From assembly GCA_018238155.1 (NCBI GenBank), contig JABCTZ010000032.1:224001-288000 (forward strand): a DNA stretch of 64,000 nt. The letters run 5' to 3'. How positions within the stretch are numbered: the stretch's first letter is position 1; each line of letters opens with the position of its first letter. Shown here one piece after another: positions 1 to 64,000 of the stretch. The notes below the pieces were generated by a model. It did not search any database, was not told where the DNA came from, and was given only the letters and a program-made list of their open reading frames with translations. The translations under genes and the position numbers were made by a program. Source of the DNA: Candidatus Heimdallarchaeota archaeon. Lineage in GTDB: Archaea; Asgardarchaeota; Heimdallarchaeia; JABLTI01.

Positions 1-2
1 GA

Positions 3-506
3 AAAGAAAGAGAGGTATTCAAAACCATTACTGAGGCTGCTGGTTCATCTGAAAGTGCAGAAGAATTTTTTAATAAAATCCTCAAAGGTTTAGCTGAGAT
101 ATTGGAGTTTGAATATGCGACTATAAGGATATTAGATAATAAAACACAGTTATTGGAACCTGTTTCAAGTTTTGGTATAGATGAAAAAACTAAACAATAT
201 CTGAAACCAATTTCAATTGAAGAAAACAATCACAAATTAGTTTCAATCTTACTTGATAAAAAAGTAGTTTCAATTTCCAATACAAAACTTAGTTCAATGA
301 AGGATTCAATATTCGTTAAAAAATTAAATATCATATCATATGTTTTCTGCCCATTGTTAGATTCAAAGAATTCAATTATTGGATCAATGCAGTTTGGTTC
401 TAGAGAAAGAAAGTTTTTACTAGAAGACGATAAAGTGTTTTTTAAAACATTTGCAAATATGTCATCAAATTTTTTGGAACATAGACTTAATCATTTTCTA
501 AGCTAA
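3..506 (+). CDS. GAF-domain protein, 5'-truncated by the window edge
   Basis: Frame open from position 3 (KEREVFKTITEAAGSSESAEEFFNKILKGLAEILEFEYATIRILD); GAF-like SYVFCPLLDSKNSIIGSMQF ... F-x-E-D-D-K-V-F-F-K-T-F-A. Confidence 0.7.
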   Translation, partial: KEREVFKTITEAAGSSESAEEFFNKILKGLAEILEFEYATIRILDNKTQLLEPVSSFGIDEKTKQYLKPISIEENNHKLVSILLDKKVVSISNTKLSSMKDSIFVKKLNIISYVFCPLLDSKNSIIGSMQFGSRERKFLLEDDKVFFKTFANMSSNFLEHRLNHFLS

Positions 507-597
507 TTGCTCTTTTTTTTTAAAACAATTAATAATTCATTCATTCGGAAATTTCTTAAAAGGACAACTGAGAAATACTTTACTATGGTGAAATTCT

Positions 598-2628
598 TTG
601 ACTCAAAATCCAGAAATAACTATTATTAAAGCCATTCAAGAGGGACTTGTTAAAGCATTCAAAGAGTTAAATTTAACAGGTAAACCTATAATTCAAGAAA
701 CGACAAAAAAATCCTCTTTTGGTGATTATTGTTCACCAATATTTCAAATTGCAAAAGAAAATAGGAGAAACCCAAAAGAGCTTGCAAAATTAATTGTCGA
801 AAGTTTTCCAAAATTAGATTGTGTTGAAGAGGTTTCTGCTGAAGGTGGTTTCGTCAATTATAAGCTTAATCGAGCTCATTGTTCACGTTTAATTTTGTCA
901 GTGATTCTAGCGAATGAGAAATTCTACCAAAGCGATTTGTACAAAGGTCAAAGAATAATCGTTGAGCACACTTCTGCAAATCCGAATGGACCAATCCATA
1001 TTGGAAATTTTAGAGGTTCAATTATTGGTGATATTTATGCTAGAATATTGAAAGCTGTAGGAGCAGAAGTATTAACAAACTTTTATGTGGATGATCTAGG
1101 GCACCAAATCCCTGTTCTGGTCATTGGATATGAATTGCTGAAAAAGTATGACACTGTACCTACTGAATTAAAAATTGACCATTTACTAGGTAGAATTTAT
1201 GCTATAACACATACTATGTTTGATATCCAAAAAATCAAAAAAGAGCTAAAGGAAAAATACGATTTAATTTTAGGAAAGGACCTCAATTGGATGACGAAAG
1301 AAGATGTAAAGCAATTGAAAATCTCTCTAGAAAAGAAGAATGTTCCTTTAGAAGAGCAAAAAAAGTTTTTGAAGCAAAGTGGGTTTATTCTGAACATTCA
1401 ATCAGACATTCATACAAGATTCAAAACTTTCTATGAAATATTGAAAACATGTATAGAGAAAGATGGTATTGATTTAACCACTGCAGTTCCTGATTTGAAT
1501 AGACAATACATGGATAACGAGAAGGATGCGGTAAGAAAAGTTAGAACGACTTGCGAAGATGCATTACGTGGTCAAAGAGAGGAATTAGCAATTCTGGGCA
1601 TCGAACATGATAATTATGATTGGGAAGCTGATCTTCAATGGTCTGGAAAAGTCGATGCTGCCTTAAAAAAGCTAAACATAAATGGTTTTCTAATTGAGGA
1701 TGGAAAAGCAAGATTGTTTGATGCGAACAAAGCAGCAGACCTCAAAGGTGCAAGAGAATATCTTAAAATGAAGCCATCATATGAAATCCCTAAACCTATT
1801 CTTGTTACATCAACAGGTGATACATTATATCTCTTAAGAGATATTGCTTATTCTCTCAAAAAGGTGGATCATTATTCAGCTGATAAAGTATTCAATGTTA
1901 TAGGTAAAGGACAAGAGCTATCACAACGTCAATTGAATCTTGCAGTGAGAGCGGTAGGACGTGAAGATGCCGCAAATAAAATGTGGCATTTGAATTATGA
2001 ATTTATAGAATTACAAGGTGCTCTTACAAGTATGAGTGCAAGAAGATTACAATACATAACACCTTTAGAGCTTTATGAAAAAACACGAGAAGCTGTATTA
2101 GAGAATTTCCTACAAAATAGAGATTATCCTAAAAAAGAAAAAGATGAAATTGCTCATGATGTTACTGTTGGAGCAATAAAATATTCTATTATTGCAATTG
2201 GTTTAATGAGAAAATTGTTGTTTAATCCCAAAGAAGTAGTTTCGCTATCCAATAACACATCTCCCTTCATTCAGTATGCATATGCTCGTTCACAGAATAT
2301 TCTTGCTAAAACTGATTTCTTATGGGATAAGAAACATGAAAGCACTCTCAAGAGCTTATTTGAGGATGAAGAATGGGCATTAGTTTTATCCCTTCTTAAA
2401 TTACCAAATATATTACTTCATGCTGCTGAGCAGATAAAACCAGAACTAATCAGTAATTACCTCTTTGATTTAGCAAATCTTTTCAATAAATTCTATGATG
2501 CTCATCGTGTTCTAGATGCTACAACAAAAGAACTCATTACTGCACGGTGTGCACTTACTTTTGCTGCCGGAAAGCAGCTCACAGAAGGTTTGAATTTACT
2601 TGGCATTAAATCACCATCAAGAATGTAA
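598..2628 (+). CDS. argS: Arginyl-tRNA synthetase
   Basis: FGDY N-terminal motif, VEHTSANPNGPIHIGNFR (HIGH motif), MSARR, PFIQYAYAR, FNKFY..HRVL anticodon-binding domain. Confidence 0.97.
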   Translation: MTQNPEITIIKAIQEGLVKAFKELNLTGKPIIQETTKKSSFGDYCSPIFQIAKENRRNPKELAKLIVESFPKLDCVEEVSAEGGFVNYKLNRAHCSRLILSVILANEKFYQSDLYKGQRIIVEHTSANPNGPIHIGNFRGSIIGDIYARILKAVGAEVLTNFYVDDLGHQIPVLVIGYELLKKYDTVPTELKIDHLLGRIYAITHTMFDIQKIKKELKEKYDLILGKDLNWMTKEDVKQLKISLEKKNVPLEEQKKFLKQSGFILNIQSDIHTRFKTFYEILKTCIEKDGIDLTTAVPDLNRQYMDNEKDAVRKVRTTCEDALRGQREELAILGIEHDNYDWEADLQWSGKVDAALKKLNINGFLIEDGKARLFDANKAADLKGAREYLKMKPSYEIPKPILVTSTGDTLYLLRDIAYSLKKVDHYSADKVFNVIGKGQELSQRQLNLAVRAVGREDAANKMWHLNYEFIELQGALTSMSARRLQYITPLELYEKTREAVLENFLQNRDYPKKEKDEIAHDVTVGAIKYSIIAIGLMRKLLFNPKEVVSLSNNTSPFIQYAYARSQNILAKTDFLWDKKHESTLKSLFEDEEWALVLSLLKLPNILLHAAEQIKPELISNYLFDLANLFNKFYDAHRVLDATTKELITARCALTFAAGKQLTEGLNLLGIKSPSRM

Positions 2629-2820
2629 ACAATCCTAAATCGATTTTTTTCCAGCTGAAAACGTAATACCTTGATAAGAATGTAGATAACACCACTCTTT
2701 TTCTATTATTTTTGTATCCTTTAATATAAGTGGAAAGTTGGTTGAAGTTTTGTTCACACCATTTTCCAATGAAGACATGCTGAGAATTATTATCAAATTA
2801 ATTTAGTTGGTGTTACTGCA

Positions 2821-4116
2821 GTGAGTGGATCGGAATTTCCAAATAAAAACAATAGAGACCAATATGCTCTTAATGACTTTGTTTCGAGACAAAGAGGAAC
2901 AATTCAAAGAGAGACTAAGAAACCACTTGGAAAAACTAATTGTTATGTGGTAGGTGTAGGTGGCGGTGGAAATAACACTGTAAATCGTTTAATGTCTACT
3001 GCAATACGTGATGCTTTGTGTGTTTGTGTAAACACTGATCTTCAACATTTGAATTCTGTAAAATGTAACACTACTTTGCTTATTGGTAAAAAGACTACAA
3101 GAGGATTAGGTTCTGGCGGAAAACCTGAGCTTGGAAAAGCTGCTGCAGAAGAATCCTATAGTGAAATTCAAAGAATGTTCTCAGATGCAGACATAATTTT
3201 CTTAACATGTGGTTTAGGTGGCGGAACAGGCACAGGAGCAGTCCCTATCATTGCTGAAATAGCTAAAAATTCTGGTGCAATAGTCATTGGAGTTGTTACA
3301 ATTCCATTCAGCATGGAAGGCGGCAGAAAAGAAAAAGCATACAAAGGATTAGCAGAGTTACAAAAGCACTCTGATACTGTAGTGATAATTGAAAATGATA
3401 AATTACTCGAGATAGTTCCTGATTTGCCAATTGAGGAAGCATTTGGTGTTGCAGATGAAGTACTAGCAAAATATATCTATTCAATTATTTCAACAGTCAC
3501 CCAACCAAGTCTTATCAATGTCGATTTTGCTGATTTGAAAACCGTCATTACAAATGGAGGGGTAACTGTCTGTGGAATTGGTGAAGCAAAAGGAGAAGAT
3601 CGAGCCAAAATAGCTGTTCATAAAGCACTGGAAAGTCCTTTGATAAATGTTGACTATAGTGAAGGGTCTGCTGCATTGATTCATGTCACTGGTGGGTCAA
3701 CTATGTCCTTGAAGGAAGCAAGTAGTGTAGTTGAAATAATAAGAGGAAAATTAGAACCTGGTGCAGAAGTAATTTGGGGGACAAAAGTGGACTCAGAATT
3801 AGGTGATTTACTTCGAATAACAATAGTAATCTCTGGAGTACAAAGTGATCAAATCATTGGTATGAGAAAGAAAAATGAAACCATTTATGGAACTTCTATG
3901 CCATATGATAATATTGGTCAAATGAAGGATCCTGTCATACCTCCAAGAGAAAAAGAAAATTGGTTGAAAAAAGACAAACGACCAATATTTAAAGAATTGA
4001 GAAAGAAAACACAAGAGACAAAAGAAGAAATCCCAAAGAAAAAAGCATCAATAAAAGATGAGGAAGATGCTGATCAATTTTGGGATGAGATTGGCGTTTC
4101 AAAAGGTTTACAATAA
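2821..4116 (+). CDS. ftsZ: Cell division GTPase FtsZ with a long charged C-terminal tail
   Basis: VGVGGGGNN, NTD, GLGGGTGTGA tubulin signature, INVDFADL T7 loop. Confidence 0.96.
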   Translation: MSGSEFPNKNNRDQYALNDFVSRQRGTIQRETKKPLGKTNCYVVGVGGGGNNTVNRLMSTAIRDALCVCVNTDLQHLNSVKCNTTLLIGKKTTRGLGSGGKPELGKAAAEESYSEIQRMFSDADIIFLTCGLGGGTGTGAVPIIAEIAKNSGAIVIGVVTIPFSMEGGRKEKAYKGLAELQKHSDTVVIIENDKLLEIVPDLPIEEAFGVADEVLAKYIYSIISTVTQPSLINVDFADLKTVITNGGVTVCGIGEAKGEDRAKIAVHKALESPLINVDYSEGSAALIHVTGGSTMSLKEASSVVEIIRGKLEPGAEVIWGTKVDSELGDLLRITIVISGVQSDQIIGMRKKNETIYGTSMPYDNIGQMKDPVIPPREKENWLKKDKRPIFKELRKKTQETKEEIPKKKASIKDEEDADQFWDEIGVSKGLQ

Positions 4117-4194
4117 CTGACTTCCTGATTTCAAGCTCAGAGGTAACCTTATAAAAACTAGTGAATGATGGTTTTTTGCTGTTAGAAGTAAATT

Positions 4195-4270
4195 AGACCC
4201 GTATTGTAGCGGCCAATCATAGCAGTTTTTGAAATTGCTGACGGAGGTTCGAATCCTCTCGGGTCTTCCA
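4195..4270 (+). tRNA. tRNA-Gln(TTG) with encoded CCA
   Basis: Acceptor stem AGACCCG/CGGGTCT (A1-U72, typical of archaeal Gln), anticodon arm GCAGT-TTTTGAA-ATTGC, T loop GTTCGAAT, 3' CCA. Confidence 0.93.
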
Positions 4271-4306
4271 ATCTTCTTTTTAATGATCTATGTTTGGTTG
4301 GTTATC

Positions 4307-4876
4307 ATGGTATCAGTTAAAATTTTCATTGCAGGCGATCTACATATTCCGTCTAGAGCAGCTATGTTGCATCCAGATTTTGAAAGTGTTCTACTTCAGC
4401 AAGAATGGGATTATATTGTTTTAACTGGGGATCTAACAACTCCTTCAGTTCTTCATCGATTCGAAAAGCTAGCTCGTTCACCAAAAAAACTAATTGTTGC
4501 ACGAGGAAATATGGATCAGATGACTCTCCCACTCAAACCTACTTTTGAAATTGGTTCCCTACGCCTAGGTGCTTTTCATGGAACGGATGTTAACCCAAGG
4601 GGAGATATTCTCCAGCTAAAAAATGTCGCAAAAGAGATGGGTGTAAGAATACTTTTCACAGGACATTCGCATAAAACTTCTATCCATTTTGATGATGAAC
4701 ACATTATCCTTAACCCTGGCACCTCAACTGGAGCTTCAGGAGGAACTTCATGGTCAGTTGATACTGCATTAATTACTATGGAGATTAGTTTGGATAAATA
4801 TGTGATTCTCATCAACTGGTTGAAAATTAATAAAAATGGAAAATTAGAGATTGAACGATTAACAATCAATCTCTAA
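4307..4876 (+). CDS. Vps29/MJ0936-family metallophosphoesterase (retromer Vps29-like)
   Basis: GDLHIPSR, LTGDL, RGNMD, FHG, PRGD, GHSH and NPGTSTGA align with eukaryotic Vps29. ATG 4307 chosen because the ORF-track start overlaps the tRNA. Confidence 0.88.
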   Translation: MVSVKIFIAGDLHIPSRAAMLHPDFESVLLQQEWDYIVLTGDLTTPSVLHRFEKLARSPKKLIVARGNMDQMTLPLKPTFEIGSLRLGAFHGTDVNPRGDILQLKNVAKEMGVRILFTGHSHKTSIHFDDEHIILNPGTSTGASGGTSWSVDTALITMEISLDKYVILINWLKINKNGKLEIERLTINL

Positions 4877-4901
4877 AAAAACCCTTTTGGGTTAAAATAG
4901 A

Positions 4902-6572
4902 TTATTTTCTTTTCTTTTTGCTTGCTTTACTAATGATTGTTAAAAGTGCTATTGCAGATAAAGCAATCTCCAATGTTGGCAAAGGAGTAATTTTAGTGTT
5001 CACTGAAGTTGTTTCTGGTGGTGGAGTAGGTGTAGTTGAAGCCGCAGTTGTGAACCAGAAATACTCGGATGTGACTTTATTCAAATTTGTATCCCAAGCT
5101 TCAATGAAGTATGTGTAATTATTTGCTTCATTAAGAGCGTGTTCAATTGAGATATTACCCATAAACGTTGTGCTCCCAGATGCGAATTGTACCATATCAG
5201 TTTGGAGAGCTACTTCACCATCTTTATATGAGTAAAGAAATGCAGTAATATCATTATTGATACAGTAATCATCATCGAGACCAACGGTTACAATGACGTA
5301 ATCTTCGTCTAGAGGAACACCATTTGGGTATCTATCATTCAAATCTACAATTCCTTGAATAGTTGGAGCTTTTGTATCATCAATTACAATTGTTTGATTT
5401 AATTGAATTGGATTCTCATAAAGAGGATAAAAAGTTACAAAGATTGTTTGTTCACCTAAAGGCATATCCCATTCACCAAAGAAGAATAAGAAACTATAGT
5501 TGCCAGTTACTGCATTGACATCAGGAGCAAACCATGCACCAGGTCCATAAGTGTCACTCCATCCAGACAATTGAACAGTTAATGTGTAATCTGAAAAGTC
5601 ATCAAACACACCACCAGTAATAACGAATGCTTGATTTTGTATTTCGCCAACAATTGTTGTGAAGGTTAGATCGGCTGCTTCATTTGTAGAAGAGACATCA
5701 AATGATTGTGTTGAAATAAGCATATTGTATGTGTTATCACAATTAGCAAAACCTAATTCGAAGGATAATGAACTTGAGAAATCAATAACAAAGTCATCTG
5801 TTTCAGTAGTGTCCAATAATCTAATCATTTCTACCGTGTAGTAGTCTTGGAGCGTAGAATTGTAATCTGATGCAACAATGGTATTTGCTTGACTGCCTGT
5901 AGCAACGTTGGTTAAAACGTCTTCCCAAGCATCATACATCGTACCATTTGGTAATATGAATTCATTGGCAATTGACACCCAATTACTATCAACTATTGGT
6001 TTAGCATCTTCAAAAGTATCTGTCTCATTTGTGTTCATTCTGTATGGGAGAGTACCGCCATCAGGTGTGCCTACGTCATCACATTCGAAGGCAAGACCAG
6101 CATTAGTTCTGTTTGATGCTGTCCAAATCATAATATCTGTATCAACTCCATCACTGAAACCAACTTGGATAACATCACCTGCACCATCAATAAAGTTCCA
6201 ATCGACAAGTGATGGGTTATTCAGACCTGTTTTATTCCATTGACCAACGGAAACGTCATAAGTTGTGTCTATCCATTGTAATGCAATGTAAACATTGGTG
6301 GCGTCAAAAGCTAAAGAGACGTTTACTCCACTGAACATTTCAAAGGCTAAGCCTTCCCATTCTGATAAGTCGCCATCAGCAATAATGGTGTAAGCACTTG
6401 CATCTACTGCCCATATACCCTTATCTCCCATCGAGTCTCCCATTGAATTGGGATGAGTACAAAGATTGTGTTCAAGTAAAGATGCACAATCAATTTGTGT
6501 TGCTGATAATAATGCAACAGAAAATATTGTAATTACTATAATTAAACTTGAAAATAACATCATTTTTCTCAT
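4902..6572 (-). CDS. Secreted, C-terminally anchored surface protein with a DOMON/EB_dh-like domain and Ig-like domains
   Basis: Signal peptide; DGDLSEW, D..IWTASNRT, YTVEMIRLLDT...DD; S/T/P linker, hydrophobic tail and KKKRK. Confidence 0.7.
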   Translation of the reverse strand: MRKMMLFSSLIIVITIFSVALLSATQIDCASLLEHNLCTHPNSMGDSMGDKGIWAVDASAYTIIADGDLSEWEGLAFEMFSGVNVSLAFDATNVYIALQWIDTTYDVSVGQWNKTGLNNPSLVDWNFIDGAGDVIQVGFSDGVDTDIMIWTASNRTNAGLAFECDDVGTPDGGTLPYRMNTNETDTFEDAKPIVDSNWVSIANEFILPNGTMYDAWEDVLTNVATGSQANTIVASDYNSTLQDYYTVEMIRLLDTTETDDFVIDFSSSLSFELGFANCDNTYNMLISTQSFDVSSTNEAADLTFTTIVGEIQNQAFVITGGVFDDFSDYTLTVQLSGWSDTYGPGAWFAPDVNAVTGNYSFLFFFGEWDMPLGEQTIFVTFYPLYENPIQLNQTIVIDDTKAPTIQGIVDLNDRYPNGVPLDEDYVIVTVGLDDDYCINNDITAFLYSYKDGEVALQTDMVQFASGSTTFMGNISIEHALNEANNYTYFIEAWDTNLNKVTSEYFWFTTAASTTPTPPPETTSVNTKITPLPTLEIALSAIALLTIISKASKKKRK

Positions 6573-6779
6573 TTTTCTCTCTCCATTAATAATTTAAATT
6601 AGTTAATTAGTCTTCTGACATTTAATAAATATGTCCATTTGCTAATACAAAGGTCAAAAAGTCTTGATGAATTAGCATTTTCATTAAATTAGCTGAAAGT
6701 TAATAATAAAGGGAAATTTTAGATTGAAAAAAACAAAAGCCAATCTCTTACAAATTGAATCCTTTTTTAGGCTTTTTAT

Positions 6780-8453
6780 TTACTTTCTTTTCTTTTTGTT
6801 TGCTTTACCTATGATCGTTATTAGTGCCATTGCTGCTAAAGCGATTTCCAATGTTGGTAAATAAACAATGTGGGAGTTTTCTGAACCAGTTTGAATAGGT
6901 GTGTAAATGCCTGCAATAGATGTAAAGTTAAGTTTTGTTGTTGTAACTTTATTCATGTAAACATCAAATACTTCTACATAATAAAAGTAAAGATAATCAA
7001 TCTCTATATCATGTTCTACAGAAAAGTTTCCTGAAAAAGTTCTGCCCAATATTGAAAATTGAGTCATTTCCACCATTGAGAGAACATCATCACCTTTGTA
7101 ATAATAGAGATATGCTTTCAAATCATCAGTATCACAGTAAGTATCATCTATTCCAATTGTAATTGTTACTTTATCAATATTTAGAGGAATGCCTTTTGGA
7201 TACCAATCCGTAATATTAGTAACTCCGTAGATATGTGGTGGATAAGTATCTTCAATATCTATTAATTGCCATAGAATTATCGGATCTTCATACATTGGAT
7301 TTAAGGTAATCGTAATGTTGTTTGTGCCTATTGGCATATTCCTATTATCATAAAAGAATAAAAAGCTCCAAGAACCAGTAATCAAATCTATGGATGCATA
7401 GTCATAACTATTAGGACCATAAGTGTCATTCCATCCAGAACATTCAATCCGTACTTTGATATTCCCAAAGTCATCGTAAACTTCTCCAGTAATAAGCAAT
7501 GATAGTGATATCTCACTTGGCATTGTGTCAAATGTTAATTCTGCAGGATTATTTGTTATTGTAATTTTAAATGAATTAAAGTTAAATGAATTATAACTTA
7601 CAGTGTGAAAACTACCGCTAATTTCTAGATAAAATGTTAATTCATCACTAACAAAATCTAAAGCACAATCATCGGTTTTGGAAGTGTTTAAAGGTCTCTT
7701 AAATTCCATAATATATTGTTCATTACTATATGTCCAATTCATTGATACATCTGCTTGACTCGCAGATGGAGTAATTAATCCTTCATTATACCAACCATCT
7801 ATTGTAGTGAAATTTGGAATTGCAGAGTAATTGGTGATTGGAGTCCAATTATTATAATAAACAGGTTTAGCATTCCAATAGATATTCTCTGTAGTATTAG
7901 TGTTAATTAGATATGGAGTTAAACCTGTGTCTGGATTTCTACCATAATCATGTTCGAATACATATCCATTGTGAGTTCTATTAGATGCTGTCCAAGTCCA
8001 GAAATCACCTTTTGATATATTATCACTGTGAGCGAATCCCATAGATACTATATCATCCTCTCCATCTATTATCTCCCAATCCGCATCATCTTCATCAATC
8101 ATACCAGTTTTATTCCATGTAAATACTGAATCACTGAAAGTACTATCCGCCCATGTTAAGCCGATATAAACATAATTGGAATCATATGCAAGGTAAACAT
8201 TGACGTTTGAAAGCAGCTCACTTTTAATTCCTTCTTGCTCCCAATCACTAAGATTACCATCTAAAATAAATTCCGTGTTTGTGAATTGTGCAAAAATCTC
8301 ACTATCTCCAATCGGATCACCTAAAGCATCGCTAGAAATTGGTTTAGGTTGGTTATCTCTTTCTGTCTTTATGTAAATGTTCTCATTTCTAAAACTCATC
8401 GAGAATATCACTATTAATACCAAAAAACTTGAGATAATTGTTCTTTTTCTCAT
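6780..8453 (-). CDS. Paralog of 4902-6572 (DOMON/EB_dh-like surface protein)
   Basis: Colinear similarity (DGNLSDW, WNKTG, DFWTWTASNRT, YIMEFKRPLNT..DD, GWNDTYGP) and the same LPTLEIAL tail. ATG at 8453 follows GGAGAGAG, as in the paralog. Confidence 0.7.
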   Translation of the reverse strand: MRKRTIISSFLVLIVIFSMSFRNENIYIKTERDNQPKPISSDALGDPIGDSEIFAQFTNTEFILDGNLSDWEQEGIKSELLSNVNVYLAYDSNYVYIGLTWADSTFSDSVFTWNKTGMIDEDDADWEIIDGEDDIVSMGFAHSDNISKGDFWTWTASNRTHNGYVFEHDYGRNPDTGLTPYLINTNTTENIYWNAKPVYYNNWTPITNYSAIPNFTTIDGWYNEGLITPSASQADVSMNWTYSNEQYIMEFKRPLNTSKTDDCALDFVSDELTFYLEISGSFHTVSYNSFNFNSFKITITNNPAELTFDTMPSEISLSLLITGEVYDDFGNIKVRIECSGWNDTYGPNSYDYASIDLITGSWSFLFFYDNRNMPIGTNNITITLNPMYEDPIILWQLIDIEDTYPPHIYGVTNITDWYPKGIPLNIDKVTITIGIDDTYCDTDDLKAYLYYYKGDDVLSMVEMTQFSILGRTFSGNFSVEHDIEIDYLYFYYVEVFDVYMNKVTTTKLNFTSIAGIYTPIQTGSENSHIVYLPTLEIALAAMALITIIGKANKKKRK

Positions 8454-8707
8454 TTCTCTCTCTCCACAATTGCTTGAAATAACATTATTGTTCTTCAATT
8501 ATTTAAAAAAAACTGTTCATTTGAATCTTTTTTATGATAAAAACATCCTCAGAAGATTTTTATGTGAAAAAAGTAAACTTCTTTTCTGTAAAATAAGGTC
8601 TCTACGTAATATCTCAATAGAGCTGAGAATATTCGTTGTATTAAAGATAGCTTTCAGCTAATGATAATGCTAGATAGCATGAATAATTATGCTGGATATA
8701 TGCCGAG

Positions 8708-9223
8708 GTGAACAAATCTATGAAAAACGAACATGCAGATATAGATATCGTTTCGAATACATTAGATGCTAGTTCCACTATTGGATATTTCATGGGTTCC
8801 TACAAAGATGTTCTTGGAGTTGGTGTTTTCAATCTATTTGGTGGATCGCTATTTTCAAGTGCAAAGAATTCCAATGGTGATCTTGGATTAGCCGCATTCA
8901 AGTCTTTGTTGGGTTTAGTTGGAAGTCAAATTGATTATATCTTACCTGCAGAAGCTAGTGTCCAATTTATCGCTCCAAACGATATTCTTGTTGGAGTTTC
9001 GAAAATCAGTACTGACAAAATTATGGCTGTTGTTCTCAGTCGTGAAGCACAATTGTCTTCTATTATTCCTAATTTGATTAAGATTACAAAAATGCTTCAG
9101 GGTATGACCGTTAAAGTAAATGCTCTTTCTAATACAAAATGTATGGAATATTGTAATATGACTGCTGCATCGCAATCTAGCCCAAGACAACGCAAAAATC
9201 TAGTCAAAAAATTTGGTGCTTGA
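8708..9223 (+). CDS. Roadblock/LC7 (LAMTOR-like) domain protein
   Basis: DVLGVGVFNLFGGSLFSS, central helix, beta-hairpin ILVGVSKISTDKIMAVVL, C-terminal helix. Alternative ATG at 8720. Confidence 0.6.
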   Translation: MNKSMKNEHADIDIVSNTLDASSTIGYFMGSYKDVLGVGVFNLFGGSLFSSAKNSNGDLGLAAFKSLLGLVGSQIDYILPAEASVQFIAPNDILVGVSKISTDKIMAVVLSREAQLSSIIPNLIKITKMLQGMTVKVNALSNTKCMEYCNMTAASQSSPRQRKNLVKKFGA

Positions 9224-9429
9224 ATAAGTAAGGCGCCATCTTTCATTCTTTTTACGAATTCTTTTAATATGTAGTGTTTTTTGAATTAAACTAGTAGAAA
9301 TTTAATCTCCGTATAACCAAAAAGATTTTAATGTTATGAAATTGAAAAAGGAGATGCAAAGGTAGGTAAAAAGTTAAAAACAACAAACTTTGCTTATTAT
9401 CTATATTGAAGTGAAAAAAGGTTATCATA

Positions 9430-11454
9430 ATGTCAAATCGGAAAAGCAACGTGATTATCATCTTCACAATAATGCTAATCGCAATGAATCTAATCGCAGT
9501 AACGCAAATGATTGCCACAAACAACAACCAATTTGATGGCGATAATACCCCATACTCTTTGGTAGATGCTTCAAATGAAGCAATCGTACCTGAGGATCCC
9601 TCATTGAAAGCTACTTCTGAGATTCCATCCTTGAGAAACTGGGATTTATCAATAAATACTTCTCGTATTATTAGACATTACGATTATGGATATTTAACGA
9701 TTAATGATAATATTACTCTTATCAATAACGATAATCTTTCTCTTCCAATATTCCGATTTTCTATCCCACAACATTTAGCAGTAAATTTAGTTGAAATTTC
9801 TGCCAGTTCTATGTGGGCTGAATTTGACGTTCCATTGAATTCTACAAACGTTGAAATCGAATATCAAGACGGGAATTTCACCTATTATATTATGGCACTC
9901 AATCCTATAGTGAATAACGCTTCCTTATATAAAATTCAAATTCATCAAACATATTTACGACCATATGAAATTTTTATATTTAAATCTGAAGACAATCATC
10001 TTTACAATGGTATAAAAATGAACGTAAGCAGAATGCCATTTCTTTCTTTGCCTATTCATACTGCTAGAACTACTTTCTTAAAAGCAGATGATGGTATAAT
10101 AATTAGTTCTCATATCTATCCAAATGAACTAGCGACAATTGGTGATGCATCCGTACTATACAATCCAATCTATAGTGTTCCTGCCTATAATTTTTCAAAT
10201 GAATATGAATCCAATTCAGATGATTACACTTACAAAGTTCAAATCGCTGGATATACATCTTTTACTTCTTCAATTGAAGCAACAAATTATTTAAGAACGA
10301 TTTCAATTGATAATTGGTATTATGCTCATTTTCATGAGGAAATTGAAATAGAAAACTTTGGTATTATTCCTAATGATCCTCTATGGGATCTTTCTGATGG
10401 TCGTGTTTTTGTGTCATTTGCTATGACACGTATCTATATTGGTGTAGATAATGCAGAAAATGTTGAAGTATATGATGAGTATGGTTCATTACCTGCTCCA
10501 TCGGATTCTGAAATAGTTCAAATGAATCGAATCACAGCTTATCTTAGATATCCTGTTTATGGTGGCGGAAAAGTTTCCCTTAATATTGATTACACACTCA
10601 AACTTGAAGATATCCTTCATTTCGAAAAGAATGAATTTATCTTAGATTGTCTGGCAATACCAGAAATACCATTCCATGTGAAAAATTACGAACTAACAAT
10701 AAAATTCCCTCAGGGAAGTAAAGTTCAATACGTTTCATTTGGTGATAAAGCAACAGAATTTGAGCAACATAAATCACCAGTGTTCTTACGAATTGGTCAA
10801 AGAGATACAATCTCTATTACAAAACTCAACCTAACCTCATTCGATAATGTGGATTTACGTGTTGGTTATTATATGTCTGATTTAGCATACTATATTCAAC
10901 CTTTGGTTTATTCACTAATTATCTTCATGGCTTGTTTACTTTATATCGGTGCAAGAACTCTCAGAAAGGATGTAATTGAGAAAGTCATTATTTCTTCTGA
11001 AGATAAGGAAGAAGTTCCAATAGAATTGATTCAAGAATTCGTAGAAAAATACGAAGAGAAGACTGCTATTCAAACAAGGATTACAGAGTTAGATGAAAGC
11101 AGACGAAAGAAGAAAGTCAAAGCTAAAGAATACGATCAACAAAGAAAGATTTTGGAAAGCAAGCTACGCGAAACAATTAAATCACTAGATAAAACGAAGC
11201 GCTCTCTAAAAGAAAAAGGTAGAAAATACCGTGACTCAATTCAAAAGATAGAAGTTAGTGAAGAAAAGAGAATAAGTGTTGAAAGAAGTATCAGTGATTT
11301 GCGAGTAAGGTATATTCGTGAGAAAGCTATTTCAAAAGATGCTTACATCAGAATTCTCAGAGATTATAAAAATCAAATTGAGAAATTTGAAAGAGACATC
11401 GACCGAGAAATCATTAACTTGAGACTCCTAATAGAGCACGAATCAAAGAGTTAG
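9430..11454 (+). CDS. Ribophorin I (OST subunit RPN1/Ost1) homolog
   Basis: Signal peptide; RTISIDNWYYAHFHEEIEIEN, YDEYGSL, LRYPVYGG, LTIKFPQGS and R-x-TI-x-I-x-K-x-NL resemble ribophorin I; single TM followed by a cytosolic coiled coil. Confidence 0.85.
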   Translation: MSNRKSNVIIIFTIMLIAMNLIAVTQMIATNNNQFDGDNTPYSLVDASNEAIVPEDPSLKATSEIPSLRNWDLSINTSRIIRHYDYGYLTINDNITLINNDNLSLPIFRFSIPQHLAVNLVEISASSMWAEFDVPLNSTNVEIEYQDGNFTYYIMALNPIVNNASLYKIQIHQTYLRPYEIFIFKSEDNHLYNGIKMNVSRMPFLSLPIHTARTTFLKADDGIIISSHIYPNELATIGDASVLYNPIYSVPAYNFSNEYESNSDDYTYKVQIAGYTSFTSSIEATNYLRTISIDNWYYAHFHEEIEIENFGIIPNDPLWDLSDGRVFVSFAMTRIYIGVDNAENVEVYDEYGSLPAPSDSEIVQMNRITAYLRYPVYGGGKVSLNIDYTLKLEDILHFEKNEFILDCLAIPEIPFHVKNYELTIKFPQGSKVQYVSFGDKATEFEQHKSPVFLRIGQRDTISITKLNLTSFDNVDLRVGYYMSDLAYYIQPLVYSLIIFMACLLYIGARTLRKDVIEKVIISSEDKEEVPIELIQEFVEKYEEKTAIQTRITELDESRRKKKVKAKEYDQQRKILESKLRETIKSLDKTKRSLKEKGRKYRDSIQKIEVSEEKRISVERSISDLRVRYIREKAISKDAYIRILRDYKNQIEKFERDIDREIINLRLLIEHESKS

Positions 11455-11548
11455 ATTTTTTCTTTCTCTTTACTCTTTTTATTTTTTCAAAGAGAACGAG
11501 TGGGTTCTTTGTTAATTTTTTCCTTAAATCAAAGAAAGGATGAATGGA

Positions 11549-12136
11549 TTATTCTACCCATCCTTTGAGTGTTTTTTCACATTTTTCACAAGAAAATTTC
11601 GAGTAATCTTTATCAGCCGGTTTTTCATCAACAGAAAATTTTTTCATACCACATTTGCAAACATACCCTCGTATTTTCGCCGGATTGCCAAAAACAAGAG
11701 CATGTGGTGGAACACTTTTTGTAACAACGCTTCCAGATCCTATCATGCAATATTCTCCAAGAGTAACTCCACAAATGATTACCACATTTGCACCAATGGA
11801 TACTCCATCCTCTATTTTTGTTTCAACAATTTTCCATTCCTGGTTAAATGCACGCGGATAAAGATCATTAGTGAAAACCATGTGTGGACCTAAAAAGACA
11901 TTATTACCGATTGTTACCCCGTGATAAACAGAAACTCGATTCTGAATTTTAACTCCATTACCAATTTTTACTCCTGAGTCGATGTACACACTTTTACCCA
12001 AAATGCAGCCTTTACCAAGTTCTGAATTTGAGCGAACATGTGCATGATGCCAGACACTAGTGCCTTCACCAATTTTAGCTCCGTCTTCAACTATTGCAGT
12101 TTCATGGATTCTTACGTTTTTTCTTTCAGTTGTCAT
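11549..12136 (-). CDS. WbpD/WlbB-like hexapeptide-repeat sugar N-acetyltransferase
   Basis: IHETAIVEDGAKIGEGTSVWH, KIQNRVSVY, FTNDLYPR, GNPAKIRGYVCKCG. Confidence 0.9.
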   Translation of the reverse strand: MTTERKNVRIHETAIVEDGAKIGEGTSVWHHAHVRSNSELGKGCILGKSVYIDSGVKIGNGVKIQNRVSVYHGVTIGNNVFLGPHMVFTNDLYPRAFNQEWKIVETKIEDGVSIGANVVIICGVTLGEYCMIGSGSVVTKSVPPHALVFGNPAKIRGYVCKCGMKKFSVDEKPADKDYSKFSCEKCEKTLKGWVE

Positions 12137-12154
12137 ATTGTTTTCAACGACCGT

Positions 12155-12466
12155 TTACTTTTGTGTTGCTTCTTTGGCAGTATCCCATTCTTTCTTTATT
12201 TCAATTTTTTCTTCGGTAGCTTCTTCTGTTTCGGTTTCAACAAATTTTTCCTTCTTCCATTTACGAACAAAAAGAAATATCTCTAATCCCATGAATGCGA
12301 GTAAAAGTACATCTGCAATTACTAGCAGATAAGTAATATTGGGAAATAATTGTAAAACTTTCACTTGAATATAAATTAATGCCGGGAATATTGCAAAAAA
12401 AGTACCAATGGTACCAATGGTAAAAACTCTATCAGCTTTCATTAGAAATCGTACTAGTGAATCCAT
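12155..12466 (-). CDS. Small two-TM membrane protein
   Basis: Two hydrophobic segments and an acidic/basic tail; co-oriented with the acetyltransferase. Confidence 0.6.
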   Translation of the reverse strand: MDSLVRFLMKADRVFTIGTIGTFFAIFPALIYIQVKVLQLFPNITYLLVIADVLLLAFMGLEIFLFVRKWKKEKFVETETEEATEEKIEIKKEWDTAKEATQK

Positions 12467-12605
12467 TTCTAATATTTTAATTCTCTGGAAAGAGATGATT
12501 ATTTATCAATGAATGATTCTAATTCTCCTATTCATTTGCTTATTTTGGAAAGGATATGGAATCTTTATTAAAGTAACTTCATGATTTTCAGATGTTGGTG
12601 ACTTA

Positions 12606-13931
12606 TTGGTCAAATTTTTCATAGAAACATTCGGTTGTACAGCAAATGTCTCTGCTTCAGAATTAATGGGCTATTTATTATTGGAATGTGGTTTCGAAAA
12701 AACTGATAATAGAGAGAGTGCTGATTTTGTTATTCTTAATACCTGTGTTGTAAAAGCACCGACTGAAAATAAAATTAAAGATCAAATTATCAAGTTAGCA
12801 AGAAGGTTTCCACTCATTATTGCGGGTTGCTTACCACAAGTAATGTCTGATTGGTGTAAAGAAAATATTCCAAAAGCAGCACTAATAGGTGTTGACCATT
12901 TCTATGAAATCTGTCAAGCTGCAGATGCTCTTATGAATGAACAAGAATTTAGATTAATTTCAAGGAAAAGAGAATTCTCACAAGAAACGAAAAGAGTAAG
13001 AGCTAGAGACTTAACTGGAATAATTGAAATATCCAAAGGTTGTACCGGAGAATGTGCTTATTGTATCGTTAGAATAGCAAAAGGATCTTTAGTTTCAAAG
13101 TCACCTGATTTAATCCTAAATGAAGCATCAACGGCATTAAAGGAGGGATGCAGGGAGATTTGGCTTACTGCACAAGATACTGCTTCTTATGGATTTGATA
13201 TCGAGAAAACCCTTTCTGACATAGTAAAGAAAATAGCTGATTTGCCTGGTGATTTTATGATTCGAATAGGGATGATGAATGCGGATTATGCTTTGCAATT
13301 TTTGCCTGAGATAAAAGAAATGTTCAAAATTCCAAAAGTGTATTCATTCATCCATTTACCTTTACAATCTGGAAGTGACAATGTTCTAACTAAAATGAAA
13401 AGAAAATATTCTGTAAGAGAATATTTATTTTTGATAGACGAGCTTCGTAAAATAAAGGATTTTACTATTTCAACCGATATTATTACCGGATTACCTGGCG
13501 AAACTGAAGAAGACTTTAATCAAACGAAGGTGCTCTTAGAAAAAATTCAATTTGATATTGTTAACATTTCCAAATATGGTGATAGAAAAGGTACAGTAGC
13601 AAGCAAATCCAAGGAGAAAATTCCTACAGAAATAGTCAAAGAAAGGTCAGTAATAATTACAAAATTAGTTAATAATATGACTTTAGAGAGAAATAAGAAA
13701 TGGATTGGTTGGCAGGGAGATGCACTAGCATTAAGAATTGATAAGAGAAATAATACCATTTTATTACGAAATAGATTCTATAAATTGATTTCAGTAGAAA
13801 GTTCAACCTTAGTTTTAGGGCAATGGTACAGAGTGGAAATTACGAGAGCACATAAAACTAGATTAATAGGTAATGTTGTTTCTGTGCCGAAAGGACAATT
13901 TGAAATAGTAAATAGGAAGAAACAAGTGTAG
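12606..13931 (+). CDS. mtaB: tRNA t6A37 methylthiotransferase (MtaB/CDKAL1 type), radical SAM
   Basis: ETFGC, NTC.VK, AGC, GCTGECAYC, RIGMMN, HLPLQSGS, TRAM-like C-terminus. Confidence 0.92.
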   Translation: MVKFFIETFGCTANVSASELMGYLLLECGFEKTDNRESADFVILNTCVVKAPTENKIKDQIIKLARRFPLIIAGCLPQVMSDWCKENIPKAALIGVDHFYEICQAADALMNEQEFRLISRKREFSQETKRVRARDLTGIIEISKGCTGECAYCIVRIAKGSLVSKSPDLILNEASTALKEGCREIWLTAQDTASYGFDIEKTLSDIVKKIADLPGDFMIRIGMMNADYALQFLPEIKEMFKIPKVYSFIHLPLQSGSDNVLTKMKRKYSVREYLFLIDELRKIKDFTISTDIITGLPGETEEDFNQTKVLLEKIQFDIVNISKYGDRKGTVASKSKEKIPTEIVKERSVIITKLVNNMTLERNKKWIGWQGDALALRIDKRNNTILLRNRFYKLISVESSTLVLGQWYRVEITRAHKTRLIGNVVSVPKGQFEIVNRKKQV

Positions 13932-13941
13932 GTTAAGAAAA

Positions 13942-14658
13942 ATGGTTCGTTTTGATCTTCATGTTCATACTAATTATTCAGATGGAACAGATTCTACAGA
14001 AGAAATAATTAGGCAAGCAGAAAAAATTGGCTTGGATGGTATTGGAATTACTGATCATGACACTTTTGGTGGGGTACACAAAGCTCTTGAAATTGAAACT
14101 ACGCTCATTATTGTACCAGGTATAGAAATTTCCACTTGTAAGGGACACATACTTGCTTATGGTTTAACTGACGGTGAATTTGAGATAGGACTAACACCTG
14201 CAGAAACTGTCGAGCAAATTCATAGAGTGGGAGGAATAGCAATTCCTGCACATCCATTTGATTATATTCGTTTAGGAATTAAAGATGAAATATACAATAT
14301 TAAGTCTGATGCAATAGAAGTGATTAATGGATGTATAACTTTCAGCCCATGGAATGAGAAAGCAAGAAGAGCAGCTGTTAAATTAGATTTACCAATGATT
14401 GCAGGTAGTGATGGTCACTCAACTGAAGAAATCGGTATTGCTTGGACAGATTTCATATATGAGCCGAAAAACTGGCAAGATGTTATTTCAATGATCCTGA
14501 GAAAAGAAGCAATTCCTGTAGGACGAAACCATCACGTTTTATCATCAAAGATAAGACGATTTTGGAAAGCATTTAAAAAACGAAATGATAGACCAACACC
14601 TTATCCATTTATCAAGCAACCAAAACAGAAAAATAGTAAGAAAATTGTTGAAGAATAA
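13942..14658 (+). CDS. PHP-domain metal-dependent phosphoesterase
   Basis: DLHVHT.YSDG, ITDHD, GIEIST..GH, AHP, GSDGH. Confidence 0.9.
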   Translation: MVRFDLHVHTNYSDGTDSTEEIIRQAEKIGLDGIGITDHDTFGGVHKALEIETTLIIVPGIEISTCKGHILAYGLTDGEFEIGLTPAETVEQIHRVGGIAIPAHPFDYIRLGIKDEIYNIKSDAIEVINGCITFSPWNEKARRAAVKLDLPMIAGSDGHSTEEIGIAWTDFIYEPKNWQDVISMILRKEAIPVGRNHHVLSSKIRRFWKAFKKRNDRPTPYPFIKQPKQKNSKKIVEE

Positions 14659-14667
14659 TTCAAAGAA

Positions 14668-15759
14668 CTAGTTGAAATATTGTTTTAACAGTCGATCTTT
14701 CTTCATAAGTGGAATTAACACTTCACTTGGTTTTTGAAGTTTTGATAGTTTTGTGCTTGTATCAAGCCAATGTTTCCGAGGATTTTTACATAGTTTCTTA
14801 ATTAATTTCTTGGTATCATCAACTGACTGCACAGAGAAACTCGGAAAACCTCTGTCTTCAATAAACTTCTGGGGTTCAAGATGTCGCCAGAAATAAGTTA
14901 TTGAGGGTACACCGAGAAGAGCAGCTTCTCTTGCCATTGTACCTCCACCTGTGATAACAATCTCAGCATTTGATATTAAATTCAAGAAATAGAAACCACT
15001 GGAAGGGATCTCAATTTGCCCTTCAAACTTCTCCAGTATAATTTCTCGTTGAATTTCATATCTAGGAAAAACAACTATTTTTCCTTGATAACATTCAATA
15101 ATATTTTCTAGAATTTCAAGATAGGGCTTGCTATCCTTATCTTTCATATAAGAAGCAAAACTTTCTTCAGGACGGTAAGCTAAATACATATTATCTTTTT
15201 CAATTGCTTTCTCTCTTAGTCTAATGAATTTTTGCTGGTTCTCTCCAGCAATATATTCAACTTCGTCTACACCATTATAATCAAACATTGTTTCTGGATT
15301 TGCTCCAAGGCGAGTGAATGCTTTTTTAGGAATACACGATGGAGTTAACAAGTAATTTGCTAAAGCAAAAGTGAGCTTAGCAACTGGTTTGGAATGAGCA
15401 GTATCATTCATTAAAATCAAAGGAATGCCTAAACCAAAGGCAACTCGAGATGCATCTGGCGAAGAAAAGGATATTGCTACTGCAGGTTTGTATGGTAAAG
15501 AGATGATATTTTCAGCAAGTTTAACAACTCTCTTAACACTTGCTAAGAGTTTTTCCTCTAATGATTTACCACCGTAGAAACCAAATGAGATTGGATCTAT
15601 TTTATGTGCTTTGAAAATGTCTAGAATATAATCATGATCTCGTGTCGTATAATGACATTTAAAACCAAATTTCTGTAACTCTTTGCCAATAGCGAGAAAA
15701 AGCATTGCTTGTTTGGGGGTTAATACTTCGAACCAAACAGTTTTTTCATTGTTATCCAT
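14668..15759 (-). CDS. DUF354 family protein (glycosyltransferase-like fold)
   Basis: WFEVLTPKQ, YGGKSLEEKL, SPDASRVAFGLGIP, GGGTMAREAALLGVP. ATG at 15759. Confidence 0.85.
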   Translation of the reverse strand: MDNNEKTVWFEVLTPKQAMLFLAIGKELQKFGFKCHYTTRDHDYILDIFKAHKIDPISFGFYGGKSLEEKLLASVKRVVKLAENIISLPYKPAVAISFSSPDASRVAFGLGIPLILMNDTAHSKPVAKLTFALANYLLTPSCIPKKAFTRLGANPETMFDYNGVDEVEYIAGENQQKFIRLREKAIEKDNMYLAYRPEESFASYMKDKDSKPYLEILENIIECYQGKIVVFPRYEIQREIILEKFEGQIEIPSSGFYFLNLISNAEIVITGGGTMAREAALLGVPSITYFWRHLEPQKFIEDRGFPSFSVQSVDDTKKLIKKLCKNPRKHWLDTSTKLSKLQKPSEVLIPLMKKDRLLKQYFN

Positions 15760-16048
15760 TTGATTCGTCCAACTTGTGATTATTATTCTCCCAATATTGT
15801 AAATCTTCCTTAAAGAACGCCTTGATAAGTGTATTCCAAACAATTAACCAAAAGAGGAATAAAGCGCCTGAAATAATGACTGAAAGAATTCCAAATGAAA
15901 TTCTATTCTCTGAAAGAAAATAAAGAAGTCCACTTTCATCAAAAAAGATGAAATTAATGAATGAAATAATCATTATGAGAAAAACCCAAACAATAAAGAT
16001 AGCTTTTATTGGGCTCCACGCAGCAATGAGAACTTTTTTGTAACGCAT
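15752..16048 (-). CDS. Small two-TM membrane protein
   Basis: Two hydrophobic helices; overlaps the start of the DUF354 gene. Confidence 0.6.
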   Translation of the reverse strand: MRYKKVLIAAWSPIKAIFIVWVFLIMIISFINFIFFDESGLLYFLSENRISFGILSVIISGALFLFWLIVWNTLIKAFFKEDLQYWENNNHKLDESNG

Positions 16049-16209
16049 TTTAAAGCAAGCTCCTTCAGAGATGTAGTTTTATAACAACTTGATTCATTTT
16101 TGAAAGTTTTTATGCTATTTAACTAAATATCCTAAGATGATATATTTATGATATACAATCAATTTAAATCTAATTACAACTAACCATTAATTTGGAGGTT
16201 TATTATCTA

Positions 16210-16863
16210 ATGACAGAAAAAATATACAACTTACCTTTAATTGGGGACCAAGCACCAAATTTTCATGCAAAGACAACTTTTGGTGAAGTCAACTTTCCAG
16301 ATGATTATAAAGGAAAATGGGTAATACTATTTTCGCATCCGGCAGATTTTACTCCTGTATGTACAACAGAGTTCATTGCGTTTCAAGCAAGAAAGAAGGA
16401 ATTTTCGAAATTGAATGCTGAACTAATAGGACTAAGCATAGATCAAATATACAGTCACATAAAGTGGGTAGAATGGATAGAAGAGAAAATGAAAGTGGAA
16501 ATCGAATTTCCAATTATTGCTGATCATGGCAAAATTGGCAAATTGTATGGCATGGTACACCCAAGCAAATCTGCAAGCACAGTAAGAGCTGTTTTTGTAA
16601 TTGATCCGGAAGGGATTATACGTGCAATAATCTACTATCCACCAGAAATTGGCAGAAATATGGATGAAATATTGCGTATCTTAGAAGCATTCCACATAGC
16701 AGATAAACACAATGTAGCAATGCCTGCAAATTGGCCAAAGAATGAATTGCTAAAAGATAGAGTGATAATTCCACCTGCGAGTGATGTCAAAACAGCAAAA
16801 CAAAGACCAAAAGATTATGAATGCTATGACTGGTGGTTATGCCACAAAGAAAGACCGAAATAA
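16210..16863 (+). CDS. Peroxiredoxin (archaeal Prx6/TDXH type)
   Basis: [25 protein letters not shown]-terminal CYDWWLC. Confidence 0.95.
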
Positions 16864-17039
16864 AAATATCTTACGAAATAAGGCTAAAAATTTATCAGCG
16901 ACAAATAAAAGCTGATAACATCTACTTTTTTTAAGTGTTCTTTATATTGTTGGCGACATAATTATTAATTAGGGAGAAAAATATTATAAGTCATAGTTAT
17001 AATAAAGAAAATCTCAACTAACAAGGAATAGTCTATAAA

Positions 17040-17471
17040 ATGGCTGTAATTGAATCAGGACTAATTGTGAATGGCATACCAATAGTTAGAAGTGAGTATG
17101 CTCCATCAGAGAAATTTGGAGACCCATTTATACGTATAGGACTTTTTACTGCAATTCAATCTTTTGCGGCACAAGCTTTCGGTGATGAAGCAGAAGAAAT
17201 GAAATTCAAAAAATATGTTATTGCAATAAGAGATTTAAATCCGGGAGAAAAAGCACCAATATTAATCTATGCTGTAGCCGAACGCGGAACAGATATTTCT
17301 GAAATGCAAAATCGACTTGAAAATATAAGCAGGAAGATAAATTTGGTGGAAATAATTTTTAATAGTCCAGTTAATACAAAAGAAATTCAAAAAGTCAAAA
17401 ATACAATCGATAAAGAAATGCAAGATCTAAAATTAACACCAGCAGATAGAGCAAAATTCGTTTTTGGTTAA
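17040..17471 (+). CDS. Longin-like small protein
   Basis: N-terminal strands LIVNGIPIV, then GLFTAIQSFAAQAFGDE helix typical of Asgard longin-fold proteins. Confidence 0.55.
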   Translation: MAVIESGLIVNGIPIVRSEYAPSEKFGDPFIRIGLFTAIQSFAAQAFGDEAEEMKFKKYVIAIRDLNPGEKAPILIYAVAERGTDISEMQNRLENISRKINLVEIIFNSPVNTKEIQKVKNTIDKEMQDLKLTPADRAKFVFG

Positions 17472-17559
17472 AAAGAACTTTTTTTACAATTAAACAGAAA
17501 TCTTTAAAATAGCTTTTGAAAGAAAAGAGAATGCTTATTACAGTAAGCAGCAAAAAATT

Positions 17560-17698
17560 CTGGCCCTAACTCAGCTTGGCTAGAGTGCTCGGCTGTAGAC
17601 TTAGTTCGCTCCAATGAAACGTGATTTGGAGTCAGCCTGTATTCGACTGCTAGACAGTGACCGAGATGACCCGAGTTCAAATCTCGGGGGCCAGACCA
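17560..17698 (+). tRNA. tRNA-Tyr(GTA) with a 61-nt intron (17599-17659) at position 37/38 and encoded CCA
   Basis: Acceptor CTGGCCC/GGGCCAG (C1-G72, A73); anticodon stem CTCGG/CCGAG; BHB motif with CTGT/ACAG helix and AGA and TGA bulges; T arm CCGAG-TTCAAAT-CTCGG. Confidence 0.95.
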
Positions 17699-17869
17699 AT
17701 TCTATTTCGATATTTTATCCATTCGAACTTTTCTCAATTCTATCCTTTATGCTCTTCTTACTTTTAGCACAGAATACTGTCTTTCTATGTATTTCTTTCA
17801 ACAGAAATTACTTTCGGAAAACTCTCAGATGAGAAAAAGAGCATAGAAAAAGAAGAACGATAATAAACT

Positions 17870-18121
17870 ATGACTGGAATAAATAACGATTTTCAAGTAA
17901 AGGAAGAGATAGCAGCATTAGATCATCTCGTGGACTGGAGAAGAGAAGCGAGGGAAGTAGAGAAGACCTTGCGATTCTATCCACAATGCGAAAATTTGGT
18001 ACGAGTAAAACTAAAGGAACATAAATACTATCAGAACTTTTACGGTTGTCCTGTATGTGGAGAAACAATCCTGTCAAATGGAATGATACGGTCTCCAAGT
18101 AGCAGAGAATACAGAATGTAA
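17870..18121 (+). CDS. Small Zn-ribbon protein (first Cys replaced by Tyr)
   Basis: RREAREVEKTLRFYPQC...GCPVCGETI; homologous to 19250-19531. Confidence 0.6.
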   Translation: MTGINNDFQVKEEIAALDHLVDWRREAREVEKTLRFYPQCENLVRVKLKEHKYYQNFYGCPVCGETILSNGMIRSPSSREYRM

Positions 18122-18291
18122 AAAAACGATAATATTATTTTTCTGATTGTTTTGTTTGATGGAAAACAATCCCATAGAATAGAATATTTTCTTCATAGTA
18201 TACGATAAGAATTTTTATAAAATTCAAACCAAAGTTGTTAAGAATATGGGATTTGATTTATTAGTACGGAAGTTTAACAAGTTATTAATCG

Positions 18292-19221
18292 GTGAGTTTT
18301 TTGGAAATTAGCAGATTAAAAGAAATAGCAAAGGAATTAGAAGAAGAATATGAAACGGGATATACTGAACTTAGCAAATTTAGAACTGAAGCAGGAAAAG
18401 AATTACAAGCAAATATGATAGACATAACGAGATTTATCATATCCTTTGAAGCTAGCTATATTTCAACCTCTCTCGGTGCAGAACTTCTTGATTCACTTAA
18501 TCTTAAAATTATGATTAAAGAACGTAAAACTGAAATTATTGAAGAAATATCGGAAAATAAAGGTTTAACACTAGAAAACAGCACACAATTCTATGATCTC
18601 ATAACTGAATATATGGATGAAAGTAGTAATATTTCCACAAAAGAGATTATAAGTGCTTTACCATTTATGAATCCTGAATTCAAAACCATGGAACACTTGT
18701 ATGCTCATTTTTTTGTCTCACTGGTAACTTATATTGATTTATACACAATGAACTTATCTCGTGAAATAATATTGGAGCTAGATACAAAGGATTATGTTGA
18801 ATTCCTTAAAGGATTTAATCCGATGAAAAATCCTAAAGAAAGAATAAATTTTCTAGCTTGATATTTTAGATTATATAATAAGGAACAGCTAAATAAAGAA
18901 ATATTGAAAGGGAAAAAATGGGAAATGATTTTTGATAAGATTATTGATATTAGAGATACAATTTCTCATAGAAATCCATTATTAACTGTAGAAGATTTAA
19001 ATGAGAACTTTATAGAAATGTTACAACAAGCACAAAAGAAATCTCTTGTTATATTTAATCAAACAGAAGAAGAGGATAATATATTGTTATCAAATCTTCT
19101 AAAAAAATATTCATCGAAATTTGTTGTGTTGTTTCTCTTCGAGGATATAATGAGGTATTGTTATAGTTATTTAGCATTAATAGATCAAGCGTTATTTGAG
19201 TCTAAATTTAAGAGGACATAA
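18292..19221 (+). pseudogene. HEPN-domain RNase/toxin gene interrupted by one in-frame TGA (18859-18861)
   Basis: ORFs 18292-18861 and 18904-19221 share a frame with no other stop (FLA*YFRLYNKEQLNKEILKGKKW); RDTISH is an RxxxxH HEPN motif. Confidence 0.65.
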
Positions 19222-19249
19222 AAATAGATATTTTCTTTAAAATGAACAA

Positions 19250-19531
19250 TTATTCCCATTTTCTATTATCATTAGGAGTAGTCAAGCGAGGGACTTGAAT
19301 AACTTCTCCACATTTCGGACAAGCGAAATGAAGATAGGTAATATCTCGCTTAACGTAAATGAACAAGTTGAATTGTCCGCATCTACCACAGAGACGCATA
19401 GTTTTCTGTAATTCGCGAATTTCATAACGCAAGAATAAAGCTTTCTTTTTACGGTCATCTTCTGTTTCTCTCCAAGGAGGATGATAAGAGCCATAGGACA
19501 TAAGTAGATCACACTTGAGAAATGGATCCAT
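19250..19531 (-). CDS. Small Zn-ribbon protein
   Basis: RYEIRELQKTMRLCGRC...FACPKCGEVI. Confidence 0.65.
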   Translation of the reverse strand: MDPFLKCDLLMSYGSYHPPWRETEDDRKKKALFLRYEIRELQKTMRLCGRCGQFNLFIYVKRDITYLHFACPKCGEVIQVPRLTTPNDNRKWE

Positions 19532-20096
19532 CCCATTAAACTGGTTAGCTTAAAGAGATACAAGAAAGTATTCATTTAGAGCTTTAAATACCATAATTCC
19601 TATTACTCTATTGAAGAATTGTATATTCTTTAAATCCCATAAACCTCTCTCCCTATATAAACTCCCTTTTCCTGAGACGAGGGCTCCTTTCTGCTCTCGT
19701 CCGGTTTAAAAAGCTCAAATCAATGTGGAATTTATTTTTAGAGAAATGATCAATTATTGACTTTTTCAAGTATGTGTTTTCCCATTTTTAATTAAAAAGA
19801 AGTTAAATACAAATATGATAAAGGAATGAAAAGAACTCTACTGAGAAAAAATAATTCTTGTAAGATACTGAAAAAATTATTTATTAGTGGATGGGGTTCC
19901 ACAATCTGAATACCCCATCCCATTTTTCCGTCTTCATATCTCGGGAGTGGAGAAGTGTATAACACCGAAGTGTTTTGAGAAACATTCACTTCTTCAAAGA
20001 AACACTAGGATTATCCATTAATTAATGTTCTCCGGAAATAATCAGACAAAATTAGTAGATTAAAAAGAAAAAGTGGGAGAGTACAATGGGATAAAT

Positions 20097-20513
20097 ATGA
20101 ATGACAACGAAGAAAAACAAATGTATACATTAAAAATAGAAGATGAAAAACTAATAGCATTTATGAGGGAGCTACAAGATAACCCTGAGATGGTCCTCAC
20201 TTGGTCAAAAGAAAGACAGAAATGGTATATACAAGGATTTTTTGATAGCAAGGGATCAGTATTCATTAATGACGAAGGACTGGTAATACTAGCCATAGAA
20301 AGTCGTAAACCGATAAAATTAGATCTAATCTCACAAATATTGAAAGAACGATTCAATATACAGTCTTTTGTTTTTCATTGTACGCATCTGGAAATATTAA
20401 CTGAACCCTCTCAGTTGCTAATGGCCGGTGTCTGGGATATGATAGAGTTCAATAAACAAATAGCTCATTCATCAAATAATGAAAGGGAGAGTTTTAGAGC
20501 AAAAAAGTATTAA
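20097..20513 (+). CDS. LAGLIDADG-like domain protein, catalytic acid replaced
   Basis: YIQGFFDSKGSV resembles the LAGLIDADG helix (GFFDxEG); ATG 20097. Confidence 0.5.
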   Translation: MNDNEEKQMYTLKIEDEKLIAFMRELQDNPEMVLTWSKERQKWYIQGFFDSKGSVFINDEGLVILAIESRKPIKLDLISQILKERFNIQSFVFHCTHLEILTEPSQLLMAGVWDMIEFNKQIAHSSNNERESFRAKKY

Positions 20514-20835
20514 TTGTATGTGTTTGGTAAATTAAGGGCTATTGTTTTAAATGAAAATTAAAAGTGTCGATTATATTGGTACAATTGGAACGACTTCAAT
20601 ACACTAAAATTTTAAACCGAATCCTGATGCTGATAGTACATTCCTAAATATCAAATCAATTATATCAATTCTAGATGAGATTTGGTATCACAATTAATAA
20701 AAGTTGAAACAATTCTACTTTTTAGAAGTTTAAATAGTTTAATTCAGTATGCTATTATATGATAAAAAATAACCTAAAATATAGATGGCATAAATCTTTT
20801 AAGTTTTACAGACTATTTTTCATTGGGGAAAACTT

Positions 20836-22410
20836 TTGGTTAAAATCATGCAAACAGTATCTAGGTTTTTGAATATTGTCCTTCTCATTGGAGTGGTAGT
20901 TCTCTCATTTTCTCATCAAGTTCTTCCTTCTCTCAACACTAAAATCTCATTTCTAAATGTTGCTGCTGCTAGACCTGCAACTAATCTCACGTTACAGTTT
21001 AGTACTTTTCTTGGTGGGAGTGACCCAGATCATGGACGTAGTATTTCTACTACTGAGGAAGGGAATTGTTATGTCACAGGTTTGACAGAATCAACGGATT
21101 TTCCAACCAAGAATGCTTTTGACAGCTCACTTGGAGGGGATTTGGATGCTTTTGTTTCTAAATTTGCTGCAGATGGTTCCTTACTCTGGAGTACTTTTCT
21201 TGGTGGTAGTAATTGGGATCGTGGTTCTGCAATCACAGCTACTTCTGAAGGGAGCTGTTATGTTATGGGAACGACGAATTCAAGTGATTTTCCACTCCAA
21301 AATGCCTATAACAGTACATTTAGTGGTTTTGAAGATATTTTTCTAGCAAAATTCTCAGCAAATGGGTTGCTACTCTGGAGTACTTACCTCGGTGGGAAAA
21401 ACATGGACTTTGCATCTGACATCGCTGTTACTAATGATGGCAGCTGTTATGTGACTGGTGAAACATTATCTAGTGATTTCCCCACCAAAAACGCTTATGA
21501 TAGCACGTTTAATGACGGTTTTATTGATGCTTTCGTTGCCAAATTTTCAGTAAATGGTACCCTCCTATGGAGTACCTACCTTGGAGGTATTGGTATTGAT
21601 GGGGGTTTTGATATTGCCATTCTCAATGAGGGTAGCTGCTATGTCACAGGTTATACTGCTTCAACTGATTTTCCTACACAAAACGCTTTTGATTCCATTC
21701 ATAATGGTGATTTGGATATCTTTGTTACTAAGTTTGACACTAGCGGGTCACTCCTTTGGAGTAGCTTTATTGGTGGGATAGGGTGGGATGAAGCTTATGG
21801 GATTGCTGCTGCAAGTGATGGCAGTTGTTATGTGACAGGCTATACTGGTTCAATTGACTTTCCCACATTAAATGCTTATAGTAATATCTACGATAACTGG
21901 GGTGATGCGTTTGTTGTCAAGTTTGATTCTGATGGTACCTTGCTCTGGAGCACTTTTCTTGGTGGTAATGGTATTGATCGTGGGTATGATATTGCAGTAT
22001 CCATTGACGGGAGTTGTTACTTAGTTGGTGAGACTTCTTCCACTAATTTTCCTACCATGAAAGCTTATGATGCTTCTAAAAATGATGGGTTTGATGTTTT
22101 TGTTACTAAGCTTTCTTCGGATGGGTTTCTCTTTTGGAGCACATATCTTGGAGGAAGTCGTTCTGATAGAGGATTTGGTATTGCTGTTTCTGAGGAAGGA
22201 AGTTGTTATGTAACTGGGATTACTTATTCAGATGACTTTCCTACACAGAATGCTTTTGATAAAACCTATGTTGCTAAGAGTAATGGTTTCGTTACAAAAT
22301 TCATTGAACCTTTTCAACCTGCAACTTTTTCTAAATATTTTTATGGGTTCTTAGGATTCATGGTCGTCGTTTTGGTCTTAGTAATTTTCTTGTATTTAAA
22401 ACGGAAGTAA
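20836..22410 (+). CDS. Membrane-anchored SBBP-repeat beta-propeller surface protein
   Basis: Seven repeats of STF/YLGG..D....I....GSCYVTG.T.S.DFPT.NA.D....G..DAFV.KF; signal peptide; C-terminal TM and KRK. Confidence 0.88.
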   Translation: MVKIMQTVSRFLNIVLLIGVVVLSFSHQVLPSLNTKISFLNVAAARPATNLTLQFSTFLGGSDPDHGRSISTTEEGNCYVTGLTESTDFPTKNAFDSSLGGDLDAFVSKFAADGSLLWSTFLGGSNWDRGSAITATSEGSCYVMGTTNSSDFPLQNAYNSTFSGFEDIFLAKFSANGLLLWSTYLGGKNMDFASDIAVTNDGSCYVTGETLSSDFPTKNAYDSTFNDGFIDAFVAKFSVNGTLLWSTYLGGIGIDGGFDIAILNEGSCYVTGYTASTDFPTQNAFDSIHNGDLDIFVTKFDTSGSLLWSSFIGGIGWDEAYGIAAASDGSCYVTGYTGSIDFPTLNAYSNIYDNWGDAFVVKFDSDGTLLWSTFLGGNGIDRGYDIAVSIDGSCYLVGETSSTNFPTMKAYDASKNDGFDVFVTKLSSDGFLFWSTYLGGSRSDRGFGIAVSEEGSCYVTGITYSDDFPTQNAFDKTYVAKSNGFVTKFIEPFQPATFSKYFYGFLGFMVVVLVLVIFLYLKRK

Positions 22411-22779
22411 TTACATTCCTTCTTTTTGTTAAGAAGTGTTCTTTAAAAAAGTATTATATTAATTTAGCGTTTCTTTGTTACAGTTAATTGTCTAATATTC
22501 CTATATATTGAAAATTGAAATATTTTATTGATTAAAAGTCAATCATTATTTCAAGTTTCGCACATTCTCTGTTTACAAATAACTTTTATTTTGTTTAAAT
22601 ACAGCTCTGATGTTTTATTGACAATAAATGAATTATGAATGGATATTGTACTATAATAAAACAAGTCTATAGACTTAATTTACCTATTTAACCATTAAAT
22701 ACACAAAAAATTTAAATAATTTGTTTGAGCATGTCTTTATGAACATATTCGTTCAAAGAAAATAAATGGAGGGTTTATT

Positions 22780-23691
22780 ATTTCTAAATTTAAGAAAATA
22801 ATGAGTTTGTTTATTCTAGTTGTATTTTTATCAAGTGTTGTAGTGACTTTTCCAAATGTTCGAGGTGCAACAAATTTTAATGGAACAGTTGAAAGTGAAT
22901 ATAGCGACCCAATGAGTGGGGTTACAATTATTCTTGCTGATTGTTATTTCAATATCCTCGACACGACAACAACAAACGGTCAAGGAGATTATAGTTTCTC
23001 TGTGAATCTAAACGGTAACTCCCCCTATTATCTAACAGCTACAAAAAATTACCGTTGGGATACTGATATGGAAATTGTCTATTCTGGAGGAACATATGAT
23101 TTCGAGCTTGATGCAGTTACTGAGAAAATAGCTGTCTTTTTCTGGGCATCCAATGCATGTAATAATGATGAAATAATAGATGGTTACATAGATATTCTTG
23201 AGGATGAAGGTTATACAAAGTTTTACGAATTTAAAGATAGTTCAAATGTTGTTTCAGCTTGTCAAACAGTTGATAGTTATGAACGTGATGTCGATACTAT
23301 TTTCGTCTATATTTTTGGGCATGGACTTAACAGTGGTAGTCATTCTTATACAAATTTCTCGATATCCGGATCAACAGTTTATTCTAATGACTTCCAAGAC
23401 TATATGGACGCTTGGGAATCACCTCGGAAATGTTTGCTGGTCGAATCGTGCTATTCTGGTGATTGGGCAGATGATTTTAACGCTAATCCCTATTTAGCTA
23501 TGTCTACATCTGATGAAAATCATGTATCAAAATATTATACGACATATGAGGAAGGGAAATTTTCTCATTGGTTCTTTGTACGTGTTGATGCAGGATATTC
23601 TGCTGCAAATTCTTTCACTTATGCTGCTGGTATATGTACAACTCAATATCCGAAGAAGAAAGATAACTCAGCCTATACTTGGTTTAATTAG
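22780..23691 (+). CDS. Secreted clan CD (caspase/legumain-fold) cysteine peptidase with an N-terminal carboxypeptidase-regulatory-like Ig domain
   Basis: TIFVYIFGHG and LLVESCYSG His/Cys dyad; signal peptide. Probable ATT start at 22780 (first ATG 22801). Confidence 0.75.
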   Translation: MSKFKKIMSLFILVVFLSSVVVTFPNVRGATNFNGTVESEYSDPMSGVTIILADCYFNILDTTTTNGQGDYSFSVNLNGNSPYYLTATKNYRWDTDMEIVYSGGTYDFELDAVTEKIAVFFWASNACNNDEIIDGYIDILEDEGYTKFYEFKDSSNVVSACQTVDSYERDVDTIFVYIFGHGLNSGSHSYTNFSISGSTVYSNDFQDYMDAWESPRKCLLVESCYSGDWADDFNANPYLAMSTSDENHVSKYYTTYEEGKFSHWFFVRVDAGYSAANSFTYAAGICTTQYPKKKDNSAYTWFN

Positions 23692-23954
23692 TGGAATAAA
23701 AGAAAGGTATGCTGTTAATTTTCTCTTTTTCTTTTTTCTATCAATTCTTATTAATACTGCTATAGTGATTGGTTAATATTCTAACAATAGAAATATCTCT
23801 TAATTAAAAATAATAAGAATAATAGTAAAAACGAATCCTGATTATACAATGATTCGTTGAACATAGTTATTATTTAATTACAACTAGGAAATAGCATGAA
23901 GATTTTTGAGAGAGAAAAGAAAGTCAATGTTTTACCAGTCATTGCAAATGATAA

Positions 23955-24172
23955 TCCTCACTTGGACAAAGGAAAGACAGAAATGGTATATACGAGGATT
24001 CTTCGATGGTAAAGGATTAGTATACTTAAATGAAAATGGATTGGTAATACTAGCTGTGGAAAGTCACAAACCGATCAAGTTAGATCTTATCAAGCAAATT
24101 TTGAAAAAACGATATAATATTCATTCTCTAGTTTTTTATGGAGCTCACACAGAAATATTAGCTGAACCATCT
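23955..24172 (+). pseudogene. Fragment copy of the LAGLIDADG-like gene
   Basis: 218-bp gapless homology to 20194-20411. Confidence 0.75.
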
Positions 24173-24571
24173 AGAAATAAATCAGAAAGATAGTTATATC
24201 CCAGTTTTGTTTCATACAATTCCGGATTCATCAGATCTGAGACGTTAAAGAATGACGCTGTAGCTATTCTTCCAATAATAATATCATCATAATTTATGAT
24301 CTTAATAACTTCCCCCAAAAAACTAGTATATAATTGAGACATTTTATAGGGGTTGGTTTTGCATGAAAGGTCAAGAATCATCAACCCCCCCACTTTTAGA
24401 ATCTTCTCGAAAAGCTAAGTAAGTGATATTTTCCTTCACAAAGATTTTCTTTATCTCGTTATTGTCTTTATATTGACCAACAATTTCGGGTTTGTGAATA
24501 TTTGTAATATTGACAACTTGCACACCTTGTGTGTCTGCTGCTAAATAAGCGTATTCTCCTTCAACATGAAA
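24173..24571 (-). pseudogene. LVIVD-repeat beta-propeller fragment, frameshifted at a G7 tract
   Basis: FHVEGEYAYLAADTQGVQVVNITNIHKPEIVGQY...ITYLA...S(GG)LMILDLS; frame changes at the C7 run 24385-24391 (plus strand). Confidence 0.7.
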
Positions 24572-24922
24572 CCCCTATTTTATAGGGTACAATATTTAAA
24601 GCAAAATTATTAGACCCTCCACTCGTAACTACTTTCATATCGGAATCATAGTGTTCACATCCTGCGATAAGATATATGGCGAGTTTCCACTAAGTGTTAC
24701 ACTAAGACTATAATAACCCGCACTATTTGTTGATGTATATCCTATTATATTGAAGTAACTATCAGTAATCACTATACTTGCTCCACTAAGTGGATTATTA
24801 TCTTCATCTTTAACATATCCAGTAAAGTTTGATAACGCATGAACATCAATTACTGATACAACCATTCCCGTTAAAATAACAGCTAAAATTATACAATTAA
24901 TTCTCTTTCTCAGTTTAGAAAT
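24570..24922 (-). pseudogene. N-terminal fragment of a paralog of the 22780 peptidase
   Basis: NFTGYV...PLSGASIVITDSYFNII..GNSPY, frameshift near 24674, then YLIAG..YDSDMKVVTSGG...KIGV, matching 22780-23691; catalytic domain lost. Confidence 0.8.
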
Positions 24923-25253
24923 TTTAATCCCACCTATTTCTTTCCTTAAAGGAAAACCTTATTTTATTAATTAATTATATATTTATATACTTTTTTCACA
25001 ATTATGTATCCAAATCAATTTATTTTTGTTATTACAAAAAATCTCTTTTTCTTCTATTTAACTAATAAGCCAATATCAATACAAATTCCTCCTAGAAAAA
25101 TCAAGGACTTAATATTGGTGTGTTAATACAAATTAAATTGTCTAACATTGAGAAATAATTTTTGCCTTCAATATTTTAGAAAAGAAAAAATTGACTGTAT
25201 CAATTAATGGATATGTAAACTTATAACAGTATGCTTTTAGCTAAATGTTAAAG

Positions 25254-25934
25254 CTATTTTCGTTTTTTAAGTAAAATAATTGTGATGATAATTATAAATG
25301 TTATAGCTGGTAAGACAGCTACAAAGATCAAGAATCCAACATCAGCATAGGTGTGAGTAGATTGATTGTGTGTGTTATTAAATATTGCAACAAAGGCATC
25401 ACGTGTAGCACCTAAGTTATTATCAAAAGCATCTTTTGTTGGAAAATTAGAGGAATAAGTTGTACCCACAATAAAACACCTACCATCATTAGTAACATCA
25501 ATATTATTTCCTTCATCAACTTGACTCCCACCAAGATAGGTACTCCATAGAAGATTTCCTTTAAACGAGAATTCAGATACAAAGATATCAAATGCTCCTT
25601 TTAAGGTATCAGAATTAGCTTTCTTTATGGGGAAATCAGGTGAACCTGTATAGCCTGTAACATAACAATTTCCTACAGTAGAAATTTCTACAGCATAAGC
25701 TCTATCAACATCACACCCACCGAGAAATGAGCTCCATTGTAAAGAGCCTGTCGAATCAAATTTGACAACAAATGCATCACCCCATGAGCTGTATTTGTTA
25801 TCATAGGCTTTTTTTGTGGGAAAATCGTTAGAATTAGTATAACCAGTCACGTAAAGACTTCCATCAATTGCAGTTGCAATATCCCAAACCTCATCGCACA
25901 ACATACCACCAAAGAAGGTATTCCAAAGGAGAGA
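25254..25934 (-). pseudogene. 5'-truncated SBBP-repeat surface protein
   Basis: Last three SBBP repeats, TM and KKRK; near-identical DNA stretch to 20836-22410 (WGDAFVVKFDS); no signal peptide. Confidence 0.8.
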
Positions 25935-26185
25935 TCGGAGTTATTGATTTTGCAGATTTATCTGTTGGTAACCCGATGATTGATGTTACCAAAGTATATA
26001 TCGATCATATTGGTGATGGTGCTTTTCAAGCATGCGTTGATGGATACGGCGAAATACAATTAGACCAAGTGAAATTTTTTGCTCTTGGCTGGCTTACTTG
26101 GTTAATTCCTGCTTTATGGAAGAGAAATGATTCTCAAGAACGAGTAGAACGTTTAGCGCAAGTTTTTGACTCTATCTGGAGATAA
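25931..26185 (+). pseudogene. C-terminal fragment of an APH/choline-kinase-family phosphotransferase
   Basis: GVIDFADLSVGNPMIDV motif; upstream sequence belongs to the SBBP fragment on the opposite strand. Confidence 0.6.
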
Positions 26186-26250
26186 TCTCAACTTAGAGTC
26201 ATTTTCTTGAACAAATTTTTTTCAGCGTGTCTGAAATGTGTTTTTTATCC

Positions 26251-26291
26251 GTAACCGAGATGTAGGTGTTCCAATCTCGGGTGACTAATCA
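26251..26291 (+). repeat. Degenerate copy of the tRNA-Tyr 3' half (putative attR)
   Basis: GTAACCGAGATGTAGGT-GTTCCAATCTCGGGTGACTAATCA versus tRNA GTGACCGAGATGACCCGAGTTCAAATCTCGGGGGCCAGACCA. Confidence 0.6.
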
Positions 26292-26368
26292 TTAACACAT
26301 TTTTATTTTTGATTGAAAAACCTTATTTTTGTAAACGATTACTATAAGATATAGGGTTATGACTCAAA

Positions 26369-26725
26369 ATGGAATTTTCGAGATTAGCTGGGAAAACTGC
26401 TGCAGATAAGAACAGCAATAAATTGGGTAAAATAATTCGAATTGAAAATTTACTTGGAAAAACTGTTAAAAAACTCAAACCACATGCGATTGTTCTTGTG
26501 CATAGAGTGTTCAAATCAGATGTTTTTGTTCCCCTGGATATTGATCTTTTGATAAAAGATGAAGGTTATTTTGCATGGTTTGATATTTTGAAAGAAGATT
26601 TTGATAAAGATGCTAAACAACAAAGAGCTGTTAAGGGCGTAAGAGAAACATATGGGAAATTTGTTGATGCTCCTGGTAATTTAAAATATCCAATGAAACT
26701 ACCTAGGAATAGAAGAAAAGAATAA
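26369..26725 (+). CDS. PRC-barrel-like protein
   Basis: FSRLAGKTAADKNSNKLGKIIRI...VFVPLD. Confidence 0.55.
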   Translation: MEFSRLAGKTAADKNSNKLGKIIRIENLLGKTVKKLKPHAIVLVHRVFKSDVFVPLDIDLLIKDEGYFAWFDILKEDFDKDAKQQRAVKGVRETYGKFVDAPGNLKYPMKLPRNRRKE

Positions 26726-26905
26726 ATTTCCAAAAACATTAATTTTCTAAGCTTTAGAAAAAAAACAACTAGGTTACTCCTACATCTTTTTAGATAAACA
26801 ATACGTGTTCAAATATTTAAACTCATAAATAGTCATTAAACTGATCTCTATCTATTAATGAATAACTATGTTCAAATCTTGGGTACTAGATCACTTGCTT
26901 CTGTA

Positions 26906-27376
26906 TCATTTTTGATTTTTTTCCAAATCGAGCAAGTGTTGGTATTGCCAATTGCGTTCCTTAGATGTGTTTGTTTTTGCAACGGAAGGCTCTGCAGCAT
27001 AAGTGATAGCTTTAGCGGCATAAGTAGCGGCGTGAACAGCATGACCGACAACATGAGCGGTTGCAGCAGAGTGTCCTGCAGCACGAGCAGCTGCGCAAGC
27101 TGCAGCTTGGTTAGTTTCACGTGCTGCTGCGTGGCTGGCGAATGCAGCACTACGTGCTTCGCTTATTGTTATTTCACTTCGTACCCAAGCACGTCCTGCT
27201 TCGATTGCTTTTCGAGGTCGCTTATCTTTCGGATATATCTCCTCGAAATATGTGAGTACATGCTCGGCGCAATCACTAGCCCAGAGCACTAATATTTTGT
27301 GATCCTGCTTGCTCACAAGTTCTGCAATCGATTTGCTTACTTTTGTATCTACAAATTTTATTCTTTCCAATTCCAA
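26906..27376 (-). CDS. Imm5-like putative immunity protein
   Basis: LWASDCAEHVL..FE...DKRPRKAIEAGRAW...AFASHAAAR...AARAAGHSAATAHV..HA. Confidence 0.75.
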   Translation of the reverse strand: MELERIKFVDTKVSKSIAELVSKQDHKILVLWASDCAEHVLTYFEEIYPKDKRPRKAIEAGRAWVRSEITISEARSAAFASHAAARETNQAAACAAARAAGHSAATAHVVGHAVHAATYAAKAITYAAEPSVAKTNTSKERNWQYQHLLDLEKNQK

Positions 27377-27474
27377 ACCTTCTCGAAATTAATTAAGCAC
27401 TTTAGAAAAAAGAGGAAAAGAATGCACTTCATAAAACATTCTTTCTCTTACTGTTTTTTGAAAAAACAACTAGA

Positions 27475-28323
27475 TCATCCAAGTATTATTTTTTTAGCAA
27501 CTTTATCAGCATTTGGTATATTCATTACCCTATATAGGAAATCTCGAACATTTGCTGGTAACTTATCAAGAGTGGAATATGGTTTACCTTCAACTTGAGA
27601 TAAAAGTTCCATAATTGAAGTAATAACGAGAAATACGACTATGGCATTTCCGGGTTCTTTTGTTTTTCTAAACCTTGCAGAAACAGACCTATTTACTAGT
27701 TCAACAAAATCTTGACGAGCAGGGGTTATACCTTGACTGATAAGATTATGAACAATTTCATCTATTCCCCTTTTTGGACCGCTTCTCAAAGATTTATTTA
27801 TTTCTGAAATAAAGGTGACTAACTCAATATCAATTATAACTCCAACATTTGGTATGGGAACTCCCGTTTGCTGTGCATTTTGTTTTGCCATATTTGCTGC
27901 TTCAGCTATAATTGAGTCTGTTTTTCTTACCACTCTTATACTTATAAAAGCAAGAGGACATGCACCAAAAAATAATACCCCACCAAGTATCATGAAAACC
28001 ATTTGTAACGTTTCTGCATTTGGATTATTTGCTATGAAATCCACTCTTCCTGTTACTACGACCATTACAGTACTGATTAGAATTAAACTCACAAATATCA
28101 ATATTATAACAGAAAATACTTTCCTTCTTGCAAAATTCTTATCCAAAATGGCTTTGTCATTATCAGAAATCTTTGTTAGACACATTTCACAAAATCCCTT
28201 AGGAGAGCAATGATGACATATTACTTTTTTACATAATGCACATTGCTTTGGTTGAGTTACATTTCCTTCTCTAGTATTTTTTCCACAATTTGAACAAACG
28301 TATCTTACACTTACAGATGACAT
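27475..28323 (-). CDS. Zn-finger membrane protein
   Basis: Four CxxC pairs at the N-terminus, two TM helices, helical C-terminal domain. Confidence 0.6.
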   Translation of the reverse strand: MSSVSVRYVCSNCGKNTREGNVTQPKQCALCKKVICHHCSPKGFCEMCLTKISDNDKAILDKNFARRKVFSVIILIFVSLILISTVMVVVTGRVDFIANNPNAETLQMVFMILGGVLFFGACPLAFISIRVVRKTDSIIAEAANMAKQNAQQTGVPIPNVGVIIDIELVTFISEINKSLRSGPKRGIDEIVHNLISQGITPARQDFVELVNRSVSARFRKTKEPGNAIVVFLVITSIMELLSQVEGKPYSTLDKLPANVRDFLYRVMNIPNADKVAKKIILG

Positions 28324-28460
28324 ATCTTGTTTTCATTCTCTATTGCTAAAAGTTTTTTCTTCAAAATCTATTATTGAATGATGACTTAGTAAAGCAATAT
28401 AACTTTCAATCTTTAGAAAAAAAATAATGCTATTTTTAAAGGAAATTAAACGATTTTCAT

Positions 28461-29084
28461 TTGATGATTATGAAACAAGCTAGATTGTTTAAGAAAACCA
28501 CTCAAGATAGTTCTTCACTGAGATTCATTTCTTTACTTTTAGTCTTGTTTGTTATTTTTCTTATTCTTCAAAATTCTATTACAAATGTTCATGCTGAAGA
28601 TGATGATGAGGATGACGAAGATGATGATTTTGAGGATGTATCTAAAGATCTTGGATGGGCTGCCATAGGATTATTAGCTGTGAATTCCATCTATGTGCTT
28701 TTTTCAAAGGCATTCAGAATAACAAGAAAATTCTCTGATGAAGGCAAGTTTGCTGCTGTAAAATCCAATACTCGTGCTACTTACCTAAAGGTTCGCAAAC
28801 CATTACAAATTGTTCATGGTATCTCCGGATTTGCTGCATTAGTTGTTTTACTAATCCATGGTGTAGTTCTTACTGATCAAGATTTTGAAGCCGTTGCACT
28901 TGGTTGGGCTAGTGCAGCAATACTTATTTTCTATATTTCAACAGGAATTATTTTGATGTTCAAGCTCAAACCTTTCTGGACTGCAAAGAAAGTAAGAAAG
29001 GCTCTTCTCTTTCTTCACCGAAGTCTTATCCTCTTAGTGCTGATATTTATCTTACACATCGTTCATATAGTAATTAGTGATTAG
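28461..29084 (+). CDS. Membrane protein, ferric-reductase/cytochrome b-like TM domain
   Basis: Signal peptide, acidic run, TM helices carrying His (VHG, IHG, LHR, LHIVH). Confidence 0.5.
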   Translation: MMIMKQARLFKKTTQDSSSLRFISLLLVLFVIFLILQNSITNVHAEDDDEDDEDDDFEDVSKDLGWAAIGLLAVNSIYVLFSKAFRITRKFSDEGKFAAVKSNTRATYLKVRKPLQIVHGISGFAALVVLLIHGVVLTDQDFEAVALGWASAAILIFYISTGIILMFKLKPFWTAKKVRKALLFLHRSLILLVLIFILHIVHIVISD

Positions 29085-29185
29085 AAGAGAACTAGTAATC
29101 TCTATCTCAAGATAAATTATTTAAGAGGAGATTCCCCCTCTTCAATATTAGGAATAGTAGTCACTCATTGTTGGATGTTGAAATT

Positions 29186-30505
29186 ATGACCCACTACATT
29201 GGCATTCGTCGAGAAACAAAACATGGTGAACGGAGAACTCCACTTGTACCAAGTGCAGTTACTTCATTGAAAGAAAAGTATGATATTCAAACAATTTTGC
29301 AACCACAAGAAACTAGAGCTTTTTCTGATGAAGAATACGAAAAAGCTGGTGGAATAATTAAAGAAGATCTTTCTGAATGTCTAGTTATTTTTGGCATTAA
29401 AGAGATGGAAACTGATATTTTCACCAAAGACGGTGTATACATGTGCTTCCATCATGTTATCAAAGGGCAGAAGGATAACATGCCTATGTTGAAGTATCTT
29501 ATGGATACTGGTTGCACAATATTTGATTATGAGAAAGTAGTTAATGATAAAAATCACCGGTTAATCTTCTTTGGTCGCCACGCTGGTTATGCTGGGATGA
29601 TAGATACCTTACATGGGTTTGGTTTACGCTTACAAGCAGAAGGTTTTGACACGCCTTTTCTCAAAATCAAGCAAGCCTGTGAATATTTCGATTTGAAAGA
29701 AGCTAAAGAGGAAATAGCAAAAGTCAAAGAATTAATTGAAAATGATGGATTACCTGAAGAATTGTGTCCGATAGTCTTTGGTTTCCTCGGCTATGGTAAT
29801 GTCTCTCAAGGTGCCCAATCTATTCTTGAGATTCTTCCTGTTAAGGAGATTGCTCCTGAAGATTTAGCAAAAGCTGTTGAAAACCCCGATCGAAATGAAT
29901 GTAAGAAAGTTATCTATAAAGTAGTCTTCAAAGAAGAGCAAATGGTCAAACCAATTGGTGATCATAAATTCGAGTTGCAAGATTACTACAAACATCCTGA
30001 GAAATATGAAGGCGTTTTTTCAGAGAATTATTTACGGTATCTTGCAGTAATCGTTAATGGAGCTTATTGGTCTGCTAAATATCCCAAGTCAGTTACTAAA
30101 CAAGAATTGAAAGAGTTATTTAGTGATGATTCTCCTCCTCGCTTACGGTTTGTTGGTGACATCAGTTGTGATATAGAAGGTGGATTTGAGGGAACACTAC
30201 GTATTTCCTACATAGACCGACCCTTCTATGTTTTTGATCCATTTAAGAACACAGCTACGGATGGTGTAAAAGGAAAAGGACCTGCTATTCTAGCTATTGA
30301 CCATTTGCCTACCGAAATACCTCGAGATGCTTCTGAATATTTCAGCGGAAAATTAATTCCTTTTGTTCCAGAAATTGCAAAAGCAGATTACGCTGGTTCT
30401 TTTGCTGATGTGAAATTGTCAAAAGATGTTAAAAGAGCAGTTATTCTTTGGCAAGGAAAATTAAATCCCGATTTTGAATACATTGGCGATTTCTTGAAAA
30501 AGTAA
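29186..30505 (+). CDS. Lysine-ketoglutarate reductase (AASS N-terminal-type domain)
   Basis: IGIRRE...ERRTPL.P, HVIKGQ..NMPML, DYE, FFG..AG.AGMID.LHG.G.RL, GYGNVSQGA, DISCDIEG, IDHLPTEIP. Confidence 0.88.
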   Translation: MTHYIGIRRETKHGERRTPLVPSAVTSLKEKYDIQTILQPQETRAFSDEEYEKAGGIIKEDLSECLVIFGIKEMETDIFTKDGVYMCFHHVIKGQKDNMPMLKYLMDTGCTIFDYEKVVNDKNHRLIFFGRHAGYAGMIDTLHGFGLRLQAEGFDTPFLKIKQACEYFDLKEAKEEIAKVKELIENDGLPEELCPIVFGFLGYGNVSQGAQSILEILPVKEIAPEDLAKAVENPDRNECKKVIYKVVFKEEQMVKPIGDHKFELQDYYKHPEKYEGVFSENYLRYLAVIVNGAYWSAKYPKSVTKQELKELFSDDSPPRLRFVGDISCDIEGGFEGTLRISYIDRPFYVFDPFKNTATDGVKGKGPAILAIDHLPTEIPRDASEYFSGKLIPFVPEIAKADYAGSFADVKLSKDVKRAVILWQGKLNPDFEYIGDFLKK

Positions 30506-30540
30506 TCACCGCTATTTCTTTTTTTGTGGGATATGATTCT

Positions 30541-31629
30541 ATGCCTTCTTTCATTCCAGGGTTAGAACTTAACAGACAATTTTTTTCTTCTGTTGTCAAA
30601 CCAATTCTAGATACGAACTATCCTGAGCTCAAATATTCTGCAGCAAGAATTGGTTTTGGTTCTGATGTTTTGGGTTTTGATACCAAACGATCAACAGATC
30701 ATGATTGGGGATTTAGAATCGAATTATTTCTTGAAGATGATGATTATTTGGAATTGAAAGATGAAATTTCAGAATGCTTATCTAAAGAACTACCTTCAGA
30801 GTTCTTAGGTTATTCTACTCATTTTGGTGAACCTGATAAAAACGGTGTGAGAGTAATCGGTGCTATTACTGAGGGGTCAGTAAAGCACAGAATAGAATTC
30901 CATACAATAAGTTCTTTTTTCAAAAGCTTCCTTGGAATTCAACCTAACTCTCAGATTTCTGAGCTTGATTGGTTGTCTTTCCCGGAACAGCGTTTGCTTG
31001 CAATCGCAAGTGGTGCTATTTTTCATGATGATCTAAATCGCTTGTCTGAAATAAGACAGAAGTATAGTTATTATCCAAATGAAATATGGTTGTATCTACT
31101 GTCAAAACAATGGGAAATTATTGCAGAAGAGATGCCTTTTCCAGGAAGAGCTGCGGAATTAGAAGATGAATTAGGATTACAGATATTGGTTACTAACCAA
31201 ATAGCTAAATTAATGAAATTATGTTTTTTGTTAGAAAAAAGGTATGCTCCATATAGTAAATGGTTTGGAACGGCATTCAGTAAATTGAATTGTGGACCAA
31301 TATTGCTTCCAATTTTTAGGGAAGTTTTAACAGAAAAAGATTGGGCTAAAAAACAGAAACTTTTAGTAAAAGCCTATAGTATTGGTGCAACAATGCACAA
31401 CCAGCTGAAAATCACAGATTCTGTTGAGATTAAAATAACACCGTTCTTTGACAGACCATATTTGATTATTAATGCAATGGATTTTGCAGAGGCAATTAGA
31501 GCAAAAATAACATTAGACACACTAATAAATTTTGACCCGAAAATTGGTTCAATAAATCAAATTTCAAATGAAACTTTTATTCTTGATGATATTTCGCTAA
31601 TAAGAAAATTTTACAATTCGCTAAAATAA
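30541..31629 (+). CDS. DUF4037 protein (nucleotidyltransferase-like)
   Basis: G.GSDVLGFD...S.DHDWG, WL..PEQRL, YAPYSKW. Confidence 0.8.
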   Translation: MPSFIPGLELNRQFFSSVVKPILDTNYPELKYSAARIGFGSDVLGFDTKRSTDHDWGFRIELFLEDDDYLELKDEISECLSKELPSEFLGYSTHFGEPDKNGVRVIGAITEGSVKHRIEFHTISSFFKSFLGIQPNSQISELDWLSFPEQRLLAIASGAIFHDDLNRLSEIRQKYSYYPNEIWLYLLSKQWEIIAEEMPFPGRAAELEDELGLQILVTNQIAKLMKLCFLLEKRYAPYSKWFGTAFSKLNCGPILLPIFREVLTEKDWAKKQKLLVKAYSIGATMHNQLKITDSVEIKITPFFDRPYLIINAMDFAEAIRAKITLDTLINFDPKIGSINQISNETFILDDISLIRKFYNSLK

Positions 31630-31685
31630 TCATTCTTGAACTATTATAATTTTAAACCACTTAATATACAAGTCATTTTTACTCT

Positions 31686-32015
31686 CTATTCTAATCCCGC
31701 TAATTTCTTAATTGTTTTCCAGTCTGTTTGTTCTTTCTTAATTGCCGGGTTCAAAATAAAAAAATCCAATTCACTACTCCCTCGGTAATTACCATCTAAA
31801 ACAACTGCATTTTCTCCAAATGTTCTCCACATTTTTTTTATTTCCTCTGCAGTTTTACCCTTTTTTCTGTTCTCTTCTAACGACTCTCTTACCCATCTCC
31901 GAGCAAATTCAATAGCTAGTTCAATTGTTGGAAATCCCTCTATGGTATAATCTTCCTCTGGGTCCATATGAAAATTATCTATTATTAATACAGCATAGTT
32001 TTCTTTCTTACTCAT
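31686..32015 (-). CDS. Hypothetical protein
   Basis: Clean ORF (V.IIDNFHM...EFARRW.R.S..E...FGE.A); ATG at 32015. Confidence 0.55.
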   Translation of the reverse strand: MSKKENYAVLIIDNFHMDPEEDYTIEGFPTIELAIEFARRWVRESLEENRKKGKTAEEIKKMWRTFGENAVVLDGNYRGSSELDFFILNPAIKKEQTDWKTIKKLAGLE

Positions 32016-32330
32016 ACAATTAGTTCTTTCAGTAATGCACTTCAAGGTATCGAAAAGTGATTTTTTCATTCTAAGATGGAATATTGATTATTTCTAATAT
32101 ATCTGTTACTAATCTTGTTGTAATGATATCTAAAGTAGTTTTAACAATAATTTTTATTAGAAGGAAGACGGAACGTATTCAACAGTAATCTTCGCTTCAA
32201 TTATTCGCTTTCAAGAATTATATTAGCCTTGAATACCTATATGAATAGTTGAACAAATATCTATTTGGAAATCAAAAAATATAACTCAAGCTCCAAGGCA
32301 AAGAGTTAGAATAATAGGAACTGATTAATT

Positions 32331-33644
32331 ATGAAAAAAGTAGTAGTTTTTGGTGCTGGTTTAGTTTCAAAACCAGGTATTAGATATTTACTTGACAATG
32401 AATTTCAGGTGACAGTTGCTTCTCGAACAGTTAGTAAAGCTGAAGCAATTGTAGATAAGCATCCAAATGGTAAAGCTTTGGCATTTGACATTACTAAAGA
32501 TTCGCTTGAAGATTCAGGTTTAATCCAAAGTCACGATTTAGCTGTTAGTTTATTACCTTATGCTTTTCATCCTGAAGTTGCGAAAGCATGCATTAAACAT
32601 GGAAAACTCATGGCAACCACTTCCTATGTAAGCGACGATATGAAAGCTTTAGATGCAGATGCCAAGAAAGCTGGAATTCTAATTATGAATGAATGTGGTG
32701 TTGACCCTGGTACTGATCATATGAGTGCCATGAAGATTATTCATAGTGTTCAAAATAAGGGTGGAAAAGTAGTCAGTTTTAAATCAATAACTGGTGGTCT
32801 TCCTGCTCCTGACTCCAATGACAATCCTATGGGTTACAAATTTTCTTGGTCCCCAAAGGGTGTAATTTTAGCTGGAACCAATGCCGCTAAATTCCTTGAA
32901 GATGGCAAAGTAGTTGACATTAAAAGTGGTGATCTTTTCAATCATTATTGGCCAATGAACGTTGAAGGAATGGATCTTGAATCGTATCCAAATCGTGATA
33001 GCATGCCCTACATTGATACATATGGTTTGAAAGGTATTCAAACAATGTTTAGAGGTACTTTCCGATATCCAGGTTGGTGTGAAACTCTCCAAGCCTTATT
33101 TGATCTTGGTTTAATGGACAAAGAAGCTCAAGAAGGACTTGAAGGGTTGAATTGGAAACAATTAATGCAAAAAATAATCAACTACAGTGGCGATGATGTA
33201 AAGACGGAAGTAGCTAAAAAACTAGGTAAAGAAGAAGATGCTCTCTGTCTAGACCGCCTTGAATGGATGGGTATGTTTAGTGATACTACAATTGAAAAAG
33301 GTGGCTCCTATTTAGATGTCTTATCTGATTTGTTCTTAAACAAGTTAGGTGGATTCAAACCAGGGGAACGTGATATGATCATCATGCAGCATGAATTCAA
33401 AGTTGAATATCCTGGTGATAAAAAAGAGACAATCGTTTCTACACTCTTAGATTTCGGTATTCCAAATGGTGATTCCTCTATGGCTAGAACAGTATCTTTG
33501 CCAGTAGCAATTGCTGTTAGACTGATGTTGGAAGGAAAAATCACCGGAACAGGTGTGATTATTCCAATTGAACCTGATGTCTACAACCCAATTTTGGATG
33601 AACTTGAAACAATGGATATTGTATTCAAAGAAAAAGTTCTGTAA
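32331..33644 (+). CDS. Saccharopine dehydrogenase (glutamate-forming; Lys9/AASS C-terminal type)
   Basis: GAGLV, SLLPY, ECGVDPG.DHM, GGLPAP...NP.GYKFSWSPKG, YPNRDS, RGTFRY.G, SMARTV. Confidence 0.93.
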   Translation: MKKVVVFGAGLVSKPGIRYLLDNEFQVTVASRTVSKAEAIVDKHPNGKALAFDITKDSLEDSGLIQSHDLAVSLLPYAFHPEVAKACIKHGKLMATTSYVSDDMKALDADAKKAGILIMNECGVDPGTDHMSAMKIIHSVQNKGGKVVSFKSITGGLPAPDSNDNPMGYKFSWSPKGVILAGTNAAKFLEDGKVVDIKSGDLFNHYWPMNVEGMDLESYPNRDSMPYIDTYGLKGIQTMFRGTFRYPGWCETLQALFDLGLMDKEAQEGLEGLNWKQLMQKIINYSGDDVKTEVAKKLGKEEDALCLDRLEWMGMFSDTTIEKGGSYLDVLSDLFLNKLGGFKPGERDMIIMQHEFKVEYPGDKKETIVSTLLDFGIPNGDSSMARTVSLPVAIAVRLMLEGKITGTGVIIPIEPDVYNPILDELETMDIVFKEKVL

Positions 33645-33658
33645 TAAAAAAACAAATT

Positions 33659-33699
33659 GACCATGGCTTATCCGCTAATGGTCTACAACTCTTTTTTTT
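33659..33699 (+). terminator. Hairpin plus T-tract after the SDH gene
   Basis: GACCAT...ATGGTC stem followed by a T8 run. Confidence 0.45.
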
Positions 33700-33801
33700 C
33701 GTCAATAGATTTAGCTTTTTATCGTTTTTCATAGAATCTCTTCTGTTATCATTAGCAGAGAAAATTTTATTTGGTTCAATGTTTAACCAGAATCGATTGC
33801 A

Positions 33802-34755
33802 ATGTTTGATAAAGTTGAAGCAGCTTATAATCGAATTAAAGAAATCGTTAATAAAACTCCAGTAATGACTTCCTCAACTCTGAATGAACGTCTTAATTGT
33901 TCTTGTTATTTTAAATGTGAGAACTTTCAAAAGATCGGTGCGTTTAAGTTTAGAGGTGCTTTGAATGCTCTTTCAATGTTAACACCTACAGAGAAAAAGA
34001 AAGGTGTCATTACTCATTCCTCTGGAAATCATGCTCAAGCATTGGCGCTTGCTGCAAAATTTGTTGGTGTAAAAGCAGTTATTGTAATGCCTGAAAACGC
34101 TCCCAAAGTTAAAGTTGCTGCTACCAAAGGTTATGGTGCTGAAATTGTTGTTTGTGGATCTAAACCTGGCGACAGAGAAGATGCCGTTATCCCTCTTATA
34201 AAAAAACATTGCTATACTCTAATTCATCCTTCTGATGATCTTCATATAATTCAAGGAGCCGGGACAGCCGCCTATGAACTAATTGATGAAGTAGGTGATT
34301 TAGACTTTGTTTTTGCTCCAATAGGTGGAGGTGGCTTGGTAAGTGGAACTGCAATTGCAACTAAGGGATTATTACCTCATGCAAAAGTAATTGCTGTAGA
34401 ACCTGAAAATGCCGATGATGCTTACAAATCTTTCAAGTCTGGTAAAATTCACCTTTCAATTAATCCCATTACTATTGCTGATGGTCTGAGAACACAATTG
34501 GGTCCAAATACTTTCAAAGTTGTTCGAGAAAAAGTAGAAGAGATTATTTTAGTATCTGAACAAGAAATTCTTAACGCAATGCAATTTTTATGGGAACGGA
34601 TGAAGCTAGTTGTTGAACCTTCTGGCGCAGTATCTCTTGCGGGAGTATTATCTAAGCAAATTGATATTGAAAATAAGGTTGTAGGTATCATAATTTCTGG
34701 CGGTAATATTGATTTAACCAGCTTCTTTGACATTTTACGCCAAAAAATACAGTAA
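33802..34755 (+). CDS. PLP-dependent serine/threonine dehydratase or serine racemase family enzyme
   Basis: KCENFQKIGAFKFRGA, HSSGNHAQA, PIGGGGL, EPSGA, SGGN. Confidence 0.92.
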   Translation: MFDKVEAAYNRIKEIVNKTPVMTSSTLNERLNCSCYFKCENFQKIGAFKFRGALNALSMLTPTEKKKGVITHSSGNHAQALALAAKFVGVKAVIVMPENAPKVKVAATKGYGAEIVVCGSKPGDREDAVIPLIKKHCYTLIHPSDDLHIIQGAGTAAYELIDEVGDLDFVFAPIGGGGLVSGTAIATKGLLPHAKVIAVEPENADDAYKSFKSGKIHLSINPITIADGLRTQLGPNTFKVVREKVEEIILVSEQEILNAMQFLWERMKLVVEPSGAVSLAGVLSKQIDIENKVVGIIISGGNIDLTSFFDILRQKIQ

Positions 34756-35116
34756 TTTTTTCTTTTTCTCTCTTCTTGATTTTTTGTCGGTTTAACAAAT
34801 TGAATATAAACCCAATGGTTTATATTAGTAAACCTTGCATGTTCACTTACTGAAACCTGTTTCTCAAAGCATTAAGAAATAGCTCTCAAAGCACAACCGT
34901 CAAGGGATAAGGATAGGATGAAAAACAAAAAGGGTTTAGTGAAATGGAGAGACTGAGAAAAGGGCTTTGGATAAGAGAGAAAGAATAATAGGAGACAAAT
35001 AATGATTATTGGTTTGACCCCCAATACCTCTCCTATTTTCTTCTAATTTTATAAGGTCGATTTTTTTATGATAGTTAGTTTTTTGTATTTGTTAGAGTAA
35101 ATAATATTTGAGAACA

Positions 35117-35884
35117 ATGTCTACAACAGAAACAATCGTGACACAGCTATTAGAAGAAATTAAAAAAATACCGAAAAATAAAAATCAGTTACAAATAGTT
35201 GCTTTAACAGGTTCTGGGATTTCAAAAGGATCTGGTATACCAACATTTCGTGGTAAAGATGGTTTGTGGAAGAATTATAATGCTATGGACTTGGCTACAC
35301 CTCAAGCTTTCAAAAGAAATCCGCAATTAGTGTGGGAGTGGTATGCTTGGAGAATTGGTCTTATACTAGATAAAGAACCAAACCCGGCACATTATTCTCT
35401 TACAAAATTAGAAGAAGCCAGGTTACTAAAATGGTTAATTACTCAAAATGTTGACTCTCTTCATTATCGTGCTGACTCGAAAAACATTATAGAAGTTCAT
35501 GGAAATATTTTTCGTGCTAAGTGTGAAAAATGTGGCGTGAAGATAATGTTGGATAAAGCTCCAACTGAACCACCAATGTGCGCTTGTGGCAATATGCTTC
35601 GACCTGATGTTGTTTGGTTTGGGGAGTCGTTGGACCAAGTAATTATAACCAAAGCTTATGAAGTTATCAGTAATGAATGTGATATTTTGTTAGTTATCGG
35701 TACAAGTGGTCTAGTTTATCCTGTTGCTGATTTTCCCTTTATTGCAAAAGATCGCGGAGCATTTATCATTGAATTTAATCTAGATGACACGCCAATTTCT
35801 CATATAGCTGATTTCGTAATTCACGGAAAGTCTGAAGAAACTTTGGCAAAATTTGTAGATGAATTACTTGAGATTATCGATTAA
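35117..35884 (+). CDS. cobB: NAD-dependent protein deacylase (class III sirtuin)
   Basis: TGSGIS..SGIPTFRG, TQNVD.LH, HG, Zn-binding Cys, RPDVVWFGE, GTSG.VYP. Confidence 0.95.
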   Translation: MSTTETIVTQLLEEIKKIPKNKNQLQIVALTGSGISKGSGIPTFRGKDGLWKNYNAMDLATPQAFKRNPQLVWEWYAWRIGLILDKEPNPAHYSLTKLEEARLLKWLITQNVDSLHYRADSKNIIEVHGNIFRAKCEKCGVKIMLDKAPTEPPMCACGNMLRPDVVWFGESLDQVIITKAYEVISNECDILLVIGTSGLVYPVADFPFIAKDRGAFIIEFNLDDTPISHIADFVIHGKSEETLAKFVDELLEIID

Positions 35885-35935
35885 ACGCCTAACATTTATA
35901 GGTGTTGTAGTATTATGAAATAAAGGTTGAATCCA

Positions 35936-36856
35936 ATGAAGAAATGGCTTAAAATAACTCTTACTATAAGCATAATTGTTTTGGTAGTTTCAGGTGCACT
36001 AGTCGTTTTTGTAATTATTCCAGTTGTTGGTAAGAATACCATGCTTCATCCTGCTCATGAACTCATGACTTACTATCCCAACGAATTGGAAATGACCTAT
36101 TCAAATGTCACTATTCCAACCTCCGATGGGCTGGATTTGAAAGGTTGGTACATTGATCCTCAGGACCTAAATGATCCAAACTCAAATATAACACTAATAG
36201 TTTTGCATGGTGCAACTCATTCGAAATCTTGGATGCTTGAGCATTATGGTGAAGGGTTTTATAATCAAGGATATAGAATGCTTTTCTTTGACTCACGAAA
36301 TCGTGGTGAATCTCCTGATACTGAACTTGGTTTAACATGGGGATTAGATGAAGTAAAGGACATTCGAGCTGCAGTCGATTATGTTAAAAATCAACCTGAG
36401 GTAAATGATTCTCAAGTAGTAATCTTTGCAGAAAGTCAAGGTGCAGCAACACTCCTTTTTTATGCTGCTGAATACAATGATGTAGCTGCAATAATTGCTG
36501 ATTCTTCTTGGGCTTTTGGTGATTTAATGATCAAAAGAGCATATCCCATGCGCTCTGGTTTCTCATGGGCAATTTTCGGTCAAATCACAATTGCTATGAT
36601 GGAAAAACATTATGGTTTTACATTCGCGGATATATCACCTGCAAATGTATGTGTAAATATTACTATTCCCACTTACATCATTCACGGAAAAGATGATTTG
36701 GATATTGATCCCGAAGATTCCCTAACAATATATACTGCTTTAATTAATTCAATTTCGAGAACGCTTTGGCGGGTTAATGGCAGGGGACATGTTGAAGCTT
36801 ACCTGGAATCAGATTATTTCACAAGGTTCAATCAATTTCTTATTGATTATATTTAG
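35936..36856 (+). CDS. Membrane-anchored alpha/beta hydrolase
   Basis: N-terminal TM, LHG, D.R..GES, AESQG nucleophile elbow, HG..D, GH. Confidence 0.85.
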   Translation: MKKWLKITLTISIIVLVVSGALVVFVIIPVVGKNTMLHPAHELMTYYPNELEMTYSNVTIPTSDGLDLKGWYIDPQDLNDPNSNITLIVLHGATHSKSWMLEHYGEGFYNQGYRMLFFDSRNRGESPDTELGLTWGLDEVKDIRAAVDYVKNQPEVNDSQVVIFAESQGAATLLFYAAEYNDVAAIIADSSWAFGDLMIKRAYPMRSGFSWAIFGQITIAMMEKHYGFTFADISPANVCVNITIPTYIIHGKDDLDIDPEDSLTIYTALINSISRTLWRVNGRGHVEAYLESDYFTRFNQFLIDYI

Positions 36857-36884
36857 GAAAAAAATCATTGAAATTCTTTCCTAA

Positions 36885-37427
36885 TTATTTTTTCTTTTCT
36901 ATCCATTCATCTCTTAATAGGTCCATATATACTACATCATGATATTTACCATTTACAAAATGAGCTTGTCTATGTCGACCAACTTCAGTAAAACCAATTT
37001 TAGTATATGATTTGATGGCTCGAGTATTGAAGTCATAAACTCTTAAATATATTCGATGAAGGTTTAAGTAGTCAAAGCCTACTTTTATCATAACTCTCAT
37101 TGCATCTGTACCAAAACCTTTTCCCCAATTTTTTTCAGCATGAATAGTAATGCCTATTTCTGCAGAACGATTAACATTATCAACGTCCATAAGACCCACA
37201 GAACCAAGAAATTTTTTCGTTTCCTTGTCATCTATAGCGAATTGGAATTCTTTTCCAGCACGACGTCTTTCCCATGTTCCTCGGATCCATTTTTCTTCTT
37301 CCTCTCGAGAGAATGGCATTGGAGTTGCAAGAAATTCTCTCATTTTCAAATTGTTCCAATTTTTCATAATTTCATCTAAATCTGAAAGCTCTACAGAACG
37401 TAGAATTACTTTTTCTCCTTCAAACAT
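36885..37427 (-). CDS. RimJ/RimL-type GNAT acetyltransferase
   Basis: AEIGI, WGKGFGTDA, LHRIYL.V...N.RA...Y.K.GF. Confidence 0.9.
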   Translation of the reverse strand: MFEGEKVILRSVELSDLDEIMKNWNNLKMREFLATPMPFSREEEEKWIRGTWERRRAGKEFQFAIDDKETKKFLGSVGLMDVDNVNRSAEIGITIHAEKNWGKGFGTDAMRVMIKVGFDYLNLHRIYLRVYDFNTRAIKSYTKIGFTEVGRHRQAHFVNGKYHDVVYMDLLRDEWIEKKK

Positions 37428-37650
37428 TTTATTCACCTAATACTAATTTTTATTCACTCTATATTCTTAATAAGATAATTGGCAAAAATTGTTGAGATAT
37501 ATGAATTGGAATTTATTGTTCAAGCTTTTTACTTCTGAAATAGCTTTAAGATAAATAAATACATTCACTATTTTAGTCAAAACTTTGAATTATCTCGTGA
37601 TTTATACAAAATTTAGTAAAAATTAAATTCTCATCTTATATTTATAACTC

Positions 37651-38652
37651 ATGCTAGATTTTAACCTTGATTCAGTTACTCGAGAGAGATTTTGTTTATT
37701 ACCGACACCAATTCACAAAATGCAAAGACTTAGTGAAGAACTAGGTAAAGTAAATATTTTCGTTAAAAGAGATGATTTGACTGGAATTGCTTTTGGTGGA
37801 AACAAAAATCGAAAATTAGAATTTTTACTTGCTGATGCGAAAGCGAAAGGGGCGGATGTAATCCTAACTGAAGGAGCTTTAACTTCTAATCATTGTTTAC
37901 AAACAGCGGCATGTTCAGCTAAACTAGGTATGAAATGTGAGCTTGTTCTTTCAGATGCTGCCTCTGGAGAAAAGATTACTGGAAATATTCTGTTAAATCA
38001 AATATTGGACATTCAGATCCATCGTGTTTCATCAAGTGAAGAACGAAAATCGAAAATGAAAGAACGAGCAAAAATTCTTTCCTCAGAGGGGAAAATGCCT
38101 TACATTATTCCTACAGGTGGATCTAATAGAATCGGTATCTTTGGTTATATTGCTTGCATGAAAGAAATTGCTGTTCAATCAAAAGAAATGAACATTCAAT
38201 TTGATTATTTTGTTTTTGGTACTGGAAGTGCAGGAACTCAAGCAGGTCTAGTTGCTGGAAAATTATTATATTATCCTGATATTGAAATAATTGGTATAAA
38301 TGTTGGAGATAATAGAGAAGAAATAATTTCTGCAACAATGGAAATCATTGAACAATTTGAGGAAGATTGGTCATTGCAAGTTGGACTCAAAGATTTAGAT
38401 ATTATTGTTAATGATGGTTATTTTGGAGAAGGGTATGGAATAGCATCACCTGAGTTAGTTGAAACACTAAAATTAGTAGCCAAGCTCGAAGGAATTTTCC
38501 TTGATCCCGTATATAATGGAAAAGCAATGGTGGGTTTGATTGACTTAATTCATACTGGGAAAATTCAACAAGAATCGAATGTTCTCTTTCTTCATTCTGG
38601 AGGAGGACCGGCTATATTTGCATTTGATGACGTATTTGGGAAGAAATTATAA
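37651..38652 (+). CDS. D-cysteine desulfhydrase/ACC deaminase family PLP enzyme
   Basis: KRDDLTG..FGGNK.RKLE, SNH, GSAGT.AG, DPVY.GKA, HSGG. Confidence 0.92.
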   Translation: MLDFNLDSVTRERFCLLPTPIHKMQRLSEELGKVNIFVKRDDLTGIAFGGNKNRKLEFLLADAKAKGADVILTEGALTSNHCLQTAACSAKLGMKCELVLSDAASGEKITGNILLNQILDIQIHRVSSSEERKSKMKERAKILSSEGKMPYIIPTGGSNRIGIFGYIACMKEIAVQSKEMNIQFDYFVFGTGSAGTQAGLVAGKLLYYPDIEIIGINVGDNREEIISATMEIIEQFEEDWSLQVGLKDLDIIVNDGYFGEGYGIASPELVETLKLVAKLEGIFLDPVYNGKAMVGLIDLIHTGKIQQESNVLFLHSGGGPAIFAFDDVFGKKL

Positions 38653-38828
38653 ATAACTTAAATGTCAAAAAAAGCATTGGGTTTAGTTTTATATAGTTTC
38701 TTTCTTTTTTTTTCTTTCTTCTTAATGCTTTTTCTAACTAAAATTTAATATTATAAATAACGGTATTCATATTGCATTGTAGCATTATCAATTATATAGA
38801 CTAAAATGTAATACTAGGTGAAACAACA

Positions 38829-39053
38829 ATGGGCAAAAATACAAATGTAACATTCAAGGTTAGTGGTATGAGTTGCAATGGCTGTTCAGCTTCCATTGGA
38901 CGGGCTGTAACCCGATTAGATGGTGTTGAAGAAGCTCAAGCAGATTTTTCAAAAGGAATTGCTGAAGTTAAATTTAACGAAAAAGATATCGCTAAAGAAA
39001 AAATAATTGAAACAATACACAATCTTGGTTTCAAGGTTGAAGGTGAATTATAA
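38829..39053 (+). CDS. copZ: Copper chaperone (HMA domain)
   Basis: GMSCNGC; directly upstream of the P1B ATPase. Confidence 0.9.
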   Translation: MGKNTNVTFKVSGMSCNGCSASIGRAVTRLDGVEEAQADFSKGIAEVKFNEKDIAKEKIIETIHNLGFKVEGEL

Positions 39054-39066
39054 CTTAATTTTGTAG

Positions 39067-41547
39067 GTGATACTTGTGACAGAAATAGATGATAATCAAC
39101 AAACTAAAAAAACAGTCAAAATAGGAATCACAGGTATGACTTGCGCTGCATGTAGTAGTGCTGTCGAACGATCTCTGGGGAAAACAGCTGGTGTAGATAA
39201 CGCAATAGTTAGTTTAGCAACAAATGATGCATCAATTTCCTATAATCCTAACATAGTTTCTGAAACAGATCTTATTGAAGCTATTGAGGGAATCGGTTAT
39301 GGTGTTCGATTAGAAAAAGTTGAAATAATTATTAATGGAATGACTTGTGCTTCTTGCTCTGCGAATGTTGAGAAAGCTCTCAAAAAAGTTAATGGTGTAA
39401 TAACTGCAGCAGCTAATCTCACAACAAGAAAAGCAGTAGTTGAATTCAACCCCGCACTTACAAACATAACTTTTCTTGAAAAAGCAATCAACGATGTAGG
39501 TTATGAGGTAGAGAAATCCTTAGAAGAGGATGCACTTACGTTGAGACGTAGACTGGAACGTGAAGAGAAATTACATTATCGTAATCGACTCATTTTTGGT
39601 GTTATTTTTACAACACCTTTAATGGTTTTCATGTTTATTGATCTTGCAATTGATGGATTCATGATGCTTGATTGGGTTCGCTATACAATGTTAGCATTAG
39701 CTACTCCTGTTTACTTGTATGTTGGTTGGCCTTTCTTTAAAAGTGCATTCAAAGTGGTTACCCACTTCACATCAAATATGGATGTATTGGTTACACTTGG
39801 TAGTAGTGCCGCATTTATCTATAGTATCATTTCCTTAGTTATTGGTGGACCATTATATTTCGAATCTGCAGCTTTCATCTTAACTGCATTAGTAGTTGGA
39901 AAATTCCTTGAAGCCGTTGCAAAAGGAAGAACTTCAGACTCAATAACTAAACTTCTTGGGTTACAAGCCAAAACTGCTAGAATAATCCATGATGGAGAAG
40001 AAATGGACATACCAATAGAGAGTGTCATTGTTGATGATATTGTTATTGTCCGTCCTGGAGAAAAAGTGCCTGTAGACGGCATAATTATTGAAGGCAATAC
40101 TGCCATAGATGAATCAATGCTTACTGGAGAAAGTATGTTAGTAGATAAAAAACCAGGTGATCTGGTAATTGGAGCAACTATCAATAAAAACGGTTTTATT
40201 AAATTTAAGGCGGATAAAATTGGTTCTGATACTGTATTATCTCAAATTATTAAATCTGTAGAGGATGCTCAAGGTAGTAAAGCTCCTGTTCAAAGATTAG
40301 CTGACAAAGTTTCAGCTTACTTCGTTCCAGCAGTAATAGTGATTGCTTTTACCACATTAACAATATGGTTAGTTGGAGGAGGTCTTTTTGGATTTACTCC
40401 CATTCTTCCCATAATAACTCAAAGTTGGTATACACATGCTATACTAAATACTGTTGCTGTTTTGGTTATTGCTTGTCCATGTGCTCTTGGATTAGCGACT
40501 CCAACCGGAATAATGGTTGGTTCTGGTAAAGGAGCTGAACTAGGTATTCTTTTCAAGAACGCAGAATCACTTGAACGAACTCAAGAATTAGATACTGTGA
40601 TATTTGATAAAACTGGCACTTTAACAAAAGGCACCCCTGAAGTCACAGATATAATCTCTCTACAAAGCTCTTTCTCTGAGGAAGAAATGATTCGTTTATC
40701 AGCAAGTGCCGAAAAAGGTTCAGAACACTCCTTGGGCGAATCTATTGTTCGTGGTGCTATCATGAGAAATCAAACTCTTCTTGATCCATCAGAATTCAAG
40801 GCTATTCCAGGTAAAGGAATAATCGCAAAAGTAGACACAAAGGAAATAGTTCTTGGCAATATTGCTCTAATGACAGAGCAGTCTATAAATGTTCAAGATT
40901 CAACTCTCACTGAAATTGAAAGATTACAAAAACAAGGTAAAACTGTAATGCTTGTTGTAATAAATGGACAGCTATCTGGTTTAATTGCAGTTGCAGATAC
41001 TATCAAAGAATCTTCAAGAAAAGCTGTACAAATGCTAACTGCTCTTGGAATAAAAGTGGTTATGCTAACTGGTGATAATGAGCGAACTGCTCAAGCTATC
41101 GCAAAAGAAGCCGGTATAAACGAAATTTTTGCTGAGGTTTTACCAGAAGAAAAAGCTAACAAAGTAAAAGAATTGCAAGCTGTCGGTCGCATTGTTGGAA
41201 TGGTTGGCGATGGAACTAATGACGCTCCTGCTTTAGCTCAAGCGGATATTGGTTTTGCTGTTGCATCTGGAACTGATGTTTCAATTGAAACTTCTTCTGT
41301 TACTCTTATGAGGAATGATCTAACTCAAGTAATAGATGCTATTGAATTAAGTAAAGCTACTTTAAAAATCATTAAAGGAAATCTTCTTTGGGCTTTCTTA
41401 TTCAATATTATCGCAATACCTGTTGCAGCAATTGGTATTCTCAACCCAATGATAGCTGCAGGTGCAATGGCATTTAGCTCTGTTTTTGTTGTAACAAATT
41501 CATTGCGCTTGAAACTTTTTAAGCCTAAGCTTAGTAACAATAACTAG
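39067..41547 (+). CDS. copA: Copper-translocating P1B-type ATPase
   Basis: Two GMTCxxC domains, TGES, CPC, DKTGT, GDG.ND.P, AMAFSS. Confidence 0.95.
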   Translation: MILVTEIDDNQQTKKTVKIGITGMTCAACSSAVERSLGKTAGVDNAIVSLATNDASISYNPNIVSETDLIEAIEGIGYGVRLEKVEIIINGMTCASCSANVEKALKKVNGVITAAANLTTRKAVVEFNPALTNITFLEKAINDVGYEVEKSLEEDALTLRRRLEREEKLHYRNRLIFGVIFTTPLMVFMFIDLAIDGFMMLDWVRYTMLALATPVYLYVGWPFFKSAFKVVTHFTSNMDVLVTLGSSAAFIYSIISLVIGGPLYFESAAFILTALVVGKFLEAVAKGRTSDSITKLLGLQAKTARIIHDGEEMDIPIESVIVDDIVIVRPGEKVPVDGIIIEGNTAIDESMLTGESMLVDKKPGDLVIGATINKNGFIKFKADKIGSDTVLSQIIKSVEDAQGSKAPVQRLADKVSAYFVPAVIVIAFTTLTIWLVGGGLFGFTPILPIITQSWYTHAILNTVAVLVIACPCALGLATPTGIMVGSGKGAELGILFKNAESLERTQELDTVIFDKTGTLTKGTPEVTDIISLQSSFSEEEMIRLSASAEKGSEHSLGESIVRGAIMRNQTLLDPSEFKAIPGKGIIAKVDTKEIVLGNIALMTEQSINVQDSTLTEIERLQKQGKTVMLVVINGQLSGLIAVADTIKESSRKAVQMLTALGIKVVMLTGDNERTAQAIAKEAGINEIFAEVLPEEKANKVKELQAVGRIVGMVGDGTNDAPALAQADIGFAVASGTDVSIETSSVTLMRNDLTQVIDAIELSKATLKIIKGNLLWAFLFNIIAIPVAAIGILNPMIAAGAMAFSSVFVVTNSLRLKLFKPKLSNNN

Positions 41548-41680
41548 AAAGATATTGCCATTTTTTACTCTCATTGTTGTATAGTAAATCTTTATTTAGT
41601 AAATGATATTATCTTTCTTTATAGAAAGGAAAGTAGACACCTTTCAAAAATATAAACTAAAAAATGTAGGCGTGAAATCA

Positions 41681-42838
41681 TTGAGTGATCAAGGTAAACA
41701 TTCCTTAGTTAAAACACTTCAGTGCTCTACTTGTGGAGCACCCATGAAACCTTCAGCGGAATCTATTATTACTATCTGCAATTTCTGTGGAGATATTACC
41801 GCTGAAAGTCCTGTTAGTCCTCACATAATTGTTAAACCCTTACCTTTGCAACCTCCTGAAGGTGTTGATGACATCCGGAAGATGGAATTAATTTTAGTAC
41901 CATTTTTTGAAGTACAAGCACAAATTGATGTTGATGCTAAAGGATACCAAAGACGGGAAAGGACTGAATCGAAAACCGTACGACGTGGTGGTGAAACACA
42001 CACAGAAACCAAAACGATTATAGAATATCGTCCTTGGAGAATAACTCACCACGGAACTCAAGCAGTGAGATTTTTAGCTAGACAAGAATTTACTATGTTT
42101 GGTGCTGGAGAATTAATATCTAATGTTTCTAAATCATTAGGTGGAGAACCAATGCCATTTAATTCTACGTTTATTAAAAAACTTGCAAGTGAAGACTCAA
42201 GCCGCTCCTTAGAAGCTCTAAGTCCTGAATGGGGACAAGATGAAGCAGGTAAAAAAGCGGGAGAAGTTGTTTACGAAGCTGCTTATGCTCGAGCGAAATC
42301 CGAAATGCATGAAGTTTTTGATACTCATGTTAACTTCAAACCCTTATCCAAACCAGCATTATTACATCAACCTCTTCTACTAATTAGAAGAAAAATACAA
42401 GGTAGATCTTATCGTGCTGCTTATCATTGGGGTTCAGGAAAATTGCTTCGAGAAGAACAACCAATCAAGAATCGACGTTTAATGGTGTTCTTTGCAATTT
42501 TGTGCTTTCTAGCTACACCAGTCTTTGCACAGTTAGGATATAATTTCTATTTCAATTCTGGTGAAGAAATATGGGCTTTGATTGTCTTTGGAGTATTAGC
42601 TCTTGCAGGAATAATTGGCGCAATTTTGTTGCTCATTAGGTCATACAAACCGCACAAAATAAAATCTAGTGGTGCTAAAGTTTCATTATTTGACTTTCAA
42701 AAAGTAACTGTTAATCAACCACCTCAACCAACGACTAGCGGAACTGGTAAAAAAGCCGGCTTTTGCACAAAATGTGGTGACCCACTTGAACCGAATCAAA
42801 AATTCTGTGAAAAATGTGGGCATACCGTAGGGAGTTGA
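41681..42838 (+). CDS. Zn-ribbon membrane protein (N- and C-terminal Zn ribbons, two TM)
   Basis: CSTC..CNFC, two TM helices, CTKC..CEKC. Start uncertain (GTG 41672 or TTG 41681). Confidence 0.6.
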   Translation: MSDQGKHSLVKTLQCSTCGAPMKPSAESIITICNFCGDITAESPVSPHIIVKPLPLQPPEGVDDIRKMELILVPFFEVQAQIDVDAKGYQRRERTESKTVRRGGETHTETKTIIEYRPWRITHHGTQAVRFLARQEFTMFGAGELISNVSKSLGGEPMPFNSTFIKKLASEDSSRSLEALSPEWGQDEAGKKAGEVVYEAAYARAKSEMHEVFDTHVNFKPLSKPALLHQPLLLIRRKIQGRSYRAAYHWGSGKLLREEQPIKNRRLMVFFAILCFLATPVFAQLGYNFYFNSGEEIWALIVFGVLALAGIIGAILLLIRSYKPHKIKSSGAKVSLFDFQKVTVNQPPQPTTSGTGKKAGFCTKCGDPLEPNQKFCEKCGHTVGS

Positions 42839-42846
42839 TATCAAAA

Positions 42847-43815
42847 ATGGCAACACAAAACCAATCTAAGAAAATACAATGCGGTAACTGTAAAGCAGAG
42901 AATGATGTTCCTCCTTATACATCTGTAGTAACATGTGAATACTGTGGAACTCCAAATGAATTACAAAGTGGCAAAATAATCGAAAATCACCACATGTTAT
43001 CAGTGTACTTTAGTGGTTCTGAACTAACAGAACTTATTCCACAATACCTTTCTAAATATGTCGGAGTGCCCGAGGATTTTGCTGATAAAACAGTTTTCAA
43101 ACAATTTGAACTTCGAATGATGCCATTTTGGGTTTTCAAATTCCATGCTCATACAGACTACAAAGGAATGGGTAAATATGTTAATCCTAATCAAACAAAT
43201 GCATGGAGTCAGCATATAAGTATAAAGCAGCGACCAGAACAAGGTTCGATTGATCTAGATCAAACTTGTCTTATTTTCGGTTACAGAGAACAACACAAAG
43301 AAATTCGTGATGAAAAAGTTCCTGTAGGTTCTAAAACTGCATTTGATATCAAAGCAGTTCAAGCTGAAGGCGGAGTTATCCTTGATACCGAAATCGGTTA
43401 TGATGATGCTTATGCTATTGCAGAAGGACAAGTTAAAAATCGCCATCAAAAATTGATTTATCGAGAAATTGTTAAAATTGATGGTATGAATCAAACCATA
43501 AACCTCAAAGAAATCTCTTATTTACATGTGCCCTTTTACCGAGTAATCTATGGTTATGGAGATTGGGAAGGTGAAGCATTAGTTGATGCTGCAAGAGGAA
43601 AAGTTCTTCGAGCAGAGTATCCCGTATCCCGTTCTCATCGATTCTGGGGATTATTTGGTATAGTCTTTGCCCTCGGACTTATGGGTTTAGCAATCTATTT
43701 AGCATTTGCAAGCAGCTGGGCTATAGCTGGTTATGTTGGCATAGTCGTTTTCTTAGGCTTCCTTATCTTCATGATGAAGGAAACTTTCACGAAGAAGAAA
43801 GTGGCTTCTGAATAG
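42847..43815 (+). CDS. Zn-ribbon membrane protein, distant paralog of the preceding gene
   Basis: CGNC..CEYC, PFW, H.P.Y...Y, G.VLR.E.P, two C-terminal TM helices. Confidence 0.6.
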   Translation: MATQNQSKKIQCGNCKAENDVPPYTSVVTCEYCGTPNELQSGKIIENHHMLSVYFSGSELTELIPQYLSKYVGVPEDFADKTVFKQFELRMMPFWVFKFHAHTDYKGMGKYVNPNQTNAWSQHISIKQRPEQGSIDLDQTCLIFGYREQHKEIRDEKVPVGSKTAFDIKAVQAEGGVILDTEIGYDDAYAIAEGQVKNRHQKLIYREIVKIDGMNQTINLKEISYLHVPFYRVIYGYGDWEGEALVDAARGKVLRAEYPVSRSHRFWGLFGIVFALGLMGLAIYLAFASSWAIAGYVGIVVFLGFLIFMMKETFTKKKVASE

Positions 43816-43955
43816 TCATCACTTATTATTGCAGGGTTCATTCCCTGTTTCCTTTCTCTTTTTCTTTGAAACCTTTTTAATCTAAAATTGCCATTATCTC
43901 TTGTAATGATTTATATTACTTTGTCTTTTAAATCTCTTTCAACGGTGTTTCATTT

Positions 43956-44780
43956 ATGATGAAAGTTGGTTACATTCAATTCCATCCTCTGTTTGGTGAA
44001 GTAGATTACAATAGAACACATACTCTTGAGCTCATACATCAGAGAGCAGATGCAGACCTTCTAGTTTTACCAGAGCTATGTACAACCGGATATCTCTTTA
44101 CTGATAAAACAGAATTAGAACGATTAGCTGAATTTATCCCAGAAGGAAAATCAACTAAGGCTTGGATTAAAATTGCAAAAGAAACTAATACTTATTTGGT
44201 TGCTGGAATTTGCGAAAAAACCAAAGATGGCAAATTCTATAATTCATCCGTCTTAATTGGACCCGAAGGTTACATTGATACATATCGTAAAATCCATTTA
44301 TTTAATACTGAAAAAAATTTCTTCTCTCCTGGAAATGGTCCTTTCAAAATCTATGATATTGGAATAGCAAAACTTGGGATGATTATTTGTTTCGACTGGG
44401 CTTTTCCTGAATTGACTAGAATACTAGCATTAAATGGTGCTGAGATTATTTGTCACCCTTCCAACTTAGTTCTTAGCTTTGCTCAGAAAGTAATGTTGGC
44501 ACGTTCAATTGAGAACAGAGTTTATACAATAACTGCAAATAGAATTGGTGACGATATTAGACCCTCATCAAAATTAATTTTTACTGGTGAAAGCCAAGTT
44601 ACAAGCCCGAAAATGGAAATTCTCTTGAAAGCCAGTGTAGATAAAGAAGAGATAGGTGTTGTGGAAATAGATCCTTTACTTGCTCAAAATAAAATGATAA
44701 CTGCGAATAATCACATATTTCTTGATAGAAGAGTTGAGTTGTATCAACCAATAATTAATCATAATGAGCTTGAAAAATAG
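43956..44780 (+). CDS. Nitrilase/carbon-nitrogen hydrolase
   Basis: LPEL, YRKIHLF, ICFDW.FPE (E-K-C triad). Confidence 0.92.
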   Translation: MMKVGYIQFHPLFGEVDYNRTHTLELIHQRADADLLVLPELCTTGYLFTDKTELERLAEFIPEGKSTKAWIKIAKETNTYLVAGICEKTKDGKFYNSSVLIGPEGYIDTYRKIHLFNTEKNFFSPGNGPFKIYDIGIAKLGMIICFDWAFPELTRILALNGAEIICHPSNLVLSFAQKVMLARSIENRVYTITANRIGDDIRPSSKLIFTGESQVTSPKMEILLKASVDKEEIGVVEIDPLLAQNKMITANNHIFLDRRVELYQPIINHNELEK

Positions 44781-44854
44781 TTTTATACTAGACTTAACCT
44801 TTGTTAGAAAAAGTTAAATCAAATAATCAATTAAATGACTATACAGAAGGATTA

Positions 44855-45781
44855 ATGATGGCTATACTAATTACTGGCGGCGCAGGTTTTATTGGTTCTT
44901 ACCTCGTTCACCGTCTTGTAGAAGCAGATCAAGAAGTAGTTGTTTATGATATCAATATTGATAATATACAAAATAGGGATGAAAAGGCAATTTATATTGA
45001 AGGAGATATTTCTAATATTGATCAACTGAAAGAAGTAATTGAGAAATACGATTTTGATTCAATATTTCATCTTGCTTCCATTCTCCCTCCCAAAACTGAG
45101 GAAGATCCATATGTTGCGTTTAAAATAAATATTGAAGGAACAATGAATGTTCTCAATACTGCTTGCAACCATGGAATCAAAACGATTATTTATCCGAGTT
45201 CTGCTACAGTTTTTGGTCCAAATAGGCAACCTCCTTTTACTGAGGAAGATTTACGTGATCCGTGGACTGTATACAGTTCATTCAAAATTTGTAATGAAAT
45301 TATTGGATCTATTTATGCTAAAAAATTTGATATTAATTTTCGTGCAGTTCGATTCCCAGTCGTTTTAGGTCATGGTGCTGATCCTATGTCAGGTATGTCT
45401 AGTTATCCTATCGAAATGATGGACGATGCACTTCATGGTGTTCCCTATATTGCCAAAGTTTCTCCAGAAACAAGAATCCCAATTATCCATATTGAAGAAG
45501 CAGTTCAAGTTTTGATTAACCTTTGGAGAAGCAATCAACTTCATTTTGAAATCTATGATATCGATGGTTTGTGGGTAACTGCGAAAGAGATTGCTGATGG
45601 TATAAAAAAACACATTCCTTCTGCAGAGATAACCTTCAAACCAGTAGAGGATGTAATGGTTCAAAAAGTTCTTACCGGAATTAAAGAAGAGAAAGAAAAA
45701 GACAGATTCGGTTTTAAAGGCAAACGATTATTGGATGAGATTCTCCAAGAATATCTCTCGAGAAAGAAACCAGAAAAATGA
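44855..45781 (+). CDS. NAD-dependent epimerase/dehydratase (extended SDR, threonine dehydrogenase-like)
   Basis: TGGAGFIG, FHLAS, PSS..VFG, Y...K. Confidence 0.85.
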   Translation: MMAILITGGAGFIGSYLVHRLVEADQEVVVYDINIDNIQNRDEKAIYIEGDISNIDQLKEVIEKYDFDSIFHLASILPPKTEEDPYVAFKINIEGTMNVLNTACNHGIKTIIYPSSATVFGPNRQPPFTEEDLRDPWTVYSSFKICNEIIGSIYAKKFDINFRAVRFPVVLGHGADPMSGMSSYPIEMMDDALHGVPYIAKVSPETRIPIIHIEEAVQVLINLWRSNQLHFEIYDIDGLWVTAKEIADGIKKHIPSAEITFKPVEDVMVQKVLTGIKEEKEKDRFGFKGKRLLDEILQEYLSRKKPEK

Positions 45782-45816
45782 GTTTGTTTTTAGCACTCAT
45801 TTTCTAATTTGCTTTT

Positions 45817-46593
45817 TTATTGGCGCGGAATCGAATCCTGATTTACTTGAATTTCTACATCAGCAGTATCAATTACAAGTTCCTTCGCTACTTTGTATTC
45901 CTTTAAATTAACAAATATCCACATCAAGAATAGATATGGTATTCCAGTATTAAATTCTAAGAAACTATTAAAGATCATTACACTCCAATTTAAAGGTCGA
46001 ATTCCAGCTATCATCAAAGTTGACTCCATTGAAAAGTGTATGAAAATACCCACTCCAAAGAGAAAAGCAAAATACCACCAAGGAATATTTTCCATAAATT
46101 TCCACCGAAATGCTTTGAGTACTAAGAGCATACCATATCCTACAGCTATCATCAGAATTTGTCCGATTCTATTTCCCGACATCTCACGGTAGATTGACAT
46201 CTCTGCATCATTCCAGTGTATCCATTGAGACATTGCTGCAATTAACATCCAACCTCCCCATAACAAAGTTGACCATAATCCTTTTTCTATTTTAGAAATG
46301 CTTTTATCAAACATTATTGGTGCATATGAAAACATAATCATCCCGTAAGTGAATGAGAAATATGCTAAGAACAGGTGAGGACCGATTGGTCCTTCGATAT
46401 GTCTTGTTCCCTTGAGCGTATACCAAATGATATCATCTGTGAAAAAAATGACCGCATAGCCAAAAAGACCAAAGAGTAACGCTTTGAACCTTTTTCGCAC
46501 TAACAATAATATTATCCAAATAGCTGCTAATATTAAATCGAAATAGATGAAATCAATGTCCATAACTCTTATGACATCGTGGAAATCAAACAT
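45817..46593 (-). CDS. Multi-pass membrane protein of unknown function
   Basis: About seven hydrophobic segments. Confidence 0.6.
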   Translation of the reverse strand: MFDFHDVIRVMDIDFIYFDLILAAIWIILLLVRKRFKALLFGLFGYAVIFFTDDIIWYTLKGTRHIEGPIGPHLFLAYFSFTYGMIMFSYAPIMFDKSISKIEKGLWSTLLWGGWMLIAAMSQWIHWNDAEMSIYREMSGNRIGQILMIAVGYGMLLVLKAFRWKFMENIPWWYFAFLFGVGIFIHFSMESTLMIAGIRPLNWSVMIFNSFLEFNTGIPYLFLMWIFVNLKEYKVAKELVIDTADVEIQVNQDSIPRQ

Positions 46594-46736
46594 AAGAAAA
46601 ATAGAAATAAATAACCCTTTTTATTATTTTTCACCAAAAATGATCTATTTTGTTTTTTACTAGAAACAAGATTAAAAAGCATGAAGTATTCTTCATCAGT
46701 TATAGAGTAAAAAACATTGAATCCAGGTGCAATATT

Positions 46737-47870
46737 TTGAGCCAATTTAAAAGAATACGACATATTCCTACTTCAGAAAAATTAGCTGATATAGTCTTTT
46801 CCAAATTGCGCAAGATTAAAGTGGAAGCTCCTTCGGGTTCAAAGAAACGAAGGTCTGATCAATCTTTCCATAAAACACTTTATTTCCGACAATTTCGTTA
46901 TCTCTTTCCTGAGCTTGAAGAACGATTAGAAAAAATAGCTGAAAGTTTTCCAATTATCGAAGAATTGCATCCATTTCATATTGAATTGATTGATGTTCTT
47001 TTTGGTATAGATAAAATTAGAACTGCTCTTTCTAGAATTAATAATACTAGAAAATCTTTGAAAAGTATTTCACGTGATGTTAACAAACGACTTGGTATGA
47101 GTGAATTTCCTTCTGAATCTAAGAAAGCTAGATCAGAAGCTTTAGGACGTGTGGGTTCAACAATAAGTAAGCTTAAGAAACCTCTTGATACCTTGATTGA
47201 TGCGAAAATACAATTATCTCGAGTCCCAGATTTTAATCTAAAGCAACATACAATTGCTTTTGCCGGTGGACCTAATGCCGGTAAATCCAGTTTTGTTAAG
47301 CTTGTTTCGACTGGAGCACCTGAAATTAATTCTTATCCATTTACTACGAAAGAGCTAGTGATTGGTCATAGAAAGAGAAACAAATTTGAAAGTGTTCAAT
47401 TAATGGATACCCCTGGATTGCTTGATAGACCTTTAGGAGAACGTAACGTGATTGAGATGAGGAGCATTCTAGCTCTTAAACACCTTGCAGATCTCATTGT
47501 CTTTCTTTATGACCCTTCTGTACAATCTCCTCTAAGTTTGAAGCAACAACTGAGTCTTCTTTCAGAAATTGAAACTCAGTTTGAGGATATTCCCATTATT
47601 TGTTATATTAATAAACAAGATACATTAACAAAAGCGGAACTCGTAGAGGTTCGATCTCTAGTTGGTGATCATAAAGCAATCTCTACACGTGAAGAGGATT
47701 CAGCTGATTTAGAGATAATAATCACAGAGATAATTGATTCGCTCCCACCAAAGAAGTTAATCTTTGATAAGAACAAGGATAAAAAGATAATAGAGGAACC
47801 TGGTAAGAAACGTGTAAAAAAAGATAAGATTGAGTGGATATTCTTTGACGAAGACGATAGTGAAGATTGA
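46737..47870 (+). CDS. NOG1-family GTPase
   Basis: FP..E.LHPF, GGPNAGKSS, YPFTTK, DTPGLLDRP..ERN.IE, NKQD; TTG start after GGTG. Confidence 0.92.
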   Translation: MSQFKRIRHIPTSEKLADIVFSKLRKIKVEAPSGSKKRRSDQSFHKTLYFRQFRYLFPELEERLEKIAESFPIIEELHPFHIELIDVLFGIDKIRTALSRINNTRKSLKSISRDVNKRLGMSEFPSESKKARSEALGRVGSTISKLKKPLDTLIDAKIQLSRVPDFNLKQHTIAFAGGPNAGKSSFVKLVSTGAPEINSYPFTTKELVIGHRKRNKFESVQLMDTPGLLDRPLGERNVIEMRSILALKHLADLIVFLYDPSVQSPLSLKQQLSLLSEIETQFEDIPIICYINKQDTLTKAELVEVRSLVGDHKAISTREEDSADLEIIITEIIDSLPPKKLIFDKNKDKKIIEEPGKKRVKKDKIEWIFFDEDDSED

Positions 47871-48924
47871 TGGGAATTTGTTGGAAGGTGGAGGAGCGAT
47901 TTTGCGAAATGCTGTTGCATTGTCAGCTTTACACAAAACCCCCATAGAGATTTACAATATTCGTGCTAAACGTTCTAAACCTGGTTTAAGAAATCAACAT
48001 GTAAAAGTAATTGAAGCAATTTGTGCAATCTCTGATGGAAAAATGGCTGGCGTTTCTGTTGGATCACAAAATATCCGTTTCTATCCTGGCGAACTAAAAG
48101 GTGGGGAATATACAATTGATATTGGAACAGCAGGAAGTTTATCCCTTCTCCTACAAGCAATTATTCCTGTTGCAGCTAAGTGTCCTGATTCTGTTAAATT
48201 ATTAATGAAAGGTGGAACTGATGTTAGATGGTCTCCCCCTATAGACTATATTAAATCTGTTTACTTACCAATGTTGGAGAAATTAGGTTTAGAAGCAACA
48301 CTCTGTGTTGGTCGTCGCGGGCATTTCCCAAAAGGTGGTGGAACACTCACTTGTGATATTGAACCTCTTATCCGGATGAAACCAATTCAATATCAATTTG
48401 ATGCACCCTTAAAACCTCAATGTATTTGTGGAAAAGTTCATGCTGTTAGATTACCATGTTCTATTGCAGAGAGAATTACTACTTCAGCAGTTGCTCACAT
48501 CGAGAAGAATGGTTTCCAAATAGCCGCAATTGAACAAGAGTGCTCTGAACCAAAATACGATGTTCATATAGGTCCTGGGACGGGAATAACACTTTGGTCA
48601 TGTAATAATTTTGGTACGATATTGGCTGGTGATGGTTTGGGTGAAAAAGGTCTCCCGGCTGAAAAAGTGGGTCAAATTGCTGCAGAAAACATTATTGAGC
48701 AGCTTAAAATAGGCAGACCAATTGACTATCATCTAGCTGATCAATTAATAATTTGGATGGGAATATCTGATTTTCCATCAGTTATTGATACAAATAAAAT
48801 TACACTTCATACTCTTACAAATATTGAGATTCTTAAATTACTGACGAAAGCAAACTTTTCAGTACAAGGTAAGGTCGGAGAACCCGGTATTATTACTTGT
48901 GAACCAAATTATTATCCAGAATAG
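47860..48924 (+). CDS. rtcA: RNA 3'-terminal phosphate cyclase
   Basis: IDG...EGGG..LR, IRA.R..PGL..QH, GGTDV.WSP, GHFPKGGG, D.HLADQL, TLH..TN. Start approximate. Confidence 0.93.
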   Translation: MKIDGNLLEGGGAILRNAVALSALHKTPIEIYNIRAKRSKPGLRNQHVKVIEAICAISDGKMAGVSVGSQNIRFYPGELKGGEYTIDIGTAGSLSLLLQAIIPVAAKCPDSVKLLMKGGTDVRWSPPIDYIKSVYLPMLEKLGLEATLCVGRRGHFPKGGGTLTCDIEPLIRMKPIQYQFDAPLKPQCICGKVHAVRLPCSIAERITTSAVAHIEKNGFQIAAIEQECSEPKYDVHIGPGTGITLWSCNNFGTILAGDGLGEKGLPAEKVGQIAAENIIEQLKIGRPIDYHLADQLIIWMGISDFPSVIDTNKITLHTLTNIEILKLLTKANFSVQGKVGEPGIITCEPNYYPE

Positions 48925-49005
48925 TAATTGTTTTTCACAAAGCTATGTTGTCTCAAAAATTATTAATTGAATGATATTATAGTAATTAGTTACGGATGGA
49001 GAACA

Positions 49006-49374
49006 ATGTATCATATTACACCTGAAGATGAGAAAAAATTAGCTACCCTTAGTTCATACCAACAAGCAATCCTTCGCATTTTAGCTGAAGTTCCAAAAGG
49101 AAAGGTCACTACTTATGGCGACCTTGCTAAGGAGCTCTCAAAGAGGGATTCACGTTACTCTCCAAATGCATCTCGAGCAGTTGGTACAACGATGAAAAAC
49201 AATGTTTGTGGACCTCAAATTCCATGTCATCGAGTGATTAAATCAGATGGCTCAATAGGCAATTTTCGTGGTGAAGCGAAAGCAACTGATGAAAAAACCG
49301 CTATGCTTCGTGATGAAGGTGTTGAAGTTATTCGTGGTAAAATTAGTTTGAGTATGTTTCGTTACAAATTCTAA
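49006..49374 (+). CDS. O6-alkylguanine DNA alkyltransferase (MGMT/Ogt, C-terminal domain only)
   Basis: VPKGKVTTYGDLA, RAVG, IPCHRV active-site Cys. Confidence 0.88.
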   Translation: MYHITPEDEKKLATLSSYQQAILRILAEVPKGKVTTYGDLAKELSKRDSRYSPNASRAVGTTMKNNVCGPQIPCHRVIKSDGSIGNFRGEAKATDEKTAMLRDEGVEVIRGKISLSMFRYKF

Positions 49375-49377
49375 GGA

Positions 49378-49896
49378 TTATTTATCTGAAGAATTAATAG
49401 CTTTAATTCTAGCTAACCCGTCTAAATTTGCTAATACGCTAATAACAGCTTTTGGCAGTAATTCTTGCCATTCCTTTTTTCCTTTCTTCATTAAATCTCT
49501 TACATGTTCAGCACTATATTCATCTCTTTCAAAGAGTGGTGGTGTTCTTACTTTTTTACCTGCTTGTTCAAAGAGATATCTTGTATGAGGGTTATTTGTA
49601 TAAACAATATCGAATTTTGGTACCAACCTAGTTATATGTGCAACCCAAAGACCATTATCATTTAGATCATTTGCTGGAATAATAATTACTCGAGTAATAT
49701 CCTTCAATTCTTCTATTAATGAGTTGTGAATCATATCGTATCTTTCACCTGCTGTAAATGGGTTTTTTGGTTGGTGACTTTGTTGAGACGCAGCAATGAT
49801 GACGATGAGGTCATCAACTTCATTTAGAATATACCTTATCACACTAAGATGCCCTTTATGGAAGGGTTGAAACCTTCCAACAATCATTCCACGCAT
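49378..49896 (-). CDS. nadM: Nicotinamide-nucleotide adenylyltransferase
   Basis: GRFQPFHKGH, SH...NPFTAGER. Confidence 0.95.
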   Translation of the reverse strand: MRGMIVGRFQPFHKGHLSVIRYILNEVDDLIVIIAASQQSHQPKNPFTAGERYDMIHNSLIEELKDITRVIIIPANDLNDNGLWVAHITRLVPKFDIVYTNNPHTRYLFEQAGKKVRTPPLFERDEYSAEHVRDLMKKGKKEWQELLPKAVISVLANLDGLARIKAINSSDK

Positions 49897-50102
49897 TTTA
49901 ATTCACACTTTTTATTGATTTGCCAGTAATAATTAACTTTTAGTTCTAGTACATTTTTATAGTTATTAATGAATGTATTAAGTTCAGCTTATTAAAAAAC
50001 TTTATAAGGTATTTCTTAACATTCGAGAACTGATACGTAATAAGTTGTTTTGTCCAATTCTTCGGCAATATCTAAAGGACAAAAAAAGAGCTGAGATAAA
50101 CC

Positions 50103-50942
50103 ATGGAAATTGAGCTTATCAAAACTAAGGATAAAAATAAACTACATTTTGTCATTAAAGGAAGCAATGATACATTCGTTAATGCTTTGAGAAGAACTAT
50201 CATAAGTGACGTTCCTATATTAGCTATTGAAGATATCATTCTAGTTGAGAACACTTCTCCTGTTTTAGATGAAATGGTTGCTCATAGATTGGGTTTAATT
50301 CCTTTAACTACTCCAATGGATGAATTTACTGTTGCAAGTGAATGTGAAAATTGTGGTGGAGAAGGATGTCATGTTTGTTCCGTTTCACTTACTCTTGATG
50401 TCGAAGCTAATGATGATGAAACATTAAATATTTATTCAAAAGATCTTATTTCTAATGATGCTAAAATCGTTCCAGTGAGTGATAAAATCCAAATAGCAAA
50501 ACTTGGTCCAGGACAGAAAATTACTCTTGAAGCCATTGCTATGATGGGCAGAGGCAGTGAACATGCAAAATGGTCTCCAGTAGTAACTTGTTCTTATCGT
50601 TACTATCCAAAGGTTATACAAGATCCATCAAAATGTACTGGATGTGACGAGTGTGTTGATGCTTGTCCAAAGAAAATCCTTAAGGTTACCAAAAAAGTAG
50701 TAAAATTAACTACTCCTTTAGAATGTCTTCTCTGTGATTTGTGTACAAAGGCTTGTGCACCATATGAATCATTGGTAATGGGTAAGGTCGATGGTGATTA
50801 CGTGTTCCTATTAGAATCAACAGGTTCAATATCACCAAAAGATATTTTCAAAAAAGCGACCGAAATCCTCAAAAATAAAGCCAAGGATTTCGAGACTGCT
50901 TATAAAATAGCTCATGAAAATTTCACAAAGAAAAAGAACTAA
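50103..50942 (+). CDS. rpoD: RNA polymerase subunit D (Rpo3) with a ferredoxin-like domain
   Basis: NALRR, DEMVAHRLGLIPL, HAKWSP, CTGCDECVDACP and CLLCDLCTKAC. Confidence 0.96.
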   Translation: MEIELIKTKDKNKLHFVIKGSNDTFVNALRRTIISDVPILAIEDIILVENTSPVLDEMVAHRLGLIPLTTPMDEFTVASECENCGGEGCHVCSVSLTLDVEANDDETLNIYSKDLISNDAKIVPVSDKIQIAKLGPGQKITLEAIAMMGRGSEHAKWSPVVTCSYRYYPKVIQDPSKCTGCDECVDACPKKILKVTKKVVKLTTPLECLLCDLCTKACAPYESLVMGKVDGDYVFLLESTGSISPKDIFKKATEILKNKAKDFETAYKIAHENFTKKKN

Positions 50943-51022
50943 TCTATCGTATCAATAAATCAAAAAGTCAAGTTAATCCTAAAAATAGTTTTCAGTAAAT
51001 GAAGACGGAGGATTGTGAGTAT

Positions 51023-51394
51023 ATGCCAAAACCAACAGGGCCATCAGATCCAAATACCGTCGCGTTAATTCGCGATTTAAGAAAGAAAGGTGCTAAAGAT
51101 AAAAAGCACACTTTTTGGACGGTTCTCTCAAAAAAATTGGAAAAACCACGCCGAATAAGACCAGCTATCAATCTTAGCAAGATAAGTCGTTATGCTAAGA
51201 AGACAGATCTCGTTGTTGTTCCGGGTAAAGTTTTAGCCTCTGGGGAGATAAAGGGCAGCTATACAGTTGCTGCTTTGAACTTTAGCTTAATTGCTGAAGC
51301 AAAAATAACAAAAGCTGGCGGAAAAGCAATTTCATTAAGAGACTTAATGAATTTACCCGCAGCAGAAATCAAGAATGTTCGTATTCTTGCTTAA
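51023..51394 (+). CDS. rpl18e: 50S ribosomal protein eL18
   Basis: INLSKI, VVPGKVL, FS..A..KI..AGG; position after rpoD. Confidence 0.95.
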   Translation: MPKPTGPSDPNTVALIRDLRKKGAKDKKHTFWTVLSKKLEKPRRIRPAINLSKISRYAKKTDLVVVPGKVLASGEIKGSYTVAALNFSLIAEAKITKAGGKAISLRDLMNLPAAEIKNVRILA

Positions 51395-51413
51395 TTAGCT
51401 CGGAGTGATTAAT

Positions 51414-51890
51414 ATGTCAAGTCCAAAAACAGTAATAGACGCAGAAGGAGCAATTTTAGGCAGATTATCAACATATGTTGCAAAACGATTGTTGACTGGT
51501 GAGACAGTTGATATTGTCAACGTTGAGAAGATTATTATCTCAGGTAAACCAAAGTCAGTTATTGCACAATATAAAGAACGTCTTGGTATCCGAAGCAAAT
51601 ATAATCCTCTTAGAGGTCCATTCCATTACAGACGACCAGATAGATTTGTAAGACGATCCATTCGTGGAATGCTCCCATACAAAAAACCACGCGGAAAGGC
51701 TGCTTTTCATCGTTTGAAATGCTATATCCAAGTACCAGTGGAATTTGAAAAAGTTAAGAAGATTACAATTCCAGATGCTGATTCAGCAAAATTAACGAGT
51801 AAACGAATTTCTGTTGCTGACCTCTGTATACAGTTAGGTTGGAATTACAACCCAAAACTGGATCCAAATTATCAACCAGTAGAAGAATAG
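51414..51890 (+). CDS. rpl13: 50S ribosomal protein uL13
   Basis: IDA.G.ILGRL...VAK.LL.G, GPFH.R.P, RGMLP. Confidence 0.96.
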   Translation: MSSPKTVIDAEGAILGRLSTYVAKRLLTGETVDIVNVEKIIISGKPKSVIAQYKERLGIRSKYNPLRGPFHYRRPDRFVRRSIRGMLPYKKPRGKAAFHRLKCYIQVPVEFEKVKKITIPDADSAKLTSKRISVADLCIQLGWNYNPKLDPNYQPVEE

Positions 51891-51901
51891 GTGATTAAGA
51901 A

Positions 51902-52312
51902 ATGTCTTCAAAACGAATCGTTCTAACCTCCGGTAAAAGAAAAACAGCTGTTGCACGAGCAACCACCAAAACCGGCAAAGGTCGCATCCGAATTAATTCC
52001 ATACCACTAGAAATTTTCCCCTCAGAATTGGCACGAATGAAAATTCAAGAGCCATTGCAACTTGCCGGAGAAGCTGTCATCAATAAAGTTGACATAAGTG
52101 TTAACGTTAAAGGTGGTGGTACTGTCGGACAGGCAGATGCTGCAAGAACTGCAATTGGAAGAGCTCTAGTAAAATGGACACAAGATCCTGAATTAAGAAG
52201 CAAATTTTTACACTATGATAGAACCATTTTGGTTGCAGATTCCAGAAGAAAAGAACAAAAGAAAGCAGGCGGACCTGGAGCAAGAGCTAAATACCAGAAA
52301 TCCTATCGTTAA
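51902..52312 (+). CDS. rps9: 30S ribosomal protein uS9
   Basis: [28 protein letters not shown]. Confidence 0.97.
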
Positions 52313-52339
52313 ATTAAACAATAAAAATTTGTTCAGAGT

Positions 52340-52372
52340 TTGGTGGTTCTTCCACCAACAATTTTTCATTTT
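52340..52372 (+). terminator. Hairpin plus T-rich tract after rps9
   Basis: TTGGTGG-TTCTT-CCACCAA followed by T runs. Confidence 0.5.
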
Positions 52373-52470
52373 TATATTTAAGTTACATTTAGTTGTTTAT
52401 TATTAATATACTTGGAAAACATCCAATAAATTGGTTTCAGGTTTAAAAAAAAATAAGGTTGAAAAAATTT

Positions 52471-52857
52471 ATGAGTAGAACAAAAGATTGGTTACAATAT
52501 TCTGAAGAATTAATCAAAATTGCTGATTTACTAATGGATAAAGGTCGTTTTTCATGGTCTTGTTTTACATCTCAACAAGCTGCAACTGCTGCCCTCAAAG
52601 CAATTCTATTTAAAATGGGCGAGTCAACCTATGGAGATAATCTTATTGCTCTTTTAAGAACTGTGAAAGAAAGCCGTGCTATTCCTAAGGACGTAAAAGA
52701 AGCATGTCATCATGTTAATGATTATTTCAAAACTAGTCGAGATTTAGAAAACAAACCCGATGGAACTCCTCTTAGCTATTTCTCTCTTAAAGAATCACAA
52801 AAAGCGAAAATTGATGCATTGACAGTTATTCGATTTGCTTATCATGAATCTCAATAG
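52471..52857 (+). CDS. HEPN-domain protein (MNT-HEPN type, probably non-catalytic)
   Basis: W......A..L...G...W.CF.SQQA...ALKA; YKTSR-like degenerate site. Confidence 0.75.
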   Translation: MSRTKDWLQYSEELIKIADLLMDKGRFSWSCFTSQQAATAALKAILFKMGESTYGDNLIALLRTVKESRAIPKDVKEACHHVNDYFKTSRDLENKPDGTPLSYFSLKESQKAKIDALTVIRFAYHESQ

Positions 52858-52964
52858 TTGATTGATATTATATAAAAAGGCAATATATTATTCCCCTTTA
52901 GTAATAAAACTTCATTTAAATACTAAACCATTCCCTTAACACTATAGAAAGGAGCTCAAAAGAA

Positions 52965-54410
52965 ATGTCACTCTTCTCATTTGGTCAAGATGCTATAAGC
53001 TATGCATTAAAAGAAGAAGCTGATTATATTGATGTACGAATGGAAAATGCTTTTGAAAATTATGTTGGAATGCGCAATAGAAAATTATGTGGAGTTAACA
53101 CTCAACTTCGTGAGAGTATTGGTGTTAGAATATTGTTCAATGGTTTTTGGGGATTTGCAGCAACTGCTTCTTTAGATACTTCATCTATACGAACAGCTGT
53201 TGAATCTGCACTATTGTGTGCTAAAAAAATTGCTAAAAGGTTTCCTGAAGAAAAGAGCAATTTAGCAGATATGACTGTTAGGAAAACAAGTGTTGCAGAT
53301 GAGTGTGAAAAATCTCCACAGCTAATTGACCCAATTGAAAGAATGGACCTCGTTTCAGATATCAATTCAAGAATTACTACTCGTGTAAAGGATCTTTCTG
53401 TATTAGATATTAAACTAATTGAAAATAATACCCAAAAATTTTTCTTGAATTCAGATGGCACACAAATAGAACAAATTCTCGTAAGAGCAAGTTTGTTTCT
53501 AGGTTCTTCATTGATGGGTTCAAGTACTTTACCAAAAATCTGCTCAGTTGGTTTTGGTGGTGTTGGTGGTATTGAACAATTTCAGACATTGGAATTTGAA
53601 GACCTTCTTACAAAGTTCACTTCAAGTTTACCAAAAATAGCTCAAGCTAAATTAGTAAAACCGACTGAACAACCTGTTATTTTAAATGAGAGGATGGGTT
53701 GGAATTTGTGCCATGAATTTTGTCATGCAGTTGAATCTGATTTAATTTTGGAAGGAAGATCTTCTCTTGGAAATCAAATAGGAACAAAAATTGGTTCCGA
53801 AAAAGTAACTATAATTGACGATGCTAGTTTTAAAGGGTATGGTGAATATTATTTCGATGATGAGGGAGTAAAAGCTTCTGGTACACTTATCGTTGAAGAT
53901 GGAATATTATTTGATGTTTTACAAACAAGAGAAACTGCAGGTGAAATGAGCGCTATTCCTACAAGCAATGGTCGTGCTGAGAGTAGTTTGCATCTACCAT
54001 TAGTGAGGCAAAGTAATACATTCTTTGAGCCAGGGAATTTCTCCTTTGAAGAGTTGCTTGAGAATACTCGTTCTGGATTATTTGTTTGTGATTCCTTCGG
54101 TGGTATTTCTGATACAATACAAGGGAATTTTCAGCTTGATGCTCAATATGGTCGAAAAATCGAGAAAGGAGAACTGGGTGATTATGTCACAAATTTTTCT
54201 TTAGTTGGTAATTTATTCTCTATTTTAGGTTCTATAGATGGAATGAGTAGGGATCTTGGTAGTTACCCTGCTTATTGTAGCAAAGGTGGTCAAAGTGTTA
54301 GTGTTGGTTCTATTTCTCCAAAAGTAAGTTTGAAGACAATTGGCATTATTACAAATATTGCTCACAGACAAACTCGCAAAGTTGATTTCGAGAAAATGAG
54401 GGAAAGATGA
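52965..54410 (+). CDS. tldD: TldD-family metalloprotease
   Basis: GVRIL..G.WGFA, HEFCHAVE, FDDEG, GRAES....P.VR.SN, CSKGGQ. Confidence 0.88.
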   Translation: MSLFSFGQDAISYALKEEADYIDVRMENAFENYVGMRNRKLCGVNTQLRESIGVRILFNGFWGFAATASLDTSSIRTAVESALLCAKKIAKRFPEEKSNLADMTVRKTSVADECEKSPQLIDPIERMDLVSDINSRITTRVKDLSVLDIKLIENNTQKFFLNSDGTQIEQILVRASLFLGSSLMGSSTLPKICSVGFGGVGGIEQFQTLEFEDLLTKFTSSLPKIAQAKLVKPTEQPVILNERMGWNLCHEFCHAVESDLILEGRSSLGNQIGTKIGSEKVTIIDDASFKGYGEYYFDDEGVKASGTLIVEDGILFDVLQTRETAGEMSAIPTSNGRAESSLHLPLVRQSNTFFEPGNFSFEELLENTRSGLFVCDSFGGISDTIQGNFQLDAQYGRKIEKGELGDYVTNFSLVGNLFSILGSIDGMSRDLGSYPAYCSKGGQSVSVGSISPKVSLKTIGIITNIAHRQTRKVDFEKMRER

Positions 54411-54411
54411 G

Positions 54412-55776
54412 ATGCTGGAAGTTATTGGTGAATTAATTCTCAAACACGCTAAAAAAATCGGTATAGACGCTGTAGAAGCTTTTCTTCAAAAGAAATCACT
54501 GAAAAGAATTATTATGAATAAAGGAATAATAAAAAATGTTTCAGAACACGAGTTATCAGGTTTTGCTGTAAGATCAATAATTGATAAACGAATGGGTTTC
54601 GTTTCTTCAAATTCATCAAGCAATATTGAAGCTACAGTTGAGCTTTCACTACAAAATGCAAAGAGCTCACTACAAAAAATTTCAAGAGATTTTGTTGATT
54701 CTAAAACCATTTCTCAAGTAGATAATATTCGAGATAATAATCTTCGAGATTTAACATTGAATGATATAAGTGAGAAACTAATTACTATGCTTGAGTCAAT
54801 TGATTCTTCAAAACCAATTATCAATATTGCCGGTTCAGTATTTGTTGAAACTGAAGAACGTTTGGTTGCTAATTCACAGGGATTGTGGAAAAGAGAGGTT
54901 GGAACACGATTATTTGTAGAACTCGAAACAGCTATTCAAATAGATGATTTCATTGGTGTTGGAACCGGGAACGAATGCTCTCGAGCGTTAGATAAAAATT
55001 GGCAAGCGTTATTTAATTCAACAATTAAAAATGCTTATTCACATCAAGGTAAAAAGAAGCTTTCTCTATCTAAACCTCGAGGGGTAATTTTCAGCTCAGA
55101 AGCAATTGCTCAGATTCTTGCATTTTCATTAATTCCTTCATTCTATTCAACAAATGAGAGTTCACACAGTGAAACAATGAAGAAAAGAAATTTTGCAAAA
55201 GATATTGAATTGATAGATGATCCAACGATTCAAGGTGCTTTGAATACCTTTGGTTTTGATGATGAAGGACATCCTACCAAACCGCAAACGATTATTAGCA
55301 AAGGAAAATGTAAGAACCTATTAGGCATGACCTATGACTGCTCCGAAGAATCCCAAGAAGTAAATTACAGAGGTAATTGTTTTAGAGTTGCTCCTGTAAG
55401 CAGAGAAAGTCGAAGTTATTTATATCCTCCTGTAATCTCTGCGTCAAATTTCATAATGAAATCCTTTGCACCTGTTAAAGATTCCATTTTAGGTTACTTA
55501 TCTGATGGCATCTATGTTAAACGAATTACAGGAGCTCAAGATGCAAATTATTTCTCCGGTGATTTCAACCTCACTGTTACAGAAGGTTACGAAATAAAAA
55601 ATGGTGAAATTATTAATCCAATTTCACCCTGTTTTTGCTCAGGCAATATTTACAAAATCTTGAATGACCCGACTCTAATTTTGGGGAGTAAAACAAAACA
55701 AGTACCAATACTCACTACTCCACTAAATATCATTACTCCTGAATTATTAACTTCAAGAATTACAATTACAGTATAA
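54412..55776 (+). CDS. pmbA: PmbA/TldE family protein
   Basis: Adjacent to tldD; IDDPT..G.....FDDEG, SGDF, G.EIKNGE, SGN. Confidence 0.85.
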   Translation: MLEVIGELILKHAKKIGIDAVEAFLQKKSLKRIIMNKGIIKNVSEHELSGFAVRSIIDKRMGFVSSNSSSNIEATVELSLQNAKSSLQKISRDFVDSKTISQVDNIRDNNLRDLTLNDISEKLITMLESIDSSKPIINIAGSVFVETEERLVANSQGLWKREVGTRLFVELETAIQIDDFIGVGTGNECSRALDKNWQALFNSTIKNAYSHQGKKKLSLSKPRGVIFSSEAIAQILAFSLIPSFYSTNESSHSETMKKRNFAKDIELIDDPTIQGALNTFGFDDEGHPTKPQTIISKGKCKNLLGMTYDCSEESQEVNYRGNCFRVAPVSRESRSYLYPPVISASNFIMKSFAPVKDSILGYLSDGIYVKRITGAQDANYFSGDFNLTVTEGYEIKNGEIINPISPCFCSGNIYKILNDPTLILGSKTKQVPILTTPLNIITPELLTSRITITV

Positions 55777-55827
55777 AAGTAGATTAAGAAAAAATAAATA
55801 AAAAAAGGAAGAATAAGAATTAATCAA

Positions 55828-56463
55828 CTATTCTTTCTTCTCAGCTTTATCAGAGACACCTTTAGATGTTGAAGTTGGTTTCTTTCTAACTCTCTTGATG
55901 ACTCGTTTGGCTCCATCTGGAGCTGCTACTGCTTCTGTTGGAGTAACTTCATCTCCTAATGATTCGGCTAAATCACCTTCAAGTTTTTCTAAAGCTTCTT
56001 CTGGACTTTCCGCAGATTCAGTGGAAACTGATTCACCTTCGAGATCATCTAATTCTGCTAATTCATCTGTAGATAATTCTTCGGCTGTTTCTGCTTCTCT
56101 TTTAGCAATTTCTTCTTGAACTTTCTTTCGTTCTTCTTCAATTTCGATTAATCGTTTTTCTTGAAGAACGTCGTAATCAGCTTTTCTCTTTTCAGCTTCT
56201 TTACGTGCTTTTTTATTTTCCTTGATAGCTTTTAATCGTAATTTTTCTTTTTCGGCTTGTTGTTTTGCGTAATCTTCTTTGAAAACTTTTAATGAAGTGA
56301 TGTTTTCAGAATATTTTGATTTTCTGCGAAGGTCAACAATTATTCCTGCTTCTCTAGCTTCTTTGACTGTAAGTTTTACTGCTGCAAGTTCATCGGTACT
56401 GAAACCTCTTCCTTTACGATGAATATTTCTTCCAGGACTTTCTACTTCTGCTCTAATCTGCAT
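55828..56463 (-). CDS. rpl13e: Ribosomal protein eL13 with a long C-terminal extension
   Basis: RKGRGFSTDELAA..L....AR..GIIVD.RRKS...EN...L. Confidence 0.88.
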   Translation of the reverse strand: MQIRAEVESPGRNIHRKGRGFSTDELAAVKLTVKEAREAGIIVDLRRKSKYSENITSLKVFKEDYAKQQAEKEKLRLKAIKENKKARKEAEKRKADYDVLQEKRLIEIEEERKKVQEEIAKREAETAEELSTDELAELDDLEGESVSTESAESPEEALEKLEGDLAESLGDEVTPTEAVAAPDGAKRVIKRVRKKPTSTSKGVSDKAEKKE

Positions 56464-56556
56464 TTTTTGAAACCTCAAATATCGTTATGTTCTTTATCAC
56501 GTTGCTAAATTATTTACCTTTAATTCTTTTGGTGTACTTCTTAATAATAGAAACGT

Positions 56557-57066
56557 TCATTTTTTCTTTAAAGACTGTTCCTCATTTTCATTTGAACTAT
56601 CTTCAGCGTTTTTTTCGACTTGCTTATATTCCACTAGCTTGCTTTTGAACATAGCTAATAGAAGATACGACATTGCAATTCCTGTTGTAATACCTAATCC
56701 AACAGAGCTTGTATAAATAAATAACCAGTTTCCTTGAGTTGGGTCACCGGTACTAAATTTCAGAATTAAAGAGAGTATTAGTGAAATGGCTAACACACTC
56801 ATTGTAAAAAAGAAGAGTATATTCCTATCGAAATTTCTTTCTAATTTCAAAAAGATAAATAAACTTGAAATTGTAAGAATTGCTCCACTTCCAGCACCAA
56901 TGGCAATATACATGAGAACATTCAAAGCGATTTCTTGAGTAAATAAGGCCCAAATAATGACAATGAATAATGCACACATAACTACTAAAGTTAACATTAG
57001 GATTATCGACATAAATCGAGATTCGAAGAGTGCTTTTGCTTTTTCTTGTTTTTCTTCAGATGCCAT
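56557..57066 (-). CDS. Four-TM membrane protein
   Basis: Four hydrophobic helices. Confidence 0.6.
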   Translation of the reverse strand: MASEEKQEKAKALFESRFMSIILMLTLVVMCALFIVIIWALFTQEIALNVLMYIAIGAGSGAILTISSLFIFLKLERNFDRNILFFFTMSVLAISLILSLILKFSTGDPTQGNWLFIYTSSVGLGITTGIAMSYLLLAMFKSKLVEYKQVEKNAEDSSNENEEQSLKKK

Positions 57067-57188
57067 ATGCTTGTCTCCCTATACTTAAAAAAAACATTCA
57101 TTGCGCTTTAAAATTCCTTTCATCAAAATTAGTATCAATTTATTTAAAAAGTTAAACTTAAATCATTGATATTAAAAGAAGAAATCTG

Positions 57189-58442
57189 GTGTTAGTTTTG
57201 TCAAAGAAATCTGTTGATCCTTCAAAAGGAATTGGTGTAAAGTCTAGTAAAATCGTCAAGCAAGAGAATCTTGGAAAAAGAATTGGTACTGCAGTTGTTC
57301 ATGCAGGTGAAGAGATAAACCCTCAAACAAGAGGTGTTGTTTCCCCAATTGATTTTTCAACTACTTTTGCTTATAAAACTGCTAAAGAATGGGCTGAAGT
57401 ATTTTATCACGGAAAAGACGGATTTGCATATTCCCGCCATGGAAACCCAACACGATCAATTTTCGAAAAGAAAATAGCAATACTAGAAAATGGTGAAGCT
57501 GGTATTGGTTTTAGTTCTGGAATGGCTGCGATTTCCTCTGCAATTTTCACTTATTTAGAAACAGGCGATGAAATAGTTATCACTGATCGTTGTTATCCTG
57601 GTACTCGTCACTTATTAAATCAATATTTAAAACGTTGGGGTTTTAAAGTTCATTTTGTTAATGCTGCTAATATTGATAGTGTTAGTGAAAAAATCAATGA
57701 TAGAACAAAAATTGTTTATATGGAATGCCCTGCAAACCCTACCTTATCCTTATGTGATATTGAAGCAACAGTAAAACTAGCAAAAGAAGTTGATGCTAAA
57801 TATTTTTTTGACAACACCTTTGCCAGTCCAATAAATCAACAACCATTGGATTTCGGAGCAGATGTCATTATTCATAGTGTAACAAAATATCTTGGAGGAC
57901 ACAGTGATGTTCTGGGTGGAGCAATTGTTTCTTCTGCAGAAGATCGTGCTGAAATTATGAATACCACTGTTTATTATGGAGGTGTCATGGCGCCATTTGA
58001 TGCTTGGTTAACTATTCGGGGAATAAAAACACTTGAATTACGCATTCAAAGACATAATTTAAATTCCTTAGCTTTGGCTGAATTTTTACAAGATCATCCA
58101 AAAGTCCGAGAGGTTTACCATCCTGGACTTAAGAGTCATCCTCAATATGCTCTTGCTAAAAAACAAATGAAAGGTTTTGGTGGTATGGTGAGTTTCTGTG
58201 TAGGAAAAACCGATACAGATGGTGGAACTTTTCTCAATGCATTAAAAATTGTTAAGCGTGCAAGTAGTCTGGGTAGTGTTGAATCTCTAGCTCAAGCATC
58301 TGGTAGTATGATTTATCTCGAGTTTTCTGAAGAAGAAAAACAAGCAATTGGTATTAATCCAGGCTTTATTCGTTTCTCAACAGGTATTGAAGATAAAGAT
58401 GATCTAATTGAAGATGTTGATCAAGCTTTAAGCAGGATTTAA
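57189..58442 (+). CDS. Cys/Met metabolism PLP enzyme (methionine gamma-lyase or cystathionine gamma-synthase/lyase)
   Basis: YSR.GNPT, SSGMAAI, E.P.NP, DNTF, HSVTKYLGGHSD, SLGSVESL, R.S.GIE. Confidence 0.93.
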   Translation: MLVLSKKSVDPSKGIGVKSSKIVKQENLGKRIGTAVVHAGEEINPQTRGVVSPIDFSTTFAYKTAKEWAEVFYHGKDGFAYSRHGNPTRSIFEKKIAILENGEAGIGFSSGMAAISSAIFTYLETGDEIVITDRCYPGTRHLLNQYLKRWGFKVHFVNAANIDSVSEKINDRTKIVYMECPANPTLSLCDIEATVKLAKEVDAKYFFDNTFASPINQQPLDFGADVIIHSVTKYLGGHSDVLGGAIVSSAEDRAEIMNTTVYYGGVMAPFDAWLTIRGIKTLELRIQRHNLNSLALAEFLQDHPKVREVYHPGLKSHPQYALAKKQMKGFGGMVSFCVGKTDTDGGTFLNALKIVKRASSLGSVESLAQASGSMIYLEFSEEEKQAIGINPGFIRFSTGIEDKDDLIEDVDQALSRI

Positions 58443-58592
58443 TTTCTTCTTTTTTCTTTAATTATAATGCCTACCTTTAAATATTAAAGAAGCAATAATA
58501 TAGTTAGAGGTCAAACCTTCTATCTCCACCTATTTCACAAGATTATCAATTATTTTTCCAATTTTTGCATCAATATTTATTAGGTGAAAAAA

Positions 58593-59255
58593 ATGAGATA
58601 CATATTCGAGCCGGAAATTCTACAAGTTATATGTAAAGAAGTGTTAAAAGATATTGAATACTCAAATTTTGATTCTGAACAAAAGATCAATGAATTATTT
58701 GATAAATTAACTGAAAAATTAGCAAGAGAGTATCCAACTTATATTAAGACAGAAGAACGAAATTGGATCTTTAATAATGCTGGGGGTGCAATGGGCTCAC
58801 TTACGTTATTACATGGATCATTAAAGGAATATCTGATTTTTTTTGGTACGCCTATTGGTACACATGGTCATTCAGGAAGATATCGAAAAGCAGATGTCTA
58901 TGATATAATGTTAGATGGAGAAATGCTATGTTATAATGAAGATAAAATCACTCGAGCAACTTATTTACCTGGTGATATGGCAATTCTAAAACGGAAGTTA
59001 GCAAAAAGCTACCGTATACCTGAAAGAGCTTGGATGTTAGAATATGCACGTGGTGGTATTCCTGCCATGATTAGATTTGGAATAGGCGATAATCTCTATA
59101 GTAATTTTGATTATAAAAGTTCAAATCAGCTCATAAGAAATTATGGTAAAATGGTTTTTAGAAATCTCTTTAAACGAAAGAAGAAAGGAAATATTCCCGT
59201 GAGTGAATTTTATCGGAACCTCATTGCACAAAGTAAAATTGATTCGACAATATAA
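58593..59255 (+). CDS. ERG2/sigma-1 receptor family protein (C-8 sterol isomerase-like)
   Basis: YIFEP, WIFNNAGGAMG, LLHGSL.EYLIFFGTP.GT.GHSGRY, Y.PGD, WMLEYARG.IP.M..FG..D...S..D. Confidence 0.9.
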   Translation: MRYIFEPEILQVICKEVLKDIEYSNFDSEQKINELFDKLTEKLAREYPTYIKTEERNWIFNNAGGAMGSLTLLHGSLKEYLIFFGTPIGTHGHSGRYRKADVYDIMLDGEMLCYNEDKITRATYLPGDMAILKRKLAKSYRIPERAWMLEYARGGIPAMIRFGIGDNLYSNFDYKSSNQLIRNYGKMVFRNLFKRKKKGNIPVSEFYRNLIAQSKIDSTI

Positions 59256-59288
59256 TGATATCAACCCATTGAAATTAAATCACTGACA

Positions 59289-60512
59289 CTAAGTTTTTCG
59301 ATTTACATTCATTATTTTTTCTGCTAGTTTTATTGCAGAATTGTAGCCGTTTTCAGCAGATTTAGCTGGGAGAACAATGCTGCAGAATGGATCTCCTTTT
59401 TCAAGTAGAACCTTATAATGTGTTCGATCAACAATCCATTTACTTTTTGGATATTTCAAAACTGGAAACTTTTCTTCAATATCTGAAAATAGAATACCTT
59501 TCACTGAGAAATTATGATATTTGGGTTTCTTAGGTAGTTCATGAAGAATTCCATTAAAAGCATCAATATGTAATTGTACAACATTGTAACCTGTTGCATA
59601 TTCTACACATTCCAAACTTCCTTGAAATCTCGGGTTAATTTCCATAAAGAAGAGTTTTTCATTTTTAATTACGAAATCGATTCCATTTGACCCTTTTAAA
59701 TCTAATTTTAGAAAAACTTCTCTGATATGTTCTAAAGTGTGATCAAGTAATTTAGCTTTTGTTTCTAATTTTTGTAATGGAACAACATTTCCACAGTACG
59801 AAAAATCTCCTGGAGAATTGAAATTGCTATCACCAATGATTTGTTTATTTATTGAAAGTACTTGAACAATATCTTTTGTACAAATAACAGATGAACTTGC
59901 ATCTAAACCATCAATATATTCATGCAACCAAATTTCTTTATCGTAGTTTTCATCTTTCAATTCAAAATATTTCTGCAGATCAGAATAGTTGGACCAATAT
60001 TTTATTCCTGTACCTCCTCCTCCTCCTGAACCTCGAGTAACAAGTGGAAATGGTCTATTTTTCGCTTCCTCAACTAATTCTTCAATATTCATGAAAGATA
60101 AAGAAAATGGAATATCAAAACCCGCATCCTCAGCAATTTTATGCATCGTTTTTCTGTCTCGGGTTAAAGCAAATTTCTCCGGAGAATTTGCATAAACTTT
60201 TGGTCCTAATTGATTGAACTGTTCAATAATTTTCGGGTAGCGATCAAATGCTGATCCAAATAGGATTCCATCAAAATCTTCTTGTTCATCTACCATTATT
60301 TCAGAAAGAATATAGAGATACTCAGGTGGAGAGCGATGCAAATGTCGATGAAGTGTTTGTCCAGGTTTTTGTCTTAAAACAGAGAAACAATTTTTGGATA
60401 TGTTAATTAAATCCATATCTCCAAAGTAATCTGTTGTACCAATATCATAACCTGCTTTTTTAGCTGATTTAGCGATAGGTCTGGCATTGAAGCCCGAAAT
60501 TAAAAACTTCAT
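59289..60512 (-). CDS. ATP-grasp domain protein (COG2232-like carboligase)
   Basis: R..A.SA..AG, D.FGD.D, GGGGTG, EYI.G, F.Y.GN, GIDF, EINPRFQG. Confidence 0.85.
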   Translation of the reverse strand: MKFLISGFNARPIAKSAKKAGYDIGTTDYFGDMDLINISKNCFSVLRQKPGQTLHRHLHRSPPEYLYILSEIMVDEQEDFDGILFGSAFDRYPKIIEQFNQLGPKVYANSPEKFALTRDRKTMHKIAEDAGFDIPFSLSFMNIEELVEEAKNRPFPLVTRGSGGGGGTGIKYWSNYSDLQKYFELKDENYDKEIWLHEYIDGLDASSSVICTKDIVQVLSINKQIIGDSNFNSPGDFSYCGNVVPLQKLETKAKLLDHTLEHIREVFLKLDLKGSNGIDFVIKNEKLFFMEINPRFQGSLECVEYATGYNVVQLHIDAFNGILHELPKKPKYHNFSVKGILFSDIEEKFPVLKYPKSKWIVDRTHYKVLLEKGDPFCSIVLPAKSAENGYNSAIKLAEKIMNVNRKT

Positions 60513-61129
60513 TGAGAACCAGTCTCTATTTGAGCTATTTTTTCATTTATTTTATTAAAAGTATCCAATCCAGCTTCAAATAATTTGGTAAAACCCGGAA
60601 TAGTTCTATCTCTGAAAAGAAGGAGCTGTTCCATCAATTGAAATTGTAACATAGCTTGCTCTGTAAATAACTTTGTATGAATTACAATGTAATCTTCAAC
60701 AATATGTTCTATTTCAACTAATGCGATTCCTAATAGTTGCATTATTCCTTTAAATTCTCCAAGAGATTTAGCTTTTTCTAGTTTCTTTATATTATAATAT
60801 ATTAATTGGAGTTTTTGGTCATAGTTTGATCGCAATCGAAGTAAAACAACTAAATTTTTAAAAAAACCCTCTAACATTCCAATTAGTTCAACATCAGTTT
60901 CAAGTTTGTTTGTGAATACTCCATTATTTTTCGTCCTTTTTCCATCAGAATATACTAAAGATGGAAGAACTTCTGCTGTATCTCTTAATATCTCTGTTAG
61001 AACACAAAGTGATTCTTTCAGTTCAACGAGTAGCAACATATCCTTCTTACTTTTTGTCACCTTTTTAGCTTTTTTAGTAAGAGTTTGCTTTTTGGATTTA
61101 CTACTCTTTTTCTTTGTTGACACAGACAA
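60509..61129 (-). CDS. Hypothetical helical protein with a Lys-rich N-terminus
   Basis: ORF translationally coupled to the ATP-grasp gene. Confidence 0.55.
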   Translation of the reverse strand: MSVSTKKKSSKSKKQTLTKKAKKVTKSKKDMLLLVELKESLCVLTEILRDTAEVLPSLVYSDGKRTKNNGVFTNKLETDVELIGMLEGFFKNLVVLLRLRSNYDQKLQLIYYNIKKLEKAKSLGEFKGIMQLLGIALVEIEHIVEDYIVIHTKLFTEQAMLQFQLMEQLLLFRDRTIPGFTKLFEAGLDTFNKINEKIAQIETGSQ

Positions 61130-61291
61130 ACAACCTTCCGATTTAATGAACGTACTATTTCAATAAAGTATTTAGATGATTTGTAACGTTCTATAAGCTA
61201 TACAATCAATTAAATCCTTAGGAATAGCTAAAACCTAAAAAGGTTTCACTTCCTAAGTAAGTACAAAAATAAAAATTAGGTGCAAATAATA

Positions 61292-62143
61292 ATGATACGC
61301 CAACCCGCTGTTGCAGGATCATTTTACCCAAAAACAGAATCTCGATTAATTGAGATGATTGAACAGTGTTTCAAAGATAGTAAAATCGGTCCAGGTGAAT
61401 TGCCAAATAAGACCAATGTTCCATCAAGGAAAGGTGAAATAGCTGGATTCATTGCTCCCCATGCTGGTTACATTTATTCGGGTCCCGTTGCCGCTCATGC
61501 ATATTTAAAACAGTATAAAGATGGGAAACCAGAATTCTTTGTTATAATAGGTCCTAATCACAGAAATATTGGCCCTCCTATAAGTGTTTATTCTGATGAT
61601 GCTTGGAACACTCCATTAGGCAATGCGAAAATCCCTAAAGAAATTGTTGAGAAAATTGTAAAGCAACCATACTTCCGAGCAGATACTGCAGCACATATGC
61701 TGGAACACAGCATTGAAGTTCATGTACCCTTTTTACAGTATCTCTATGGTGGAGATGTACCAATTATTCCAATATGTGTTAAAGATCAAAGTAAAGAGAT
61801 GAGTGAAAGAATTGGATTGGTTTTAGCAAAAGTATTAGCTGATTACGATTATTGTCTGATTGCTAGTACAGATTTAACTCATTTTGAAAGTGCGGACTCC
61901 GCAATATCTAAGGACCAATTTGCAATTCAAAAGATAAAACGAATGAATGCAAGTGGCTTAATTGATACTGTTGAAGAATATCAGATTACTATGTGTGGAC
62001 CAGGACCAGTAGCTGCAGTATTGACTGCGCTAAAAAAGAGTGGTTCTAAAGAGGTCGAAATTCTAAAATATTCCACAAGTGGTGACATTACAGGTGATAA
62101 AAGTTCAGTAGTTGCTTATCTTTCAGCAATAATTAAAAAATAA
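61292..62143 (+). CDS. MEMO1 family protein (AmmeMemoRadiSam B)
   Basis: RQPAVAGSFYP, PHAGYIYSG, GPNH, EHSIEV..PFLQ, STDLTH, TMCG.GP. Confidence 0.94.
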   Translation: MIRQPAVAGSFYPKTESRLIEMIEQCFKDSKIGPGELPNKTNVPSRKGEIAGFIAPHAGYIYSGPVAAHAYLKQYKDGKPEFFVIIGPNHRNIGPPISVYSDDAWNTPLGNAKIPKEIVEKIVKQPYFRADTAAHMLEHSIEVHVPFLQYLYGGDVPIIPICVKDQSKEMSERIGLVLAKVLADYDYCLIASTDLTHFESADSAISKDQFAIQKIKRMNASGLIDTVEEYQITMCGPGPVAAVLTALKKSGSKEVEILKYSTSGDITGDKSSVVAYLSAIIKK

Positions 62144-62174
62144 TTAACTTTAGAATTCTTGTAGTACAAGAACT

Positions 62175-62543
62175 CTAACTTTCAACTTTTTCTTCGGTTA
62201 AATTCTCAAAAAATGAATCTCGTTCTTCATTAGACATGGTTCGGTCTAAATATAACCACACTTTTGATTTCCATCCACAATCTTGACAGACACATACTGG
62301 ATAGCTATTAAAAATACCCATTTCCTTTATAAAGTCAATTTCCTTAATACGCAAACTAAAGCACTTAGGACAAATTCTGATATCTGGTCCACCCTTTTGT
62401 TTTAATTTATCTAATTCTTCTGCTAAAGCGCCGATTTTTACAATATTCTCACTTTTTGCTTCTTCTTCTTCTGTTTTTATTTCTTCTTCCTCAACAACTA
62501 TTGTTGGTTGATCATTGTATTCTTCTTTTTCTTCTTCAGACAT
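62175..62543 (-). CDS. Small acidic Zn-ribbon protein
   Basis: CPKC...CQDC. Confidence 0.6.
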   Translation of the reverse strand: MSEEEKEEYNDQPTIVVEEEEIKTEEEEAKSENIVKIGALAEELDKLKQKGGPDIRICPKCFSLRIKEIDFIKEMGIFNSYPVCVCQDCGWKSKVWLYLDRTMSNEERDSFFENLTEEKVES

Positions 62544-62854
62544 TTTTATTGTACTCCAAAATTGTTTAGAAATAGGGTATAGATTTTTTTATCTTCTCAT
62601 AATTAAAAAAAATTGCTATTCTGGTGATATTCAGCAAGAGGTGAATTTCTTTTTTGTCATTTTCAGCCAAAAAGAATCGGCTTTACTTAAACTCTTATTA
62701 AATATATATACTGATTAATGTTTTAATTAATTCTCTGTAAATACAAAATCCTTTTATCATTATTCAAAGTGCTGTTAAACTTGTTACACTATTATGAATG
62801 CGCGTATGATAGTGTTTCCTATTCGGATGACTTTAAAGGAGGTCTCTTACAAGT

Positions 62855-63226
62855 TTGGATAGAAATGGCTTATCAGATATCGAGGTAAAACAGAGGATAG
62901 AAAATTATTTGGATAAACGAGGAGTAAAATACCGGAGAAATGTTCCATTTGGCAATCGTAAAAAACTAAATTATGTCTTTACTAATGATCATGGTGAAAC
63001 AGTAGGTGTATATTTATTGCTATGGTGGCGACCAGTAACTTATAGGACAATATTTGATTTAATAGATTGGTCCAATGAGGAAGAAATTCATCGATTAATC
63101 TTAGTTTGCAGAATAATGGGGGAAAGGGCTCGAGAAGTTATGCATAAAGAGCCCAGTAATGTAAGTTATATTTTAGAGTCTCGTTTTAGACGAGATGATT
63201 ATAATCCGCTGCTTGCAGCTTTTTAG
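62855..63226 (+). CDS. Hypothetical protein, possibly a degenerate PD-(D/E)XK/Mrr-like fold
   Basis: GGAGG ribosome-binding site; alpha/beta pattern resembling restriction-endonuclease-like domains but without catalytic residues. Confidence 0.4.
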   Translation: MDRNGLSDIEVKQRIENYLDKRGVKYRRNVPFGNRKKLNYVFTNDHGETVGVYLLLWWRPVTYRTIFDLIDWSNEEEIHRLILVCRIMGERAREVMHKEPSNVSYILESRFRRDDYNPLLAAF

Positions 63227-63306
63227 CTAGTGAGGGTAAATCCTCTCTGCTATCACTTTTTTTCTTCTCTGATAGATTACTCGAGTTTAGATTGATTTTT
63301 GTCAGA

Positions 63307-63786
63307 TTAGTCAAATAGTCTTCGAATAAGTTTTACTTTTTGGTTTTCATCGTTATAAGTTACAAGACCATTATTTCTCAGATCAAATATGGTTCTTAAA
63401 GTTGCTGCAGGTTGAATTCCACTTGCTTTTGAAAGTTCATCTTTTGTCATGAGCTTCTTTTTGCCATGTAAGAGTGTGAGCATTCTGATATGTGCGTTTC
63501 CATCTAGAACCTGTTCAGTCAGTATGACATAGAGTTTCATTACTTCTTGTAAGTCTATTTCTACATCTGCTCTTCCCTTCAAGTCCTCATAAACACTTGA
63601 GAGATTCATCATTTCTTCTTCCATTTCCTTCAATTTCTGTGCAGAAGATTCCTTTTCTTTATCAAACTCTTCTGCTGTTTTTTTCAGATCAATCCTTTCT
63701 TGATCCTGTTTAGCAATTTTTGCTTCCAATTCTTGGACATAGTTTTCTATGCTATTAAATGCATTTTGTATTGTATTGTTTGTCAA
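63307..63786 (-). CDS. Coiled-coil plus winged-helix protein
   Basis: Heptad-rich N-terminus; C-terminal MTKDELSKASGIQPAATLRTIFDLRNNGLVTY HTH and wing. Confidence 0.65.
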   Translation of the reverse strand: MTNNTIQNAFNSIENYVQELEAKIAKQDQERIDLKKTAEEFDKEKESSAQKLKEMEEEMMNLSSVYEDLKGRADVEIDLQEVMKLYVILTEQVLDGNAHIRMLTLLHGKKKLMTKDELSKASGIQPAATLRTIFDLRNNGLVTYNDENQKVKLIRRLFD

Positions 63787-64000
63787 AATATATTCACCTT
63801 AAGATACAAAGATATTTTTACTTAAATATTCTCCGTATTTTAATGTAACAATACTAAAGAAACAATCATTGTTTTTATCTTGAAAACAAATAAAGTACCA
63901 TTTAATAGGTTTTAAAAGCAAATCAATCCGAAAAACTTTAAAGCAGATTTTAATGCAAGCGTAATTATAACCGTAGAGGGTAATATATTGTCTAACAAAG

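Follow-up and report, generated by a model that had tools for sequence, protein, structure and literature searches.

Sterols are a hallmark of eukaryotes, and the division of their sterol-related proteins into those of archaeal-host and those of bacterial origin is an open question. The family of the fungal sterol C-8 isomerase ERG2 (EC 5.3.3.5) and of the sigma-1 receptor (SIGMAR1) bears directly on it. Both eukaryotic proteins carry an N-terminal transmembrane anchor, and fungal ERG2 is likewise membrane-associated, with a hydrophobic pocket. ERG2 homologues of bacteria go back in the literature to Desmond & Gribaldo 2009 (PMC2817430) and are discussed by Hoshino & Gaucher 2021 (PMC8237579), who call the evolution of ERG2 'complex' and 'not conclusive'; two papers on bacterial sterols (Nat Commun 2023, Front Microbiol 2016) match ERG24-27 and not ERG2. 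Family proteins of ∼186 aa that have no N-terminal transmembrane helix are annotated by NCBI and JGI in Myxococcota, Myxococcales/Polyangiales, Deltaproteobacteria and Dadabacteria. Biochemistry of any anchor-less prokaryotic member was not found in the literature. Asgard members are annotated in NCBI, among them 229-aa proteins of Candidatus Thorarchaeota archaeon and Promethearchaeota archaeon (P0049, P0053, P0088), and no paper discussing them was found.

The gene described here lies in a 64-kb window, the whole stretch of DNA that was analysed, between two convergent housekeeping genes of a Heimdallarchaeal genome.

57189-58442, plus strand: gene of a Cys/Met-metabolism PLP enzyme, left flank (PF01053, E 1.5e-136; synteny; junction sequences)
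58443-58592, plus strand: AT-rich spacer after the PLP-enzyme gene, left side of the insertion (in-frame translation with two stops and no start)
58582-58587, plus strand: AGGTGA, similar to a Shine-Dalgarno site, 5 nt ahead of the ATG (read from the sequence)
58593-59255, plus strand: ERG2-like coding sequence (P0001), stop codon included (Pfam, AF2, Foldseek)
59289-60512, minus strand: ATP-grasp gene, convergent right flank (PF02655), 33 nt from the ERG2-like stop

The gene is a real member of the ERG2/sigma-1-receptor fold, of the anchor-less prokaryotic type. Its open reading frame, read from the ORF list and translation, extends from the ATG at 58593 to the stop codon at 59253-59255 and encodes 220 aa. 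The protein matches PF04622 (ERG2_Sigma1R) with 202.2 bits (E 8.2e-60; curated gathering cut-off, 21 bits) over profile positions 19-210 of 210, and phmmer against PDB matches it to the sigma-1 receptor (E 8e-29); with the motifs quoted in the first-pass annotation also present, the family assignment made there holds. The AGGTGA placed 5 nt upstream favours the ATG at 58593 over a GTG at 58584 as start codon, and the orthologues P0002, G086 and L029 start at the equivalent Met. That the N-terminal membrane anchor is missing, as had been claimed, is borne out by the absence of any transmembrane helix from the protein (maximal 19-residue Kyte-Doolittle mean of 0.94) and by the stops that close the upstream frame. 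A hidden N-terminal exon or anchor 5' of the ATG was considered and ruled out from the in-frame reading of the spacer. A whole-genome HMM match that ran upstream through a TAG represents chance hydrophobic similarity only.

The AF2 model of the protein, built from an alignment of 65 sequences, has a pLDDT of 92.9 and describes a cupin barrel shut by two C-terminal helices, like the solved sigma-1 receptors.

58611-58730, plus strand: pair of helices at the N-terminus, aa 7-22 and 28-46 (AF2 secondary structure, alignment)
58767-59054, plus strand: cupin-like beta-barrel with ligand pocket, aa 59-154 (AF2)
Within the barrel, plus strand: GGAMG, aa 64-68; E79/Y80, 58827-58832; D104, 58902-58904; E150, 59040-59042
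59061-59168, plus strand: two C-terminal lid helices, aa 157-169 and 174-192 (AF2; spanned by the Foldseek alignments)
59172-59186, plus strand: polybasic cluster KRKKK, aa 194-198 (comparison of the tails of 65 homologues)
59205-59249, plus strand: additional helix at the C-terminus, aa 205-219, seen in the Heimdall clade only (AF2; tails and hydropathy)

Foldseek superimposes the model on the sigma-1 receptors 5HK1, 6DJZ and 8WUE with TM scores of 0.77-0.79 and rmsd values of 1.9-2.7 Å over 188-201 aligned columns. The lid helices correspond to those that form the membrane-embedded lid in the sigma-1 receptor, and the second of them (aa 174-192) is strongly amphipathic, with a hydrophobic moment of 0.57. 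The N-terminal helices stand in place of the eukaryotic transmembrane-plus-linker segment and, by the alignment, have an insert of ∼10 aa between them that the bacterial anchor-less proteins lack. A homotrimer is predicted with an ipSAE of 0.91, compared to 0.20 for the best control. Of 30 proteins whose solved structures are pairs of one chain, 20 reach this mark, and of 23 with single-chain structures, 1 does; since sigma-1 trimers have already been solved, the result may reflect mere likeness to them. The prediction runs agree on at least 97% of the contacts, partner pLDDT is at least 88, and the predicted interface includes residues 64-69, with GGAMG (aa 64-68) among them.

Residues of the pocket place the protein with the bacterial forms. 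E79, Y80, D104 and E150 align with E102, Y103, D126 and E172 of the sigma-1 receptor, and the first-pass annotation was thus right that equivalents of Tyr103, Asp126 and Glu172 are kept. Among 65 homologues, E79 and Y80 are conserved in 65, E150 in 64 and D104 in 52, and all residues invariant across the family (S76, E79, Y80, G85, G95, G109, G127, G154, D173) are present. Common ground with the sigma-1 receptor (5HK1, 6DJZ, 7W2B, 8W4B, 8WUE; 30-33% identity) comprises the cupin barrel, the two-helix lid, the three pocket residues, the GxxxG-like GGAMG and the predicted homotrimer, whereas the receptor's pocket aromatics W89, F133 and W164 are replaced by A66, M111 and I142 and its anchor has no counterpart. 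With fungal ERG2, represented by P0175 (Eremothecium), P0164 (Hanseniaspora) and P0158 (Auriculariales), the protein shares the Pfam family together with E150, Y80 and H74, but the four marks of the fungal pocket, D-x-F at sigma-1 positions 124-126, Q/E at 133, H at 152 and A at 170, are V102-x-D104, M111, A130 and M148 here, with the aspartate two residues later; the anchor of ERG2 is missing also, as is a sterol substrate pathway in the host. The bacterial anchor-less proteins are 45-55% identical over the whole domain and share the 11-position pocket signature HEYVDMAMEYD, which is the same in 13 of 24 bacterial and in all 8 Loki/Thor sequences. They differ in their hosts, the one considered here being an archaeon that has no triterpene cyclase, and in their ends. 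Bacterial proteins terminate in L-x-G-K-I ∼5 residues past the last helix, and the KRKKK cluster sits where bacterial and eukaryotic homologues stop, as part of a 28-aa basic-plus-helical extension. The 229-aa Asgard proteins (46-50% identity, no N-terminal anchor, identical signature) have an extension that likewise starts F-K-[KR]; theirs, however, is a hydrophobic transmembrane helix, a tail anchor with Kyte-Doolittle values of 2.3-2.8, while the Heimdall tail is polar and basic. The 'basic amphipathic tail' noted earlier stands in part: it begins FKRKKKGN... and continues into the predicted helix 205-219, for which confidence is moderate (pLDDT ∼76) and amphipathicity moderate to weak (hydrophobic moment 0.27-0.45).

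How the gene came to its present position can be read from related genomes. The surrounding genes are archaeal (rpoD-L18e-L13-S9, L13e, NOG1, RNA cyclase), and the local gene order is the same in ten genus-mates. The locus TM169-CGS-[ERG2]-ATPgrasp-hyp-Memo is kept in 11/11 genomes of the genus, each with the ATP-grasp gene, yet the ERG2-like gene is found in only two of them, G000 and G086, the latter also a Candidatus Heimdallarchaeota archaeon (NCBI). In seven genus-mates that do not have it, the stop codons of the PLP-enzyme and ATP-grasp genes are 0-30 nt apart, abutting or overlapping. The filled site recurs in independent assemblies, L039 (Logan; 94% aa identity) and L029/L030 (NCBI, ENA; 68% aa identity). 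With the tree of the ATP-grasp gene used as host marker for dating the insertion, the topology (L029,(G000,G086,G088)) is obtained at a support of 97/97; because the site of G088, nested within it, is empty, one gain and one loss are indicated. The ancestor of one subclade within the genus thus gained a single gene between the two convergent ones, and the gene was afterwards inherited vertically under purifying selection, with one descendant losing it again. The gene evolves at a dN/dS of 0.115 and dS of 0.65 (neighbours, 0.065-0.126 and 0.59-0.69), and its GC content of 31.8% and GC3 of 21% are similar to those of its neighbours. Insertion scars and mobile-element genes were not found at the locus, nor was a target-site duplication: local alignments between left and right junctions at the three filled sites scored within the range of shuffled sequences, of which 335, 1504 and 980 out of 2000 did as well.

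Based on this evidence, the gene is best explained as a laterally acquired protein of the anchor-less ERG2/sigma-1 fold for which a membrane-surface lipid-pocket mechanism is proposed, a reading that we hold to be somewhat better than an even bet. Insertion of one gene of a common bacterial type looks like lateral import and not like a forerunner of eukaryotic sterol biology. In the family tree, the Asgard clades arise from a polytomy of anchor-less homologues, some of them named as Myxococcota, Myxococcales, Deltaproteobacteria and Dadabacteria; the Loki/Thor sequences form a separate clade (support 100/99). The first-pass annotation had offered transfer from sterol-making bacteria as one of its two readings. 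Transfer is indeed favoured over ancestry, but the backbone of the tree is weak, with 27/53 at the deepest split, so that donor and direction of transfer are a matter of inference. We infer the bacterial radiation of ∼186-aa homologues (Myxococcota, Dadabacteria and others) to be the ultimate source, and the transfer possibly went via another Asgard archaeon.

The protein is most likely a membrane-surface protein that binds lipids or shifts double bonds. As we picture it, a sigma-1-like homotrimer would rest on the cytoplasmic face of the membrane, held there, in place of a transmembrane helix, by the amphipathic lid helices (aa 157-192), the KRKKK patch and the extra C-terminal helix; the Loki/Thor cousins would use their true C-terminal transmembrane helix at the equivalent place. 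The closed cupin barrel would take up a hydrophobic molecule of isoprenoid type from the bilayer, and a positive centre would there be paired with E150, a buried residue supported by D104 and Y80. The chemistry we prefer is ERG2-like: protonation of a trisubstituted C=C bond would generate a carbocation held by E150, and subsequent loss of a proton from the adjacent carbon would shift the double bond. Given that the host makes no sterol, the substrate might be a scavenged polycyclic triterpenoid or steroid, or else an archaeal isoprenoid. Ligand sensing of the sigma-1 kind, devoid of catalysis, is almost as likely as this chemistry. Four pocket residues of the proven isomerase clade are missing, and the D126-type acid is common with the sigma-1 receptor, which is not known to have isomerase activity. 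Gene context is silent on the issue, as neighbourhoods of ERG2-like genes differ between all Asgard lineages examined and no conserved neighbour indicates a pathway. The Loki-type locus L031 shares not one of its 13 neighbours with six further loci (L033 and five from Asgard archaea), the neighbour Pfam families of L024 and L036 are unrelated to each other, and the loci of the 229-aa proteins are unlike that of the window.

A more specific proposal is that the protein works as a sterol delta8-delta7 isomerase which remodels sterols taken up from eukaryotes or sterol-making bacteria nearby. We consider it improbable, although it retains a measure of support. The family is that of fungal ERG2, with E150, Y80 and an aspartate in the pocket kept; homologues bear the JGI label 'C-8 sterol isomerase', suggestive of such function; the closest named bacterial carriers have cyclases; and among 381 Myxococcota genomes sampled, a triterpene cyclase is present in 15/32 carriers of the family compared to 52/349 non-carriers, so that sterol or triterpenoid synthesis accompanies at least part of the bacterial members. 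Conversely, 17 of the 32 myxobacterial carriers show no cyclase, some of which may be incomplete MAGs. The Heimdallarchaeal protein is placed outside the eukaryotic ERG2 clade (support 100/99), which itself sits among other, bacterial homologues and adjoins a sequence with a Gram-negative gene context, and uniting Asgard sequences with ERG2 costs 60.7 lnL (AU p 0.03). Its pocket reads V-x-D, M, A and M where ERG2 has D-x-F, Q/E, H and A; with a signature of bacterial type that is unlike fungal ERG2 at these four positions, "sterol C-8 isomerase" is not established as its function, and of the earlier suggestion of an isoprenoid- or sterol-binding or isomerising protein, the isomerising part is weakened.

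The genome likewise offers little to such an enzyme. No sterol genes were found in the 64-kb window, as stated before, nor elsewhere in the genome (90.7% complete), where family searches returned no SQS/PSY, squalene epoxidase, ERG4/24, P450, FA_hydroxylase, EBP or SMT-C. The search of the genome for squalene synthase, epoxidase and cyclase that had been called for therefore gave nothing, and enzymes for delta8-sterol supply (squalene synthase, epoxidase, oxidosqualene cyclase, demethylases) are lacking as a set from the 90.7%-complete assembly. The sole squalene-cyclase-like match, at 33-36 bits, is a 344-aa alpha/alpha-toroid repeat protein, shorter than a cyclase, and was rejected. Matches to 3Beta_HSD were set aside as uninformative, the family search being positive in 14/14 control genomes and the matches here being generic NAD epimerases; no other informative sterol-modifying family was detected. 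Across 400 Asgard genomes, carriers of the ERG2 family included, a strong triterpene cyclase match occurs in none, while the same search detects cyclases in bacterial carriers of the family. Absence of the cyclase from the host and from every Asgard sampled places the gene outside de novo sterol synthesis. Delta8 sterols are pathway intermediates, and a lone isomerase acting on imported ones would hence have no obvious supply of substrate.

Still less probable is an ancestral Asgard gene that was passed on vertically, was lost in most lineages and gave rise to the eukaryotic proteins of sigma-1 type (or to ERG2). Its composition is fully host-like, and constraining the two Asgard clades to monophyly does not lower the likelihood significantly (AU p 0.41), so an old Asgard presence followed by many losses is possible. 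Nor does the AU test reject, at the 0.05 level, a tree that unites them with the eukaryotic clade of sigma-1 type (delta lnL 37.7, p 0.082). That clade is broad, spanning animals, an ichthyosporean, a red alga, a glaucophyte and an amoebozoan, and it has the D126-type acid position in common with the Asgard proteins. Yet the best tree puts the Asgard sequences beside neither eukaryotic clade, and their pocket signature is of the bacterial type and not of the sigma-1 type (I-D-F-I, W89, W164). The family, moreover, is carried by just 9 of 400 Asgard genomes, in 5 of 85 genera, with dissimilar gene neighbourhoods, and within the present genus it was inserted at a site that stands empty in 7 of 11 species. 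The phylogeny that had been proposed as a check thus disfavours the union with ERG2 and neither favours nor rejects that with the sigma-1-type clade. Restricted distribution, the subclade-confined insertion and the cost of the ERG2 union speak for transfer over the notion that the gene is ancestral and bears on how eukaryotic sterol biology began. We attach a similarly slight probability to the variant in which the Asgard proteins, comprising the Heimdall clade with basic-helical tail and the Loki/Thor clade with tail anchor, are the archaeal sister of a pan-eukaryotic sigma-1-type clade. If it were true, a membrane-attached lipid-pocket protein with capacity for cation pairing would already have been present in the archaeal ancestor of eukaryotes, and would have served a non-sterol ligand before that lineage had sterols.

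Lastly, a misbinned bacterial contig, a chimeric assembly or a decaying pseudogene is effectively refuted and carries next to no weight with us: despite an estimated MAG contamination of 5.9% and bacterial sequences as nearest non-Asgard relatives of the protein, the gene is internal to a contig extending to at least base 291,695, with archaeal core genes on both sides as expected of the archaeal host first assumed, the arrangement is repeated in G086, L039 (Logan), L029 and L030 (NCBI, ENA), and the reading frame is intact, under constraint and of host-like composition.

Our study has importance for the use of archaeal genes in the reconstruction of early sterol biology. The ERG2-family copies of archaea are most likely lateral imports, which argues against citing them for an archaeal origin of sterol biology. 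The Asgard proteins present the scaffold of the sigma-1 receptor in small versions, anchor-free or tail-anchored, that can probably be expressed in soluble form. Their sterol-free background could reveal which native ligand belongs to the widespread pocket of 'bacterial type', and this ligand would tell the role of the family before its recruitment as sterol isomerase and drug-binding receptor.

The open reading frame at 58593-59255 encodes a protein of 220 residues (the window protein) whose membership of the ERG2/sigma-1 receptor family, proposed in the first-pass annotation, is borne out by database comparison. Pfam PF04622 (ERG2_Sigma1R) matches with 202 bits (E 8.2e-60) from position 19 to the end of the 210-position profile, so that nothing but its N-terminal anchor section is absent, and a sequence search of the PDB returns sigma-1 receptors as sole matches (Xenopus, E 8e-29; human 5HK1, E 2e-27). 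The ATG at 58593 is favoured over an alternative GTG start at 58584 because of an AGGTGA site 5 nt upstream of the ATG and because of the starts of the orthologues. The AlphaFold2 model, made with a 65-sequence alignment, is confident (pLDDT 92.9, pTM 0.90), and Foldseek aligns it with sigma-1 receptor structures at TM 0.77-0.79 and rmsd 1.9-2.7 Å. Gene and model comprise the following elements.

58593-59255, + strand: ERG2-like ORF (ORF translation), ATG at 58593, stop codon 59253-59255, 220 residues
Window protein, before the barrel: two N-terminal helices (AlphaFold2)
aa 59-154: cupin-like barrel (AlphaFold2)
aa 157-192: two C-terminal helices (AlphaFold2)
aa 205-219: extra helix of lower confidence (AlphaFold2)

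In the alignment, Y80, D104 and E150 take the places of sigma-1 Y103, D126 and E172, whose retention had been read from the sequence correctly. The proposed lack of the N-terminal membrane anchor likewise stands: the highest 19-residue Kyte-Doolittle mean is 0.94, hence there is no transmembrane helix, and stop codons close the in-frame sequence upstream to any N-terminal extension. The tail described as basic and amphipathic is present and basic (KRKKK), but its amphipathic character is only moderate (hydrophobic moment 0.27-0.45).

The host assembly G000, in which the window spans C41:224001-288000, comprises 4.08 Mb in 46 contigs at 90.7% completeness and 5.9% contamination. Within 10 kb upstream of the ERG2-like gene are found rpoD with a ferredoxin insert, the genes of ribosomal proteins L18e, L13, S9 and L13e, a NOG1-type GTPase and an RNA 3'-phosphate cyclase. 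The local order (TldD/PmbA pair, L13e, small membrane protein, Cys/Met PLP enzyme [CGS], ERG2-like gene, ATP-grasp, 206-aa protein, Memo) is found again from TldD/PmbA to Memo, ERG2-like gene included, in the genus-mate G086 (isolate CSMAG_2352) and in the independent Logan assembly L039, whose ERG2-like protein has 94% amino acid identity to the window protein. With the locus thus repeated and archaeal core genes nearby, the misbinned contig considered as a possibility in the first-pass annotation is effectively excluded, as is a chimeric one. A HEPN-domain gene (52459-52857) directly follows the rpoD-L18e-L13-S9 cluster, before the TldD/PmbA pair. The ATP-grasp gene (59289-60512, - strand) shares 4 nt (60509-60512) with the upstream 206-aa gene (60509-61129), which belongs to no known family; the pair, followed by the divergent Memo gene, occurs in 10 of 11 genus genomes and in L029, a locus of a more distant relative. 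Elsewhere in the window, ARAGORN places a 92-nt tRNA-Phe (GAA), of a length suggestive of an intron, at 20517-20608, and the Rfam tRNA model reports nothing there at its gathering threshold.

The CGS and ATP-grasp genes are convergent and adjacent across the genus genomes (n = 11; G089 yielded only a weak ATP-grasp paralogue), and the ERG2-like gene stands between them in G000 and G086 only. The two stop codons lie a few to ~30 nt apart in G081, G082, G083, G084, G085, G087 and G090, and they overlap in G088. The more distant relative, assembled twice (L029/L030; NCBI, ENA), has the same filled site, with an ERG2-like protein 68% identical and an ATP-grasp protein 63% identical to those encoded in the window. 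The ATP-grasp tree recovers (L029,(G000,G086,G088)) at 97/97, the other empty-site species falling outside this group, a pattern most simply explained by a single insertion in the subclade's ancestor and one clean deletion in G088. No target-site duplication was found at the borders of the insertion, nor were any mobile-element genes. Between G000 and G086, the ERG2-like gene has a dN/dS of 0.115 at dS 0.65, compared to 0.065-0.126 at dS 0.59-0.69 for three neighbour genes; its GC content (31.8%; GC3 21%) agrees with that of its neighbours. In these respects it has come to look like any resident gene after its insertion.

Across the phylum, the family is present in 9 of 400 genomes and 5 of 85 genera, the carriers being two from this genus, one from another family of the class, two from family f19 and four from one f20 genus. 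The observation that no sterol genes accompany it extends from the window to the genome. Searches of G000 found no squalene/phytoene synthase (SQS/PSY), squalene epoxidase, cytochrome P450, EBP or ERG3/ERG25 hydroxylase family; ERG4/ERG24 and the sterol methyltransferase C-domain are also absent, a result of little weight, both searches being silent in all control genomes. The only cyclase-like match (33-36 bits) is a toroid-repeat protein whose 344 residues fall far short of the length of a triterpene cyclase. Encoded ~170 kb upstream of the window (G000:C41:53610-54644; L002:994-2028, - strand), it weakly matches the N and C domains of squalene-hopene cyclase and the alpha/alpha-toroid repeats of prenyltransferases (27-36 bits). 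Strong cyclase matches number 0 of 400 in Asgard genomes, in a search that as positive control detected full-length cyclases in 2 of 3 bacterial carriers of the ERG2-like family. SQS/PSY genes occur in 61-67 of the 400 genomes (150-270 bits), yet in just one of the nine carriers. Most fall within a small number of families (f6, f12, f31; e.g., G070:C14:31188-31958 and G065:C1:391343-392116); a 2020 paper had noted their 'current absence' from Asgard archaea (PMC7306690). With no strong cyclase match in the 400 Asgard genomes, none of the sterol families found in G000 and SQS/PSY present in one carrier only, the protein does not serve de novo sterol synthesis.

Among 381 Myxococcota genomes sampled, 32 have the ERG2-like family and 67 a cyclase, the latter enriched in carriers (15/32) versus non-carriers (52/349); as these are MAGs with kin that are not independent, the figures are counts only. 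About half of the Myxococcota carriers are without cyclase. The ERG2-like gene adjoins AcrB and an HlyD-type adaptor in the Polyangiales chromosome OZ245758.1 (L036), OEP-RND adaptor-ABC-ABC2 in a metagenomic bacterium (P0281) and ABC_tran-ABC2_membrane in a Promethearchaeote (L031): export machinery in three unrelated hosts, too few cases to call a pattern. At one contig end (L008; G032:C408), the ERG2-like ORF runs into a tail translating IGRASCRERV, probably an untrimmed Illumina adapter.

The family tree (98 sequences, 186 columns; IQ-TREE, LG+C20+F+G4 PMSF) was built from close homologues, representatives of 50%-identity clusters and genes taken from Asgard genomes. It gives strong support to four groups. 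The ERG2 clade (100/99) contains the named fungal C-8 sterol isomerases and is nested within a set of anchor-less sequences (99/81); the neighbours of one of these, which include OEP and an RND adaptor, are of Gram-negative type. The sigma-1-type clade (100/99) includes bird, snail, the ichthyosporean Chromosphaera, the red alga Galdieria, the glaucophyte Cyanophora and an amoebozoan. The Loki/Thor clade of 229-aa proteins is recovered at 100/99, and the genus-level group of the window at 99/95, with three Asgard sequences on long branches grouping with it at 85/96. The tree has a star-like backbone, and both Asgard clades come out of the radiation that also holds the proteins of ~186 aa, some of them named Myxococcota, Myxococcales, Deltaproteobacteria or Dadabacteria. 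In AU tests, whose p values are borderline and whose groups were fixed once the first tree had been seen, forcing both Asgard clades together is not rejected (delta lnL 4.6, p 0.41), Asgard with eukaryotic ERG2 is disfavoured (60.7, p 0.030), and Asgard with the sigma-1-type clade is not rejected at 0.05 (37.7, p 0.082). Lateral acquisition best accounts for these results taken with the patchy distribution of the family and the dating of the insertion. Bacteria would be the ultimate source, other Asgard archaea perhaps serving as intermediaries. Of the two evolutionary origins first offered, transfer is thus favoured, and an ancestral Asgard gene retains a small probability.

Bacterial ERG2 homologues have been known since 2009 (PMC2817430), and a 2021 paper called ERG2 evolution complex and stated Asgard archaea to be without ability to make steroid precursors (PMC8237579). 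The NCBI annotation 'ERG2 family protein' exists in Thorarchaeota and Promethearchaeota MAGs; our literature search found no paper mentioning an Asgard ERG2/sigma-1 homologue. The JGI label 'C-8 sterol isomerase' on several homologues is a name only.

Comparison at 11 pocket or invariant positions (window protein 74, 79, 80, 102, 104, 111, 130, 148, 150, 151, 173) gives the signature H-E-Y-V-D-M-A-M-E-Y-D, identical in 8 of 8 Loki/Thor and 13 of 24 sampled bacterial sequences. Fungal ERG2 and its nearest bacterial sisters have H-E-Y-D-F-Q/E-H-A-E-Y/L-D, and the sigma-1-type clade has H-E-Y-I-D-F-I-M-E-Y-D. The window protein thus shares the second acid position (D126 type) with the sigma-1 receptor but lacks its aromatics W89, F133 and W164, and it differs from the proven isomerases of the ERG2 clade at four pocket positions. 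It belongs to the prokaryotic core type.

Bacterial and eukaryotic members stop ~5 residues past the last helix; Heimdall-clade proteins continue for another 24-28 residues (KRKKK, then a helix), and those of the Loki/Thor clade for another 36, with a hydrophobic helix (Kyte-Doolittle 2.3-2.8), a predicted tail anchor. The Asgard 229-aa homologues also have a basic N-terminus.

L031:8001-8690, L024:7615-8304, L025, L026 and L027: Loki/Thor-type loci with 229-aa homologues (genomes G233, G261, G262, G143)

Whereas eukaryotic ERG2 and the sigma-1 receptor are anchored N-terminally, the Loki/Thor homologues would be attached C-terminally, in opposite topology; we found no description of tail-anchored Asgard ERG2/sigma-1 homologues. 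For the window protein, the architectural twist of a C-terminal tail is modest.

Helix 174-192 is strongly amphipathic (hydrophobic moment 0.57) and corresponds to the sigma-1 lid helices, which lie in the membrane surface (5HK1). Predicted in three copies, the window protein reaches an ipSAE of 0.91 versus 0.20 for the best control. Among proteins of solved structure, this mark was attained by 20 of 30 that are pairs of one chain and by 1 of 23 that are single chains. At least 97% of contacts are shared between the runs, pLDDT is 88 or higher, and the interface takes in the GGAMG motif. Because sigma-1 trimers have already been solved, the prediction shows likeness and is not independent proof. 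The mechanism we propose would have a trimer on the cytoplasmic face of the membrane, its barrel admitting a hydrophobic molecule of isoprenoid type; inside, E150, together with D104 and Y80, could pair with a cationic centre. A double-bond shift by way of a carbocation might follow, as in ERG2; alternatively, the protein might act by binding alone, like the sigma-1 receptor. Given that a very large prokaryotic family keeps the buried acid pair without variation, we lean slightly to catalysis over mere binding.
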